In this document: positions 1 through 64,000 of the stretch, one piece after another
How the letters are laid out: every line of letters begins with the position of its first letter
How positions within the stretch are numbered: the stretch's first letter is position 1
Source of the DNA: Desulfobacterales bacterium
Lineage (GTDB): Bacteria; Desulfobacterota; Desulfobacteria; Desulfobacterales; UBA5852
DNA: 64,000 nt
Direction of reading: 5' to 3'
Assembly (NCBI GenBank): GCA_963674755.2
Contig: CAXXVS010000003.1
Coordinates: 1,312,001 to 1,376,000, forward strand
The notes under the pieces: generated by a model
What the model was told of the DNA's origin: nothing
The model's input: the letters and a program-made list of their open reading frames with translations, nothing else
Databases searched by the model: none
Translations under genes and position numbers: made by a program

Positions 1-98
1 TGCCCCGCGAAGGCATTTTCGCCAGGGTGCTGCAAGGGGGCACGGTTCGGGTCGGCGATGCCATTGCGATCGTTGATGGGGCGTCTGACCCACAATAA
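1..98 (+). CDS. MOSC-domain protein, 3' end (partial at window edge)
   Basis: The frame starting at nt 3 reads PREGIFARVLQGGTVRVGDAI..., ending at TAA 96-98. This matches the typical MOSC C-terminal motif. Confidence 0.75.
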   Translation, partial: PREGIFARVLQGGTVRVGDAIAIVDGASDPQ

Positions 99-237
99 CG
101 CCTCCCGTTGAGGGGCTCCCGCCCTAGGTTGTCATAAATCCTATCGGTTGTTTGGCGGTTAGGCTTGATTGGAAAATTCAGATCGTAATTGACGCGCAGG
201 ATAATGAGGGGCGTTTATTCCTGTTGGAGGTTGCGGG

Positions 238-891
238 ATGTCGAAAGCAAACCCCATGGAAACACTTGCAGCAACGGTGCTCAATTCCCTTTCAGCCCAT
301 ATCGCCATCCTGGACGCCGATGGCGTCATCCTGGAAACCAATGAGGCCTGGCGCAGGTTTGCAGCGGAAAGCAGCGCTGCAACGGATACCGAACAGGGCA
401 TGGGGATGAACTACCTTTCCATCTGCGATGCCGCCCAAGGCCCGGGGTCCCGCGATGCCCAACGGGTGGCGGAGGGCATCCGGCAGGTGATCCGGGGCGA
501 TCTAGGCGAATTCCTCTATGACTATCCCTGCCACTCACCATCCGGCAAGCACTGGTACTACATGCGGGCGGTCCGTAGCGCCGGTGAGGATCCCCTGCGG
601 GTGGTGGTCAGCCATGAGGACATTACCGCCTTGAAGCTGACCGAAGAGGCGCTGCGCCGCAGCCGCCAGGCCCTGAACGAGCAGGCCCGTAGTCTCGAGG
701 AATCCAACATTGCCCTCAAGGTCTTGCTGGATCAGCGGGACAAGGACCGGGAAGCGCTGAAGCGCAAAGTGCTGTCGAACGTCAAAGGTTTGGTGATGCC
801 CTATGTTGCGAAATTGAAGGGCGCACGCCTGAACCCCCCCGAGCGTACCCTGGTCGAGATCGTGGAATCCCATCTCCTGACCATGTCTTGA
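238..891 (+). pseudogene. PAS-domain LuxR-type regulator, apparently truncated before the HTH
   Basis: GGAGG RBS. PAS-like N-terminus (LNSLSAHIAILDADG...YPCHSP) and a coiled coil LEESNIALKVLL typical of deltaproteobacterial PAS-LuxR proteins. It stops at ESHLLTMS with no HTH, followed by AT-richer DNA. Confidence 0.6.
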
Positions 892-1023
892 GGCAAGAAG
901 GGTGGGAGGATTACAGGGCTGACAAAGATCGAGAAATGTGTATTGAATCTATGTGTTAGGGGCTTAGGGATGATCCGCAATCAACAAAACCCTTGCGCTT
1001 AAAATAGGTGGATACTAGTTTTT

Positions 1024-1081
1024 AGCATCCAGCATCCAGCATCCAGCATCCAGCATCCAGCATCCAGCATCCAGCATCCAG
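1024..1081. repeat. Heptanucleotide tandem repeat (AGCATCC)x8 plus AG
   Basis: Eight perfect copies counted directly, between convergent genes. Confidence 0.97.
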
Positions 1082-1098
1082 AGAAATCCGCAAGGATC

Positions 1099-2298
1099 TC
1101 AGATGTCCAGCCGGTCAGATCGCAGGGCGTAGGCCATGGCGATGCCGATCACGAAACCCACCGCCAGATTGATGGCCAGGGTGATGCCCAGTATGGTGAG
1201 GGCCACGAAAAGATCCTTGCGGGCTTTGACGTCCATGACGGTCAAGGCCAGCTGACTGCCGGCAAACAGCAGCATGACGCCCAGAACGGCCATGGGAATG
1301 AGATAGATCACGGCCAGGGCATGAACGCCCAGAAGAACGGCCAGCAGGATGAAGACCGCCCCGATGATCAGGTTGGAGCCGGCCGTGCGGGCCCCGAAGC
1401 GGTAGTGGGCGGCCAGTCCTCCGGCCCCATGGCAGATGGGCATGCCACCCAGCACAGCGCTGGCCAGGTTGGCGAACGCCATGCTGATGGTCAGGGCCCG
1501 ATAGGTCACCCGGCGGGAAGCTTGGCCGAAGTATTCCTGTGACAGGTCGGCGTTGGCCACGACGGCATTGCCAAGGGTCATGGGCAGCTGGGGCAGGACC
1601 AGCACAAAAAGCGCCATGGCCCAGTCGGTTTGATCCGGCCAGCCGAAGGGCAGCCAGTGCGGCAGGTTCAATCCGACTTCCAGCCGGTTGAATCCGTCGT
1701 GGGTGCCGAGGATCAGGCCCACGACGGCGCCGCCCAATATCACCATCAGCCCGGCCGGAAAGCGCCGGTCGCTGACAAACCGCATGACGATCCCTCCGGC
1801 CAGGATGCCCAGGAAAATGCCGATGGGGATGCCGCCAAGGGCTTGGAGGCTGAGATGGGGTTCAGCCGTCCCGGCCATGGCCTGGAATTTGGACTGCCCC
1901 ACGATGAAGCGGGTTCCCTCCGTCATGAGCAGCACCCCGGTGGAGAGCTGCACGCCCCGGATAACGGCTTTGGGGGTGTAGCGGCCGATGACGTCGACCA
2001 GCCCCGTCACCCCGACGAGAAACAGCAGCCCGGCCATCCAAAAGCCGGAGGCGGCGATTTCCTGGGCGGACAGTCCGGTGGCGATGGCGTAGGCGCCGAT
2101 GACCTTCATGGGTTGGACCGGCACCGTAACGCCGAAATACAGGCCGGAGCCGATGTAGAACAGACCGATGGTGAGCAAAAGCCCCATGGGATCGAGGCCG
2201 TTGATCAAGATCATGCCGATCAGCATGGGGAGCAGGGTGCCCAGGTCGCCGAGGGAGCCGGCGAACTCCAGGCGGTTGAACGCAAAGCGCTGCGACAT
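1099..2298 (-). CDS. Putative molybdate/sulfate transporter (MOT1-like)
   Basis: Motifs EFAGSLGDLGTLLP, PVQPMK and PICHGAGGLAAHYRFGART; highly hydrophobic. Confidence 0.88.
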   Translation of the reverse strand: MSQRFAFNRLEFAGSLGDLGTLLPMLIGMILINGLDPMGLLLTIGLFYIGSGLYFGVTVPVQPMKVIGAYAIATGLSAQEIAASGFWMAGLLFLVGVTGLVDVIGRYTPKAVIRGVQLSTGVLLMTEGTRFIVGQSKFQAMAGTAEPHLSLQALGGIPIGIFLGILAGGIVMRFVSDRRFPAGLMVILGGAVVGLILGTHDGFNRLEVGLNLPHWLPFGWPDQTDWAMALFVLVLPQLPMTLGNAVVANADLSQEYFGQASRRVTYRALTISMAFANLASAVLGGMPICHGAGGLAAHYRFGARTAGSNLIIGAVFILLAVLLGVHALAVIYLIPMAVLGVMLLFAGSQLALTVMDVKARKDLFVALTILGITLAINLAVGFVIGIAMAYALRSDRLDI

Positions 2299-2375
2299 CG
2301 TCTACTCCTGCTGAGGGTTCACCCTATAGCGATATATGATCTATCGATCATTTCTACTGTGCTTTAGGGGGAAAA

Positions 2376-3224
2376 TCAATTGCTATGGTGGTTGTCTCCC
2401 GGAGGGGCTATCGGAAACCCATGGGCAGTCATAAAGTTCCGCATAAGAACAGCCAGTTGACGGGGACGCTCGATCGGCAACGCATGGCCGGTATCCGGTA
2501 CGACGGCCAGAGTCGCCTCAGGGAGAGCGGCAACCATGGCGGCGGCCTGGGCCGGATCGGCGATCGCGTCCTGTTCGCCGCAAGCCACCAGCACCGGGAT
2601 GGCGATTTCCCCCAACCGGCGCATGACAGACGGCCGTGCCCCTACGGCATGGAGCGCGTGCAGGAGCGCGTGTTTGGGCATGGCACGCCATCGGCGGCAC
2701 CAGGCGGCGGCGCATTCGGGGTTGGCTGCGCGGAATTGCGGGCTGAAAAAGCCTTCGGCCGCGATCCGGAGCATTCCCTTGCGGAGGCCGGTGAACCGGA
2801 TCGCGAGGGCCAGTGATTCCAGTTGGGCCTTGCGTTTCGGCGCTTCTTCTTCCGCCGAGGTGGCGATCAGCACCATGGCGCTGATGCGATGGGGTGCGAG
2901 GAGGGCCGCCTGCAAGGCGGCCATGCCGCCCAGACTATGGCCCACCAGCGCCGTCCGCTCAAGGCCAAGGCGGTCCATCACCGTCAGGATGTCGCCGGCG
3001 ATATCCTTCACGGACCAGGGACGGCGGGAATCGTCACTGCCACCATGCCCCCTGAGCGCCATCCTAACGACGCGAAAAGAAGGCGATAATTCATGGGACA
3101 AATCATCGAACATATGATGATCGCACCCCAGGCCGTGAAGACAGAGCAGCGGCTGCCCCCGACCGGATTCAATAACCCGGAGGGCGAGACCCTGCGATAT
3201 GATGCGGTATTCTTTTTGATCCAT
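2376..3224 (-). CDS. Alpha/beta hydrolase (enol-lactonase-like)
   Basis: LHGLG, LRGHGGSD, GHSLGG nucleophile elbow, GEQD and TGH motifs. Start placed at the ATG at 3224 because upstream DNA is a duplicated kinase fragment. Confidence 0.85.
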   Translation of the reverse strand: MDQKEYRIISQGLALRVIESGRGQPLLCLHGLGCDHHMFDDLSHELSPSFRVVRMALRGHGGSDDSRRPWSVKDIAGDILTVMDRLGLERTALVGHSLGGMAALQAALLAPHRISAMVLIATSAEEEAPKRKAQLESLALAIRFTGLRKGMLRIAAEGFFSPQFRAANPECAAAWCRRWRAMPKHALLHALHAVGARPSVMRRLGEIAIPVLVACGEQDAIADPAQAAAMVAALPEATLAVVPDTGHALPIERPRQLAVLMRNFMTAHGFPIAPPGDNHHSN

Positions 3225-3457
3225 CCCGACGACAGAGAAATGGTTGTGGAAAGACACCGCCAAAGACTGACTGGGGAGCGTCCGCCTTCCGACAATTCCT
3301 TCCGGATCATCGACAAGGCCGGTCCCAATTATGGGTTCAGATCAATGCGGCGCCGATCGCATGGGAGGGCCGGCCGGCGACGATCAGTCTCATCCGGGAC
3401 ATTACGGAACAGCGGCGGCTGGAAGAGCCACTGCGACAATCACAGAAAATCGAATCC
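3217..3457 (+). pseudogene. Frameshifted relic of the PAS region of the kinase at 10444-12471
   Basis: Co-linear with 11108-11349 (TGATCCATCC...ATCGAATCC), with substitutions and a 1-bp deletion near 3325-3331. Confidence 0.92.
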
Positions 3458-3531
3458 CGCAACCGCTAAACCATAGACGGCGTCCACCCCCTTCGGCCAA
3501 TAACTGTGGTTTGGAGGCCTCGTCACGATTC

Positions 3532-5985
3532 TCACCCCAGGTTTTTTGCAAGAACCCTTCGGATCGCATCTGTCAGTCGATAGGCATTAATCGGTTTTAT
3601 GATCAACTCCGATATGCCCGTGTCGCGGGCCGCCCTTTCAATGGTTTCGCTAATAAATCCGGAGGTAAGAATCACCGGAATCGATATCCCGGCTTCTCTA
3701 AGCGCCTTCGCAATCTCCAGCCCGGTGATTTGCGGCATGGCATAGTCGGTAATCACGATGTCAAAGGCGAGCGGATGTTTTTTTAGGACCCTCAGTGCCG
3801 TCACGCCATCGGTAAAAGCGGTCACGCTGTAGCCGATATTGCTCAGGATCGACTGAATCACCGTGGCGATGGCTTTTTCATCGTCGATGACGGCAATCTT
3901 TTCGGTTCCCGGCTTTAGCAAGGGCACGATTTGGGATCCTCCGGCCACCTCGACATCGCTGACGGGGAAAAAGATATCGAAACGCGTGCCCTTCCCGACA
4001 GTGCTGCGCGCCGTAATGATCCCACCGATTTTCTTGACAATGCCGTGGACGACGGAAAGCCCCAAGCCGGTGCCTTCTCCTTGCGTTTTAGTTGTAAAAA
4101 ACGGCAGAAATATTTGGTCAAGGACCTCCGGGGCGATACCCGCCCCCGTATCGGACACTCCCAACCGAAGGTGCTTGCCCTGTTTGACATCGGGATGCGT
4201 CTTGGTGAATGTTTCATCAAGGAAAACATCGTCAAGGGCCAATGTGATGGTACCGCGGCTTTCCCCGATGGCATGCACGGCATTCGTGAAGAGGTTCATG
4301 ACGACTTGATGGATCTGCGTCGGCTCGGCCAAAATAGCGGCATCGCTGGTTAGGTCCGCTTCGATATGGATCGTGGCCGGTATGGAAGCACGCAGCAGTT
4401 TCAGGGCTTCTTTTAGAACCGGCTTGACCGAGATGGGTCTGAGCTCGACTTCGGTCTGTCGGCTGAACGTCAGGATTTGGTTCACGAGCTCGCGCGCCCT
4501 TTCCGAAGCACGAATGATCTCCCGCATGTAATATTCAGTTTCCGGATCGTTGCCTTCCGCCATCAACGACAGCTCGGCATAGCCGAATATCCCGCTCAAG
4601 ATATTGTTGAAGTCATGGGCGATCCCCCCGGCCAGGGTGCCGATGGCTTCTAACTTCTGTGCCTGCTGCAACCGTTTTTCAGACATCAATTCGCTGCTGA
4701 TATCCCGCCCGATTTCAAGATAGCCGCCGATCGCCCCGCTGGCGTCCCGCAAAGGCACGAACATGACATCGAGGGTAACGGTGCCGTTGTCGTCTCTTTT
4801 GAGTTGCATCCGGCCTGACCATGGAATCCCGGATTCAAGCGCTTCCCAAATTTCTTCGGCGGAAATGTTGCCGGCCCCGCTGAGGTCGGGCTCCGTTCCA
4901 ATGAGTCTCTCCGGTTTCGACCCGGCGATTTTGCCAAACGCCGGGTTAGCAAAAACGATCCGGCGATCGACACCGATTTGCAGAATCATTTCGGTCGAAT
5001 GCTGCGTCACTTGATTCACCATCTCCATCACTTCCTGAACGGGCGTACTGATTCGGTTCGTATAGATGTTGATGGTTGCGACGATGACAAGGCAGAAAAC
5101 CGCCCCGCAGACGACAATCAAGGACAGGACTTTCGTCACCGGAGACATGACCTCATATTGGTCCTGCGAAAAAACAACCGTCCAGCCGGTGAGGGCCACA
5201 TCGGTTAATGCGACGATCTTTTCCGATCCCTTGAACCGATAGGATGTGGCGCCGGTCGCCCGGGCCGCCACTAATTTTTTGATCTCCTCCGTGCCGGGTA
5301 GATCCAGGAGACGCAATTTGAAATTATAGTCCTTGTTCGGGTGCATCAGAACGAGGCCGTCCGAATCAATGAGAAAGGTGAATCCGGTGCTTCCGACGCT
5401 TCCATGGGCAAGGTTATTGACGACAAAATCGCTGTTGAAAGGGATGCCGACGACTCCGTAAAAGGCCTCCTTTTCTCGGATGGGGGCGCAGACAACAATG
5501 ATTGCCTCATTTAGTGTGGCAATTCCTTTAGATAACAGGGGGCCTCCCACATTGGCCTGGCCCTGTTTGGCTTTGAGAAAATAATCCCGGTCCGATAGGT
5601 CGAGACCGATTTGTTGGTGGGAATGGGCATTTGCCCTGGTAATACCGTTTTGGTCCAGCAGGAAGATTGTGAAATAGTCGCTGCCGATGCCCTGGTAGAC
5701 GGACTCCAGTTCTTTTTGGGCGGCTGTGTAATCGCCGTTCCTGGAGGCCGCAATGACATCCGGATCGGCCGCTATGCTACGTGCAAGCTCGATTTTCTGT
5801 GTGAGGAGCGCCCCGATGTGATCGGCGACATCCTCGACATTATGCACCGCTCTATCCGCAGTGATCGCCACAAGGGATTCGGACAGCTGCAAATAGACGA
5901 TCAGCCCGATGCAGAAAAAGGGAATCAGGACCGCGGTGATCCCCCCCACTATCATCCGGGTTTTCAAGGTCTTGCTGTTGATCAT
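3532..5985 (-). CDS. Hybrid sensor histidine kinase (Cache, PAS, HisKA, HATPase, REC), copy A
   Basis: Two TM segments flank a Cache region (DLSDRDYF). H-box LAGGIAHDFNN, G-box GEGTGLGL, receiver VIDDE...TDYAMP...KP. Confidence 0.93.
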   Translation of the reverse strand: MINSKTLKTRMIVGGITAVLIPFFCIGLIVYLQLSESLVAITADRAVHNVEDVADHIGALLTQKIELARSIAADPDVIAASRNGDYTAAQKELESVYQGIGSDYFTIFLLDQNGITRANAHSHQQIGLDLSDRDYFLKAKQGQANVGGPLLSKGIATLNEAIIVVCAPIREKEAFYGVVGIPFNSDFVVNNLAHGSVGSTGFTFLIDSDGLVLMHPNKDYNFKLRLLDLPGTEEIKKLVAARATGATSYRFKGSEKIVALTDVALTGWTVVFSQDQYEVMSPVTKVLSLIVVCGAVFCLVIVATINIYTNRISTPVQEVMEMVNQVTQHSTEMILQIGVDRRIVFANPAFGKIAGSKPERLIGTEPDLSGAGNISAEEIWEALESGIPWSGRMQLKRDDNGTVTLDVMFVPLRDASGAIGGYLEIGRDISSELMSEKRLQQAQKLEAIGTLAGGIAHDFNNILSGIFGYAELSLMAEGNDPETEYYMREIIRASERARELVNQILTFSRQTEVELRPISVKPVLKEALKLLRASIPATIHIEADLTSDAAILAEPTQIHQVVMNLFTNAVHAIGESRGTITLALDDVFLDETFTKTHPDVKQGKHLRLGVSDTGAGIAPEVLDQIFLPFFTTKTQGEGTGLGLSVVHGIVKKIGGIITARSTVGKGTRFDIFFPVSDVEVAGGSQIVPLLKPGTEKIAVIDDEKAIATVIQSILSNIGYSVTAFTDGVTALRVLKKHPLAFDIVITDYAMPQITGLEIAKALREAGISIPVILTSGFISETIERAARDTGISELIIKPINAYRLTDAIRRVLAKNLG

Positions 5986-6054
5986 GGTTGCTCCGGGATT
6001 AAACCAGGTTATCGGCAGCGCCTAGCGCGTATTGGGTTCATATCGGTTGGGCCT

Positions 6055-6458
6055 CTATTTTACTTGACCCCCCGGTGAGCCTGCCGGACCAATGGAGCCG
6101 CCCACGACCCGGTTAGGCGCGACTGCCAGCGCCCTTCCTTCTTCCCGCAAGGCGCGGCGCAGAATTTTGCCGACGGCGGATTTCGGCTGCTCTTTGCGGA
6201 ATACGACGGTTTTGGGGGCCTTGTAGGCCGCCAGCTTCTGGCGGCAAAATTCGATGACCTTCTCTTCGGTCAGCTCGACAGCCGCACGGGGGACGACAAA
6301 GGCCTTTACGGTTTCGCCCCGGTAGGCGTCCGGCACCCCTATGGTGCAGGTATCGACGATATCCGGATGCTGAGAAAATGGTAGGCGGATACCTGGGGAT
6401 AACGGATCGTCGCGGGAACGTCGAAATCATAATGCCGCTGCCAAGGTCGAGCATTCAT
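6055..6458 (-). pseudogene. Long-chain acyl-CoA ligase with a large internal deletion
   Basis: AGGAGG RBS then MNARPWQRHYDFDVPATIRYP, joined out of frame to the C-terminal QHPDIVDTCTIGVPDAYRGETVKAFVV...PKSAVGKILRRALR. Confidence 0.88.
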
Positions 6459-6808
6459 GGGCAACCTCCTCTCTTGAAGATCCAAATGGATCGGGCGCAC
6501 AAGTTTGCGATGCGAATTGCGTGGGGAACTGATCGGCGGAGGAGATCGCACGGCACGGGGGTCCAAAAGGAAGCTTGCGCAATTGGTGCATCTAATACCT
6601 GCTGGTATGGGGGGGGATACTAACCCGATGATGTGGCCGGGCGCAAGCTTCACCATAGCCGCCAGCGATTGTCAAGATTCTCAGTCGAGGAAGGATCTTT
6701 TAATCCCCGTGACGGTAAGACCCGACAGCTATGCGGGGCATCCGGCAGGATCGGTGGATTTGGGGGCGGCCGAATGGCGAGGGATAGGGTCGGGGGGAAG
6801 CCGGTGCC

Positions 6809-6954
6809 TCAGCGCTCCTTTTGCTGTTCTTCCAGCAAGGCTTTCATCATTACCGCGTCTTCAAACGGTTCAGGCGATTCACAGATGAGGGTTGTCTGCT
6901 TGCCGTGGTGAATGAGGGCCTCCCGCAGAGGGCGGAAATGTGCGGGCTGCAGGC
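6809..6954 (-). pseudogene. Relic 3' end of the endonuclease IV-like gene at 12521-13312
   Basis: Encodes LQPAHFRPLREALIHHGKQTTLICESPEPFEDAVMMKALLE, nearly identical to the C-terminus of the intact gene. Confidence 0.92.
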
Positions 6955-7622
6955 TGCAGAAAGGTCGTGCTGAAGTGACCCTGATGATGCCGTTATCCAT
7001 GATTTGCGAGGATTCAATCAGGAATAGGATTCTCGCATACCATGCCCTTTTCCCCTTGACAACCAAAGGTCGGCCTACGTTATATGCGGATATAGACATC
7101 ACAAAGACAGGGACGTACGCACAGTCCTAAAGACTCTACCACGTTCGAACAGCCGATCTTGCCGCGGGATTTCAATTCGATCATTATAGTCCATCTGCGT
7201 GATCGAAGTCTATTGGGTAGCGTAGTCCTGACAACCCGCGGGGCCCTCCCGATGGAGTAAAGCGGACTGGAACAGCCGGCGTTTGCTCCGATACCCCCCC
7301 CCTCGGCAACCAAGCCTCGGCCGACAGCGCCGAGGGGGTCTGCGACCTCAACGACTTGGCTGTGGCTCCGATCCGATTGAAGGAAGAAGGACATATCCAC
7401 AGCGTTGTTCTTTCGGATTTCGCCCCCTATTTCGGCGACGGCCTTCATTCTGGATCACCGGTCCCCAATGCCAAAGGGGCTGGCCGGCCCCAGACCGATT
7501 CGTGGACGGCGCGGCGGTGCTCGTAGGCGCGTTGGATAATTACGAAAACCGGACGCATGACCGATATGAGGCGTACGCGTGATAGATGCCGCCGATAACC
7601 CGGTTGCAGCCCCGGAGCGACC

Positions 7623-10076
7623 ATGATCAACAGCAAAACCTTAAAAACGCGAATGTTGGTGGGAGGGATCGCTGCGGTCCTGATCCCCTTTTTCATTATC
7701 GGTCTGATCGTCTATGGGCAGCTTTCCAAATCCCTGTTGGCGTTGACCATGGAAAGAGCGGTCCACCATGTGGAGGATGCGGCTGAACGCATCGAGACCG
7801 TTCTCAAACAAAAAATCGAATTGGCCCGCAGCATTGCAGCCGATCCGGATATCATCGCGGCCTCCAGAAACGGCGCCTATGCGACAGCCCAAAAAGAGCT
7901 GGAATCCATTTATCAAGGTATCGGCAGAGATTATTTCACGATTTTCCTGCTGGACCAAAACGGTATCGCCCGGGCGGATGCCCGTTTCCCCCGGCAAATC
8001 GGTACGGATCTGTCGGATCGCGACTATTTTTTGAAGGCTAAGCAGGGCCGGGCCAATGTGGGGGGGCCTTTGCCGGCCCGGGGCAGCGCCACACCGGGCG
8101 CGTCGGTCATCATTGTCAGCGCTCCCATCCTGGATAAAGGCCGTTTTTATGGCATGGTCGGCATTCCTTTCAATAATGATTTTGTCGTCAATAGCCTTGC
8201 AAAGGGAGAATTCGGGACGACCGGTTTTACCTTTTTAATCAATGCGGAAGGGGTTGTCCTCATGCATCCGCAGGAGGCCTATAATTTTAAATTGCGCTTT
8301 TTGGACCAACCCGGCACGGAGAGCATCAAAAGGTTGGCGGAAGCCAAAACGACAGGGGCCACTTCCTATCGGATCAACAGTTTGGAAAAGATTGCCGGGC
8401 TGGCTCATGTGGCGGCTACCGGCTGGACGGTTGTTTTTTCCCAGGACCGGCAAGAAGCCATGGCACCAATGACGAAAATCCTGTCCCTCATTGTCATCTG
8501 CGCCGTGGCTTTCTGCATCGTTATCATCGTTGCCATCAATATTTATACGAACCGAATCAGCACGCCTGTCCAGGAAGTCATGGAGGTGGTGCATCAGGTC
8601 ACGCAGCATTCGGCTGAAATGATTCTGCAAATGGGCGTCGATCGCCGGATCGTTTCCACCAACCCGGCGTTTGAGGAAGTTACCGGTTTGAAAGCGGAAC
8701 GGATCATCGGCACGGAGCCCGACCTCAGCGGCGCCCTGAATGCCTCTGCCGACCAGATTTGGGAAGCGCTGGAATCCGGAATTCCATGGTCGGGTCGCCT
8801 GCGGTTTCAAAAGAACGCCGACCTCAACCTTACCCTCGATGTCATGTTCGTGCCCTTGCGGGACAGTAACGGAGCAATCGGCGGTTACCTTGAGATCGGA
8901 CGGGACATCACCGACGAGCTTATGGTTGAAAAAAGATTGCAACAGGCTCAAAAAATGGAAGCCATCGGCACCCTGGCCGGTGGCATCGCCCATGATTTCA
9001 ACAATATCTTGAGCGGAATCTTAGGGTATGCCGAGCTGGCTTTGATGGAAACTACAAACAATCCTGAGACCGAGACTTATATGCGGGAGGTCATCCGCGC
9101 CTCGGAAAGGGCGCGCGCGTTGGTCAACCAAATACTGACTTTCAGCCGGCAGACCGAGGTCAACCTCAGGCCCATTTCGGTTAAACCGATTTTAAAGGAA
9201 GCCCTGAAACTGCTGCGGGCTTCTTTGCCGGCTACGGTTGCCATCAAGGCGAACCTCACCAGTGATGCGGTCATAATGGCCGAACCGACACAGATCCATC
9301 AGATCATTATGAATCTGTTTACGAATGCTGTTCATGCCATCGCTGACAGGTGCGGAACCATCACTTTATGGGCGGAAGATTTTATGGTGGATGAAGAATT
9401 CGCCCAGACCCATCCCGGTATCAGACCGGGAAACCACCTTCGGCTGGCGGTGGCCGATACGGGCGGCGGTATCGCACCACACCTGCAGGACCAGATTTTC
9501 TTGCCGTTCTTTACCACCAAAAGCCAGGGCGAAGGCACCGGTTTAGGACTTTCGGTTGTCCATGGCATCATCAGCAAAATTGGCGGCATTATTACGGTGA
9601 GCAGCAGGGAGGGGCAGGGCACACGCTTCGATATTGTCATCCCGGTCTGCGAGTCCGGTGATGCCGGAGAGGGACCCAACACGTTTTGCTTAACGCCGGG
9701 AAACGCCAGCATTGCCGTTATTGATGATGAAGAAACCATTGCCGCCGTCATTCGCGCTATTTTGAGTAATGTCGGCTACCGCGTGACGGCTTTTACAGAT
9801 GGTATGGCAGCATTAAAGGCCCTAAGGAGCGATCCGGAAGCATTTGACGTCGTCATCACCGATTATGCCATGCCGCAAACCACCGGTCTGGAAATTGCGA
9901 AGGCTCTCAAAGAAAGCGGGATCATCATCCCGATGATTATCATTACCGGATATGTGAATGAAACGATCGAAAAAGCGGCCCGCGCCACCGGTATAGCGGA
10001 GTTGATCATAAAACCGATCAATGCTTATCAGTTGACGGATGCGATTCAGCGTGTCCTAGCCAAAGCAATCGTGTGA
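7623..10076 (+). CDS. Hybrid sensor histidine kinase (Cache, PAS, HisKA, HATPase, REC), copy B
   Basis: Same length (817 aa) and motifs as 3532-5985. Confidence 0.93.
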   Translation: MINSKTLKTRMLVGGIAAVLIPFFIIGLIVYGQLSKSLLALTMERAVHHVEDAAERIETVLKQKIELARSIAADPDIIAASRNGAYATAQKELESIYQGIGRDYFTIFLLDQNGIARADARFPRQIGTDLSDRDYFLKAKQGRANVGGPLPARGSATPGASVIIVSAPILDKGRFYGMVGIPFNNDFVVNSLAKGEFGTTGFTFLINAEGVVLMHPQEAYNFKLRFLDQPGTESIKRLAEAKTTGATSYRINSLEKIAGLAHVAATGWTVVFSQDRQEAMAPMTKILSLIVICAVAFCIVIIVAINIYTNRISTPVQEVMEVVHQVTQHSAEMILQMGVDRRIVSTNPAFEEVTGLKAERIIGTEPDLSGALNASADQIWEALESGIPWSGRLRFQKNADLNLTLDVMFVPLRDSNGAIGGYLEIGRDITDELMVEKRLQQAQKMEAIGTLAGGIAHDFNNILSGILGYAELALMETTNNPETETYMREVIRASERARALVNQILTFSRQTEVNLRPISVKPILKEALKLLRASLPATVAIKANLTSDAVIMAEPTQIHQIIMNLFTNAVHAIADRCGTITLWAEDFMVDEEFAQTHPGIRPGNHLRLAVADTGGGIAPHLQDQIFLPFFTTKSQGEGTGLGLSVVHGIISKIGGIITVSSREGQGTRFDIVIPVCESGDAGEGPNTFCLTPGNASIAVIDDEETIAAVIRAILSNVGYRVTAFTDGMAALKALRSDPEAFDVVITDYAMPQTTGLEIAKALKESGIIIPMIIITGYVNETIEKAARATGIAELIIKPINAYQLTDAIQRVLAKAIV

Positions 10077-10235
10077 TTCGCCTGAGAGGCGTTGCCGTAT
10101 GGTCTCAAGAAGATTCTTAGCTTTGAAATTATACAGATCGGGCCAAATCTATCCGAAGAGGGTCGATAAACGAAAAATGAAGCCTCAAGCATTGAGGGTT
10201 CGTCCAAACAGCCACCGCCTTTTCGGATCTTCTAA

Positions 10236-10407
10236 GACGGTTTCGTAAAAAGTCCGATATCGGCGTTACGCGTATCTTTCGTCACTGCGGCGTACGCAAA
10301 GTACACGCCCTTCGGGCCCCGCGACAGCGGTATTCCTCAAGATTCGCAAGCCTTGACCTCGAACAGTTTACGAAACCGTCTAAACAGTGACTTTTTACGA
10401 GTCCATC
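10236..10407. mobile_element. MITE-like element with terminal inverted repeats and a 6-bp target duplication
   Basis: GACGGTTTCGTAAAAAGTC / GACTTTTTACGAGTCCATC pair at 16 of 19 positions. TTCTAA flanks both sides (10230-10235, 10408-10413). Internal 14-bp perfect stem 10236-10249/10367-10380. Confidence 0.8.
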
Positions 10408-10443
10408 TTCTAACCAATATACTGCGATGACACGAGGTTTCCA

Positions 10444-12471
10444 TTGGCAGCGCTGAATCCAAAATTCAGCTTGTGGACGGCTCCCGCCAAGATCAAGACG
10501 CCCTATAAATGGGTGATCTTCGCCTTGCTGCTGTCAGGCTACCTGGTATCGGCGCCGTGGCTGCTGACGCAATTGGGAGACGTAGCGCGTATCTTCGTCT
10601 TCGTGTTCACTTTGCCGGTGGCCTTCTTCTGGGGAATGAGGGGGGGCATTGTTGTTTCACTGGCGACCTCGTTTCTGGCCTTCACGCTGCATGTCACTAT
10701 AGGAGTGCCATTCAGCGGCGGCGCCATCGGCCCCATTTTCCTCTTGCTTATAAACGTCATCGTCGGACGGATGTGCGACTTGAGTTTGCGACTCGAAACG
10801 GAGCTTGAGGAAAAACATGAGACGGAAATGGAACTGCAGCGGCACCAAGCCCATCTGGAGAAAAGGATCAGAGAGCGCACCGGCGAATTGACGCGAACCA
10901 ATCGGGAGCTTCAACAGGAGATCGCCGAACGCCGGCAGGTGGCGAACGCACTGAGGGAAAGCGAGGAAAAATACCGTCTCCTGGTCGAAACCGCCAACGA
11001 GGCGATTTTTATCGCACAGGACGGCGTTATCAAGTTCCCAAATCCAAAAACCATCGAGATGACGGGATACTCAGAGCGTGAAGTGGTAGCGATGCCGTTC
11101 GTGAACCTGATCCATCCGGACGACAGAGAAATGGTTGTCGAAAGACACCTCCAAAGACTGAACGGGGAGCGCCCGCCTTCCGACTATTTCTTCCGGATCA
11201 TCGACAAGGCCTGTTCCGAACTGTGGGTTCAGATCAATGCGGCGCCGATCACATGGGAGGGTCGCCCGGCGACGATCAATCTCATCCGGGATGTTACGGA
11301 ACAAAAGCAGTTGGAAGAGCGACTGCGGCAATCCCAGAAAATCGAATCCATCGGCACCTTGGCGGGTGGAATCGCCCACGAGTTCAACAACATCTTGAGC
11401 ATCATCATCGGCAATACCGAACTGGCTCTCTATGAGGTCTCCGAGCAGAGCACGGCGGCAAATCATCTTCAGGAGATCCGCAACGCATCGTTGCGGGCCA
11501 AGGACGTGGTGAACGGAATTCTGAGTTTCGCCCGCATCGCACCGGCGGAGCGCAAACCGGTGCGGGTAGGCGACGCGGCCAGAGAATCCTTGAAGCTGCT
11601 GCGGGCGACCATTCCCGCCACCATCGATATCCGGCCGCACATCACCTGCGATGGGGAAATGATCCTGGCGGATCAAACCGAGATCCATCAGGTGCTCATG
11701 AACCTTTGCACCAACGCGGCTCATGCCATGGGAGGCGCCCCCGGAATACTGCGCGTTACCCTGACGCCCGTTCACCTCGACCGTCCGACAGCTATGGCCT
11801 ACGACGGCCTGAATCCTGGACGCCATGTGCGGTTGTCCGTCGCGGATTCCGGCCAGGGCATCGATCCGAAGGTCAAGGACCGCATTTTCGACCCCTATTT
11901 TACCACCAAGGAGATCGGCCAGGGGATCGGCATGGGGCTGGCGATCGTGTACGGCATCGTAAAGAAAAATGAAGGCGCGGTCCGAATCGAAAGTAAGCGG
12001 GAGCATGGGACCACCGTCGAGGTGCTGTTTCCCCTGATCGAAACCCACATCGCAGCCGAAGCCCCGGAGGGTGGTGTCCTGCCGGTTGGAATCGAACGGA
12101 TTCTGGTCGTGGACGATGAGGCCTCCCTGGTGAAAATGATGACCCAGATGCTTGAAAAACTGGGCTACACGGTTGTCGGCACAACCAGCAGCACGGAAGC
12201 ATTGAGGCTTTTTCAAGCCCAGCCGGAACGCTTCGATCTGGTCATAACGGACATGGCCATGCCGGAAATGGCGGGGGATCGGCTGGCACGGGAATTGTTC
12301 GGCTTACGCCCCACCATACCGGTCATTCTCTGCACAGGCTACAGCGACCGGATCGATGAAAAAAGGGCTGCAGATCTCGGGATCGCTGCTTATTGCATGA
12401 AGCCCGTTGCCACGGATACCCTGGCCAAAGCGGTGCGCAAGGTATTGGATGAAGCCCAACGGCCAAGGTGA
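10444..12471 (+). CDS. Membrane-anchored PAS hybrid sensor histidine kinase
   Basis: N-terminal TM helices, PAS, LAGGIAHEFNN, GQGIGMGL, receiver VVDDE...TDMAMP. Confidence 0.92.
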   Translation: MAALNPKFSLWTAPAKIKTPYKWVIFALLLSGYLVSAPWLLTQLGDVARIFVFVFTLPVAFFWGMRGGIVVSLATSFLAFTLHVTIGVPFSGGAIGPIFLLLINVIVGRMCDLSLRLETELEEKHETEMELQRHQAHLEKRIRERTGELTRTNRELQQEIAERRQVANALRESEEKYRLLVETANEAIFIAQDGVIKFPNPKTIEMTGYSEREVVAMPFVNLIHPDDREMVVERHLQRLNGERPPSDYFFRIIDKACSELWVQINAAPITWEGRPATINLIRDVTEQKQLEERLRQSQKIESIGTLAGGIAHEFNNILSIIIGNTELALYEVSEQSTAANHLQEIRNASLRAKDVVNGILSFARIAPAERKPVRVGDAARESLKLLRATIPATIDIRPHITCDGEMILADQTEIHQVLMNLCTNAAHAMGGAPGILRVTLTPVHLDRPTAMAYDGLNPGRHVRLSVADSGQGIDPKVKDRIFDPYFTTKEIGQGIGMGLAIVYGIVKKNEGAVRIESKREHGTTVEVLFPLIETHIAAEAPEGGVLPVGIERILVVDDEASLVKMMTQMLEKLGYTVVGTTSSTEALRLFQAQPERFDLVITDMAMPEMAGDRLARELFGLRPTIPVILCTGYSDRIDEKRAADLGIAAYCMKPVATDTLAKAVRKVLDEAQRPR

Positions 12472-12520
12472 GGCGGATGATCCCATTCGCTTCATTCGGC
12501 CTTGCCTGAGGCTTCCTTTT

Positions 12521-13312
12521 TTATTGCTTTTCTAACAAGGCTTTCATCATGACCGCATCTTCAAAAGGTTCAGGCGATTCACAAATAAGGGTTATCCGTT
12601 TGCCGTGGCGGATGAGGGCTTCCCTTAGAGGGCGGAAATAGCCGGGCTGGAGGCGGATGTGCTTTTTTTCGCCCTTGGCCGTGTATTCGATGCCTGAAAA
12701 ATGGGCATGAAAGCTTCCGGGGAGGACCGGCATCAGGGCGTCATAGTCGATTACGCCCTGGTTGCGGGCATAGAGGTGGGCGAAGTCCACGGTGATGCCG
12801 CAGCCGGTATCCTGCATCAGCGCCAGCAGTTCTTCCGTGGCGCCAAACTGGGAGGGCTTGCCGGTAACTTCCGGGCATAGGGTGACCGTCCAGTTTTCGT
12901 GGCGGATGTGTTCCTGGAGATCGAGGATCTGGCGGCGGATCATGCGGTAGGTCTCCCGGAGGGAGCGCTTCTGGTAGAAGCCGGCGTGGAAGACCACCTT
13001 GCGGGCGCCCATCAGGTGCGCACGGTGGCAGCTTTCCAAAATGCGCTGGCGGCTGGCCGCGATCTTTTCTTCCTCGTAGGCGGCCAGGTTGATGTAGTAG
13101 GGCGCGTGCACCGAGAGGATCAGGCCGTGCTCCTTGGCCGCGGCTCCGACGGTCTCGGCTATTTCCGGTTTCATCCGCACACCGTAGGTGAATTCGATTT
13201 CCATACAATTCAGCTTCAGGCGCGCGGCCTCCTGGATGCCCTTCACATGGCCCCGGCCGCCGCTGCCGGCCGGGCCGATCAGAATCGATGGTTTTGTGGC
13301 TACCGTTTTCAT
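12521..13312 (-). CDS. nfo: Endonuclease IV-like TIM-barrel protein (archaeal-type Nfo)
   Basis: SVHAPYYINL, VFHAGFY, PEVTGKPSQFG, DFAHLYAR, HFSG and ICESP motifs. Confidence 0.8.
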   Translation of the reverse strand: MKTVATKPSILIGPAGSGGRGHVKGIQEAARLKLNCMEIEFTYGVRMKPEIAETVGAAAKEHGLILSVHAPYYINLAAYEEEKIAASRQRILESCHRAHLMGARKVVFHAGFYQKRSLRETYRMIRRQILDLQEHIRHENWTVTLCPEVTGKPSQFGATEELLALMQDTGCGITVDFAHLYARNQGVIDYDALMPVLPGSFHAHFSGIEYTAKGEKKHIRLQPGYFRPLREALIRHGKRITLICESPEPFEDAVMMKALLEKQ

Positions 13313-13550
13313 CCGGCCGACCCTATCGAAATTTGGCAGGCATGGCAATGGTCACGGCCGGTCTGGTGGCGTCCCTTTCAGAGCTGCCGCGACATTCACC
13401 TGACAGCCGGCTGTCCTCTATTTCAACTTGCGGGAATGATGGTGTTCAGCCCGCATCCGACGGCAATACCTAACCTCGTCTTCCTGATCTTCTGATGAAT
13501 TCCCAAAGTTGATCCATGGGTTTTTCAAATTCAATTTAGGCGAACGCCAG

Positions 13551-13587
13551 AATTTGTCTTGACAACTTAACCAATTTACCTTAATTT
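13551..13587 (+). promoter_or_regulatory. sigma70 promoter with a GntR/HutC-type operator over the -35 box
   Basis: TTGACA (13559-13564), 17-bp spacer, TAATTT (13582-13587). Palindrome TTGTC-TT-GACAA at 13554-13565. Confidence 0.65.
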
Positions 13588-13616
13588 GCCCCCTAATTTT
13601 ATAGGTGCCATGTCGT

Positions 13617-14348
13617 ATGCTGAATAATCAATCGCCCATACCCCTCTACCACCAACTGGCCGACCTCCTGACCGCCCGGATTCGGGGAGGCGATTATGCC
13701 GTGGGCGATCGGATTCCTTCCGAGCACCAGCTGGCGGAGGCTTACGGCATCGGGCGGCCTACCGTCCGGCAGGCCATCGATATGCTGGTGCGCCGCCACA
13801 TGTTGGTGCGCCGGCGGGGTTCGGGCACCTATGTGGCCGCGGCCGAACACGAGCTCGACTTGTTTTCCCTGGCCGGCACCACATCGGCCTTTCAGCGCCA
13901 GGGCCTGACGGTGGATACCCGGGTGCGCTGCAAGCTCAAAAGGACGGCCGTCAAACATGACAGCGACAACCCCTTCAACGGAGGAGAGGCCTTTTTCTTC
14001 TCCCGGCGCAGTTTGGTGGACGACGTCCCGGTGCTGATCGAAGACCTCTACCTGCACCCGGACCTCTTCAACGGCATCGACCGGATCGATCTGGAAGGCC
14101 GTTCCATCGCCGATATCGCGGCGGAGCGCTACTATATGCGGCCCACCCGCGGGCGGCAGAATTTTCGAATCGGCTATCTGCAGGGCGCCCGGGCCAAGGA
14201 TCTCGGGGTTTCGTCAACCACACCGATTCTGGCCGTCAAGCGCTACCTGCATTTCCCCCAGGCGGACAACGCCATCTACGCCGAGTTGTTCTGCCGTACG
14301 GATCAATTTGTTTTTTCCCAGACCATCGGAGGACTGGCGGATGAATAG
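13617..14348 (+). CDS. GntR family regulator, HutC/UTRA subfamily
   Basis: wHTH PLYHQL...IPSEHQL...TVRQAI...RGSGTYV plus a UTRA-sized C-terminal domain; overlaps the trpB start. Confidence 0.9.
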   Translation: MLNNQSPIPLYHQLADLLTARIRGGDYAVGDRIPSEHQLAEAYGIGRPTVRQAIDMLVRRHMLVRRRGSGTYVAAAEHELDLFSLAGTTSAFQRQGLTVDTRVRCKLKRTAVKHDSDNPFNGGEAFFFSRRSLVDDVPVLIEDLYLHPDLFNGIDRIDLEGRSIADIAAERYYMRPTRGRQNFRIGYLQGARAKDLGVSSTTPILAVKRYLHFPQADNAIYAELFCRTDQFVFSQTIGGLADE

Positions 14349-15576
14349 AAATGGCTATTATGCAGACTTCGGCGGGGCTTTCCTGCCGGAGATCCTGGTG
14401 TCAACGTTCGATGAATTGACCGCGGCCTTCGCCAAGGCCAAGGCGGACCCGGCCTTCTGGGAGGAATACGCGGCTTTGATGGGATCCTATTCCTGCCGGC
14501 CGACGCCCCTGACCTTTGCCGAAAACCTGACCCGTCAGCTGGGCGGGGCCCGGATTTATGTCAAGCGCGAGGATCTCAACCACACCGGAGCCCACAAGGC
14601 CAACAACGTCATGGGCCAGGGGTTGCTGGTCAAACGCATGGGCAAGACCCGCGTGATCGCGGAAACCGGGGCCGGCCAGCATGGGGTCGCCACGGCCACC
14701 ATGGCGGCGCGCTTCGGCTTCGACTGCACCATCTATATGGGCGAAGTGGACGTGGAACGCCAACGCCCCAACGTCTTCTGGATGGAGCAGCTGGGGGCCA
14801 CGGTCGTCCCGGTCAAGGACGGTACGCGTATTCTAAAGGATGCCATCAATGAGGCGTTCCGCGACTGGGTTTCCAACATGGACAATACCCACTACGTTTT
14901 TGGGACGGCCTGCGGACCCCACCCTTACCCGGAGATGGTGGCCTGGTTTCAGTCCATCATCGGGCGGGAGGCCCGGGAACAAGTGCTGGCCTGTGAAAAA
15001 CGGCTGCCCTCCCGGATCTACGCCTGCGTGGGGGGCGGCTCCAACGCCATGGGGATCTTCAGCGGGTTCCTGGACGATCCCGACGTGGCGCTCGTGGGCG
15101 TCGAAGCCGGTGGGCGTGGTTTGGATTCCGGTGCCCACGCTTCCCGCCTGTGCTCCGACGATGCATCCGTAGGCGTTGCCCAGGGCTATAAGACCTATTT
15201 TCTCCAGAACGTCGAAGGCCAGATGAAGGAGACCCACAGCATCGCGGCGGGGCTGGACTACGTCGGGGTTTCCCCGATTCTCTCCCATTTAAAGGAAACC
15301 GGCCGGGTCCGCTTTGCGGTGGCCACGGACGGGGAGGTGGTGGAGGCCATGCGCCTGGCCATCCGCAAGGAGGGACTGATCCCGGCCCTGGAATCGGCCC
15401 ATGCCTTTGTACAGGCCTTCAAGGACGCCCCCACCATGGGTCCCGAAGAGGTCATCATCATCAACCAGTCAGGCCGCGGCGACAAGGATATCTTCACGGT
15501 GGCGGATGCTTTCCAGGATCCGGGCTGGCGTGAGTTCATCATTAAGAAAGCGGCGCAGTACCAGGGGATGGCGTAG
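14341..15576 (+). CDS. trpB: Tryptophan synthase beta chain
   Basis: KREDLNHTGAHK, ETGAGQHG, CVGGGSN, SGRGDKD. Confidence 0.95.
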   Translation: MNRNGYYADFGGAFLPEILVSTFDELTAAFAKAKADPAFWEEYAALMGSYSCRPTPLTFAENLTRQLGGARIYVKREDLNHTGAHKANNVMGQGLLVKRMGKTRVIAETGAGQHGVATATMAARFGFDCTIYMGEVDVERQRPNVFWMEQLGATVVPVKDGTRILKDAINEAFRDWVSNMDNTHYVFGTACGPHPYPEMVAWFQSIIGREAREQVLACEKRLPSRIYACVGGGSNAMGIFSGFLDDPDVALVGVEAGGRGLDSGAHASRLCSDDASVGVAQGYKTYFLQNVEGQMKETHSIAAGLDYVGVSPILSHLKETGRVRFAVATDGEVVEAMRLAIRKEGLIPALESAHAFVQAFKDAPTMGPEEVIIINQSGRGDKDIFTVADAFQDPGWREFIIKKAAQYQGMA

Positions 15577-15674
15577 GTTCTACAGCCTCTGGGAATGCCT
15601 CGGAGAGGTTCTGCCAATCCGGGGTGCTTTTCATCGAAGGTTTCTTCCTTAAATCTCATTTTTCCGAGGCGATC

Positions 15675-16436
15675 ATGCTTGAAGCATATTTAAAGCAGCG
15701 GCGGCAAGAGAAGGATATTCTCCTGATGACCCATATCGTGGCGGGCTACCCGAGCTGGGAGGCCTGCACCGCGATGGTGGACGCCATGGTGGCGGCCGGC
15801 GTGGATCTGATGGAAATGCAAATTCCCTTTTCGGAGCCCATGGCCGACGGCCCCGTGATCCTCAAGGCCAATCAGGATGCCCTGGAGCGCGGGGTGACGG
15901 TGGCCCGCTGTTTGGCATTCGGCCGGGAAATGGCCCGGCGCCACAAAATCCCGTTTCTCTACATGACCTATTACAATATTCTCTTCCGCCACGGTGTCGA
16001 CGAGTTCGTGGCCGAGATGGCCGACAGCGGCATCCAAGGCGCCATCGTGCCGGATCTGCCACCCGAGGAGGGCGAAGATTATCTTCAGGCCATGAACCGT
16101 CACAGGCGCCATCCGATATTCATTTTTTCCCCCACGACTTCGGATGAACGTCTTCACTATCTGGCGTCCTTTGCGAAGGGCTTTGTCTACTGTGTGGCCC
16201 GCAAGGGCGTCACCGGTATGGATACACGGTTTACGGATGAACTAGGCGCCTATCTGGCCCGCTGCCGCCGCGTCACCGATCTCCCCTTAGCCCTTGGTTT
16301 CGGGGTCAAAGACAAGACGGATGTGGCGTTTCTCAAGGGCAAGGCCGACATCGCGGTGATCGGCACCCAGACCCTGCGCCTGGTGGATAGTCAGGGGGTC
16401 GGCGCCGTGGGGGATTTTATCCGGGAATTGCAGTAA
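15675..16436 (+). CDS. trpA: Tryptophan synthase alpha chain
   Basis: EMQIPFSEPMADGPVI, MTYYN, PDLPPEE, RKGVTG, LGFGV. Confidence 0.95.
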   Translation: MLEAYLKQRRQEKDILLMTHIVAGYPSWEACTAMVDAMVAAGVDLMEMQIPFSEPMADGPVILKANQDALERGVTVARCLAFGREMARRHKIPFLYMTYYNILFRHGVDEFVAEMADSGIQGAIVPDLPPEEGEDYLQAMNRHRRHPIFIFSPTTSDERLHYLASFAKGFVYCVARKGVTGMDTRFTDELGAYLARCRRVTDLPLALGFGVKDKTDVAFLKGKADIAVIGTQTLRLVDSQGVGAVGDFIRELQ

Positions 16437-16591
16437 CGATCGCACGCTACAGGTGCGGCAAGATCATAAGGCGTCGCGGGGCTGAGGAGGCAAGGGCCCG
16501 AGAAAAGATCGACATTGCAGCTGGATCATATTCACAAGAAGCGCGCCGCGGCATAGGGACCGGCGGTGCTCTTCTAAAAAGGAGGACGACA

Positions 16592-17764
16592 ATGGGTAGA
16601 CGGCTTCTGATAGTGCTGTGTGCGGTGGCGGTGTTGGCCGCAGTGCCGGTCCAGGCGGTGGAACCGGTTAAAATCGGCATGATAACGACCTTGTCCACCA
16701 AGGCCGGTTATCTGGGGGAAGACATCCGGGACGGTTTTCAGCTCGCCATCCAGCAGGAAGACGGCAAGCTGGGCGGTGTGCCGGTGGACCTGCTCGTGGA
16801 AGACGACGGCCGCAAACCGGGAAAAGCCAAGCAGATCGCCGAGCGTTTCATGCAGCGGGACAAGGTGAAGCTCATGACCGGCATCGTATTTTCCAACGTG
16901 GCCATCGCCGTGGTGCCCAAAGTGGTGCAAGATGGCGTGATCTATATCAGCGCCAATGCCGGACCGTCCCTGTTGGCGGGCAAGGGCTGCCACCCGAATT
17001 ACTTCAATGTGGCCTACCAGAACGACAATATCGACGAGGTGGTGGGCAAGTATGTGACCGAATCCGGCTTCAAAAACGTTTATCTGTTGGCGCCCAACTA
17101 TCCGGCCGGCAAGGATCATCTGACCGGCTTCAAGCGGTACTACGAAGGCGCCATCGCGGGGGAGGTCTACACCAAGCTGGGTCAATCGGACTATGCCGCC
17201 GAAATCGCCGCCCTGCGGGCCGCCAAGCCCGATGCGGTTTACTTTTTTCTGCCCGGCGGGATGGGCATCAATTTCATCAAACAATACGCCCAGGCCGGGC
17301 TGAGTCAGGATATCCCGGTTTTCGGACCGGCCTTTTCCTTTGACGAACGCCTGCTCCAGGCCGTCAAGGATTCGGCTCTGGGGGTCAAAAACGGATCCCA
17401 GTGGAGCCACGACCTGGACAATCCGGCCAACCGGCAATTCGTGGCGGCCTTCCGCAAGGCCTACGGCCGGACGCCTACCCTTTACGCCAGCCAGGGGTAT
17501 GATGCCGCCCGGCTCATCGGAAGCGCCCTCAAAGCGGTGGGCGGCGACGTGTCCAAGACGGACGCCCTGCGTCAGGCCATCCGCCTGGCCGACTTTGAGA
17601 GTGTGCGCGGCAAGTTCGCCTTCTCCGCCAACCAGCACCCGGTGCAGGACCTCTACATCCGCGAGGTGGTCAAAGCGCCCGACGGCACTTACACCAACAA
17701 GACCTTGAAGGCGGTCTTCACGGACCACAGCAATGTGTACGTCGAAGAGTGCAAAATGAAATAG
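16592..17764 (+). CDS. ABC transporter substrate-binding protein (LivJ-like, aromatic-acid-binding type)
   Basis: Signal peptide; SANAGPS, APNYPAGKD, FLPGGMGINF. Confidence 0.88.
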   Translation: MGRRLLIVLCAVAVLAAVPVQAVEPVKIGMITTLSTKAGYLGEDIRDGFQLAIQQEDGKLGGVPVDLLVEDDGRKPGKAKQIAERFMQRDKVKLMTGIVFSNVAIAVVPKVVQDGVIYISANAGPSLLAGKGCHPNYFNVAYQNDNIDEVVGKYVTESGFKNVYLLAPNYPAGKDHLTGFKRYYEGAIAGEVYTKLGQSDYAAEIAALRAAKPDAVYFFLPGGMGINFIKQYAQAGLSQDIPVFGPAFSFDERLLQAVKDSALGVKNGSQWSHDLDNPANRQFVAAFRKAYGRTPTLYASQGYDAARLIGSALKAVGGDVSKTDALRQAIRLADFESVRGKFAFSANQHPVQDLYIREVVKAPDGTYTNKTLKAVFTDHSNVYVEECKMK

Positions 17765-17911
17765 TGCCTTTTCAGAAGGGGCATCTGGCAGCCCAGGCCG
17801 GCGTTCTCGCGTTTTCGCAATCCTCGACGTAGCCTGCTACGCCTGCGGTCTGCGAAAACGCTGCGGCCTTGGCCTGAACCACCATCTACCGCTTCTGAAA
17901 AGGCGCACTAT
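17761..17911. repeat. Nested palindromic REP/MITE-like element
   Basis: 13-bp stem 17766-17778/17892-17904, inner stem GCGTTTTCGCA/TGCGAAAACGC, core CGTAG-CCTG-CTACG. Confidence 0.8.
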
Positions 17912-18066
17912 ACTGGCTGACCAGAACTGAAAATCCTCATTTCTGGAGCGAACACAGCGATCCATTGTCATCGGTTGTTTAAGGAGAAATTCTCCAACCT
18001 AAACCATAGGACGTCCGACCCACTATCGGGGCGGACAGTCTGCTGGTATGCCGCATTGCAGGTTTC

Positions 18067-18978
18067 ATGCTGCTTTTTATCGAACAATTGTTAAACGGGC
18101 TCCAGTTGGGGATCATGCTGTTTTTGATGTCCACCGGGTTGACCCTGGTGTTCGGGATCATGCAGGTGATCAATCTGGCCCACGGCTCGTTTTACATGAT
18201 CGGGGCCTATGTGGGGGCCACGGTTGCGGCGCGAACGGGCTCTTTTCTTCTGGGGCTCCTGGCCGCGCTGCCGGCGGCCGCCCTGGCGGGGATGCTGGTG
18301 GAGACGACCGTGCTGCGGCGCCTTTATAAAAAGGACCACCTGGACCAGGTGCTGGCCACCTTTGGCCTGATCATGTTTTTCAACGAATTGACGCGCATCA
18401 TCTGGGGCCGTCAGCCCTTGTTCATGGATGTGCCCGCCTGGCTGGCGGGCAGCATCGAACTCATCCCGGGAGTGCCGTATCCCAGCTATCGGTTGGCCGT
18501 GATTGCGGTGGGCATCCTGGTGGGGGTGCTGCTCTACCTGCTCTTTACCCGCACCCGCATCGGCATGCAGATCCGGGCCGGGGCCAGCAACCGGGAGATG
18601 GCCGGCGCCCTGGGGGTGAACATCAAACTCCTGTATACGCTTGTTTTCGGTCTGGGAACCCTGCTGGCCGGACTGGCCGGCGTGATGGCGGGTCCCATCC
18701 TGGCGGTGGAGGCCGGCATGGGGGAAAGTGTTTTGATCCTGACCTTCGTGGTGATCGTCATCGGCGGGATCGGCTCCATTCGCGGCGCCCTGGTGGGGGC
18801 CCTCCTGGTGGGTATGGTGGACACCCTGGGACGGGCCTTCCTGCCCGCTCTGCTGCGGCTGTTTCTCTCCCCGGCCTATGCTGACGGGGCGGCCGCGTCT
18901 CTGGCGTCCATGTCGGTCTACCTGCTGATGGCGGGGATCCTGGTATGGCGCCCCAAAGGCCTCCTGCCGGCTTCGTGA
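18067..18978 (+). CDS. Branched-chain-type ABC permease (LivH-like)
   Basis: GLTLVFGIMQVINLAHG, VIGGIGS. Confidence 0.9.
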   Translation: MLLFIEQLLNGLQLGIMLFLMSTGLTLVFGIMQVINLAHGSFYMIGAYVGATVAARTGSFLLGLLAALPAAALAGMLVETTVLRRLYKKDHLDQVLATFGLIMFFNELTRIIWGRQPLFMDVPAWLAGSIELIPGVPYPSYRLAVIAVGILVGVLLYLLFTRTRIGMQIRAGASNREMAGALGVNIKLLYTLVFGLGTLLAGLAGVMAGPILAVEAGMGESVLILTFVVIVIGGIGSIRGALVGALLVGMVDTLGRAFLPALLRLFLSPAYADGAAASLASMSVYLLMAGILVWRPKGLLPAS

Positions 18979-19089
18979 GATGACCAATATCGGCGTGGTG
19001 CGGCGTTCCTCGTCAGTGCGGCGTACCTGATGTACGCCTTCCTCCTCGGAACTTGCACGCCTTGATCTTGGTCATCTCACGAAGCCGGC
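18966..19089. repeat. Nested palindromic REP/MITE-like element overlapping the permease stop codon
   Basis: 22-bp perfect stem 18966-18987/19068-19089; core GGCGTAC-CTGAT-GTACGCC. Confidence 0.85.
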
Positions 19090-19128
19090 TAAGACTATTT
19101 TTATTGCGTAATGTCCGATTTTGGACCA

Positions 19129-20122
<994 letters not shown>

Positions 20123-20130
<8 letters not shown>

Positions 20131-20896
20131 ACCGCTGCTTGCCGCTCGCTCCCTTTACAAGCACTTCGGTGCGGTCCAGGCCAGCAACAACTTTTCCCTG
20201 GAGGTGGCCCGGGGTGAACTGCATGCCCTGATCGGTCCCAACGGCGCCGGCAAGACCACGGCCCTCAATCAGTTGAGCGGCGAGCTGGCGCCGAACAGGG
20301 GCGAGATCTATTTCGACGGCCGTCGGATTACTCACCTGCCGGTCCACCGGCGGGCCCGCCGGGGCCTGGCGCGTTCCTATCAGATCACTTCGGTGTTCGA
20401 TCAGCTCACGGTTGAGCAAAACCTGGCCCTGGCCATCCAGGCCCACAACGGCCACAGTTTCCGCTTCTGGCGCAAGGCGGTCGACGATCCGGTGATCCGG
20501 CAGGCCATCGGGCCGGCCCTGGAACGGGTGGGGCTGGAGGCGCGCGCGCCTATACCGGCGGCTAATCTGTCCCATGGCGAAAAGCGGCAACTGGAAGTGG
20601 GTATGGCCCTGGCCGGCCACCCGAAAATGCTCCTTCTGGACGAGCCCTATGCCGGCATGGGCCCCGGCGGCGCCGTGGAATTGACCAAACTGTTCCGGCG
20701 CCTGAAAACCGAAGTGACCATTTTGCTGGTGGAACACGACATGCAGGCCGTTTTCGCCCTGGCCGACCGCATTACGGTGCTGGTCTATGGCACCGCTATC
20801 GCCAGCGGTACGCCGGACGAAATCCGCAACCATCCCGAGGTCCGGCAGGCCTACCTGGGTGATGAAGTCGTTCCCGAAGGAAGCGTCCATGCTTGA
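20123..20896 (+). CDS. ABC ATP-binding protein (LivG-like)
   Basis: GPNGAGKTT, LSHGEKR, LLLDEP, VEHD. Confidence 0.92.
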
Positions 20897-21590
20897 TGTC
20901 GCCCAAATCGAGACCTTCTACGGTGCCAGCCAGGCCCTGTTCGGCATCAGCCTTACAGTGCCGGAGGGCGAGGTGGCGGCCCTGCTGGGCCGCAACGGCA
21001 TGGGCAAGAGCACCACCCTGCGCTCCATTATGGGCCTGACGCCAATCCGGGCTGGGCGGATCGTCTTTCACGGAAAAGAGATCCACCGCAAGCCGGCCTA
21101 TGCCATTGCCCGCTCGGGGATCGGGCTCGTGCCCGAAGGGCGGCAAATTTTTCCCAGCCTTACGGTGGTGGAAAACATGCTGGCCACGGCCACCCGGCCC
21201 ACCGGACACGGCACCCGCTGGACCCTGGACGCCATTTACGACCTGTTTCCGTCTTTGAAAGCGCGCGAACGCCATTTCGGCAACCAGCTTTCGGGGGGAG
21301 AGCAGCAAATGCTCGCCATCGGCCGGGCCCTCATGACCCATCCCCAATTGCTGTTGCTGGACGAAGCCACCGAAGGCCTGGCCCCGAAGATCCGCAGTCA
21401 GATCTGGCGCTGCCTGGAAATCTTAAAACAACAGGGCCTTTCCATTTTGGTGGTCGATAAAAACGTGGAGGCCCTGCTGCGGATTTGCGACCGGCTGTTT
21501 GTCATTCAGAAAGGCCGCAACGTTTGGCAGGGAACACCGGCCCAGTTCCAGGCCGATCCGGCCATCCGGCAGGATTATTTAGGGATTTGA
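20889..21590 (+). CDS. ABC ATP-binding protein (LivF-like)
   Basis: GRNGMGKST, LSGGEQQ, LLLDEA. Confidence 0.92.
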   Translation: MLDVAQIETFYGASQALFGISLTVPEGEVAALLGRNGMGKSTTLRSIMGLTPIRAGRIVFHGKEIHRKPAYAIARSGIGLVPEGRQIFPSLTVVENMLATATRPTGHGTRWTLDAIYDLFPSLKARERHFGNQLSGGEQQMLAIGRALMTHPQLLLLDEATEGLAPKIRSQIWRCLEILKQQGLSILVVDKNVEALLRICDRLFVIQKGRNVWQGTPAQFQADPAIRQDYLGI

Positions 21591-21616
21591 GGCGGCCGTT
21601 CCGGACGGGCGCCGGA

Positions 21617-23191
21617 TCACAGGCGTTGGACCGCGATCATGGTGACATCATCCAGCCGCGGCGCCTTGCCGATAAACCGGAAAAGGTTTTCCTTGACCTG
21701 CTCCAACAGATCCGCCGCGGTGGCCGCCGGCTCGACCAGGAGGTCCCGCAGGCGCTGTCGGGAAAACATTTCATCGTCCGGTGAGCGGGCGTCGATGACC
21801 CCGTCCGTATACCCCATGAGCAGTTCGCCGGGCATGAGGGTGATCTGCGCGCTGCGGTAGACGATCTCTTCCGAAATGCCCAGGGCGGGTCCGGTGGGGG
21901 AGAGTTTATGGCGGATCTGGCCGGCCCGTACGACATAGAGCGGCTCATGGCCGGCATTGATGTAGTGCAGACGGCCGCTGGCCGGATCCAGGACGCCGAA
22001 AAAGGCAGTGGCGAACATGGCATCCTGGCCGTGATTGCGGGCGATGTAGTCGTTGGTGCGCTTCATGGCCCGCAGAATTTCTTCAGGATTCATGACCTTG
22101 CCGTCGGCTTGCAGCGTCGGTTGCTCGGCATAGATGCGGATCAGGCTGCGAAAGAGCGCCATGTAAAAGGCCGATCCGACCCCCTTGTCGCAGACATCGG
22201 CAATGACCAGCCCCATATTTTCCCCGGCCAGAGAGAAGACGTCGTAGAAATCGCCTGACACCTGGCGGGCGGGATCGAAGAAGGCGGCAATATTCCAGTC
22301 CGGCAATTGGGGAAGTTGGCGTGGCAGGAAGTCGCGTTGAATCTGGCGGCCTTTTTCCAGTTCGAATTCGAGCAGGCGCGTCTGCTCTCTTTCCTGCAAT
22401 CCCATGACCATCTGGTTGAAATTCCGCGACAGCTTCCCGATCTCGTCATCCGCTTCAGCAGGAACCCGCACCGAGAGGTCGCCCCGGGCCACTTCTTCCG
22501 CGCTGCGGGAAAGCACTTCGATGGGGCGTGCCAGTCGGCGGGCGAAGAAATACCCCACGATACGAAGCAGCACCAGCGCCAAAAGCGTCATCCACAGCAG
22601 ATGGACGAGCTTGCGATTGATCAACCCCGCCATGCCCTGCTTGTCGACACCAAGGCGCAAAAAATAGCGGTTGTGATCACCGGGGCGGGTGATATCAAAA
22701 AACAGGGCCAGGGTTTGGCTGGACAGGGCGAACCCGGAGCCTTCCCATCCCACGCGGGACGTGCCTTGTTGCAGGCTTTGGGCCTGTTCGGCGGAAACCG
22801 GGCTTTTACGGAGCACGTGATCGGGCCCGATGTCAAACCGATACCAGTCGGCCCCGTTATCGTGAAGGCTGTAGAACGCAATGTCCTGCACGGTATAAAA
22901 ATTGGAGGATAGGGCTTTGAGGGTATGGGTCACTTCATAGAGTCCGGGCTGGTCTGTTCCACTTCGGTACCAGATGAAATCAGGCTCCCGGCTGCCTGCC
23001 ACCCGATCCAATTGATGCCGTACCAGGCGGTGGGCCGAATCGATGAAGTGCTTCTTGGTCGCAATCATGTAGACCAGCGTGCTGGCATAGAACACGATCA
23101 GTCCGAAAATGACGAAATAGACCGTCATGCGGCGCGCCATGGAAGGGCGCCAGAAGCAGAAACAGGACTGAACATGGGTTTTGACATTCAT
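21617..23191 (-). CDS. HAMP-containing SpoIIE/RsbU-type PP2C phosphatase
   Basis: Two TM segments, HAMP (DEIGKLSRNFNQM), VSGDFYD, ADVCDKG, NAGH, YTDG, DDVT. Confidence 0.9.
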   Translation of the reverse strand: MNVKTHVQSCFCFWRPSMARRMTVYFVIFGLIVFYASTLVYMIATKKHFIDSAHRLVRHQLDRVAGSREPDFIWYRSGTDQPGLYEVTHTLKALSSNFYTVQDIAFYSLHDNGADWYRFDIGPDHVLRKSPVSAEQAQSLQQGTSRVGWEGSGFALSSQTLALFFDITRPGDHNRYFLRLGVDKQGMAGLINRKLVHLLWMTLLALVLLRIVGYFFARRLARPIEVLSRSAEEVARGDLSVRVPAEADDEIGKLSRNFNQMVMGLQEREQTRLLEFELEKGRQIQRDFLPRQLPQLPDWNIAAFFDPARQVSGDFYDVFSLAGENMGLVIADVCDKGVGSAFYMALFRSLIRIYAEQPTLQADGKVMNPEEILRAMKRTNDYIARNHGQDAMFATAFFGVLDPASGRLHYINAGHEPLYVVRAGQIRHKLSPTGPALGISEEIVYRSAQITLMPGELLMGYTDGVIDARSPDDEMFSRQRLRDLLVEPAATAADLLEQVKENLFRFIGKAPRLDDVTMIAVQRL

Positions 23192-23823
23192 GGCCGGGTT
23201 CTCCGCTGCTGCGCCCCTTCAGGCGCGATGGTCAGGCCGTCCAACATCAACCCGACGGTATAGACGACATCTTTTTCAACGGTGGTATAGTCGATGGCAT
23301 CCGGTAGCCCCTGCGCCGGAGCGGTGCCGGTATTGTGCTTGAGGGCATCGGTGACGGTAAGCATGATCCGGGCCAGCCTGCGGGCATCGTCGGTTTTGAT
23401 TTCACCGCTTTGCATGCCGTCTTGCAGCCGTTGGCCGATAAAGTCGATTTCGCGTTCCAGCACGTCCTGGTAAAGGCCCCTGAAGGAGGGCTGGATGCGT
23501 TGCAAGGTTTCGATGGAGAGGTTGTGCAGGTTGACGACGTGCTGGTAGTAACGCAAGCGCTCCGTCAGATAGCTCAGGATCCGGTTGCGGCACCCGCGGG
23601 CTTTGAGGGCTTTGGCCTGCAGGGCGCCCAGGAATTTTTCGGCCTCCTGGACGATGACGGCGATAAAGATCGACTCCTTGTTGGGGTAGTAATAATAAAG
23701 CGAGGTCTTGTTGAGCCCGATGCGTCCGGCAATGTCCTCCATGGTGGTCTTGCCGTAGCCAAAGCGGGCCAGGCATTCCGAGGCGGCCGCCAAAATCTGC
23801 CGGCGTTTATCGCTAACGTTCAT
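23188..23823 (-). CDS. TetR family regulator
   Basis: HTH GYGKTTMEDIA...SLYYYYPNKE; stop overlaps the phosphatase start (ATGA). Confidence 0.9.
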   Translation of the reverse strand: MNVSDKRRQILAAASECLARFGYGKTTMEDIAGRIGLNKTSLYYYYPNKESIFIAVIVQEAEKFLGALQAKALKARGCRNRILSYLTERLRYYQHVVNLHNLSIETLQRIQPSFRGLYQDVLEREIDFIGQRLQDGMQSGEIKTDDARRLARIMLTVTDALKHNTGTAPAQGLPDAIDYTTVEKDVVYTVGLMLDGLTIAPEGAQQRRTRP

Positions 23824-23883
23824 GGGGGTTACCCTTGACGGTGACGGTTGACAAAGGATGGCGTTGTCCGGAGGGACAAACAA

Positions 23884-23919
23884 TCAAACAAATTTATGAA
23901 TTGTTTGAATTTTTGTCAA
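23884..23919 (-). promoter_or_regulatory. tetR promoter with an overlapping inverted-repeat operator
   Basis: Minus-strand TTGACA-17-TAAATT; TCAAACAA-N9-TTGTTTGA at 23884-23908. Confidence 0.65.
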
Positions 23920-24023
23920 CGCCCGGTGACCGTATGGCGGTATCTTCTGAGAAATGCCGCTTGACCCCACCGGACGGGTCTTCTATCTTGGGCGGGACTT
24001 AAACCGTTCGAAAAGGAGGCGCT

Positions 24024-24443
24024 ATGGTGGCACGGGTTCGGAACACGGCGATCGGTATCGTTATGATCGTGGCGGCAATGGGCTTGACGGGGTGTCCCGC
24101 ATTGTTCGTGGGGGCCGCCGGCGGGGCGGTAGCCGGGGCGCTCTATTACCAAGGCGAGTTGAAGGCGGACGTGGATGCCACACCCCCGGCCACCATCGCG
24201 GCCACGGAAAAAGCCTTTCGGGATTTGATCTGGTCCAAGGAGATTGTTGACGTAACGGACACCGACGGTCTGGCCACGGCCCGCACCGCCACAGGCAAAG
24301 AAGTCAAAGTGACGGTGGCCGCCAAGACGCCCGAGGTTTCCACCGTGGCCATCCGTGTCGGCACCTTCGGCGATGAGAACCTCAGCCGCCTGCTCTACGA
24401 CCGCATTGTAAGTTTTCTCAAACGGGAGGCGGCGGTCGACTAG
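24024..24443 (+). CDS. DUF3568-like lipoprotein
   Basis: AGGAGG RBS, lipobox LTGC, GAAGGAVAG, IRVGTFGDE. Confidence 0.75.
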   Translation: MVARVRNTAIGIVMIVAAMGLTGCPALFVGAAGGAVAGALYYQGELKADVDATPPATIAATEKAFRDLIWSKEIVDVTDTDGLATARTATGKEVKVTVAAKTPEVSTVAIRVGTFGDENLSRLLYDRIVSFLKREAAVD

Positions 24444-24509
24444 AAAAACCCGCATTCGGCCATCGCCCCCATCTTGACAACGAAAAACGGATCGTCACCC
24501 TAGCCGCCT

Positions 24510-25421
24510 ATGGACAACATCATCGACGTTCAACATCTGATCAAACGCTATGATGGTTTCACCGCGGTGGACGATTTGTCCTTTAGCGTGGCGCCGGGCG
24601 AATTCTTCGGTCTGCTGGGGCCCAACGGGGCCGGTAAAACCACGACCATCCGCACCCTTTACGGATTTTCTCCCATCACCGAAGGCCGGGTGCAGGTTTT
24701 CGGCCGGGACATCGCCTCGGACCGGCGCGTCATCAAGGCCCGCATTGGGGTCTGCCAGCAGGACAACACCCTGGATCCGGACCTGAGCGTGGCGCAGAAT
24801 CTGCTGATCTTTGCCGGCTATTTCAGTATCCCCGCGCCGGAAGCGCAGCGCCGGGCGGAAGAACTGCTGGAATTTTTTGCCCTCGTCCACAAGAAGGACG
24901 CCAAGGTGATGGAATTGTCCGGCGGCATGGCCCGTCGGCTGATTTTGGCCCGCGCCCTGATCAACCAGCCGGATTTGCTGATCCTGGACGAGCCCACCAC
25001 CGGGCTCGATCCCCAATCGCGCCACCAGGTATGGGAAAAGCTGGAATCCCTCAAGGAACGCGGATTGACGGTCCTGATGACTACCCACTACATGGAGGAG
25101 GCCGCCCAACTCTGCGACCGGCTGGTGATCGTCGATCACGGCAAGATCCTGGTGGACGGGACGCCGGAGGAATTGATCGCACGGCACGCCGGGGGCAGCG
25201 TGATCGAGATCGAAGGGCCCGACCCGGCCCTGCGAGATTACATCGCCCGGAACGACGTGGCCTGCGAGGATCTGGAGCGCAAACTAATCATCTACACCAC
25301 CGAGGATTCAGAATTGAACACCATCATCCGGGAACGCTTTTGTGCGGCCCGCTGCACCTTCCGCAGCAGCACCCTGGAAGATGTCTTCCTGCGGCTGACC
25401 GGAAGGGCGCTGCGCGAATGA
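24510..25421 (+). CDS. ABC-2 exporter ATP-binding protein (NodI-like)
   Basis: GPNGAGKTT, LSGGMARR, LDEPTTGLD, TTHYMEEA. Confidence 0.9.
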   Translation: MDNIIDVQHLIKRYDGFTAVDDLSFSVAPGEFFGLLGPNGAGKTTTIRTLYGFSPITEGRVQVFGRDIASDRRVIKARIGVCQQDNTLDPDLSVAQNLLIFAGYFSIPAPEAQRRAEELLEFFALVHKKDAKVMELSGGMARRLILARALINQPDLLILDEPTTGLDPQSRHQVWEKLESLKERGLTVLMTTHYMEEAAQLCDRLVIVDHGKILVDGTPEELIARHAGGSVIEIEGPDPALRDYIARNDVACEDLERKLIIYTTEDSELNTIIRERFCAARCTFRSSTLEDVFLRLTGRALRE

Positions 25422-26203
25422 GAGCTCCTTTCGACATTTCATGGCGTTTTCTAAAGGTTTGGCGGCGCAACCTGGTGACCTACCAGAAAATCTGGAAAGT
25501 CAATTTCATCACCCCCCTGCTGGAACCATTGCTCTATATCCTGGCTTTCGGCCTGGGGTTCAGCGGTTTGGTGGAGGGGGTCGACTATGCCGGCCGGCAA
25601 TTGACCTACACCCAGTTCATCGCCCCGGCCCTGATCGCCACGGCCGTCATGTGGAACGCGTTTTTCGAGACCACCTATGCCTCCTTCGTGCGCATGTACT
25701 ACCAGAAGACCTTTGACGGCATGCTGGCCACGCCCCTGTCCCTGGAAGAGATCATCCTGGCCGAAGTGGTCTGGAGCGCCACCAAGGCCTTCGGGGCGGC
25801 CGCCATCATGATGGTCGTGCTGGGGATTCTGGGGTTCATCGATTTCCCTTCCGGGCTGCTGATCCTCCCCGTGGCATTTCTGGGCGGATTGGCCATGGGG
25901 GCCATCGGCATGTTCTTCACCGGCATTACGCCCACCATCGACATGTTCAACCTGCCCATTTTCCTATTCATCACGCCCATGTTCCTTTTCAGCGGCACCT
26001 TTTTTCCGGTCTCGAACCTGCCGGCCTGGGCCCAGCCCATGGCCCTGGCCTTTCCCCTCTACCACCTGGTGGAGTTGGTCCGGCGCTTCAGTCTGGGGGT
26101 CAGCCAAACGCATCCCGCCATCAGTATGGCCTACTTGTTGATTTTCGCCCTGATCTTTTTGGCGCTGGCGATGCGCAGCATGCGCAAACGATTGATCAGC
26201 TGA
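25418..26203 (+). CDS. ABC-2 exporter permease (NodJ-like)
   Basis: VWRRN...EPLLY, FIAPAL, TPMFLFSGTFFP; ATGA overlap with the upstream gene. Confidence 0.88.
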   Translation: MRAPFDISWRFLKVWRRNLVTYQKIWKVNFITPLLEPLLYILAFGLGFSGLVEGVDYAGRQLTYTQFIAPALIATAVMWNAFFETTYASFVRMYYQKTFDGMLATPLSLEEIILAEVVWSATKAFGAAAIMMVVLGILGFIDFPSGLLILPVAFLGGLAMGAIGMFFTGITPTIDMFNLPIFLFITPMFLFSGTFFPVSNLPAWAQPMALAFPLYHLVELVRRFSLGVSQTHPAISMAYLLIFALIFLALAMRSMRKRLIS

Positions 26204-26219
26204 TCGAAGGAGCCGATCC

Positions 26220-26678
26220 GTGCCCACCCGTGCCGTCGCCTGGCTGCAAAAGAAGAAGATTCCCCATGAGATCGTGCACTACGCGCACGCGGAAAAAGGG
26301 GCCGCCTTCGCCGCCCGGGCCACCGGTTTTCCCCTGGCGAACACGATCAAAACCCTGGTGGTGGATCTGGGGGCAAAGACTTACGGACTGGCCCTCATAC
26401 CGGGCGATCGGGAGCTCGCACTCAAAAAAATGGCCCAGGCCTGCGGGGTAAAAAAAGCCGCTATGGCGGATCCGGCCGCTGCCGAACGGCTGACCGGCTA
26501 CCACGTGGGCGGCATCAGCCCCTTCGGCCTGCGGCAACGGCTGCCGGTGGTCATGGAAGAACGTCTCCTGACCCATGCGGCCGTCATGATTAATGCCGGT
26601 CAGCGCGGGATCATGCTGAAGATGGCGCCGGAGGATATCGTGACGGCGACGGGGGGCCGCACGGCAACGCTGGTATGA
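26220..26678 (+). CDS. ybaK: YbaK/EbsC family aminoacyl-tRNA deacylase
   Basis: KTLVV, TGYHVGGISPFG, NAGQRG. Confidence 0.85.
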   Translation: MPTRAVAWLQKKKIPHEIVHYAHAEKGAAFAARATGFPLANTIKTLVVDLGAKTYGLALIPGDRELALKKMAQACGVKKAAMADPAAAERLTGYHVGGISPFGLRQRLPVVMEERLLTHAAVMINAGQRGIMLKMAPEDIVTATGGRTATLV

Positions 26679-27125
26679 TGCCAAAGCCGTCGCGGCGATG
26701 ATGCGATTATTTTGACAGATAGCGCTAATCGTCAAATTGATCGAAGTGCAGATAAGGGAATGTAGTTTGCTATTTCGGTCGGGCTGTTTTTTAGCGCTCG
26801 ACCGCACCACAACACAGACAAAGCGTCAGATAGGGCTGGCCCCTAAGGCCTGTTCACCGCTAAAAATACCCTAACAGAAATGCTTGTATGCGATGATCAC
26901 CCCATATGGGGAAACGATTTTTTCGTTATTCTGTTCGTAATAAAATGCCAAGCGCGTAACCTGGGTATAGAACATAATGCTTTGATTTATCGTAATAATC
27001 GGTCTAAGCATTTTCAAATCCAAACGATCTTCCTGACGTTAATCAAGTTTTCAACGTTTTGTCGGCCGGTGCGCAACGCGTGGCGGTGAAGCACGCCTAC
27101 CGAGGCGAACGGAAAGCATAGCGAC

Positions 27126-29024
27126 ATGAACGACAAGCCAGTTGCCCCTTCTGCGCCGGCACTGAATTCCCAGAGCAAATCCCTCGAAGAGGTTCACCGC
27201 ACGGTCGAGACCCAGCACCCCAACTTATTTAAGCGTATCTTTGCCTTTGCGGGACCGGCCTATCTGGTCAGCGTCGGTTACATGGATCCCGGCAACTGGG
27301 CCACCGACCTGGAGGGCGGCTCGCGTTTCGGCTATGCCCTGATCTGGGTGATCCTGATGTCGAACATGATGGCCGTGCTCCTGCAGACATTGGCGGCGCG
27401 CCTGGGGATTGTCACCGGCAAGGACCTGGCCCAGGCCTGCCGGGCCGAATATTCCAAATTCGCTTCTTTTGTGCTCTGGATCCTGTGCGAGATCGCCATT
27501 GCGGCCTGCGATCTGGCGGAATTGCTGGGCACCATCCTCGGGCTGAATCTTCTTTTCGGCCTGCCCCTGCTTTGGGGGGCATTGGTAACCCTGTTCGATA
27601 CATTTTTGCTGCTTGCGATCCAGCGCTTGGGGATGCGCAAAATGGAAGCGTTCATTCTTTCGTTGATCAGCGTCATTGCGGGCGGGTTCATGATCAATCT
27701 TTTTCTGGCCAAGCCGGACTGGGGTCCGGCGGCCGCCGGATTGATCCCTTCCCTGCCGGCGGGATCGCTTTACATCGCGCTCGGCATCATCGGCGCCACG
27801 GTCATGCCGCACAATCTTTATCTGCATTCCTCCCTGGTGCAGACCCGGCGGGTATCCCGCATTGTTGACTCAAAGGCCGAGGCCTGCCGCTATAACCTGC
27901 TCGATTCCGCCATCGCTTTAAATGCGGCCTTTTTTGTCAACACGGCCATTCTCGTCCTGGCGGCGGCTGTCTTTCATCGTCACGGCATTGTGGTTACCGA
28001 AATTCAGCAGGCCCACAAAATGCTCGACCAGCTTCTGGGCTCCCAGGCCGCACCCATCGCGTTCGGGTTGGCATTATTGGCCGCCGGTCAAAGCTCAACC
28101 CTGACCGGCACCCTGGCGGGGCAAATCGTCATGGAAGGGTTTGTCCGGATTCGCCTCCGACCTCATTTGCGACGTCTGATAACGCGTGTCATCGCGCTGC
28201 TGCCGGCCGTGGTGGTCATTTCGATCTCGGGCGATCAAGGGACCTACCAGCTGTTGATTCTCAGCCAGGTGATTCTGAGCCTGCAATTGCCGTTTGCCAT
28301 CGTTCCCCTGGTGCATTTTACCAGCGACAAGTTGAAAATGGGGTCCTTCGCCAGCAAGCTGTGGGTGAAGGTGTTGGCCTGGATTACGTCCGCCATCATT
28401 ATCGCGCTCAACGGCAAACTGGTTTACGACCAGGTCATGGGATGGATCACGGGGGGCGGTCCCCTGCTATTCTCCATTGCGGCGGTGTTGGGTGCGGCCG
28501 CCATTTCCCTTTTCCTGGTTTACATTATCATCCTTCCGCTGGTACGCGGCGAACGGGGGTGGATCGAAGAAAAGAGCGACGATGCTTCGGCGGTTATCGA
28601 GGGGATCGCAACCCAGCGCATACGCCATATCGCCGCCGCGCTGGGGCGGGATGCGAACGACACGGCCATCGTCAGCCGCGCCCTGTCCCTGGCCAGGGCG
28701 GAAAAGGCCCTGTTGACCCTTATCCATGTGGCCGACACGGCCATGGCACATGTCTACAACACGGATGGCTATGACGCCCATACCCGTGACGACGAGCACT
28801 ACCTGATGGAAATTATGGAAGAGATCCACTCCTCCGACGTGATGGTGGAAATTGCGCTGGCCTATGGTGATCCGGCCAAGGAACTGGTGAAATTCGCGAC
28901 AACGCACAACGTCGATATGTTGGTCATGGGATCCCACGGGCACCGCTTGCTGGGCGACCTTTTGTGGGGCGAAACCGTGGACCCGGTGCGCCACCGGGTC
29001 GATATTCCGGTTTTGGTGGTGTGA
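27126..29024 (+). CDS. mntH: NRAMP divalent metal transporter fused to a C-terminal USP domain
   Basis: YMDPGN, VMPHNLYLHS, GQSSTLTGT; USP motif MGSHGHR...GETV. Confidence 0.92.
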   Translation: MNDKPVAPSAPALNSQSKSLEEVHRTVETQHPNLFKRIFAFAGPAYLVSVGYMDPGNWATDLEGGSRFGYALIWVILMSNMMAVLLQTLAARLGIVTGKDLAQACRAEYSKFASFVLWILCEIAIAACDLAELLGTILGLNLLFGLPLLWGALVTLFDTFLLLAIQRLGMRKMEAFILSLISVIAGGFMINLFLAKPDWGPAAAGLIPSLPAGSLYIALGIIGATVMPHNLYLHSSLVQTRRVSRIVDSKAEACRYNLLDSAIALNAAFFVNTAILVLAAAVFHRHGIVVTEIQQAHKMLDQLLGSQAAPIAFGLALLAAGQSSTLTGTLAGQIVMEGFVRIRLRPHLRRLITRVIALLPAVVVISISGDQGTYQLLILSQVILSLQLPFAIVPLVHFTSDKLKMGSFASKLWVKVLAWITSAIIIALNGKLVYDQVMGWITGGGPLLFSIAAVLGAAAISLFLVYIIILPLVRGERGWIEEKSDDASAVIEGIATQRIRHIAAALGRDANDTAIVSRALSLARAEKALLTLIHVADTAMAHVYNTDGYDAHTRDDEHYLMEIMEEIHSSDVMVEIALAYGDPAKELVKFATTHNVDMLVMGSHGHRLLGDLLWGETVDPVRHRVDIPVLVV

Positions 29025-29041
29025 TCAGAAGATCATAACCG

Positions 29042-30154
29042 CTATTCGATGGCCTGGAATTCTTTCATGAATTTCCGGTCAATATAATCTTTGACCTTAA
29101 ACGCCAGTTTGCCGTCCATCAACAGCCAACGCTTGCGCAACACACCGATGCCGCCCCCCAGATTAAAGATCAGCAGATAGTCGCCCCCCGGATCAAAGGC
29201 CTGCAAGGGGGCGTCTTCCAGGGCCGCCATCAGGTTATGGTACAGCACCGGGTTCTGGCGCACGGCATAAACACCCACCTTGTCGAGCGGTTGTTTTTCA
29301 AAGTAGATGCAATCGCCGCCGCCGAACATGTCGGGGTGATCAACACTCTGAAGGTATTCATTGACCCGCAAACCGCCATTCGGACCCGTGGTCAAGGCCG
29401 AGTTTTTAAAAATGGAGTTGGGTCGAACGCCCATGGCCAGAAAAATAAAATCCAGCGCGTGGGCCTTGCCCGAAGTGAGCGTCACCGCCCCTGTTCCGAT
29501 GGATTCGGCATAGCCGTCGGTATTAATTTCAATGCCCCGCTGGGTGAGCACCCGCTGGATTTTGGCGGCAACCTTTTCAGGAAAGCGTCCCATAAAGCGC
29601 TTGCCGGCGAAGATTTTCACGACGGGTGACGGTCCCTGGATGTGGCGCGTCAATTGCCAGATATTCCCGGCCACTTCCGCCGCAGAAGGGCCGCCCCCCA
29701 GAATACCAATGGTGATGCGCTTCCTGGTCGCCAGTTCGAGAATCCGCGCCTGGGCCTCCATCAGTCGTTCAATGGGCTTGACCGCATAGACGTCCCGGGC
29801 CTCTTCAGGCAGATCGAGGCGGGGGACATGGCTGCCGGCGTTGAAGGAAATGACATCGTAGCCGACCGTCGCACCGGAGGCCAGTTCCACCGTTTTTTCG
29901 CCGGCCCGGATGCCAACCGCCTTGTCGCGGATAAAGGTTCCGCCCTGTTTCTCCACCACATGCCGGGTTTTAAAGCGGATGTCGTCCGGCGCATAGGTCT
30001 TCCCGAGCATCCCGGGCCCCATGCCGGAATAGTAATGGTGGTCGGACGGGCCAATGACGGTGACCCGGTGTCCCTTTTCGATAAAGGTGTGCAATTTTGC
30101 CAGGGTGACCATATGCGCGTGGCCGCCCCCGATCAGAACCAGATGTTTTCCCAT
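29042..30154 (-). CDS. FAD-dependent pyridine nucleotide-disulfide oxidoreductase (SelD N-terminal-like)
   Basis: GGGHAH, YSGMGPG, GGGPSAAE, GGGDC, GVYAVRQ. Confidence 0.82.
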   Translation of the reverse strand: MGKHLVLIGGGHAHMVTLAKLHTFIEKGHRVTVIGPSDHHYYSGMGPGMLGKTYAPDDIRFKTRHVVEKQGGTFIRDKAVGIRAGEKTVELASGATVGYDVISFNAGSHVPRLDLPEEARDVYAVKPIERLMEAQARILELATRKRITIGILGGGPSAAEVAGNIWQLTRHIQGPSPVVKIFAGKRFMGRFPEKVAAKIQRVLTQRGIEINTDGYAESIGTGAVTLTSGKAHALDFIFLAMGVRPNSIFKNSALTTGPNGGLRVNEYLQSVDHPDMFGGGDCIYFEKQPLDKVGVYAVRQNPVLYHNLMAALEDAPLQAFDPGGDYLLIFNLGGGIGVLRKRWLLMDGKLAFKVKDYIDRKFMKEFQAIE

Positions 30155-30156
30155 TG

Positions 30157-30990
30157 TTAGATCCTGTTATCCATGAGCTTGCCGAGTTGTTCGAGGTGCC
30201 CCCGCTCTTCTTCCGCAATTTTCTGCAAGGCTGCTTTGCTGCGCGGATCACGGCTTCTTTCCGATGCGCGGGTATACAGATCCAGGGCCTGGGCTTCAAT
30301 CGACATGGCCAGGGATATGACATCGACGGCGGAGTCCCAATCCGGTTGATACATTTGGACGTATTCATCCGTGGTCAGGCCGCCTTCCACGGCCTTGACC
30401 ACCAGATCCCGGTCGAAGGTTTCCCGGTCGATCTGTTTCCCTGCCACCTGAAGATATTCATTAAAGATGCGGTCCTGGTGCAGCAATTCGATGTCGGAGA
30501 GCTTGCGAAACAAATCTTTGATATCAGACGGCGGCACCTTTGCGATCATCGAGAGATAAAAGTCACGCAGTCCGGCCTCCAGGGAATAAGCGGCCACCAG
30601 GGTCTCCTCGATCGATTCCTTGCCCGTCAATAGTTCCAGGCCCGTTTCTTCGGACCCGACGGCCACCTGCCCGTCCCAGGCCTTGATGCCCCCTGCGATA
30701 TTGATGACATTGCCAAGCCCCTTGCCTGAAAGCATTTGAGCAGCGACACGGCTCCTCCCGCCGACGGCACAGTAGACGAGGGTGGGCTTGGACGGGTCGA
30801 TCTCGTCCAGGTGTTTATCCAATTCGGCAATGGGGATCAGCTTGGCGCCCGGAATATGGCGGTTTTCATATTCTTTAGGCTGGCGGACATCGATCAGGTT
30901 GAAATCCTCCTGGGATTTGCCCGCCATAAAGGTTCTGGCTTCCGTGGCCGTCATCGATGTCGCAGGGGTAAAAAATTGCTTCCAGCGCAT
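30157..30990 (-). CDS. Rhodanese plus ferritin/rubrerythrin-like fusion protein
   Basis: GGAGGAG RBS; DVRQPKEY..HIPGA and YCAVGGRS; diiron-type motifs ELLH and ERGH. Confidence 0.85.
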   Translation of the reverse strand: MRWKQFFTPATSMTATEARTFMAGKSQEDFNLIDVRQPKEYENRHIPGAKLIPIAELDKHLDEIDPSKPTLVYCAVGGRSRVAAQMLSGKGLGNVINIAGGIKAWDGQVAVGSEETGLELLTGKESIEETLVAAYSLEAGLRDFYLSMIAKVPPSDIKDLFRKLSDIELLHQDRIFNEYLQVAGKQIDRETFDRDLVVKAVEGGLTTDEYVQMYQPDWDSAVDVISLAMSIEAQALDLYTRASERSRDPRSKAALQKIAEEERGHLEQLGKLMDNRI

Positions 30991-31725
30991 AGGCTCCTCC
31001 TTGCAGTTGCAGTCAAAAAGCGTGTGGCAAACCGCCCCGGGTTGCAGCCCAGCGGGCGGGCGGTTTCCTATGATCTCAAGCGCTGCCATCAACAGGTGCG
31101 CAGCGCCTTATGGCATTATCGAGAAATCGCAGAACGCAAAAGGGATAGAATACCACTCGTGCAGTTTAAGCGAAAAAGAGGCCATCCGTCTCATATTCCA
31201 GCTGAGGTTACGGCATTCTATGCATAGCATATGAGAATCAGATCCGTTTAAACAGTAAACATAGGGGGATGTAAAAACTTCAGCGTACAGGAGCGGATCC
31301 GTTGCGTTCCGGGTCTGTCGCAAGGGGGAAATCGTAACGCCTATTTAGTCGACATGTATGTATTTTGTCAAGATTCACTCATAGTTACGTATTTTTTAGC
31401 GTTGTCTTGTGGCCGACTGATTTTATTGGATATATCTCGATATTGAAAGGGAATGACAAGTTAAGGGCCGTGTAACCGCGCCATCTGCGGCAACCGAATA
31501 GACTGCCGTATCAAGTTCAACATCGATATCCTCCGCGTGAGATACGATCACCACACGCTCTGCGGGTGGCGTGCCATTCCGCCAACACACCCAAACCATC
31601 CCGATTTCCCAGAGATATCCGGACCGTCAAATAGTTCGAGCTCAATTTGGTCTGAGGTTTCGGCACAGGCAAGTCATCACCAGGGGATCTGGTGGCGATT
31701 GGGGCCGGCACCCCCTCGTATCATG

Positions 31726-34512
31726 TCAACGCATGCCCAACTTGTTCATGCGGTTGTACAAGCTGGTGCGTTTCATGCCCAATAAGGCGGCGGCGCCGTC
31801 ATTGCCGGCGATTTTGCCGTTTGTCTGATCGAGTACAAAAGCAATATATCTCCGCTGCAGTTCTTCCATGCTGGGCAGGTCGTCGAAAGGATGGTTGTCA
31901 CCCCTCGTCGCTTTTTCAGCGTTGGGCAGGCTAATGGCCAGGGTATCGTCGGGGGACAGCAGCACGGAGCGTTCGATGATGTTCTCCAGTTCACGGACGT
32001 TGCCCGGCCAATGATAGCATTGCAATTGTCTTTCGGTTTCCGGGGAGAGGCCCAAAGCCGGGCGATTGTACTTACCGCAGAATCGTTCGACGAAGTGGCG
32101 TGCCAGCCGAAGAATATCATGGCCCCGTTTGCGCAGGGGCGGCAGCGTGATGGGGATCACGTTCAATCGATAATAAAGATCCTCCCGGAATCGCCCGGCG
32201 TTGACTTCACGGGCCAAATCGCGGTTGGTGGCCACGATGAGGCGAAAATTGGACGACAGGGTCCGGGTACCGCCGACGCGGACCATGGCCTTTTCCTGAA
32301 GGGCCCGCAGCAGCTTGACCTGGATCGTCAAGGGGATTTCGCCGACTTCATCGATGAACAGGGATCCATTGTGCGCCAGTTCAAGCCGCCCCGCTCTTTG
32401 GCGATCAGCGCCGGTAAAAGCCCCCTTTTCGTGGCCGAACAGCTCGCTTTCCACCAGGGTTTCCGGGATAGCCGTGGGATCGACGACCACCAAGGGATGT
32501 TCCCGGCGGAGGCTGCCGGCATGAATCCGCCGGGCCAGCAGTTCCTTTCCAACGCCAGTTTCTCCGAGAATCAGGATAGTACTGTCTGTCGCGGCGATGC
32601 GATCCACCTGATCCAGGAGGGATAGCATCACCGGGCTCCGGGCGATAATCTGCTTTTCGTCGACCTGGCCCATGCGACTGAGGCGCACCGTTGTTTTCTG
32701 TTCCATCCTTCGGGTGAAGCGCAGCATGTGGGCGATGTACTGGGATAAGGATTGCGCCATGCGCACCAGTTGGGCCGGTGCGAACTGATCGAAGCAATCG
32801 TCGACATAGGCATTGTCGTGGTAAAGCACGCCGCGCACCGTATCGTTTACCATGACGGGCACCGCCATCATGGCGCGGATCTGGCTCGGTAGGGAGGTCC
32901 CCATCGCTGAAGGCCGCACCACATGGGAGCAGTTGTCGCGGAAGGCCTTGAAAATCAGCGAGAGGCTGGTGCGGAATTCTTCCGTTGTCACATCCGATTG
33001 AAAAAGGTTGCAGGCCGCCCGCAATTTTGGGCCGCGATTCCGGGCTTTTTCTTCAAACCAGAAGATTCCGCCCCGCTCGGCACCAAAAAAGCGATTGGTC
33101 GCCCTTACCATGCGCTCCAGAAGTTCGTCCGGATCGTCACTCGGCACCAGATCCTGAATCATGGCGCTGAACATTTCCACCAATTCGGCACGCGCAACCG
33201 CGTCGGGCTTCCCGTCAAAGGCCCTGTCCAGCAGGCGCCGCAGGTCGTCCGGATAAAACACATCGCCGTAACCCGAAAACCCCTTCCAGGCCTGTTGGGC
33301 CAGGCGGCGGCCGACCGTCAGGTGCCCCTGGCCAATCTTCAGGCGGGCCATGGCGATGCGCGTTTTGCCCAATTGCACCGGATCACCCGATCGGGACAGC
33401 AGGGTTTCACTCCGCTGCAGGTCGGCTTCAACGGTATCCGGCGGAGCCGTCCCATGGGCCAGCGCATCCAGCGCCCGGAGCCGCAAAGCGACGCCTTGCA
33501 GATGGATGTTCGGTTCGGCCATCAACCGGCGGCATTCGCCTTTGAACGTAAAATGAGGAAGCTGGGGCAGTCCATTACTGTGGTATTCGTAGAGGAGTTC
33601 AAGCACGAACGGCGATGCGTATTGACGGACTAGCCCGGCCGAAGCGCCATCTTTGACGGCCCGGTCCATCCACTTGTGGGATTCCTCCAGCCGCCCTTCC
33701 ATCATATGGTGGAACGCCAGTCCACCCTTGGCGAAATAGCTGGCCAGATAATTCTGGGTCTGGATGCTTTCCTGCAGCGCACCGGACAAATGGTAGCCGG
33801 CTTCCTTCGTCTTCTTTATTCTGACCAGGAAGATGCCCAGTACGGCTCTTAGGGTGGCAGCCAGGCTATGATCCTGTCGTTCCATGGCCAGACGGCGGTA
33901 GTAATCCAGTGTGCCGATCGCTTTGTGGTACTGGCCTAGAAAAGCGGCGCAGTAGCACAACCACATGGCACCGGAATGGCCGTGTTCGCCGGACTCGAAT
34001 TTTTTGGCCGCCTGTTCGAAGTAGGACATGGCTTCCGAAAAGCGCCCTTGGATGAAAAAATACAGACCGATCAACTCCGAGGCGTTGGTCAGGATGTCCT
34101 CATCACCGAGGGCTTCGACTTCCTTCTTGCCCTGCTCGAAGCTATCCAATGCCAGGGGACGCTGCTCACCGAAATAGTAGACCCTTCCCAGATGCAGCTT
34201 GATCATGGCGGCCGAGCGGCGGTCGCCGATACGGTCGGCGGAATCGAGCGCCTTTTTCAGGAACAGGCCAAGCTCGCCAAACCCCTTGCCCACCACAAAG
34301 CAGGCGCGGGCATATTCGATACTGGCATTGACAAACTGCACATCGCGCTCCGGCGATGCCGGCTGTTTCTCCAAATTGGGGAGAAGGCTGTTTAGATGGT
34401 CCCAGGCGGCCTCGAAAGCGCCTCTGCCGGTTGCATCTCCTATAGGTCTTACTTCCCGGTGCGAAGAAAGGTTCTCGGATAGCATGCGATCAGAAGGCAT
34501 GGTGCGTTTCAT
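31726..34512 (-). CDS. sigma54-dependent enhancer-binding protein (TPR-like, GAF, AAA+, Fis HTH)
   Basis: [39 protein letters not shown]-terminal HTH. Confidence 0.93.
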
Positions 34513-34622
34513 CCTTTACACGTGGCGAATTTCCCTATCTTGCCGGAAGGTTATCCAAGGTGTCGGAATCCCGGCGGTCCAATCGCATTTAGGCATTAAT
34601 CCCGCCGATTCGTCAAGGGAAA

Positions 34623-34660
34623 TGTCCGTATTTGGACATTTATTTGTCCGAATACGGACA
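34623..34660. promoter_or_regulatory. Tandem upstream activator sequences TGTCC-N6-GGACA
   Basis: TGTCCGTATTTGGACA (34623-34638) and TGTCCGAATACGGACA (34645-34660), offset by 22 bp. Confidence 0.8.
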
Positions 34661-34720
34661 CACTTAAACGGGTTATTTTATAATATGATTTATTTCAGTA
34701 TGTTATAAATATTTTTGATC

Positions 34721-34736
34721 TGGCATGTCGATTGCT
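34721..34736 (+). promoter_or_regulatory. sigma54 -24/-12 promoter
   Basis: TGGCATG-TCGA-TTGCT, preceded by an AT-rich IHF-like tract. Confidence 0.85.
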
Positions 34737-34940
34737 CAATGTCACTGCAATAATCAAATGTCATTCATCTTCTGCATTTTAATACGGTTTATAGGGTTTG
34801 TTTGAATGGATCAAAGGACGCGTAGCGGTACAATTGTCCGGCCGGAACAATGCCGGATCGCTTGGTCCCATTACAGCCGCACCGCACGGCCGCGCATGGC
34901 TTAACTTCATCAACACCTAACGATGGAAAGGAACGCAACA

Positions 34941-35336
34941 ATGCCAGCCTTTAAAGACACCCCGCAGATGTATGAAATGTTGAGCGATCTATGGACCTAC
35001 GTCATCAAAGAAACCGACTTCGGGCCGAAACTCAAAGAGTACGACATCACCTATAAATTCGTTATCAAGGATCCCAACGGATATCTGTTTGTGGCCCACG
35101 ATCAAGTGCTTACGGGGGATGAAGCCAACCAGGATGCCGTGATCACCATGGAACTCTCCGGGGATACCATCCACAGCTTCTGGCTCGGCAAGATCAAGCT
35201 GCCGGTCGCGCTGGCCACGCGTAAAATCAAATCCAAAGGTCCGATTCCCAAAGTCCTCAAAATTCTCCCCTTCCTCAAACCGGTGTATGAACTTTACCCG
35301 CAGTACTGCGAGAAATACGGTTTGGCTGTGGATTGA
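34941..35336 (+). CDS. SCP2 sterol/lipid-binding domain protein
   Basis: About 130 aa; MELSGDTIHSFWLGKI..ALATRKIKSKGP..KVLKILP. Alternative start at 34923. Confidence 0.75.
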   Translation: MPAFKDTPQMYEMLSDLWTYVIKETDFGPKLKEYDITYKFVIKDPNGYLFVAHDQVLTGDEANQDAVITMELSGDTIHSFWLGKIKLPVALATRKIKSKGPIPKVLKILPFLKPVYELYPQYCEKYGLAVD

Positions 35337-35379
35337 CGTTTGAAGAAGACATCCGACACGCCGCCATGAGGAGGGAAAA

Positions 35380-36984
35380 ATGGCTGACGCAATCGTGCCC
35401 GGCATCTTCTCTTTCGAACTCGATGCCAAAGCAGAAAACAATCCAACGACCGAAATCGTCACCTTCGAAAACGGGTCCCACCCCGATGAAGTGCTCACCT
35501 ACGCGCAACTCGTCATCAAGGGCCGCAAGCTGGCGCATCAGCTGCTGTCGCACAATTTTACCAGGGGCGACGTGCTGGCGCTTGTCATGCGCAACCATCC
35601 CGAATTTATGATCGCCCTTTATGCGGCCAACAGCATAGGCGCTGTTTTACTGCCCATCGACCCTCGCACCAAAGGCGACCGGCTGCAATATGTACTCAAA
35701 GATTCCGCCGCCAAGGGCATTATCTTCACCAGCGAATTCTTACCGAACGTTGCGGCGCAGTTGCCGCAGCTGCCGGAATTGAAGGTCATCGGGGTGGCCT
35801 GCAAGGACGGCATGGATCATACCGTGTCCGGCTATCCCGACCTGCGTGAAATATGGGATAGGGCTGAAGCGCCTCCTCCGGACGTGCGCTGCGAGGATCC
35901 CGCCGCTCCCATGGAAATCATCTACACTTCCGGGACCACGGGCGACCCCAAGGGGGTGGTTCTCAAAAACGCCCGTCTGGCACCTTTCGGTCAATTGGCA
36001 CGTGGTGTTTTTCAGTACCGTCCGGACGATAAGCTTTACACCGGCCTCTCCCTGAGTCACGGCAATGCCCAGGCCGTCACGATGGTGCCGTCGCTTTTTC
36101 TGGGTATCCCGTCCGTCTTCAGCCGCAGCTTTACCAAAAGCCGCATCTGGGACGTCTGCCGCCATTATGGTTGCACGACCTTTTCCCTGCTGGGGGGCAT
36201 GATGATGGGCATCTACAGCGAGACGGAAAGACCGGAAGATTATGACAACCCCGTGCGCCTGGTCATCAGCGCCGGCACACCCCTGGCCATCTGGGAGGCT
36301 TTCGAGAAGCGCTTCGGCGTGCTCATTCACGAATGGTACGGCGCGGTGGAAGGCGGTTTCGCCCACAAGCCGCCGGGCATAGGTCCCATCGGATCCTTCG
36401 GCAAACCGCTGGACGGCCTTTTGGAGATGAAGGTCGTCCGCGAAGACGATTCCGAGTGCGCGCCCTTTGAAACCGGAGAGATCATCTGTCAGGTCAAGGG
36501 ACAGAAAACGGAAGTCAATTACATGGGCAAGCAAGAAGCCTCGGAAAAGAAAACCCGCGGCGGCTGGCTGCGCACCGGCGACATGGGGCACACCGATGAA
36601 AACGGCTGGTTCTTCTTTGATTTCCGAAAAGGGGGTGGCCTTCGCCGGGCCGGCGATTTCATCCAGCCTGACTACATCGAGGCGGCTCTGGCGGAAAATC
36701 CGGTCATTGCCGAAGTGTGTGTCTACGGGGTGCCGGCGGCATCCGGAGCGCCGGGCGAAAGCGACATCGTGGCGGCCGTTGTGGCGGCCCAGGGCCAGAC
36801 CATCGACGCCGGAGCGCTCTTCCAATACTGTCGGCAGCGTCTCGAAGGCAATGCCGTCCCATCCTATCTGCAAATCGTCCCGGAAATTCCCAAGACGGCT
36901 TCCGAAAAGAATCTGGACCGGCTGTTGAAAGACGAATTCGGAAAAGAGGCCGGCAATGTCGTTGCGCTGTCGGATTACGCCTGA
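35380..36984 (+). CDS. Acyl-CoA ligase (CaiC-like AMP-binding enzyme)
   Basis: YTSGTTGDPKG, WYGAVE, GWLRTGD, PKTASEK. Confidence 0.9.
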   Translation: MADAIVPGIFSFELDAKAENNPTTEIVTFENGSHPDEVLTYAQLVIKGRKLAHQLLSHNFTRGDVLALVMRNHPEFMIALYAANSIGAVLLPIDPRTKGDRLQYVLKDSAAKGIIFTSEFLPNVAAQLPQLPELKVIGVACKDGMDHTVSGYPDLREIWDRAEAPPPDVRCEDPAAPMEIIYTSGTTGDPKGVVLKNARLAPFGQLARGVFQYRPDDKLYTGLSLSHGNAQAVTMVPSLFLGIPSVFSRSFTKSRIWDVCRHYGCTTFSLLGGMMMGIYSETERPEDYDNPVRLVISAGTPLAIWEAFEKRFGVLIHEWYGAVEGGFAHKPPGIGPIGSFGKPLDGLLEMKVVREDDSECAPFETGEIICQVKGQKTEVNYMGKQEASEKKTRGGWLRTGDMGHTDENGWFFFDFRKGGGLRRAGDFIQPDYIEAALAENPVIAEVCVYGVPAASGAPGESDIVAAVVAAQGQTIDAGALFQYCRQRLEGNAVPSYLQIVPEIPKTASEKNLDRLLKDEFGKEAGNVVALSDYA

Positions 36985-37023
36985 CAACGGGACGCCCACG
37001 CAACTGAAAGGAGAATAGCGTCA

Positions 37024-37824
37024 ATGAAACGATATGTGGAAGACCTTGATTTCCAGGGCGAAGAACGCATCAGCGATTGGACGCCCTGGTCCCCTCAGGA
37101 TATCCGACGCAAAAAAGGCGTTCTCGAAGCCGCCCGCCTGATGGTGAACGCCGCCCTGACGGCGCCTGCTGCCGGGGGCGTGCCCCAGGTCGAGGCGGAT
37201 ATCGTCTACGGACAGGAAGAAATCGAAGCCGTCGCCCGCAAGGTGGAAGAGATCGCCCATACCAACCCGGCCTGGAAAGAGCCCTTTCTCTACGAGGCCG
37301 TCATGGCCCGCGATTCGGACGTCCTGATCTTCCTGGGGAATACGCGCTGCCACGAAACGCCCCTCGACGCCGGATGCGGTATGTGCGGCGGCGGACTCGA
37401 CTGCTCCTATTTCTATGAAAAGGTCGAGCAGCGCTGCGGCCTGGTCGATATCACCGACCGCACCTCGCAAACCATGATCAAAGGCCCTCTGTGCACGGCC
37501 CGGGTGGACGACCTGGGTTATGCCGTGGGCAGCGCCCTGTGGATGGCCCATTCTCTTCTGGTGGACGCCCGCCCCTTTGCCAGCATGGGTATGGCGGCCC
37601 AGAAGCTGGGCTATTGTTCCAATTCAGGTCTGGTCGTGGCGGTACCGGTGGCCGCCAAGCCTAAAAATCCCTATGTGGATATCAACGTGGACTACCACCT
37701 GATCAACATGGACAAAGCGCTGGACAACACCCGCAAGATATTTCAAACCGCCCGATTGCTGCGGGGATTCGACTACCGCAAGTGGATTCCCAAACCCTCG
37801 GCGGAGAAAGAGGAGGAAGCCTAA
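37024..37824 (+). CDS. DUF2148-family Fe-S protein, paralog 1
   Basis: AALTAP, CGMCGGGLDC, GPLC...DLGYAVGSA...VDAR, KNPYVD. Confidence 0.75.
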   Translation: MKRYVEDLDFQGEERISDWTPWSPQDIRRKKGVLEAARLMVNAALTAPAAGGVPQVEADIVYGQEEIEAVARKVEEIAHTNPAWKEPFLYEAVMARDSDVLIFLGNTRCHETPLDAGCGMCGGGLDCSYFYEKVEQRCGLVDITDRTSQTMIKGPLCTARVDDLGYAVGSALWMAHSLLVDARPFASMGMAAQKLGYCSNSGLVVAVPVAAKPKNPYVDINVDYHLINMDKALDNTRKIFQTARLLRGFDYRKWIPKPSAEKEEEA

Positions 37825-38660
37825 TGGGACATCTCATCGGAAAGGACTACCTCCAGGAGCATGTGCTGGAGGTGGCGAAGAATATCGTTTTAGCCATCCA
37901 CAAGGCACCCCAGATCACCGGCAAGACGCAGATCGAGGCCGAAATCCTGTGGGGTGAAGACCTGGTGCCCATTATCGAGATCCTCGAACCGATCGCCAAG
38001 GCGGTGCGCTATGTGCAGTGGGATTATCAGACCCTCAAGGGGTGCCTGGACAAGGGCGAATCGCCGTTCATCGTCGCTATTGGCGCCAAAGTGGACCGCT
38101 CCAACCTGGGCTGGGACTGCGGTGCCTGCGGACAGCCCACCTGCAAGGATTTTAATGCGTACGCCAAAGACCTGGGCGGCGGCGGACAACTCGGCGGACC
38201 GTGCTGCAACTGGAAAATTCTGGATTACGCCATTGCCTGCGACTGGGCCTGTGCCGCCGCCTGGCAAAATCGCGTCGACAACCGCATCATGGGGTCGGTG
38301 GGATTTGCCCTGCAGGCCTTCAACTACCTGCCCAACTCCTCGGTCAAACTCGGGCTGGCACTGGGTCCGCCGCGGGATATGGTCTACTACAGCCGCGAGG
38401 AGATGCACCGGCATATCACCTATGAAGAAGAAAAACAGGATATGCTTCACACGGTCCCCACCATGTTTACGACGTTTCCCGGTCCCGGGGATCCCATGTA
38501 CAAAACCAAAAACGACTGGTGGGCTCCACCGGAATATTTGAACGTGGATTACTCCGAGGCCAAAATGGACGGTCTGAATACCGTATTGTACGAACAGGTG
38601 CCCGAGATCGTCGTCAAGCACGCCGATGCCGTGGCTGCCCGCTATACAAAAAAATCCTAG
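37824..38660 (+). CDS. DUF2148-family Fe-S protein, paralog 2
   Basis: AIHKAP, CGACGQPTC, GPCC...DYAIA...VDNRIMGSVG; TAATG coupling to paralog 1. Confidence 0.75.
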   Translation: MGHLIGKDYLQEHVLEVAKNIVLAIHKAPQITGKTQIEAEILWGEDLVPIIEILEPIAKAVRYVQWDYQTLKGCLDKGESPFIVAIGAKVDRSNLGWDCGACGQPTCKDFNAYAKDLGGGGQLGGPCCNWKILDYAIACDWACAAAWQNRVDNRIMGSVGFALQAFNYLPNSSVKLGLALGPPRDMVYYSREEMHRHITYEEEKQDMLHTVPTMFTTFPGPGDPMYKTKNDWWAPPEYLNVDYSEAKMDGLNTVLYEQVPEIVVKHADAVAARYTKKS

Positions 38661-38676
38661 CGATGGGGAGGGAGTG

Positions 38677-39921
38677 ATGAGTTATCTTGATTTGAACCTG
38701 AATCTTTCCAAAGAAGACCGAATGCTCAAACAGGCCGCCCACGAGTTCGCCCGGGATGTCATGCGGCCCGTAGCTGCGGAAATGGACAAGATGACCGCGG
38801 AAGAAGCCGTAGCGCCGGGCTCGCCCTTCTGGGACTTCAAGAAGAAGGCCTACGAGCTGGAATTGCATACCATCCTGATCCCCGATGCCTATGGCGGTCA
38901 GGGCCTGAGTCCCCTGCAACTCCATCTTGTCCTCGAAGAGCTGGCCTGGGGCAGCGTCGGGCTTACGGTGGACCTGGTGATTGCCTCTTTCCCGGCCTAT
39001 CTTGCCTCCATGGTGCCGGAAGAAGAGATCGTCGAAGAGATCATCGTGCCCTTTTGTGAGTGCCGCAACGGTAAGATCGCCGGATGCTGGGCCATCACCG
39101 AACCCATGCACGGTTCGGATACCCTGCTGCCCGGATACCCGAGTTTCCGTGATTCGGCCATTCCGGCCGACTGCACGGCCACCCTGGATGGCGACCATTA
39201 CGTGATCAACGGCCAGAAAGCGGCCTGGGTTTCCGGTGCCCCTTACGCTTCCCACGCCGCGCTGTTCTGTCAGGCCGATCCTGCCATGGGGCATGCCGGC
39301 GGCATCATTATTGTGGCGCCGCTGGATTTGCCAGGCGTCAAAAGAGGGGCTCCTCTGGAAAAAATGGGACAGCGCGATGACCCCCAGGGCGAGATCTTTT
39401 TCGACAACGTCCGGGTGCCGGCCAAATACCTCATCGCCGGTCCGGAAGCCTATGAAGCTATGCTGGAGATCGTGTTGTCGGCGACCACCGTCATGATGGG
39501 CATCCTGGCTACCGGCATCGGCCGGGCCGCGTTTGAAGAGGCCCTGGCCTATGCCAAAAAGCGGGTGCAGTGCGGCAAAGCCCTGGTGGAGCATCAGGAT
39601 GTCCAGAAGAAGCTCTATGATATGTTCGGTAAAGTAGAGATCTGCCGCCAGATAACCCGCAGCGTGCTGGCCTACAACCAGAATACCTCCACTCCGGCGG
39701 AAGAGTATTCGGTGCTCGGCAAAGTGTTTGCCTGCCAGTATGCCCTGGATGTCACCAATGAGGCGATTCAGATCTTCGGCGGCAACGGATTGAGCCGTGA
39801 GTACATTGTCGAAAAACTCTTCCGGGATGCACGCTCCATGCTGATCGAGGACGGCTCGAACGATGTGCTGGCCATTGCCGGGGGACATAAGGTGGTCCAG
39901 ACCTATCCGCGGCGTGATTGA
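38677..39921 (+). CDS. Acyl-CoA dehydrogenase
   Basis: AITEPMHGSD, INGQKAWVS, KMGQR, FDNVRVP, QIFGGNG, FRDAR. Confidence 0.92.
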   Translation: MSYLDLNLNLSKEDRMLKQAAHEFARDVMRPVAAEMDKMTAEEAVAPGSPFWDFKKKAYELELHTILIPDAYGGQGLSPLQLHLVLEELAWGSVGLTVDLVIASFPAYLASMVPEEEIVEEIIVPFCECRNGKIAGCWAITEPMHGSDTLLPGYPSFRDSAIPADCTATLDGDHYVINGQKAAWVSGAPYASHAALFCQADPAMGHAGGIIIVAPLDLPGVKRGAPLEKMGQRDDPQGEIFFDNVRVPAKYLIAGPEAYEAMLEIVLSATTVMMGILATGIGRAAFEEALAYAKKRVQCGKALVEHQDVQKKLYDMFGKVEICRQITRSVLAYNQNTSTPAEEYSVLGKVFACQYALDVTNEAIQIFGGNGLSREYIVEKLFRDARSMLIEDGSNDVLAIAGGHKVVQTYPRRD

Positions 39922-40011
39922 TGAATTGGGTCGATATGGCGGGCCATCGGCCGTCTTGCCTGATAGGACGGCCGATCCGCTGATGCATTCCTTCCATACA
40001 GGGGGATTTCT

Positions 40012-41250
40012 ATGAACAACGTCTATATCATCGGCCTCGGTATGATCCGCTTCGGCAAGTACCCGGATCGGGGCGTGCGGGACATGGCCCACGAGGCGAT
40101 TCGGCTGGCCCTCGAAGATGCCGCCCTGGACCGCAAAGACCTTCAGGCGGCTTACTTTGCCAATACCTTCTGGGGCATGTTCGACAACCAGCACTCCATC
40201 AAGGGCCAGGTCGTGCTGCGTTCCATGGGAGTCGACCGGATTCCGGTGACCAATGTGGAAAATGCCTGCGCCGGTGCTTCGACGGCACTGCACCTGGCCT
40301 ACACCGGCATTCGGGCCGGTATGGTCGATGTGGCCCTGGCCGTCGGTTCGGAAAAGATCACCTCGCCGGACAAGGCCAAGTCCCTGGGCGCCTATGCCGC
40401 TTGTATGGATGTGGCCGGCTTCGAGGCGCACATCGCAAAGCTGACCGCCCTCAGCCAATCCTTCAACCTGGAGATTCCGGAAGAAAACACTCCCCCGGGG
40501 GCCGGCCGCAGCATCTTCATGGACGCCTACGCCACCTTCGCCCGCTGGCACATGAGCAGGTTCGGTTCCACCCAACAGCAGCTCGCGCGCATCGCTGCCA
40601 AAAATCACTGGCACGGTTCACTGAACCCCAAAGCCCAGTACCAGCAGGACATGACCATGGAGGCGGTGCTCAACGACGTTCCGGTCACCTATCCCCTGAC
40701 ACGCGCCATGTGCGCCCCAGTGGGCGACGGTGCGGCGGCAGCCATCGTCTGTTCCGAGGCCTTTCTTAAAAAGCTGACCGCGGCCCGGCCGGTGGAAATT
40801 CTGGCCTCGGTGCACGGATCGGGCTGCGACCGCGATATGGATGGCGAAGACATCGGCGAACGGCTTGCCAATCAGGCCTACGCCATGGCCGGTGTGGGCC
40901 CCAAGGACATCAGCCTGGCCGAACTGCACGACGCTACGGCTTACGGCGAACTGCACCAGGTGGAAGCCATGGGGTTTTGTCCGGTGGGCGAAGGAGGGCT
41001 ATGGGCCGAATCAGGCGCCACCCAGCTTGGCGGGCAACAGCCTGTGAATACCAGCGGCGGGCTGGAATGCCGCGGCCATCCCATCGGTGCTTCGGGTCTG
41101 GCCCAGATTTTCGAGCTGGGAACGCAGCTGCGCGGTGAGGCCGGCAAACGCCAGGTCGAGGGGGCCCGCATCGGGCTGGCGGAGAACGGCGGCGGCAATA
41201 TCGGCGTGGAGGAGGCGGCCATGTGCATCCATATCCTGGGAAAAGTGTAG
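40012..41250 (+). CDS. Thiolase family protein (SCP-x type)
   Basis: VENACAGAS, ELHDA, GHPIGASG, ENGGG. Confidence 0.9.
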   Translation: MNNVYIIGLGMIRFGKYPDRGVRDMAHEAIRLALEDAALDRKDLQAAYFANTFWGMFDNQHSIKGQVVLRSMGVDRIPVTNVENACAGASTALHLAYTGIRAGMVDVALAVGSEKITSPDKAKSLGAYAACMDVAGFEAHIAKLTALSQSFNLEIPEENTPPGAGRSIFMDAYATFARWHMSRFGSTQQQLARIAAKNHWHGSLNPKAQYQQDMTMEAVLNDVPVTYPLTRAMCAPVGDGAAAAIVCSEAFLKKLTAARPVEILASVHGSGCDRDMDGEDIGERLANQAYAMAGVGPKDISLAELHDATAYGELHQVEAMGFCPVGEGGLWAESGATQLGGQQPVNTSGGLECRGHPIGASGLAQIFELGTQLRGEAGKRQVEGARIGLAENGGGNIGVEEAAMCIHILGKV

Positions 41251-41262
41251 ACTGGAGGGCAA

Positions 41263-42042
41263 ATGGGTAAGCGCAAGTGCATTTTCATCACCGGGGCGGC
41301 ATCGGGTATCGGGCGGGCCACAGCGCACCTGTTTGCCCGCAAGGGCTGGTATCCCGGTATCGTTGACCTGAGTATGGAAGGGCTTCATTCGCTGGCGGAG
41401 GAGATCGGCGCCGAACACTGCTTTGTCCGGGGTGCGGATGTGACCGACCCGGATAATTATCGGCAGGCGGTGGCCGCCTTCGCGGAAGAGACCGGCGGAC
41501 AGATGGACGTCCTGTTCAACAACGCCGGCATCCTGCGGATGGGCCGCAATGAAACCATTGCCCTTAAGGAGCAGCACCGTACCGTCGATATCAACATCAA
41601 GGGCATCCTGAACGGCATCGACGCCGCTTTGCCGCTGCTAAAAAAAACGCCCGGGGCGCGCATCATTTCCATGTGCTCGACTTCTTCGGTTTATGGAATG
41701 CCGGAGCTGGCGGTTTACTCCGCCACCAAACATGCCGTTTGTGCTCTGACGGAAGCCTTCGATCTGGAACTGGAACGCTATGGCATCGGCGTGTGCGACA
41801 TCATGGCCCCCTATGTCGCCACGCCCATGGTCACGGAAGCCGTGCAGCAGGCCCACAGCGTGGCTTCCACCGGCGTCAATCTCACGGCCGAACAGATCGC
41901 GTCGCTGGTGTGGAAGGCGGCCCACGGCCATAAGCTCCATTGGAAAATTCATTATTTGACCCATGTCCTTTTTTTTGCTTTCTGGGCCCTGCCGTTTCTT
42001 AGGCGCCCGGTCGTCAAACATCTCTGTCTGTCCAAAGGTTAG
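41263..42042 (+). CDS. Short-chain dehydrogenase/reductase
   Basis: TGAASGIG, NNAG, YSATK. Confidence 0.92.
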   Translation: MGKRKCIFITGAASGIGRATAHLFARKGWYPGIVDLSMEGLHSLAEEIGAEHCFVRGADVTDPDNYRQAVAAFAEETGGQMDVLFNNAGILRMGRNETIALKEQHRTVDINIKGILNGIDAALPLLKKTPGARIISMCSTSSVYGMPELAVYSATKHAVCALTEAFDLELERYGIGVCDIMAPYVATPMVTEAVQQAHSVASTGVNLTAEQIASLVWKAAHGHKLHWKIHYLTHVLFFAFWALPFLRRPVVKHLCLSKG

Positions 42043-42140
42043 CAGCGAATGCGGCATAAGAACGCTTGACATTTTCCCCTGATTGCCGGGGGGCGCACAG
42101 GTCGTCGCCAACCATAGACATTTAAGCCAGGAGGTATTCG

Positions 42141-42570
42141 ATGCGTGTGCTGGTCACCGGGGCAGCTGGCTATATCGGTGGGAGAATGGTGGACGCTTTA
42201 TGCGCCCAAGACTGGGTCGAGGCCGTGAGCGGGACGGATATCCGCAAGCCGGGAGCAACCGGTTTCCGGCCCTACCTTTTACCAGCGCGATATTCGCGAC
42301 GACATGAGCGACCTCTTCGAGAAAGAGCGCATCGATACCGTGGTGCACACCGCCTATGTCCTACCGCCCATCCACGACAAGGTTCTCATGGAGGAGATCA
42401 ACAAGGGCGGTACCCGCAACATACTGAAATAGTCGGCCCGCGCCGGTGTCAAACAGATCTTGTACACCAGCTCCACTACGGCCTATGGGTTCTATCCGGA
42501 CAATGACCAGCCGCTAACCGAGGAAAGTTCCCTGCGGGGCAACGATGACTTCACCTATGCCAAGAATAAA
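42141..42570 (+). pseudogene. NAD-dependent epimerase/dehydratase pseudogene
   Basis: AGGAGG then MRVLVTGAAGYIG; frameshift near 42270; in-frame TAG at 42430; homology ends right after YAKNK. Confidence 0.85.
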
Positions 42571-42768
42571 TTAGTACGATACCCGGGGCGCTTATCGTGA
42601 TTTCGTGGACTTCCTGATTTGAAGGCATCGATTGAGGTCGACGAGAACAGGCAAATCGTCGGCAGTGCCATATCGCCAATCCAAGGGCATCAGGCCCTTT
42701 CTCTTCAGCATGACGGCTTTAAACGTTATTGTATTCCCCTATGACTGGACTTCATATTGGCAGGGTAT

Positions 42769-43233
42769 CTAATTGAAGGCCGTTTTTGCCTTGTCGAAGG
42801 CCTCGTCCAGCTTTTTCATGGCGGCATCCATGCCCGCCTTGAGCTCATCCCAGGCCTGGCCGCCGGAGGCTTTCAATTTCTCGTACTGTTCGACGGCCCC
42901 TTCCTTTTGCGCTTTTAAGGTTTGCAGGCTTGCTTCGAGTTTGGCACGGGCCTCGGCCGTCATTTCATTCGTCCCAGCCTGGATTTTATCCCCCAGCGCT
43001 TCGATGTCCCGGTCCAGTTCTTTCAACCGGGTATCCATTTTTTGCATATAGGCGTCTTTTTGCTCCTGCGTATACATTTCGGCGGTTTCCATGGCCGCGG
43101 CCGCTTGTTGTTTGACGTCCTGGGCCGTCACCTCGGATTTGGGCTTGGTCGCTTCTTCCTGATTACCGCAGGCCGTCAGGAAGGCCAGTGCCAACAAAAT
43201 GCTTATGGCCATCAGGCTTGTGTTACGCTTCAT
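42769..43233 (-). CDS. Coiled-coil lipoprotein, hypothetical
   Basis: AAGGAG RBS, lipobox LTAC, helical A/K/E/Q-rich body with AWDELKAG. Confidence 0.8.
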   Translation of the reverse strand: MKRNTSLMAISILLALAFLTACGNQEEATKPKSEVTAQDVKQQAAAAMETAEMYTQEQKDAYMQKMDTRLKELDRDIEALGDKIQAGTNEMTAEARAKLEASLQTLKAQKEGAVEQYEKLKASGGQAWDELKAGMDAAMKKLDEAFDKAKTAFN

Positions 43234-43529
43234 TATTTCTCTCCTTCGTCGGTTTTAGCATGGTGTCAGGATTAAGCTTCGGCGCGGAACCAAACCGGGT
43301 GCAGCCGATGCTAAACTATTTGATCCTAAACAAGCGCTTAATGGCCGGCAATGAGGTCAATTGCTGATATTGCAGCTGCCGGGGGCTACTCCTCGACTAT
43401 CCGTTGCCTGGCCCTCTTGTGGCGTCTGCACCGCTGTTGCGGGTTAACCCCTCCAGGCTCGCAAAAAAGCGGGAGGTGTCACGAGCCCACGGACGATGGC
43501 CATATCCCGGTTCGCCGGGAACCAGCCGT

Positions 43530-46500
43530 TCAGGAAGATGGCATGCGGGAGGTATGGCGGCGATGGAAAAGGGAATAGACCGCCGGGATCAGGACCAGCG
43601 TTATCAGGGTGGAGCCGGTGAGTCCTCCCACCACGGCGCGCGCCAGCGGGGCCTGGGCGTCGGACCCCTCGCCGATGCCCAGCGCCAGGGGCAGGAGGCC
43701 CAGGATGGTGGTCAGGGTGGTCATCAGGATGGGTCGCAGACGGCGGCGGCCGGCTTCCATGAGGGCCTCGCGGGTGGGGCGGCCTTCCTGGATCAGGCGT
43801 CCGGCCTGATCCACCAGGAGGATGGCGTTGTTCACCACGATGCCGCCCAGCATGATGCAGCCGATGTAGGACTGCACATTCAAGGTCGTGCCCGTCAGGA
43901 ACAGGGTCACCAGCACACCGATCACGGCCAGGGGCACCGAGAACATGACCACCAGCGGATCCCGCAGGGATTCGTACTGGCAGGCCAAAACCATGTAGAC
44001 CAGAACCAGGGCCAGGACGAGGGAGGTCACCAGCTCCCGGAAGGCCTTCTGCTGCTCCTCGAATTTGCCGGCCACACTCAGGTCGTAGCCCACCGGGCGC
44101 GGAATGCCGTCGAGCAGGGTCTGTACGTCGGCCGCCACCGACCCCAGGTCGCGCCCGGCCACATTGGCCGTCACCGTCACCCGCCGCTGCTGGTCCTTGC
44201 GGTCGATCAGCACGGGCCCCCGGCTGGCCTCGACGGTCACGACATTGCGCAGGGCCACTTTCTCACCCGAATCGGTGGTTAGGGTAAGATCGAGAACGTC
44301 GTCCAGGCTGCGCTTTTCCGCATTTTTGAGCTGAACCAGAATCCGGTAGGCATGGCCTTCCCGGCGATATTCGCCGGCCTTGGTGCCGGCCACGGCCGTT
44401 TGCAGCATTTCGGTGACATCGCGGATGCTCAGGCCGAGGTCGGCCACTTTATCCCGGTTGATGCGGATGTCCTGCTGAGGGATGCCGGCCTCGAGGCTGG
44501 TGTCCAGATCCGTAACCCCCGGCACCGTTATGATGAGGGCCGCGGCCCGCCGGGCCAGCGCATCGAGGGTGGCCAGATCGTAGCCGCGGATCTCCACCGT
44601 CAGCCCCTCGTCGCCGCCCAGGATGCGGTCCAGAATGAACTGACCCTGGGGGGCCCGCACACGGATTTCCATGCCGGGTACCCGGCCCGCCAGCCGGCGC
44701 CGCAGGTCTTCGGCAATGGCCACATTGGAGCGGCGGCGTTGGGCGGCCGGCACCAGGGACAAGCGGATTTCCCCTTCGGATCCGGCATTCGTCCGCCAGC
44801 CGGTGGCCCCCACTCGGACCACCCAGGCCGAGGCTTCGGGGACGGCCGGCAGAACGATCTGTTCCATGAGGCGGGCCTGGCGGTCCACCAGCTCGAGGCG
44901 GGTGCCGACTTCCATTTTACCGGTGACGCGCACCTCGCCCTCGTCGCTGGGGGGCAGAAATTCCGTGCCGATCAAGGGCAGGAGCAGCAGGCTGGCGCCC
45001 AGCAGGGCCGCCGCCGCAACGATGGTGGCAGCGCGATGGTCCAGGATCCGAGCCAGCAGACGCAGGTAAGCCGCTTCGAGGCCGGCATAGGCGGACCGCG
45101 CCGCAGCGACCAGCTGGCCGGACCGCCCACCGGGTTTGCGGGAGGAAATCTTCCCATAGGTCAGCAGGCGCGAGGCCAGCATGGGGACCAGGCTCAGGGA
45201 CAGGACCAGGGAGCAGATCAGGGCAAAGATGATCACATAGGCCAATTCCTTGAAGAGGATGCCCGCCACGCCGCGTACGAAGATCAGGGGAATAAAGATG
45301 ACAAGGGTCGTGATGGTGCTGGCGATGATGGCCGGGCCCACCTCCTGGGCGCCTTCCACCGAGGCTTCCTCGGGCGTCAGCCCGTTCTCGCTGCGGCGGC
45401 GGAAGATGTTTTCGAGCACGACGATGGAACTGTCCACCATCATGCCCACCCCCAAGGCCAGGCCTCCCAAGGTCATCAGATTGAGGGTGAATCCGCCGAA
45501 ATAGATCAGGGCAAAGGTGGCGATGATGGAGATGGGGATCGAAAGGGAAATGACCAGGGTGCTGCGGATGCTGCGCAGAAAGAAGAGCAGTACGATGATC
45601 GCCAGTCCGCCGCCGTAGAGCACCGAGCGGGCCACGTTGGCGATGGAGCGCTCGATCAGGTTGCCCTGGTTGATCACCGGGACGACGGTGACCTGGGGAA
45701 AGGCCTGGTTGATGTCTTCGATCTCTTCCAGGATACGGCGGGCGACCTCCACCGTGTTGGCGTTGGCCTGTTTGCGGATGCCCACGTACAGACCGCGTTT
45801 GCCGTTGACCCGCACGATGCGGGTCTTTTTTTCATAGGTGTCCCGGACGTCGGCGATCTGCCCCAGCCGCACGGCGGCGCCATCCTTTTGCACAATGACC
45901 GTGTCCCGAATCTGGTCCAGGCGGGTGAATTCGGCCGGTGCCCGCAGGGTGACCTCGTAGCGCCCCTGTTCGATCTTGCCGGTGGGCAGGTCCAGGTTGG
46001 CGTCCTCGATGGCCGCGATGACCTTGTCCAGGGGCAGGCCGGCGGCCTTGATGCGTTCCGGGTCCAGTCCGATGCGGATTTCCCGGTTGTAGCCCCCCCA
46101 CAGGTCCACCTGGGCGACCCCCGGGATGCGGGCAAAGCGGTAGCGGATCTGGTCTTCGATGAGCTCCGTCATCTCCACGGGATCGAGGTTGCTGGAGATG
46201 CCCAGGATGACCACCGGAAAGCTGGCGATGTCGAATTTGCTGGTGCGGGGACCGACGATATCGTCCGGCAGTTCGTTGATTTCGTCTTCGAGTTTGCTCT
46301 GGACATCGATGGCCGCCGTGTCGATGTCCGTGCCCCACACAAAGGTGACCCGTACCGTGCTGCGCCCCTCCGAGGAAGTGGAGGTGATTTCCTCCACACC
46401 GGGCACTACGGCCACGATTTCTTCGATGATGCGGGTCACCAAACGTTCCATGACCTCGGGGCTGGCCCCCTCGTAGTCCGTCCGGACGGTCAGGGTGGGC

Positions 46501-46625
46501 AGCTCGATATCGGGCAGCATGTCGATCTGCAGGCGGCTTAAGGAAACCGATCCCAGAATGACCAGAATCAGGGTCACCATGGTGGTGAAAATCGGGCGTT
46601 GGACACTGAAACGGGGCAGCTTCAT
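43530..46625 (-). CDS. RND efflux transporter permease (AcrB/MdtB-like)
   Basis: 1031 aa; [31 protein letters not shown]. Confidence 0.95.
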
Positions 46626-47842
46626 GGGGTCTCCGCCCCTTTGCGGTCGGCGGCCGGTGTTTCCTGATCGGATGCAATCGTAATGCGGGCGCCGTCATCC
46701 ACCAGTTGTTGTCCGATGACCACCACACGTCCCGTCAGTCCCCGGCCCTCCACCTGCACCCGGTCGCCCGCGCGGATGCCCACCGCCACTTCGCGCCAGC
46801 GCACGGACTGGCCGTCTCCGCTGACCACGAAAACCCCGGTCTGGTCGTTGCGCTCAGTCAGGGCCTGCTCCGGGACGATGACGGCATCGGCGATCCGGGC
46901 GAGTTCGACGGTGGCCTGGATGAACATGCCGGGTTTGAGACGATGTTGGGGGTTGTCGATGGTCATCTCGATGCGAGCCTGGCGGGTCGCCGTCCGGAAG
47001 ACCGGGGCGATACGCACGATGCGGCCGGCAAAAGTCTCCCCCGGAAAGGCCTCCGTGGTTAGGGACACGATTTGGCCGGGCTGCATACGGGCGTAGTCCC
47101 GCTCGGTCACGAAAACGACTCCCAGGATGGGATCCAGTTCGACGATCATCAGAATGGGCGCGTTGGCGGCCAAGGTCTGGCCCTCGTCCACGTAGCGTTC
47201 GGCCACCACCCGCTCCACGTCGTCCCCGCTCCAGCCGGCCGTCACCCGGGTGTAGCCCAGGCGGATGTTGGCGCTTTCCAGGGCCGAGACGGATTTCGTG
47301 GCCTGGGCCTCGGCCACGGCCAACTGAGCCCGTTTGACCAGCAGCTCCTGGCGGGCCGCATCGAGTTCCGAATCGGAAGCGATGCCCCGTTTGCGCAGGG
47401 ATTCGGTGCGTTTGAATTCGCGATTGGCGATCTCCAAGACGTTTTGGGCCTCGGAGAGATTGGCCTGGGCCACGGCCAGGTCGGCCCGGGCCTGGGCCAC
47501 GGCCTGGACATATTCGTCATTGTCGAGTTCGGCCACCACCTGGCCCTGCTGGACCGTATCGGCAATGTTGACCAGCACGCGCTCGACCCGGCCGCTGACT
47601 TTGGGGGCTACCACGAATTCCGCCAGGGCTTCCAGCTCGCCGCTGAAGACGCGCTTGAGGGCGATGGGGCCGTGTTCGATGGGAGCCACTTCTACCGGAG
47701 TGGGCCGTGCCGCCGGCCCCTGACCGTCGGTCGCCATGCGCTCCTGCACCGCACGGTAGGCGATCCAGCCTAAAACCGCGACGGCCATCAGAACCGCCGC
47801 CGGAATCATGCGTTTGGAAACGAACGATGTCATGAGCAACAT
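46622..47842 (-). CDS. RND periplasmic adaptor (membrane fusion protein)
   Basis: N-terminal TM, lipoyl-like PKVSGRV, coiled coil, LKPGMF. Confidence 0.92.
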
Positions 47843-48192
47843 CCTTTGGTCAGTGTCGGCATGGGGACCTCTTCAGAGAATCTTAGCGTGGCGGACGCCG
47901 CGCCGCCGTCAATGAACCGACCGGATCACCATCCCTTCCGGTGGCCGTATTGACACCGCAACATTGTGCTTTTTCATGAATCTTTGCAACGCAAAAATGG
48001 CGGCAAACGAAATGGCGAACGGAGGAGAAGGCCGCACTGGAAGAGCTTCGTGCCGGGCGGGTGATTCTCCCGGTAGTTTTTCATTGTCAGGATGAAGGCG
48101 GAACCGCTATAGGATGGCAACCGCTCCAATAACCGTTTGAAGGGTCGCCCCGGCATCCCCGGAGCAGGGGCGGCGCATGGGAACGATACCTG

Positions 48193-49833
48193 ATGTGGAT
48201 CCCCAATTGCCATCGTCCAGCCCTGTTGATGCTCGTCCTTCTTGTTTTGCCGATCGCAGCGTCCTGCGCGCTGACCGCCTATCCCGTCGACCGTATGGCG
48301 GGAGGGCCCAATGTGCCCGCCGATACGACGATCCGCATGACACCGCCGATGGACGATCAGGACTCGGCGCAAACGGCCTCCCCTTTGCCCCGGGGCCCCC
48401 TGAACCTCACGGTGACCGAAGCGATTTTGATGAGTCTTGAAAACAATCGCGCCCTGGTGGTCCAGCGTTTGAATCCCGCCATCACCCAGACTTTCGAGGA
48501 TCAGGCGCGCGCGGTTTTCGATCCGACGGTGGATGCCGAGATCTCCACGGGCCGGGTCAAAGGGCAGCGCCAGGCCCGCTCGGGGTCGCAAACCGAGGAT
48601 TACACCACGGACACCACCGAGGGGCTGATCGTGCTCGATCAGTATTTTCCGACCGGCACCACGGTGGCCCTGGAGGCGGACACGCGCGGGTCGGACTCCT
48701 CCCTCTACGACGATCCGTTTTACGCCACCCGCCTGGGGATGACGGTGACCCAGGCGCTGCTGCGTGGCTTGGGACCGGAGGCCAACCTCGCGCGCCTGCG
48801 CCAGGCCCGCCTGGATACCCGCCTGTCGGAATTCGAGCTGCGGGGGTATACCGAATCGCTGGTGGCGGACGTGGAACGCACTTGCTGGGACTATGCCCTG
48901 GCCCGGCGCCAGATCGAAATCGTCGAGGAATCCCTCAAGGTGGCCCGGCAGCAGCGCGACGAAACCCGGGAGCTGATCGCCGTGGGCCGTTTGGCCGAAG
49001 CCGAGCTGCCCGCGGTCCAGGCCGAGGTAGCGGCCCAGGAACAGGCCCTGATCGAAGCCCGGGCCAACAAGGAGTCCATCCGTCTTCAACTGCTGCGATT
49101 GCTCAACCCCCCCGGCCCCGGCATCTGGGAGCGTGAGGTGACGGTGGTCCACCCGCCGACCCTGCCGGACATCCCCCTGGAGGAAGTGACCCGCTATGTC
49201 GCCGTGGCCCAGCGCATGCGCCCGATTTTAAACGAGGCCCGGCTGAAGTTGCAGCGCGGCGATCTGGAACTCGTCAAAACCCGCAACGGGCTGTTGCCTT
49301 TGATGGATCTTTTCGTCACCCTCGGTAAAAGCGGCTATGCCGACGCCTTCGGGGACTCCGTCGACCACCTGGATGACGGCAACTACGACATCCTAGGCGG
49401 CGTACGCTTCCAGTATCCCTTCATCAATCGGGACGCTGAGGCCGCCCACCGGCGCGCCCGGCTGAGCCGCACCCAGTCCCAGGATGCCCTCGCCAATCTG
49501 TCCCAACTCGTGGAAGTGGATGTGCGTACGGCCTATATCGAAGTCACCCGCACCCAACAGCAGATCGCGGCCACCAAGGTCACCCGCCAGTTCAATGAGG
49601 AAAAACTGCGTACCGAAACCGAAAAGCTGCGTGTGGGGAAATCCATCAGCTTCCTGGTGGCGCAGGCCCAGCGGGACCTGCTGGCCAGCCGCATTGCCGA
49701 GGTGCAGGCCCTGGCCAACTATCTGAAGGCCCTCATCGATCTTTACCAGCAGGACGGCTCCCTCCTGGAGCGCCACGGCATCGTCGCGCCCGGCCGCGAG
49801 CCCGTTAAGCAGACGGACGCCCGCCATCCCTGA
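48193..49833 (+). CDS. TolC family outer membrane protein
   Basis: Signal peptide with possible lipid Cys, SLENN, TQALLRG, helical repeats, AQAQRDL; divergent from the RND genes. Confidence 0.88.
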   Translation: MWIPNCHRPALLMLVLLVLPIAASCALTAYPVDRMAGGPNVPADTTIRMTPPMDDQDSAQTASPLPRGPLNLTVTEAILMSLENNRALVVQRLNPAITQTFEDQARAVFDPTVDAEISTGRVKGQRQARSGSQTEDYTTDTTEGLIVLDQYFPTGTTVALEADTRGSDSSLYDDPFYATRLGMTVTQALLRGLGPEANLARLRQARLDTRLSEFELRGYTESLVADVERTCWDYALARRQIEIVEESLKVARQQRDETRELIAVGRLAEAELPAVQAEVAAQEQALIEARANKESIRLQLLRLLNPPGPGIWEREVTVVHPPTLPDIPLEEVTRYVAVAQRMRPILNEARLKLQRGDLELVKTRNGLLPLMDLFVTLGKSGYADAFGDSVDHLDDGNYDILGGVRFQYPFINRDAEAAHRRARLSRTQSQDALANLSQLVEVDVRTAYIEVTRTQQQIAATKVTRQFNEEKLRTETEKLRVGKSISFLVAQAQRDLLASRIAEVQALANYLKALIDLYQQDGSLLERHGIVAPGREPVKQTDARHP

Positions 49834-50258
49834 TGGGCGATGAATAATGGCCTGGCCTCCGTGATCCTTTTTCGGCCCAATGTTACCGCTTAGATCTGAA
49901 ATTTTGATCTCCTAAAATACCTCACAGTTCCAACCCGAATAAGGTCTTTACCTCATACCCTTTTTTCCCGTTCTGGTTTCGCATATTCTTCATGGGCTGG
50001 CGGGGGTGTGCGTCAGGCTCCCCTTCCGCGCGTCCCGACGCTTCGGTCATACAAAGCAACTATATATAACGAATGGAGAGATGGAGATGGCCCTTTAACC
50101 ACCGGCAGAACCCGATTGGGGCGAGTCGTTTCGATAGGTGGGAGGCCCGCCGGCCGGGCTGCGGACCCCGCCTTTCATATGGGCGTCGTTGCACGCACCG
50201 CTACACGGTTTGATGCCCATCGGGGTTGCCGCTCAGACGCAATCCGGAGGCTGATGCC

Positions 50259-51437
50259 ATGGAAAGGATAGGGAACAGGGTACAGGGAGGGGCCCGGGCG
50301 GCGCCGATAAAAAAGTCCGGGGTGCAAGAAACCGTACAAAAAATATTTGCGCGAGCCGATGTCCGCCTGGATGGTGCGCGTCCATGGGATTTGCGTGTGC
50401 GCAACCCGGACTTTGCCGGCAGGTTGCTGGCCGGCGGTTCGCTTGCGCTGGGAGAGAGCTACATGGACGGCTGGTGGAGCTGCCAGGCGCTCGACCAATT
50501 GTTCGACCGCATCCTTAGGGCCGGCGTGGATCACGAAGCGCCCCGCAATGTCGCTTCCATTTGGCATGCGGCCAAAGCGAAAATTGTCAATCGGCAGTGC
50601 AAATCGAGAGCCGGGCTGGTCGGCAAGCGTCATTACGATCTCGGCAACCGGTTGTTCCGGCACATGCTCGATAAACGCATGATCTACTCCTGCGCTTTCT
50701 GGGATCATGCGTCGACCCTGGATGAAGCCCAGGAAAACAAGCTGGAGCTCATCTGCCGGAAGATCGATTTGAAACCCGGCATGCGGGTGCTGGACATCGG
50801 CTGTGGCTGGGGCGGATTCGCCCGCTGGGCGGCTGAAAAATACGATGCCCGCGTGCTGGGTCTGACGGTTTCGCGTGAACAGGCGACCTATGCCAGGGAG
50901 CACAGCCGCGGCCTCGATGTCGCCATCGAACTCAAGGATTACCGTGACCTGGAGGGCCAGTTCGACCGGGTCGTATCCATCGGGATGATGGAGCACGTGG
51001 GCGCGAAAAACTATCGCACCTACATGCAGGTGCTGCATCGCAGCTTGAAGCCGAGCGGGCTGTGCCTGGTGCAGACGATCGGGGGCAATACCTCGGTGAG
51101 CACCACCGACCCCTGGATCGACCGCTACATCTTCCCCAACTCGATGCTGCCCTCCATCCGTCAGATCGCCGCGGCCAGCGAAGGTCTGCTGGTGATGGAA
51201 GACTGGCACAGCTTCGGCACCCACTACGACCGAACCCTGATGGCCTGGCATCGCAATTTCACCCGCAACTGGTCGAATCTCAAAGACCTATACGATGAAC
51301 GCTTCTACCGTATGTGGACCTATTATCTCCTCTCCTGTGCAGGCAGCTTCCGCGCACGCCGGAATCAATTGTGGCAGATCGTTTTTTCCAAAGACGGCCT
51401 GCGGGGGGGATATGCCTATCACCGTGCGCTCGGATGA
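50259..51437 (+). CDS. cfa: Cyclopropane fatty acyl phospholipid synthase
   Basis: LGESYMDGWW, HYDLGN, LDIGCGWG, YLLSCAGSFRAR. Confidence 0.95.
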   Translation: MERIGNRVQGGARAAPIKKSGVQETVQKIFARADVRLDGARPWDLRVRNPDFAGRLLAGGSLALGESYMDGWWSCQALDQLFDRILRAGVDHEAPRNVASIWHAAKAKIVNRQCKSRAGLVGKRHYDLGNRLFRHMLDKRMIYSCAFWDHASTLDEAQENKLELICRKIDLKPGMRVLDIGCGWGGFARWAAEKYDARVLGLTVSREQATYAREHSRGLDVAIELKDYRDLEGQFDRVVSIGMMEHVGAKNYRTYMQVLHRSLKPSGLCLVQTIGGNTSVSTTDPWIDRYIFPNSMLPSIRQIAAASEGLLVMEDWHSFGTHYDRTLMAWHRNFTRNWSNLKDLYDERFYRMWTYYLLSCAGSFRARRNQLWQIVFSKDGLRGGYAYHRALG

Positions 51438-51552
51438 GGGTGCCTGCTCTGGCCCCGGGCGATGTCGCGCCTGGTTGGGGAGGGAAAACCGGTGTCGGAT
51501 CGAACAAGTGGGATGGTCCTCCTAGGAGGACGTGGGATGATGGCGACCGCCC

Positions 51553-51882
51553 TCAGGTATCCTTCAGGCGTTCCAGGATGCGGACCCCTACCAACCGGAC
51601 CCCTTTGTAGCGGCTATGTTCTTTATCGGTGATGTGGCGAATTTGGACTTTATAGGCCCCATGGGGTTTCGCACCCTGGGGGGAGATAAAGTTGACCTCC
51701 ATCACCTGACCGACCTCGATCAGCTTGAGGAAGGCCGAGCTTTCATGGACCACGAGTCCCGCCCCCTGCGGGGAGACATCGGCGACCTTGAACTGGTAGA
51801 TCGGCTGGGCCACCAGCTTGATTTCAGCCCGGTGGTTCCTGAGCTTGGGGGAGCGGATCTCGGAGCGCTTTTCTTCTTCCAT
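51553..51882 (-). CDS. PilZ-like domain protein
   Basis: EKRSEIR (RxxxR) and DVSPQG (DxSxxG) motifs. Confidence 0.72.
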   Translation of the reverse strand: MEEEKRSEIRSPKLRNHRAEIKLVAQPIYQFKVADVSPQGAGLVVHESSAFLKLIEVGQVMEVNFISPQGAKPHGAYKVQIRHITDKEHSRYKGVRLVGVRILERLKDT

Positions 51883-52490
51883 GGCCATCGTGCGATCGTA
51901 AGTCTTGCCGTCGATTCGCTTCAACGTGCGTGTCAGGTTTCGTGGGGTATGCGCCTGACCACCCTTGGGGGTATTGTCCCATTGGATACCATCGTTTGGG
52001 CGTCGGTTCAAATGGAAAATGCGCCTGACGAGCGCCCTGCAAGCTCGTTGCGCCGTGCCCAAGGCCGTCTGTTGTGCAGAAGGCGCCGCACTCGAACCTG
52101 ATGGTCACCGATCCGAAGGGGCAGGGGAAGAAAAGCAGGGGGCCCTTAAATCCAGCGCGATTGTCCTTCCAGAGGAGCTGTCGCAAGACCATATGAGGAG
52201 GTTGAAAAGGAAGCTATTTTGCCGTTGGCGGCAAAAGATCAAACGGCTATGTGGCCCGTAACCCAACGTTATATCATCCGTTTTATTTTCAGATGACGTG
52301 GACTATAGCGAAATTTGATAGTGCTAAATGGAACCTGATCCCGCGCCCGGGCGAAACAACAGGTGAAGAAACGGATTGCCCCGCGGCCGGCAGTGGTCTA
52401 ATCTAACGATATCTCCGTAATGACAGCGCCGTTGGCGAAACATCCTAGCGAGGTCTCAGTTTGCCTTTTCCCCCTGGTCCCACATCCATC

Positions 52491-54410
52491 ATGAAGAACG
52501 GCATTTCCCTGCGGTCGGAGCCTCTGAAGAGCAATCTCCTCTATGGCGCGTTTGCCGGTGTAACGGTGGTTTCTTTATATGCCGTTCACCTTTACAGCTT
52601 TTTGTTGTTTCACGTCCTGGTCGAAATTTTCAGCGTCGTCGTGGCCTTCGCGATTTTTATGTTTGCCTGGAACACCCGGGATAAAATCGCCAACAAGAGT
52701 CTCATTCTGCTGGGGGCGGCGTATCTGGCCATCGGCGTCCTCGATCTGCTGCACACCTTCAGCTATAAAGGGATGGGCGTATTCGCAAACTACGGGGCCA
52801 ATACCGCGACCCAGTTGTGGATCGCCGCCCGCTATATGGAAAGTATCACGCTGGCCATCGCGCCCCTGCTGGTCGCGCGCAAAATCACCATGCCCCGTGC
52901 CCTGGCCGCTTATCTTACGCTGCTGGCGCTGATCATCGCGACGATTTTTATCGGGCCGGTTTTCCCCACCTGTTATGTGGACGGCGTGGGGCTGACCCGC
53001 TTTAAGGTGGTCAGCGAGTATATCATTACCGCCATCCTGTTGATCAGCCTGGTCAGTCTGGCGGCTCAAAAAAAACATTTTGACGGCGGTATTTTTCGCA
53101 TGCTGACCGTTTCGATCGTGTTGACCATGGTCTCCGAGCTGATGTTCACATTTTACATCAGCGTCTACGGCATCTCCAACCTCGTGGGGCATTTCTTCAA
53201 ACTGGGTTCCTTCGTCCTGATCTACAGGGCGATCATCGAAACAGGCCTGCAGCGGCCCTACAAGCTGCTTTTCAGGGAGTTGGCCCAAAGCGAGAAACGC
53301 TATCGGCAGCTGGTGGATACGCTGCCCACCGGCCTTTGTGAAATCGATCCCGCTTTTCACATCCGCTATATCAATCCGGCCGGGTTGGCCCTTATCGGCT
53401 ATGACGCGGAAGATATCGAGCGCGGCGTTCACTTGAACACGCTGCTGGATTCGGAAGACCGGGCCAAGGCGCAACGGCGGTTGGCGATGCTGCGCCGCGA
53501 CCGGCCCATCGTCAGCACCGAATACCGGCTTTGCCGCAAGAATGGGAAAACGGCCGAGGTCCTCGTCAATTCGACGCCGATCGTGCAGGACGGCGAACTC
53601 AAGGCCATCCAGACCAGTTTAACCGATGTGACCGAACTCCACCATCTGCAACGGCGGCTGTATGAGGCCCGCAAGATGGAGGCCGTGACGATTCTGGCCG
53701 GCGGCATGGCGCACGAGATCAACAATGTATTGATGGGCGTCATTGGCGGCATCGATCTCATCCGATTGTGTGCGGTCGATCACACGCTGGAGGAATCCGA
53801 TTTCGAGGATGTGCATAAGGGCTGCGCCCGTATTGCCGAGTTGGTGCGAAAGCTTCTGGCCTATTCCCAGGGCGGCCGCTACCGCTTGGAAGTCATCGAT
53901 CTGCGGGAATTCATGCCCGAGGCGTTGTCCGAATTGGCGAAAACCGTCAACCCCGGGATTTCTCTGACCTGTCACCTGGACGACCACATGCCCCCCATAC
54001 AGGCCGATCCGTTGCAATTGCAGCTCGTATTGAACGAGATCGTCGCCAATGCCAAAGAGGCCCTCGACGATGCGGGGCAGATCGAGATTGATTTCCAACC
54101 CCGCACGGTAGATGCCGATCAGGCCCGGCAGCGTCCGGGGATGCAGCCGGGACACTATATCCGCCTCCGTGTGCGGGATGACGGTAAAGGCATGGACCGC
54201 GAAACGCGATCCCATATTTTCGAGCCGTTTTTTTCGACCCATTTCCCCGGCCGCGGCATGGGAATGGCCGCGGTTTACGGGATTGTCAAGAATCACGGCG
54301 GCTGGATCGGGGTCGACTCACACAAGGGCCGGGGAACGACGGTACGTGTCTATTTGCCGGTGGCCTATGAATTCCCGCAGGCCCAAGGACAGCGTCAAGC
54401 CGCGGGATAA
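52491..54410 (+). CDS. MASE3-PAS sensor histidine kinase
   Basis: FHVLVEIFS, DLLHTFSYKGM, TQLWIAAR, GHFFK; PAS; GMAHEINN; GRGMGMA. Confidence 0.9.
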   Translation: MKNGISLRSEPLKSNLLYGAFAGVTVVSLYAVHLYSFLLFHVLVEIFSVVVAFAIFMFAWNTRDKIANKSLILLGAAYLAIGVLDLLHTFSYKGMGVFANYGANTATQLWIAARYMESITLAIAPLLVARKITMPRALAAYLTLLALIIATIFIGPVFPTCYVDGVGLTRFKVVSEYIITAILLISLVSLAAQKKHFDGGIFRMLTVSIVLTMVSELMFTFYISVYGISNLVGHFFKLGSFVLIYRAIIETGLQRPYKLLFRELAQSEKRYRQLVDTLPTGLCEIDPAFHIRYINPAGLALIGYDAEDIERGVHLNTLLDSEDRAKAQRRLAMLRRDRPIVSTEYRLCRKNGKTAEVLVNSTPIVQDGELKAIQTSLTDVTELHHLQRRLYEARKMEAVTILAGGMAHEINNVLMGVIGGIDLIRLCAVDHTLEESDFEDVHKGCARIAELVRKLLAYSQGGRYRLEVIDLREFMPEALSELAKTVNPGISLTCHLDDHMPPIQADPLQLQLVLNEIVANAKEALDDAGQIEIDFQPRTVDADQARQRPGMQPGHYIRLRVRDDGKGMDRETRSHIFEPFFSTHFPGRGMGMAAVYGIVKNHGGWIGVDSHKGRGTTVRVYLPVAYEFPQAQGQRQAAG

Positions 54411-54528
54411 GCGCCGCTTCAGCGGCGGATGGTCTCTCCCGTCCCTCATGGGATCAAGGCAGGATGGATTTGATCCCGACGACATCATTTCCCGCCAGGG
54501 GCCTAAAGATGCCATTTATGGCGAGGCC

Positions 54529-55101
54529 CTATTTGAATGCGGCGTGGCAGTCCTTTTTCAGCTGATCGATGTCGGCACAGGCCGCCTTGAACGCCTCCCA
54601 GCGTTTGGCCTCGAAAGCTTCCGCCAGTCGGCGGCAGGCTTCACGATAGGCGGAATAACAGGATTCGCCGTATTTTTCACCTGGAAAGGACATCATCAAT
54701 CCGGAATCGGATAGGAAGGCGTTCATGATGGCCGGCTCCGGAAGTTTTTGAGCCGCGAGGGATTCCCCGATGTCCCGGAAGGATGATTTCAGTCTTTTCT
54801 TCAGCGATTTGTAGTTGACCTCAGGTTGTGCGGCCGGGGCGGCGTTCTCCTCTCCGTGCGCGCCGCTGCATTCCGCTTCCGGATTCTCCGGCGGTTCGGC
54901 TTTGATCTTGATCTTTATCTCCCAGCCATTGTCCCGGGCCTTGCCCCTGACTTCCAGCTTGACGATGGGCTCGGGCAGATCGGCCAGTTCGGCGGGCAGG
55001 CCATCGGTCTGCTTCTCAAGCGCATGGGCCAGCTGGCGCAGATAGGACGGCAGGTTTTCAAACGGCATTTCCTGTTTTATTTTGCGTTCCGAAGCTTTCA
55101 T
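54529..55101 (-). CDS. GAK system XXXCH-domain protein
   Basis: YKSLKKRLK helical domain ending LKKDCHAAFK; divergent from the GAK operon. Confidence 0.85.
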   Translation of the reverse strand: MKASERKIKQEMPFENLPSYLRQLAHALEKQTDGLPAELADLPEPIVKLEVRGKARDNGWEIKIKIKAEPPENPEAECSGAHGEENAAPAAQPEVNYKSLKKRLKSSFRDIGESLAAQKLPEPAIMNAFLSDSGLMMSFPGEKYGESCYSAYREACRRLAEAFEAKRWEAFKAACADIDQLKKDCHAAFK

Positions 55102-55384
55102 GGTCTTCCCCCATTTTCCCAGTCTGATTTCCATGACCCGACAGGGCTTGCCGGAACGTTGCGGTCCCATTGCGATCCGTGCCCTGAGGTTTCTTCCCGT
55201 CGGAGGTCGTCTGCTGCCCGCCTTCTGCAAGAAACCGTCTTTTTTGGTCGAGCCCCGATTGGCAGTGCACTCCTATTTGCCTGCCGCTGGTTAGATTGGC
55301 ATTAGGACGGGCCATCAGAGAGAGACATCAGAAAAATTTGTTATTCTAGCACGGCGCTAACATGGAGCGAGCAAATTCGATGCT

Positions 55385-56626
55385 TTGGAAATAATTCATA
55401 CGCAAACACAGGTGGCCCAAGATGCATCGCCCGAACTTCGATCCGCTAGGTTTCGCCCAATGACCCGGTTACAAGCGCCCCAAAAAACCGAATGGTTTTC
55501 AGTCATTCCCGATAAGATCCCCGAAGCCGTCACCGAAGGTGATGCCAAGATTTTCGATGCGATTACCGCCGTCCATCTCTCCAAAGTCCAGGAGCAGCGG
55601 ATCAGCGAGCCCGAGCGGGTTTTCCCGCAGCAGGAGAATGTGCTGGCCATCCACTGGCATCCCGAATTCGTCCCCATGCCGCTGATCACCAAGCGTATCG
55701 AGAGCATGTATCCGGACAAGCGTTGCTCATTGGTCATCCCGACCCAGCACAATGCCGTCACCACTTACGGTGACTATGCCGGGGTCGAAGTCGATTGCTA
55801 TTCACGCGGCTTCAACCAAAAGGTTCAGCTCCTGCTGCATTTTGTCAAAGCGCGCCTGGATAGTGCTGATCTGTTCAAGTCCATCTTGGCCCACACCTTC
55901 AAATACCGCTCATCCCAATTGTTTGAATTCATGCATACGATCACCAAACCGGTGGAAGCGCGCATTACCGCGGCGGCGCGGGAAACCGGGGCCAACGAAG
56001 CCCTGATCCGCTTCACGCGTGTCTACGTCAAAAAGATCGAGCAGCTGCTGGCAACCAAGGGTGGGGACCTGCCCCCCGAGATGATCAAGAATAAGATCCT
56101 GCGCAATTTTTTCGATGGATTGCGGGAGCAGTATGGCGATGCCCTTATCGATCGCACCCAAACCTACCTCAAGGCCGTCAAGGCCTGGGTAAAAGCCGAG
56201 TTCCCGCTGCCGTATTTTTACCGGACTTCGGAAGTGATCGAGGAGGCGCGGGCCCTGGGGGCCGGTATCGTCATCCCGCATCCCGAGCAATTCTGGCCCA
56301 TTTTGCTGGCCGACTACGATGTGGATGGCATCGAGGTCTGGAACCCGCAGTCGCGCACCTATACGGAATTTTTAATATCGGTGATCAACCGCAAGAACCG
56401 CTGCGGTGTCGGACTTTCGAAGCGCAACCTTCTGATTTTTATGGGAGACGACACCCATATGGCGGAAAAGACGCGCGATCCTAAGATTCAGGATCCTGAA
56501 AAGGCCTCCCGCGAGATCGGCTTTCAGCCGGCCTGGGAGGATTTCAGCATTCGCAAGGCGCTCATCCGAGCCGATGCCAGTCGCCGCAAGGTCATTCAGG
56601 AATACAAGCAACGCCTGGGGCAGTAG
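55385..56626 (+). CDS. PHP-like metallophosphoesterase with a large insertion (GAK-associated)
   Basis: IHWH, IPHP, DGIEVWNP and MGDDTH resemble PHP metal-binding motifs. Start uncertain (TTG 55385 or ATG 55460). Confidence 0.65.
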   Translation: MEIIHTQTQVAQDASPELRSARFRPMTRLQAPQKTEWFSVIPDKIPEAVTEGDAKIFDAITAVHLSKVQEQRISEPERVFPQQENVLAIHWHPEFVPMPLITKRIESMYPDKRCSLVIPTQHNAVTTYGDYAGVEVDCYSRGFNQKVQLLLHFVKARLDSADLFKSILAHTFKYRSSQLFEFMHTITKPVEARITAAARETGANEALIRFTRVYVKKIEQLLATKGGDLPPEMIKNKILRNFFDGLREQYGDALIDRTQTYLKAVKAWVKAEFPLPYFYRTSEVIEEARALGAGIVIPHPEQFWPILLADYDVDGIEVWNPQSRTYTEFLISVINRKNRCGVGLSKRNLLIFMGDDTHMAEKTRDPKIQDPEKASREIGFQPAWEDFSIRKALIRADASRRKVIQEYKQRLGQ

Positions 56627-56650
56627 GCATGTGAGGAGGAAGGCGAGGCC

Positions 56651-56917
56651 ATGGCCGATTACGGCAGTTTCGAGTATGAGTCCTACCAGGATCTGGATAC
56701 CATCCAGAAGTTTTTTGAATCGCTCAACCAGGGTTTCGCCAAGGAGCGGATCATCTTCAGCTCGGGCGACGATATCATCGAGCTGGAGCCCAAAAATCTC
56801 CTCAGGTTTTCCGTGCAGGCCAAGAAGAAAGAAGACAAAACCAAACTGAGCATCAAGATTTCCTGGAAAGAAGGTAAGATCAAGGCGACCAAGACCGATC
56901 TGGAAATCGGATCCTGA
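56651..56917 (+). CDS. amphi-Trp domain protein
   Basis: GAGGAGG RBS; amphipathic helix and strands ending KLSIKISWK. Confidence 0.85.
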   Translation: MADYGSFEYESYQDLDTIQKFFESLNQGFAKERIIFSSGDDIIELEPKNLLRFSVQAKKKEDKTKLSIKISWKEGKIKATKTDLEIGS

Positions 56918-58558
56918 GTGATGATTACCTTCGAAACCCTTGAAGAAAACCTCAAATTCCTGGTGCTGGAAGTCGAAAGCCAGATTATCTTGACCTTCCG
57001 TCTGCTCAACGATGCCGAGCCGGATTTGCTGGAAAAGGTCAACGCCAAAGATGACTACGTCGACAACTTGAAGACGATCATCGAAAACGAGTGTTTTTCC
57101 CGCCTGCACTGCGAAGCGGGGGAGGGCGCCGATGGGATCAAGATGCTTCGCGCGGCCCAGGCGATTGCCGTCAATCTGGAGCGCATCGCCGATTTTTGCG
57201 TCAATATCGCCCGTCAAACCGAGTATTTGATCGAATTCACCCAGCTGCACCAGTCCAATTTTCAGGAAATGTTCATCCTGATCCAGGAAAGCACCCAACA
57301 TATTCTGCCTGCCCTGCAGAAGCGGGATCTTGCGGAAGCGCTGACGATTTGCCGGTCCGAGCAGCAGCTGGATGAACTCTACAAGGAGAATTTCGACTGG
57401 ATCATGGCCCGCCTGCGAACCGGGCACTATGTCGAGGACCTGATCACCACCCTTTTTATTTTCCGCTATCTGGAGCGCATCGGCGACTCCTTGCTGAACA
57501 TCGGCGAAGCCCTGTTATTCGCCGCCACCGGCGAACGGATCAAGATCGAGCAGTTCGATGCGCTCAAAGCGGTCCTGGCCCACGCCGGTCTGAAAGAACC
57601 GCTGAGCGGGGCGGAATTCAAAGCCATCTGGGGATCGCGCTCGGGCTGTCGGATCGGCCGGGTGGGGATTGCCGATCCGCAATCCGAATCGGTGCAGGGG
57701 CTTTTCAAAGAAGGCAACAAGGCCAAAATCCGCAAGGAAAAGGAAAACATCGAGCAATGGGAGAAAATTCGGCCGGGGCTGGCACCGCGTATTTTGGGCT
57801 ATCGGGAAAACGGCGATAAAGCGTCCATGCTGGTCCAGTTCCTGCCGGGCCTTACCCTGGACGCGGTCATTTTGGGAAGTGATGACAAGACCTTGCAGCA
57901 GGCCATGACCGCCCTTGAAAAAACCCTGCTGGACGTGTGGCAGCACACCCTTGATGTCGAACCGGTCGCAACGGACTACATGGGGCAGCTCAAGACCCGC
58001 CTGGAAACCGTGCGGCGCGTGCATCCCGGCTTCAGACGCATCGGAAAGGCGATCGAAACCTTCGAAATCCGTTCTTCCGAGAAACTCATCGACCGCTGCG
58101 CCGCCATCGAAAAGACCTACCCGGCGCCTTTCAGTATCCAGATTCATGGCGACTTCAATACGAACAATGTCATTTTCAATACCGAAAACGACCACGTCAA
58201 CTATATCGATTTCCACCGCTCCCGGAAGGCCGATTATATCCAGGACGTTTCGGTCTTCCTGGTGTCCAATTTCCGGATGCCGGTCTTCGAGGCCACCCTG
58301 CGGGAGCGTATCAACCAGGTCACCCGCCGCTTTTTTGACTTCAGCCTCCGGTTTGCCCGTCAGCATGACGATCAGGCCTTCGAGCTGCGTCTGGCCCTGG
58401 CCTTGGCCCGTTCGTTTTACACCTCCACCCGTTTCGAGCTGAACCAGACCTTTTCCCATGACATGTTCACCCGCGCCCATTACCTGATGGAAAAAGTGCT
58501 GGACCACCAGAAACCGGCGGATTCCTTTTGCCTGAAACGTGAGGTGCTCTTCTATTGA
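56918..58558 (+). CDS. PhoU-domain plus APH-like phosphotransferase fusion
   Basis: Two PhoU repeats (NLERIADFCVNI, YLERIGDSLLNIGE); kinase motifs HGDFNTNN and IDF. Confidence 0.85.
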   Translation: MMITFETLEENLKFLVLEVESQIILTFRLLNDAEPDLLEKVNAKDDYVDNLKTIIENECFSRLHCEAGEGADGIKMLRAAQAIAVNLERIADFCVNIARQTEYLIEFTQLHQSNFQEMFILIQESTQHILPALQKRDLAEALTICRSEQQLDELYKENFDWIMARLRTGHYVEDLITTLFIFRYLERIGDSLLNIGEALLFAATGERIKIEQFDALKAVLAHAGLKEPLSGAEFKAIWGSRSGCRIGRVGIADPQSESVQGLFKEGNKAKIRKEKENIEQWEKIRPGLAPRILGYRENGDKASMLVQFLPGLTLDAVILGSDDKTLQQAMTALEKTLLDVWQHTLDVEPVATDYMGQLKTRLETVRRVHPGFRRIGKAIETFEIRSSEKLIDRCAAIEKTYPAPFSIQIHGDFNTNNVIFNTENDHVNYIDFHRSRKADYIQDVSVFLVSNFRMPVFEATLRERINQVTRRFFDFSLRFARQHDDQAFELRLALALARSFYTSTRFELNQTFSHDMFTRAHYLMEKVLDHQKPADSFCLKREVLFY

Positions 58559-58644
58559 GCGTCCGGCACGGGGAAAATGGGCCTGGCACGGCAGGCGGTT
58601 CATCAGGAGCGGGATTGGGAACACGACGCATGGAAAGGAACGGC

Positions 58645-59523
58645 ATGCAACCAAAAATAGGCGTCGTCGGCACGCCGGGCGGGTGGTCCTCGGAGAAGCT
58701 CGCGGATACGGTGGCCGACATGACAGGCTGCCGTCTCCTGATCGATATGGCCCGCCTGACGCTGGATTTCGTCGACGGCCGGGCCTGGTTCGAAGATACG
58801 GATATCAGCGCTTTGGATGCCCTGATTATCAAGAAGATCGGTGCCTGGTATTCGCCCGATCTTCTTGATCGGTTGGAGATGCTGCGTTTTTTGAACCAGC
58901 GGGGCCTGCCGATTTTTTCTTCACCGTTCAATATCATGCGGGTGTTGGACCGCTTGAGCTGCACAGTTACCTTGCAGCTGGCGGATATCCCCATGCCGCC
59001 CACGACCATCACCGAGGACGTCGATGCGGCCACGGCGGCCGTTGCGCGCTACGGCGAGGCCGTGTTCAAACCCCTCTACTCCACCAAAGCCAAAGGCATG
59101 CTGCTGCTGCGCCACGGGCCGGAGGTGAAGAAAATGGTCGCGGCCTATCATAACGAGAATCCCATCATGTATATCCAGCAAAAATTGGACGTTCCTGGCA
59201 AAGATCTGGGAATCGCCTTTCTAGGGGGCCGGTACCTGACGACCTATGCCAGGGTCAAAGGGCAGGGCGCCTGGAATACCACGACCCGCTCCGGGGGGCA
59301 CTACGCGCCGTTCGAGCCTTCGGCCGACCTGATCGACCTGGCGTATAAGGCCCAGGCGCCTTTCGGCCTGGATTTTACCTGCGTCGATGTGGCCGAAACG
59401 CCGGACGGGCCGATCGTATTCGAAGTATCGGCCTTTGGCGGTTTCCGCGGTATCGAGACGGCCAGCGGCATCGATGCCGCCCGACGCTATGTTGAATTTG
59501 TATTGGAAAGGATCCGGTCATGA
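58645..59523 (+). CDS. GAK system ATP-grasp enzyme (RimK-like)
   Basis: PMPPT, VFKPLYSTKAKG, WNTTTRSGG, CVDV, FEVSAFGGF. Confidence 0.88.
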   Translation: MQPKIGVVGTPGGWSSEKLADTVADMTGCRLLIDMARLTLDFVDGRAWFEDTDISALDALIIKKIGAWYSPDLLDRLEMLRFLNQRGLPIFSSPFNIMRVLDRLSCTVTLQLADIPMPPTTITEDVDAATAAVARYGEAVFKPLYSTKAKGMLLLRHGPEVKKMVAAYHNENPIMYIQQKLDVPGKDLGIAFLGGRYLTTYARVKGQGAWNTTTRSGGHYAPFEPSADLIDLAYKAQAPFGLDFTCVDVAETPDGPIVFEVSAFGGFRGIETASGIDAARRYVEFVLERIRS

Positions 59524-60614
59524 AGGTCTTGTATGAGAGCCGCCAGGCCCTTGTGGCCCGCATCCGGGAGGAACTGCCCGCCGACCGGCCGCTTTATCTG
59601 CGCTTCGGCCGGTGTGTGCTGGCTGTTTATGCCAACCGGACGGAGATCGTCGAGGGCCTGGAACGCTATTTCAAGCCTTTTGTCAGCGAAAGCCGCGATG
59701 CCGCGATCCGGATCAGCGTCCACGACTCGCCGGAATACCGGCTGCCCGTCAACTACACGGTGAAAACGCCCGATCCCGGGAAGACCAAGATCAAGGAAGA
59801 ATATGTCGACCTGGACGATGGCCGCATCGTGCGCAAACGGTTGACCGGTATGCTGTTTGTCTTCGGCGGAGGTCAAAACGTGGCGGTGGGGCCCTGCGGC
59901 GCAAACCTCAACCAGGTCATCAACTTCATCAACAACCGCTATATCGAGTGGCTGTTATGCCAGGCCTGCCTGTTGGGCCATGCCGCCGGGGTGATCCTCA
60001 ACGGCCGGGGACTGGCCCTGGCCGGTTTTTCCGGGGCGGGCAAATCGACCCTGGCCCTGCATCTCATGAACGAAGGGGCCACCTTCATCTCCAACGACCG
60101 GCTGATGATCCAAAAGCGCCAAAACGGATTGGTGATGCACGGCGTGGCCAAAATGCCGCGCATCAACCCGGGCACGGCCCTCAACAACCCTTACCTCAAG
60201 AAAATCATGAGCGCCGAGGAGCAGGATCGTTTCGCATCTTTGCCCGAAGACGCGCTTTGGGACCTGGAGCATAAATACGATGCCCTCATCACGGACTGTT
60301 ATGGCCCGAACCGTTTCGAGCTGCAGGCCGCCATGCGCGGCCTGGTGCTGCTGAACTGGCGGCGTGACGGGGGGGCGACCGAGGTCGTACAGGTGGATCT
60401 GGACGAGCGCCGGGACCTGCTGCCGGCCTTCATGAAAAACGTCGGCCTTTTTTTTCTGCCTGCCCCAAGGTGCCAAATGCCGCCGCCCAAGGAAGAAACA
60501 TATATCGATTTCCTGTCGCGTTGCCGTGTGCTTGAAATCAGAGGCGGGGTCGATTTTGACGTCGCCACCCGGGCGTGTCTGCGGTTCGTTCGCAGCGAAC
60601 CGGAATTGGTATAG
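59520..60614 (+). CDS. HprK-related kinase B
   Basis: GHAAGV, Walker A GFSGAGKST, FISNDR, PRINPGT. Confidence 0.85.
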   Translation: MKVLYESRQALVARIREELPADRPLYLRFGRCVLAVYANRTEIVEGLERYFKPFVSESRDAAIRISVHDSPEYRLPVNYTVKTPDPGKTKIKEEYVDLDDGRIVRKRLTGMLFVFGGGQNVAVGPCGANLNQVINFINNRYIEWLLCQACLLGHAAGVILNGRGLALAGFSGAGKSTLALHLMNEGATFISNDRLMIQKRQNGLVMHGVAKMPRINPGTALNNPYLKKIMSAEEQDRFASLPEDALWDLEHKYDALITDCYGPNRFELQAAMRGLVLLNWRRDGGATEVVQVDLDERRDLLPAFMKNVGLFFLPAPRCQMPPPKEETYIDFLSRCRVLEIRGGVDFDVATRACLRFVRSEPELV

Positions 60615-60621
60615 GCGGCCC

Positions 60622-61827
60622 GTGCAGATCGAGATCACCCACACCGTTGACCTCCCCGACCCGCGTCGTATGGAGCTCTTGCGCCGCAACCCCGACCTGG
60701 GGCCGCGTATTTTGTTCTTCAGCGGCGGCAACGCCCTGCGCAAGACCAGCGAAGAACTGGTCTACTACACCCACAATTCGATCCATCTCATCACGCCGGT
60801 GGATTCGGGCGGCAGCTCGGCCGTGTTGCGGGAGGCCTTCCAAATGCCGGCCATCGGCGACATTCGCAATCGGCTGATGGCACTGGCCGACCGCGGGTTG
60901 GCCGGCAATCCGGAAATCTTCAGACTCTTCGCCTATCGGCTGCCCCGGACGGCGGACCAGTCAACTCTGGAGGATGAGCTGGCCCAAATGGCCCAGGGGA
61001 ACCATCGCCTGGTGCAACGGGTGCAGGACCCGATGCGCAAGATCGTGCGCAATTTTCTGCAGTCTTTTCTCGAAATGATGTCAGGCGCCGATCTTCCGCA
61101 GCGGTTTGACCTGCGCGGCGCCAGTATCGGCAACCTGATCCTGACGGCCGGCTATCTTATGAACCGCCGGCATTTCGATCCGGCGATCTTTATCTTTTCG
61201 AAGCTGGTCAATGTCCGTGGCACGGTGCGTCCCATCGTCAATGCCAATTTGCATCTGGTGGCGGAATTGGAGGATGGGCAGATTCTCGTCGGGCAACACC
61301 TGTTGACCGGTAAAGAGGTGCCGCCTATCGATGCCCGGGTTAAAACCGTGTTTCTGAGCGAGTCGCGGAAGGCGCCCGTGGCCACCAACCTGTCCATCCG
61401 GGAGAAGATGGACGCGCTTATCCGCTCTGCGGATTTGATCTGCTACCCGATGGGCAGTTTTTACTCCAGCCTGCTGTCGAACGTCATGCTGGGCGGGGTG
61501 GCCAACGCCATCCGGCGCAATCCATGCTCCAAGGTCTTCATTCCCAACACCGGGACCGACCCCGAACTCTTCGGCCACAGCCTGGCCGATCAGGTCGAGA
61601 CCCTGCTGGAAACCCTGAAAAGAGGTGATCCCGTACCTATCGAGGATTCCGACGTCCTTAACTATATTCTTGTGGACGAGCGCAACGGCAATTATCCCGG
61701 CCGCATCGAACGGGACGCGCTGGCCCGCCGGGGAATCCATATGATCAACTGCCGGCTGGTGAGTCTGCGCAGCCAGCCCTACATTGACGAAAAGATGCTG
61801 GTGCCGATCCTGCTGTCGCTTGCCTGA
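60622..61827 (+). CDS. GAK system CofD/YvcK-like protein
   Basis: FFSGGNAL, DSGGSS, GDIRNRL, SIGNLIL, YPMGSFYSS; GTG start. Confidence 0.87.
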   Translation: MQIEITHTVDLPDPRRMELLRRNPDLGPRILFFSGGNALRKTSEELVYYTHNSIHLITPVDSGGSSAVLREAFQMPAIGDIRNRLMALADRGLAGNPEIFRLFAYRLPRTADQSTLEDELAQMAQGNHRLVQRVQDPMRKIVRNFLQSFLEMMSGADLPQRFDLRGASIGNLILTAGYLMNRRHFDPAIFIFSKLVNVRGTVRPIVNANLHLVAELEDGQILVGQHLLTGKEVPPIDARVKTVFLSESRKAPVATNLSIREKMDALIRSADLICYPMGSFYSSLLSNVMLGGVANAIRRNPCSKVFIPNTGTDPELFGHSLADQVETLLETLKRGDPVPIEDSDVLNYILVDERNGNYPGRIERDALARRGIHMINCRLVSLRSQPYIDEKMLVPILLSLA

Positions 61828-61894
61828 GATGGGGCGCGGCCCGATCGACAATATGCGTATATAAACTGGACATCAACTGAGAGGAGGTAAAACG

Positions 61895-62191
61895 ATGGGG
61901 GACAACAAGATAGGCTACAAACGCATGGTCGACATCAACGAGGCGGTTAGCTATCTGGAGGCGCTGGCCCAGAGTTTGCGGGACGGCCGGATCGTCGTCC
62001 AGCATGGCGAAAAGGCCCTGGAGTTGACACCGCCGACGGTCGTGGGGCTTGAGATCGAGGCCAAACAAAAGAAGGACAAAACCAAATTCGGATTTGAAAT
62101 TGCTTGGAAGTACACGGCGGATCAGGACGGCGGTGAAGCGCTTGAAATTACCTCCGCGGCCGCTGGTGGTGAATTGCCGCCGGAGGCCTGA
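61895..62191 (+). CDS. amphi-Trp domain protein (second copy)
   Basis: GGAGGT RBS; YLEALAQSLRDG...KFGFEIAWK plus an acidic tail. Confidence 0.87.
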   Translation: MGDNKIGYKRMVDINEAVSYLEALAQSLRDGRIVVQHGEKALELTPPTVVGLEIEAKQKKDKTKFGFEIAWKYTADQDGGEALEITSAAAGGELPPEA

Positions 62192-62228
62192 GCGCCGCCA
62201 TCGCGCCGATTGGCAGACCGTTCACATT

Positions 62229-62262
62229 AAAAGGCCGCCCCGTGCTGAGACGGGGCGGCTTT
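62229..62262. terminator. Probable bidirectional intrinsic terminator
   Basis: AAAA-G-GCCGCCCCGT-loop-ACGGGGCGGC-TTT between the convergent GAK and phn genes. Confidence 0.7.
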
Positions 62263-62401
62263 CTGCTGGAATGCTTCCACCCCCGGTCAGGCGAAGGACG
62301 CCGGCGGCCCTGAAAATCTCCGCCGGGAGGATCGTTGCCGCTTGGCTGTTTCAGCCGGCGGTGCCAACCAGCGAGGCGGGACGCCTATGGCTGCGCCCCA
62401 T

Positions 62402-63511
62402 TCAAACGGCCCCTATCTGCCCCACGGCCTCGATCAGACGATGGATGTCCGCGGCATGAAGGTCGCCGATATTGCCGATGCGGAAGGTGGCCTGATCGGT
62501 CACTTTACCCGGATAGATCACAAAGCCCCGCGTTTTTAACGCATCATAGAAGCGTTTGAATTCCCAATCCTCCCGGTGGGGATATAGAAAGGCCGTGATG
62601 ATGGGCGATTGCCAGCGGGCCGGCAGCAGCGGCGGGAACCCGTGCCGCTCCATCCCTTCCACCAGAATACGATGATTCTCCGCATAGCGCGCATGCCGGG
62701 CGGCGATGCCGCCCTCGTCTTCCAGTTCGCGCAGGGCCTGGGAAAAGGCCCGCACCACATGGGTGGGTGAGGTGAAGCGCCATTTGCCGCCGTGATCTTC
62801 CATGGTCCGCCACTGGTCGTGGAGATCCAGGCTCAGGGAGCGGGCCTGGCCCGCGGTCGTTGCCAGAACAGACTTGCGCGCGATCACGAATCCGAAACCC
62901 GGGACGCCTTGGATGCATTTGTTGGCGCTGCTGATCAGGTAGTCCGTGCCAATGGCATTCCAATCCAGGGGAATGCCGCCAAAGCTGCTCATGGCATCCA
63001 CGATCAGACATCTGCCACTCGCTTTGACCAGGCGGCCGACCGCTTCGACGGGGTTGAGCATCCCGGTGGTGGTTTCGCAATGGACCACCGCGACATGGGT
63101 GATGGACGAATCGGACTGCAGCGCTGCCTCCAGGAGCTTCAGATCAGGGGGCGCGCATTCGTCGCCCTCCTGGGACAAGTGGTCGAGCCCGCTGCGCCGG
63201 GCGATTTCGACCATCCGTCGTCCATAGGCCCCATTGGCCAGCACCAGCAGTTTGCCCGTGGTCGGCACAGCCGTGGTGAGGGCCGCCTCCACGCAGAAGG
63301 TTCCGCTGCCCTGCATGAGGACGCTGGTAAAGGTATCGCCGGCGCTGGCCAATTGGACGAGGGCTTGCCGGATTTGCTGGACGAGGTCGTTGTAGTCGCG
63401 GTCCCAGGTGCACCAGTCCCGGTGCATGGCAGCCTTCACGGTTTTGGTCGTGCTCAGGGGGCCCGGAGTGAGCAGCAGGTAAGGATTGTCGGGCAGCGAT
63501 TCAGGATTCAT
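62402..63511 (-). CDS. phnW: 2-aminoethylphosphonate--pyruvate transaminase
   Basis: LLLTPGPL, DWCTWD, HCETTTG, DAMSSFGG, SSANKCIQGVPG, FVIYPGK. Confidence 0.95.
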   Translation of the reverse strand: MNPESLPDNPYLLLTPGPLSTTKTVKAAMHRDWCTWDRDYNDLVQQIRQALVQLASAGDTFTSVLMQGSGTFCVEAALTTAVPTTGKLLVLANGAYGRRMVEIARRSGLDHLSQEGDECAPPDLKLLEAALQSDSSITHVAVVHCETTTGMLNPVEAVGRLVKASGRCLIVDAMSSFGGIPLDWNAIGTDYLISSANKCIQGVPGFGFVIARKSVLATTAGQARSLSLDLHDQWRTMEDHGGKWRFTSPTHVVRAFSQALRELEDEGGIAARHARYAENHRILVEGMERHGFPPLLPARWQSPIITAFLYPHREDWEFKRFYDALKTRGFVIYPGKVTDQATFRIGNIGDLHAADIHRLIEAVGQIGAV

Positions 63512-63582
63512 GATCCCCCTTGTCGGGATTAAGGGTTTGACGGCGGCTCCAATGATGGCCATGGGCTGCGGTTGGCTCCGGG

Positions 63583-64000
63583 TCAGGAACCGTTGGGGTG
63601 GTCACCGTTCTTGACGCGCCGGCTGATATCCTCGATCACCGCCAGGCAGTCCCAGATGCCCTCCACCACGAAGTGGGCGCCGGCTTCCCGCATGCGGCCT
63701 TCGATGGCGGACAGCCGCTGCGCCAGTTCTTCACGGGGCAGGGCGTCGGCCTGGGCTTCGGTCAAGCCCAGTTCGTTGCCCGACCGGGTCAGGCCAACCG
63801 TCCACATGCCGGCGTTGCGGCCTTCCGCGACATCGCTGAGCGTATCGCCGATCTTGACCATGGCTTCAAACGGGTGGACCTGGAGCTGGATGGCGTTCTG
63901 GTAGCACATCCAGGGCCAAGGGCGGCCAGCCGGCACATCGGACGCACACACAGTGCAATCCGGTGCGTAGCCGCGTCGGGCGGCTTCCGGGACCAGCACG
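63583..64000 (-). CDS. phnX: Phosphonoacetaldehyde hydrolase, 3' part (partial at window edge)
   Basis: GRPWPWM, KIGDT, EGRNAGMWTVG, GNELGL, AGAHFV; directly upstream of phnW. Confidence 0.92.
   Translation of the reverse strand, partial: VLVPEAARRGYAPDCTVCASDVPAGRPWPWMCYQNAIQLQVHPFEAMVKIGDTLSDVAEGRNAGMWTVGLTRSGNELGLTEAQADALPREELAQRLSAIEGRMREAGAHFVVEGIWDCLAVIEDISRRVKNGDHPNGS

Follow-up and report, generated by a model that had tools for sequence, protein, structure and literature searches.

The window analysed here is the whole stretch of 64,000 nucleotides of Desulfobacterales DNA, numbered from its first letter. Checking its open reading frames against Pfam and NCBIfam placed the seven genes of an operon on the forward strand, all running in one direction. 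The features in and around the operon are as follows.

31726..34512, minus strand: divergent sigma54-dependent activator with a TPR-like region, GAF, AAA+ with GAFTGA, and HTH (PF00158, E 3e-65; GAF; HTH_8)
34721..34736, plus strand: sigma54 −24/−12 promoter-like box, the sole consensus match in 64 kb (0.21 expected by chance)
34941..35336, plus strand: SCP2-like lipid carrier, 131 aa (PF02036, 21.5 bits, E 3e-4, barely above cut-off)
35380..36984, plus strand: ATP-dependent acyl-CoA ligase, 534 aa (PF00501 and PF13193)
37024..37824, plus strand: DUF2148 subunit A (DUF2148a), 266 aa (PF09918; predicted nitroreductase fold)
37824..38660, plus strand: DUF2148 subunit B (DUF2148b), 278 aa (PF09918 and weak PF04060; predicted nitroreductase fold)
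38677..39921, plus strand: acyl-CoA dehydrogenase (ACAD), IxDG subfamily, 414 aa (Pfam)
40012..41250, plus strand: SCP2-type thiolase, 412 aa (ENACAGA, HDAT and GHPIGAS motifs)
41263..42042, plus strand: SDR, 259 aa (NCBIfam PRK08267, above cut-off)
42141..42575 (end approximate), plus strand: broken extended-SDR/epimerase gene with a frameshift, an in-frame stop and a truncation (weak PF01370; three-frame reading)

The first-pass annotation had described a sigma54 operon of seven genes in one direction with no hydratase, ETF or OB-fold partner. Both parts of that description hold, given the promoter-like box, the divergent activator, which is likely to be the regulator of the operon, and the lack of any hydratase, ETF or OB-fold gene inside it. 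A divergent sigma54 activator recurs at many related loci, and a TGGC-N7-TTGC box lies upstream of SCP2 at 16 of 26 activator-bearing loci, compared with 0 of 10 TetR-type loci. Since the genome has two ETF-alpha, three ETF-beta and 10 hydratase-like matches elsewhere, the absence of such genes from the operon says little by itself. Among the matches listed for the ligase, no NCBIfam equivalog cut-off was reached; the presence of SCP2 suggests that the acid handled may be bulky and lipophilic. The broken extended-SDR/epimerase gene that directly follows the operon was absent from the earlier annotation, and an intact gene of ~315 aa occurs in 14 of 51 related operons.

The closest solved relatives of the thiolase, whose three motifs are conserved, are BbsB (7pxp, E 8e-59) and SCP2-thiolase type-1 (6hsj, E 1e-58). 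In an alignment, the ACAD has IEDG where the medium-chain ACAD 1ukw has IYEG, which places an Asp at the column of the medium-chain catalytic Glu. This motif, also absent from the earlier annotation, is kept across the family, with IADG in some relatives; other ACADs have the catalytic base elsewhere or replaced, as a section of one paper describes (PMC9293079). The operon has its ligase, ACAD, SCP2 and SCP2-type thiolase in common with the peroxisomal-type branched-chain beta-oxidation set and benzoylsuccinyl-CoA thiolase BbsAB, but differs from them in having no hydratase or OB-fold subunit, an IEDG dehydrogenase and a putative extra Fe-S redox enzyme, the DUF2148 pair.

The two DUF2148 proteins score 64.3 and 45 bits against PF09918 in Pfam (gathering cut-off, 25 bits). 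The stop codon of subunit A overlaps the start codon of subunit B as TAATG, and the two sequences are 26% identical over 186 aa by BLASTP, with a profile–profile probability of 98.4%. The four cysteines of subunit A (C118/C121/C127/C157) are kept in 104/104 first genes and those of subunit B (C99/C102/C107/C128) in 103/103 second genes. Hence the first-pass description of translationally coupled, strongly diverged paralogues, each with four cysteines (CxxC-x4/5-C...GPxC), was accurate, as was its statement that DUF2148 genes are usually single and shorter: of 301 sampled genomes, 70 carry DUF2148 and only 23 of these have pairs, and single proteins are ~175–200 aa long and lie outside acyl-CoA clusters, whereas pair members have 215–300 aa and fall into two separate clades. 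The single proteins share the four cysteines, as well as an AP turn and a DNR-type strand. We predict that the pair carries a [4Fe-4S] cluster in each subunit; a full set of four cysteine ligands suits electron transfer rather than Lewis-acid hydration.

Subunit A precedes subunit B in every complete pair, with the TAATG overlap in 32/103, and in a tree the first and second genes form separate, mirrored clades (support 99 and 96). Conservation of the two is complementary. Subunit A has a turn, T46-x-P48-x-x-G51-G52, in which T46, P48, G51 and G52 are present in 103/103 sequences, while in subunit B R154 (103/103) and R191 are invariant; the reciprocal positions vary (P29 of B in 88/102, R183 of A in 86/104). 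Together with R154 and R191, the invariant basic residues comprise R29, R96, K214 and R244 of subunit A. An invariant turn in one subunit and an invariant arginine in the other, with variable reciprocal positions, would fit a single shared active site, and these sequence patterns make it likely that the two proteins form a heterodimer.

Both subunits are predicted to have the nitroreductase (NTR) core fold, in agreement with the first-pass suggestion. The model of subunit A (pLDDT 69.9) gave 80 Foldseek matches at E up to 0.001, and nitroreductases were found by both Foldseek and VIA (3gfa_B: Z 14.2, rmsd 6.7, 166 aligned; 3e39_A: Z 13.4, rmsd 2.6, 129 aligned). For subunit B (pLDDT 82.4), nitroreductases top the Foldseek list, with a best E of 4.8e-3. 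No PDB chain matched either subunit by sequence at E up to 10, PF00881 did not match the pair at E up to 0.01, and Pfam found in it neither ETF domains (PF01012/PF00766) nor a crotonase or hot-dog (MaoC) domain, the predicted fold being NTR instead. In nitroreductases, the N-terminal Arg/Ser motif (RxSxR) binds the FMN phosphate and ribityl, as described in part of one study (PMC6017928), and flavin sites sit at the subunit interface, according to a section of another (PMC8668982). R[RH]SxR was found within the first 70 residues of 0/218 aligned DUF2148 sequences, whereas RxSxR is invariant in the 14/14 NTRs that occupy the same slot in sister operons (see below), and the profile probability between DUF2148 and these NTRs is just 5–6%. 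The two slot fillers are therefore not close homologues, and on the same grounds a flavin in the DUF2148 pair is something that we only infer. Compared with the FMN-dependent nitroreductase superfamily (3gfa, 3e39, 3pxv, and iodotyrosine deiodinase 5ko7), the pair has the same predicted core fold, the Pro-containing tight turn and presumably the dimer architecture, but it lacks RxSxR, has an internal four-cysteine motif and consists of two different subunits with one putative conserved site.

The loci with and without the pair come from separate queries, and near relatives are among them. At 75 loci this dehydrogenase occurs together with the thiolase and ligase; the pair alone accompanies them at 50, a canonical NTR alone at 18, both at one (L079) and neither at six; in six further or overlapping loci (L163–L168), a ferredoxin-NTR is fused to the dehydrogenase. 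In aerobes, the slot is filled by DUF5938, a saccharopine-dehydrogenase-type NAD(P)-binding protein in which Pfam detects neither a flavin nor an Fe-S domain (7/7 plasmids examined). On the dehydrogenase tree, pair and NTR labels are intermixed (9 and 10 changes, of which starred branches force 7 and 8), and between the two operon types identity reaches 84% for thiolases and 79% for ligases. One genome (G000) has only ~3 NTR genes in 6.7 Mb. A FadH/OYE-type enzyme is encoded at four of the six loci that lack both fillers, but OYE is not an exclusive substitute for the pair, since OYE genes are found next to the pair as well, in 7 of 50 cases. SCP2 accompanies the pair at 48 of 51 loci of this operon type and is missing from 25 of 50 well-flanked pair loci. 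The neighbourhood survey that the first-pass annotation had suggested thus found tandem pairs conserved with acyl-CoA genes. The ferredoxin-nitroreductases of the sister operons (Fer4 + PF00881, including ACAD-Fd-NTR and GltD-Fd-NTR fusions), for which our literature search found no paper, resemble the pair in their slot, in combining the NTR fold with Fe-S and in the GltD-type add-on; unlike DUF2148, to which they are not detectably close by profile, they keep RRSxR and APSxGN, carry their ferredoxin part as a distinct dicluster domain and usually occur as single genes.

The add-on is a GltD/dihydropyrimidine-dehydrogenase-type FAD module. Seven ~745-aa clusters of subunit A relatives, 53–59% identical to the first cluster, are fused to it (Fer4_20 + Pyr_redox_2); in P0249, a cluster of 12, it is inserted in subunit B directly before the CxxC; and L139/L140 have a module of this kind joined to the ferredoxin-NTR (33–42% identical). 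The fused modules carry a GxGxxA...YRRS pattern, which we take to be typical of GltD-type enzymes that use NADPH. The Fer4_20 + Pyr_redox_2 module is absent from the window's own proteins, and the genome has at least five close stand-alone GltD-like matches. Dihydropyrimidine dehydrogenase/GltD and the 2,4-dienoyl-CoA reductase FadH likewise connect an NAD(P)H-FAD module through an Fe-S wire to a second catalytic domain, and by analogy the DUF2148 fusions likely work in the same manner. The catalytic domain of those enzymes is a TIM-barrel flavin domain, whereas here it would be the NTR-fold pair.

Based on the slot-swapping with NTR and DUF5938, the module fusions and the complementary conservation, the pair is likely a redox enzyme and not a hydratase. 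Because the same slot can hold an ordinary nitroreductase and an NADPH-type module is fused to some relatives of each subunit, its electrons likely come from NADPH or ferredoxin. The first-pass annotation had offered four possible steps; the redox ones are now strongly supported by the fusions and slot-swapping, hydration and isomerisation are disfavoured, and a stand-in for ETF is weakened.

Our leading reading, which is tentative and to which we give somewhat less than an even chance, is that the heterodimer, with its predicted clusters, has a CoA-thioester intermediate of the pathway as its direct substrate. The most probable reaction would be the reduction of a conjugated C=C bond, with NADPH or ferredoxin as the electron source. 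The ligase would activate an SCP2-borne acid, the IxDG dehydrogenase would desaturate the acyl-CoA and pass its electrons to ETF, and the pair, like a dienoyl-CoA reductase, would remove a double bond that blocks beta-oxidation. The 3-oxo ester cleaved by the SCP2-type thiolase would then arise through a hydratase and a 3-hydroxyacyl-CoA dehydrogenase of the housekeeping set. Electrons could run from NAD(P)H through the FAD of a GltD-type module (part of the same polypeptide in some relatives, but in the window's case separate or replaced by ferredoxin) and through the Fe-S clusters to one active site, made of the turn of A and the arginine of B and probably holding the flavin. The reductive direction is favoured by Rv2953, a saccharopine dehydrogenase family protein described as a putative enoyl reductase (PMC3089613), by the FadH/OYE-type enzymes at four of the six loci without either filler and by the dihydropyrimidine dehydrogenase-like architecture. 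Against a reductase, the hydratase and 3-hydroxyacyl-CoA dehydrogenase steps are left to unlinked genes, as the SDR is present in only 23/51 pair loci of this operon type and a hydratase within 6 kb in 1/51.

The same heterodimeric Fe-S enzyme might instead run oxidatively, taking a 3-hydroxy or 3-amino/imino ester to the 3-oxoacyl-CoA for the thiolase, with its Fe-S clusters relaying the electrons to NAD(P)+, ferredoxin or ETF. We regard this as unlikely, yet a serious contender. It fits all of the fusion and slot-swap evidence equally, and GltD-type modules also work in oxidative enzymes. The steadiest partners of the pair at well-flanked loci are the thiolase (43/50) and ligase (at least 42/50), not the SDR (14/50), and some loci have a minimal set made up of a PaaK-type ligase, an OB-fold protein, a thiolase and the pair (L108, L111, L113, L115, L118). 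However, plain NAD-linked alcohol oxidation needs no Fe-S wire, and the GxGxxA...YRRS pattern presumably points to NADPH use. The nitroreductase superfamily does include dehydrogenases, as noted in a section of PMC8668982.

Less probable is that the pair serves the IxDG ACAD as an alternative to ETF, exchanging electrons between its FAD and NAD(P)H or ferredoxin and possibly making it an enoyl-CoA reductase. Pair and ACAD genes are adjacent in the window, as they are in many relatives, the canonical FMN motif is missing from DUF2148, and the best NCBIfam match of the ACAD is the acryloyl-CoA reductase AcrC, although far under its cut-off; the six ACAD-ferredoxin-NTR fusions fit such a role at least as well as substrate-level reduction. 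However, 16 of the 50 well-flanked pairs lack an ACAD within 7 kb, and no IxDG ACAD was found in a pair-bearing genome, G302 (completeness not given). ETF-alpha and a CCG-domain Fe-S oxidoreductase follow in the same operon at 8/51 loci, with ETF-beta in 7 of these 8, and the aerobic filler DUF5938 has no flavin or Fe-S domain. These observations favour substrate-level action, and the ETF genes and ACAD-less pairs are what weakens the stand-in for ETF.

That A and B form separate homodimers, or have an accessory role in Fe-S or flavin handling apart from substrate chemistry, is improbable: single short DUF2148 genes are indeed common outside acyl-CoA clusters, but the fixed gene order with its TAATG overlaps, the mirrored clades and the complementary conservation argue for joint action. 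Slightly less probable still is a non-redox hydratase or isomerase, which would supply the enoyl-CoA hydratase step, the window encoding the other beta-oxidation functions, and would suit the rarity of hydratase genes near the pair, but which is at odds with the fusion of NAD(P)H modules to each of the subunits in relatives, the pair-less sister operons (nitroreductase in 18/24, hydratase in just 4/24), the four full cysteine ligands, the hydratase-like matches elsewhere in the genome and the hydratase genes that adjoin the pair at L094 and L098.

The slot-swapping survey, the GltD-module fusions and the complementary conservation of A and B are new results that narrow the role of the pair and give a testable function class for three uncharacterised families, the DUF2148 pairs, the ferredoxin-nitroreductase group and DUF5938. 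They also outline a catabolic route across sulfate reducers, Bacillota and soil Pseudomonadota; our literature search found no paper on a route with this gene set. A broader proposal, which we consider possible but doubtful, is that a four-enzyme CoA-ester pathway (ligase, Asp-base dehydrogenase, SCP2-type thiolase and an exchangeable redox enzyme) is common to anaerobes and aerobes, and that the pair is a new heterodimeric Fe-S class in which the NTR fold has been rebuilt into a single-site, dihydropyrimidine-dehydrogenase-like reductase; together with the dehydrogenase, it may return the electrons of the alpha,beta-bond to another bond and so give the 3-oxo ester without a hydratase. The aerobic versions provide genetically tractable hosts in which to find the substrate. 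If our reading is correct, two separate lineages would each have converted the nitroreductase fold into an Fe-S-wired acyl-CoA enzyme.

All seven genes from SCP2 to the SDR lie on one strand between 34941 and 42042, as the first-pass annotation had described, and the TAATG overlap by which it took the two DUF2148 (PF09918) genes to be translationally coupled is read directly in the sequence. The encoded paralogues, A (first gene, 266 aa) and B (second gene, 278 aa), share 26% identity over 186 residues, in keeping with the strong divergence proposed for them; no further PF09918 match was found anywhere in the genome. Control by sigma54, also proposed earlier, is supported by a consensus box at 34721-34736, the sole one in the window, located ahead of a divergent sigma54 activator. 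Of 26 related loci that have an activator of this kind, 16 show a comparable box, whereas none of 10 TetR-controlled loci has one. A scan for sigma70 promoters and terminators gave chance-level matches. The lack of ETF and hydratase genes in the operon is weak evidence alone, because matches to both occur elsewhere in the genome (10 to hydratase-like proteins, 2 to ETF-alpha, and 3 to ETF-beta). After the SDR gene comes a remnant, and 14 of the 51 related operons have an undamaged counterpart:

42141-42575, after the SDR gene: extended-SDR/epimerase gene, disrupted by frameshift, stop, and truncation

By eye, the region upstream of the activator contains a rhodanese and rubrerythrin-like fusion (30157-31092, minus strand), followed by an FAD-dependent oxidoreductase (29042-30154, minus strand). 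A metal transporter of the Nramp type, which ends in a domain resembling universal stress proteins and was likewise recognized by eye, is encoded at 27126-29024 (plus strand).

The window ACAD (38677-39921) belongs to a widespread subfamily with an IEDG or IADG catalytic loop, in which Asp stands where Glu is expected; several genomes have at least 6 such matches each. ACADs with a relocated aspartate base are described as catalyzing unusual eliminations (PMC9293079), but their aspartate occupies a different position from that of the window ACAD.

We ran the ACAD query on 301 genomes sampled evenly from the phylum, and fetched 60 regions around matches away from known pairs. Genes were called with HMMs built from the loci, which may miss divergent genes, together with Pfam checks. 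Loci were retained if a thiolase and a ligase pointing the same way lay within 6 kb of an operon-type ACAD, which gave 75 loci once 8 duplicates were dropped. The place of the pair in the operon (the slot) held the pair only at 50 loci, a canonical nitroreductase (NTR) only at 18 (17 called by script, and L166 through a Pfam check), both at one (L079), and neither at six, with the pair and NTR groups gathered by different queries and near relatives included in the counts of 50 and 18. The two labels are interleaved on the ACAD tree (9 and 10 changes), and thiolases from the two operon types are up to 84% identical. The genome of the window has only about three NTR genes in total. Four of the six loci with neither encode a FadH/OYE-type enzyme; OYE was rejected as an exclusive substitute for the pair, since it is also found beside it.

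In the slot, the NTR occurs alone, or fused to ferredoxin, to ferredoxin together with a GltD-type module (L139 and L140, 819 aa), or to the ACAD itself. The last form, a single chain of about 770 aa comprising ACAD, dicluster ferredoxin, and NTR, was found at six loci, four of them Pfam-confirmed:

L163:4-2316, minus strand: ACAD-ferredoxin-NTR fusion
L164:6026-8341, plus strand: ACAD-ferredoxin-NTR fusion
L165: ACAD-ferredoxin-NTR fusion
L166:5346-7658, minus strand: ACAD-ferredoxin-NTR fusion
L167: ACAD-ferredoxin-NTR fusion
L168:2674-4968, minus strand: ACAD-ferredoxin-NTR fusion

Other long open frames across ACADs proved to be GC-rich or N-gap artifacts, leaving these six as genuine. We found no paper on this fusion. 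Two sister operons include Asp/Glu/hydantoin racemase-family genes (L138:3178-3768 and L151:9281-10138), a possible hint of a chiral substrate. A protein of ~360 aa with a C-terminal dicluster ferredoxin, and otherwise without a Pfam domain, recurs near clusters of these types (L154:5059-6165, L004:11970-13055, and L026:9714-10832).

An aerobic version of the operon is carried on plasmids, where the operon-type ACAD was found in 11 records. All seven plasmids fetched encode DUF5938 and the ligase, and six of the seven also the thiolase. DUF5938 binds NAD(P), is of the saccharopine dehydrogenase type, and shows neither a flavin nor an Fe-S domain. Its carriers include the soil bacteria Azoarcus sp. 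KH32C and Cupriavidus necator.

L183:16088-17194: aerobic plasmid cluster of IEDG ACAD, ligase, DUF5938, and, in six of the seven, thiolase
L184:13225-14358: aerobic plasmid cluster, as L183
L185:13272-14402: aerobic plasmid cluster, as L183
L186:8584-9699: aerobic plasmid cluster, as L183
L187-L189: aerobic plasmid clusters, as L183

GltD-type modules (Fer4_20 plus Pyr_redox_2, an FAD/NAD(P)H unit) are also joined to the pair itself. Searching for relatives longer than A yielded seven proteins, every one A plus Fer4_20 and Pyr_redox_2, with 53-59% identity to the first of the set. In P0249, a cluster of 12 proteins from a profile search with B, the module is inserted just ahead of the CxxC motif of B. 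The A fusion and the B insertion are two separate events, and they link the pair with NAD(P)H. A search of 401 genomes of the phylum for GltD-DUF2148 fusions, run without a positive control, matched none, and a metagenome scan for them returned unfused relatives only.

The nitroreductase-like fold suggested earlier is well supported for the AlphaFold model of A (pLDDT 69.9), for which Foldseek gave 80 matches with E no higher than 0.001 and VIA a Z of 14.2. For the model of B (pLDDT 82.4) it stands in part: NTR-fold chains fill the Foldseek list, but none is at E up to 0.001. PDB sequence searches with A, B, and a DUF5938 protein gave no match. The four cysteines attributed to each protein are invariant (104/104 in A, 103/103 in B). 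Flavin binding is only putative, since the N-terminal RxSxR motif was found in 0 of 218 aligned DUF2148 sequences, while core Arg and Ser residues bind FMN in the superfamily (PMC6017928). The turn T46-x-P48-x-x-G51-G52 is kept in A (103/103) and R154 in B (103/103), and the reciprocal positions, the turn in B and the arginine in A, are variable. At the flavin site of NTRs, the turn is contributed by the other subunit. Given this complementary conservation, and flavin sites placed at the subunit interface of NTRs (PMC8668982), we infer that A and B would form a heterodimer with one site kept and one decayed. A rule that asks for a small residue two positions past the one on the si face had no discriminating power (the position varies in A and is Gly in 78/103 B). 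The pair lacks the sequence hallmarks of canonical nitroreductases, but its putative mode of working is like that of Fe-S-wired flavoenzymes.

PF09918 is present in 70 of the 301 genomes and forms tandem pairs in 23 of those 70; reading coordinates gave 34 pairs in all. The set compared comprised 33 pairs outside the window's genome, 7 singles, and the best 80 of 114 loci detected with a subunit A alignment as query. Desulfobacterales and Bacillota are among the organisms of the last set, as are records that carry a Myxococcota label; cultured carriers are Desulfatibacillum alkenivorans DSM 16219, Desulfocicer vacuolatum DSM 3385, and Desulfallas sp. Bu1-1. In all complete pairs, A comes ahead of B. 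In a quick tree of 112 rows, first genes form one clade and second genes another (SH-aLRT 99 and 96), the exceptions or mislabelled rows being L048, a split gene, and L081 and L114, both truncated where their contigs stop. Because sub-groups are mirrored between these separate clades, the tree points to a single ancient duplication followed by co-inheritance. An Atlas search had only DUF2148 clusters among its matches. A search for subunit B in 12 genomes from the genus and 4 others from the family, 70-99% complete, gave no match, which marks the operon as accessory. Loci L023-L034 carry a shorter pair type, with proteins of about 225 and 216 aa, in TetR-controlled operons that run SCP2, pair, ligase, ACAD, thiolase, and P0361 is a 349-aa chain of apparently two short DUF2148-like units, of which Pfam scores the second only.

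Among the steps put forward in the first-pass annotation, the redox candidates fared well and hydration did not: slot-swapping with NTRs, the GltD-type fusions, and the fold make it likely that the pair has a redox role, taking reductive, oxidative, and ETF-like readings jointly, and unlikely that it is a hydratase. Our favored, though tentative, reading is that the pair would act on the substrate and reduce a C=C bond. The reductive direction is preferred because ene-reductases occur in the families of the other fillers and of the fused module. FadH and dihydropyrimidine dehydrogenase are parallels of this kind. For DUF5938, the parallel is Rv2953, of the saccharopine-dehydrogenase family, which is listed as a putative enoyl reductase (PMC3089613). 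By this analogy, we infer that C=C reduction may rank above oxidation to a 3-oxo ester, which we consider rather improbable; the reductase reading leaves the steady lack of a hydratase and a 3-hydroxyacyl-CoA dehydrogenase, and the Asp of the ACAD, unaccounted for. Less probable again is an ETF-like electron role, retained because the ACAD-ferredoxin-NTR fusions favor it. Action on the substrate is preferred to such a role because ETF genes lie in the same operon at 8 of 51 loci, no ACAD lies within 7 kb of the pair in 16 of 50 well-flanked cases (by our own HMMs, which divergent genes may escape), one pair-bearing genome is without a detected ACAD of this subfamily, and the aerobic filler DUF5938 shows neither a flavin nor an Fe-S domain.

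As for the substrate, SCP2 suggests a hydrophobic acid; SCP2 is missing from half of the well-flanked pairs, and many have a PaaK-type ligase. Searches of the literature outside supplements, where a proteomics table could name the genes, found no paper on DUF2148, COG4739, or DUF5938, and nothing relevant on nitroreductase and acyl-CoA combinations in a scope that excluded most subscription papers. Through the aerobic plasmid clusters, DUF5938 gains a pathway context.
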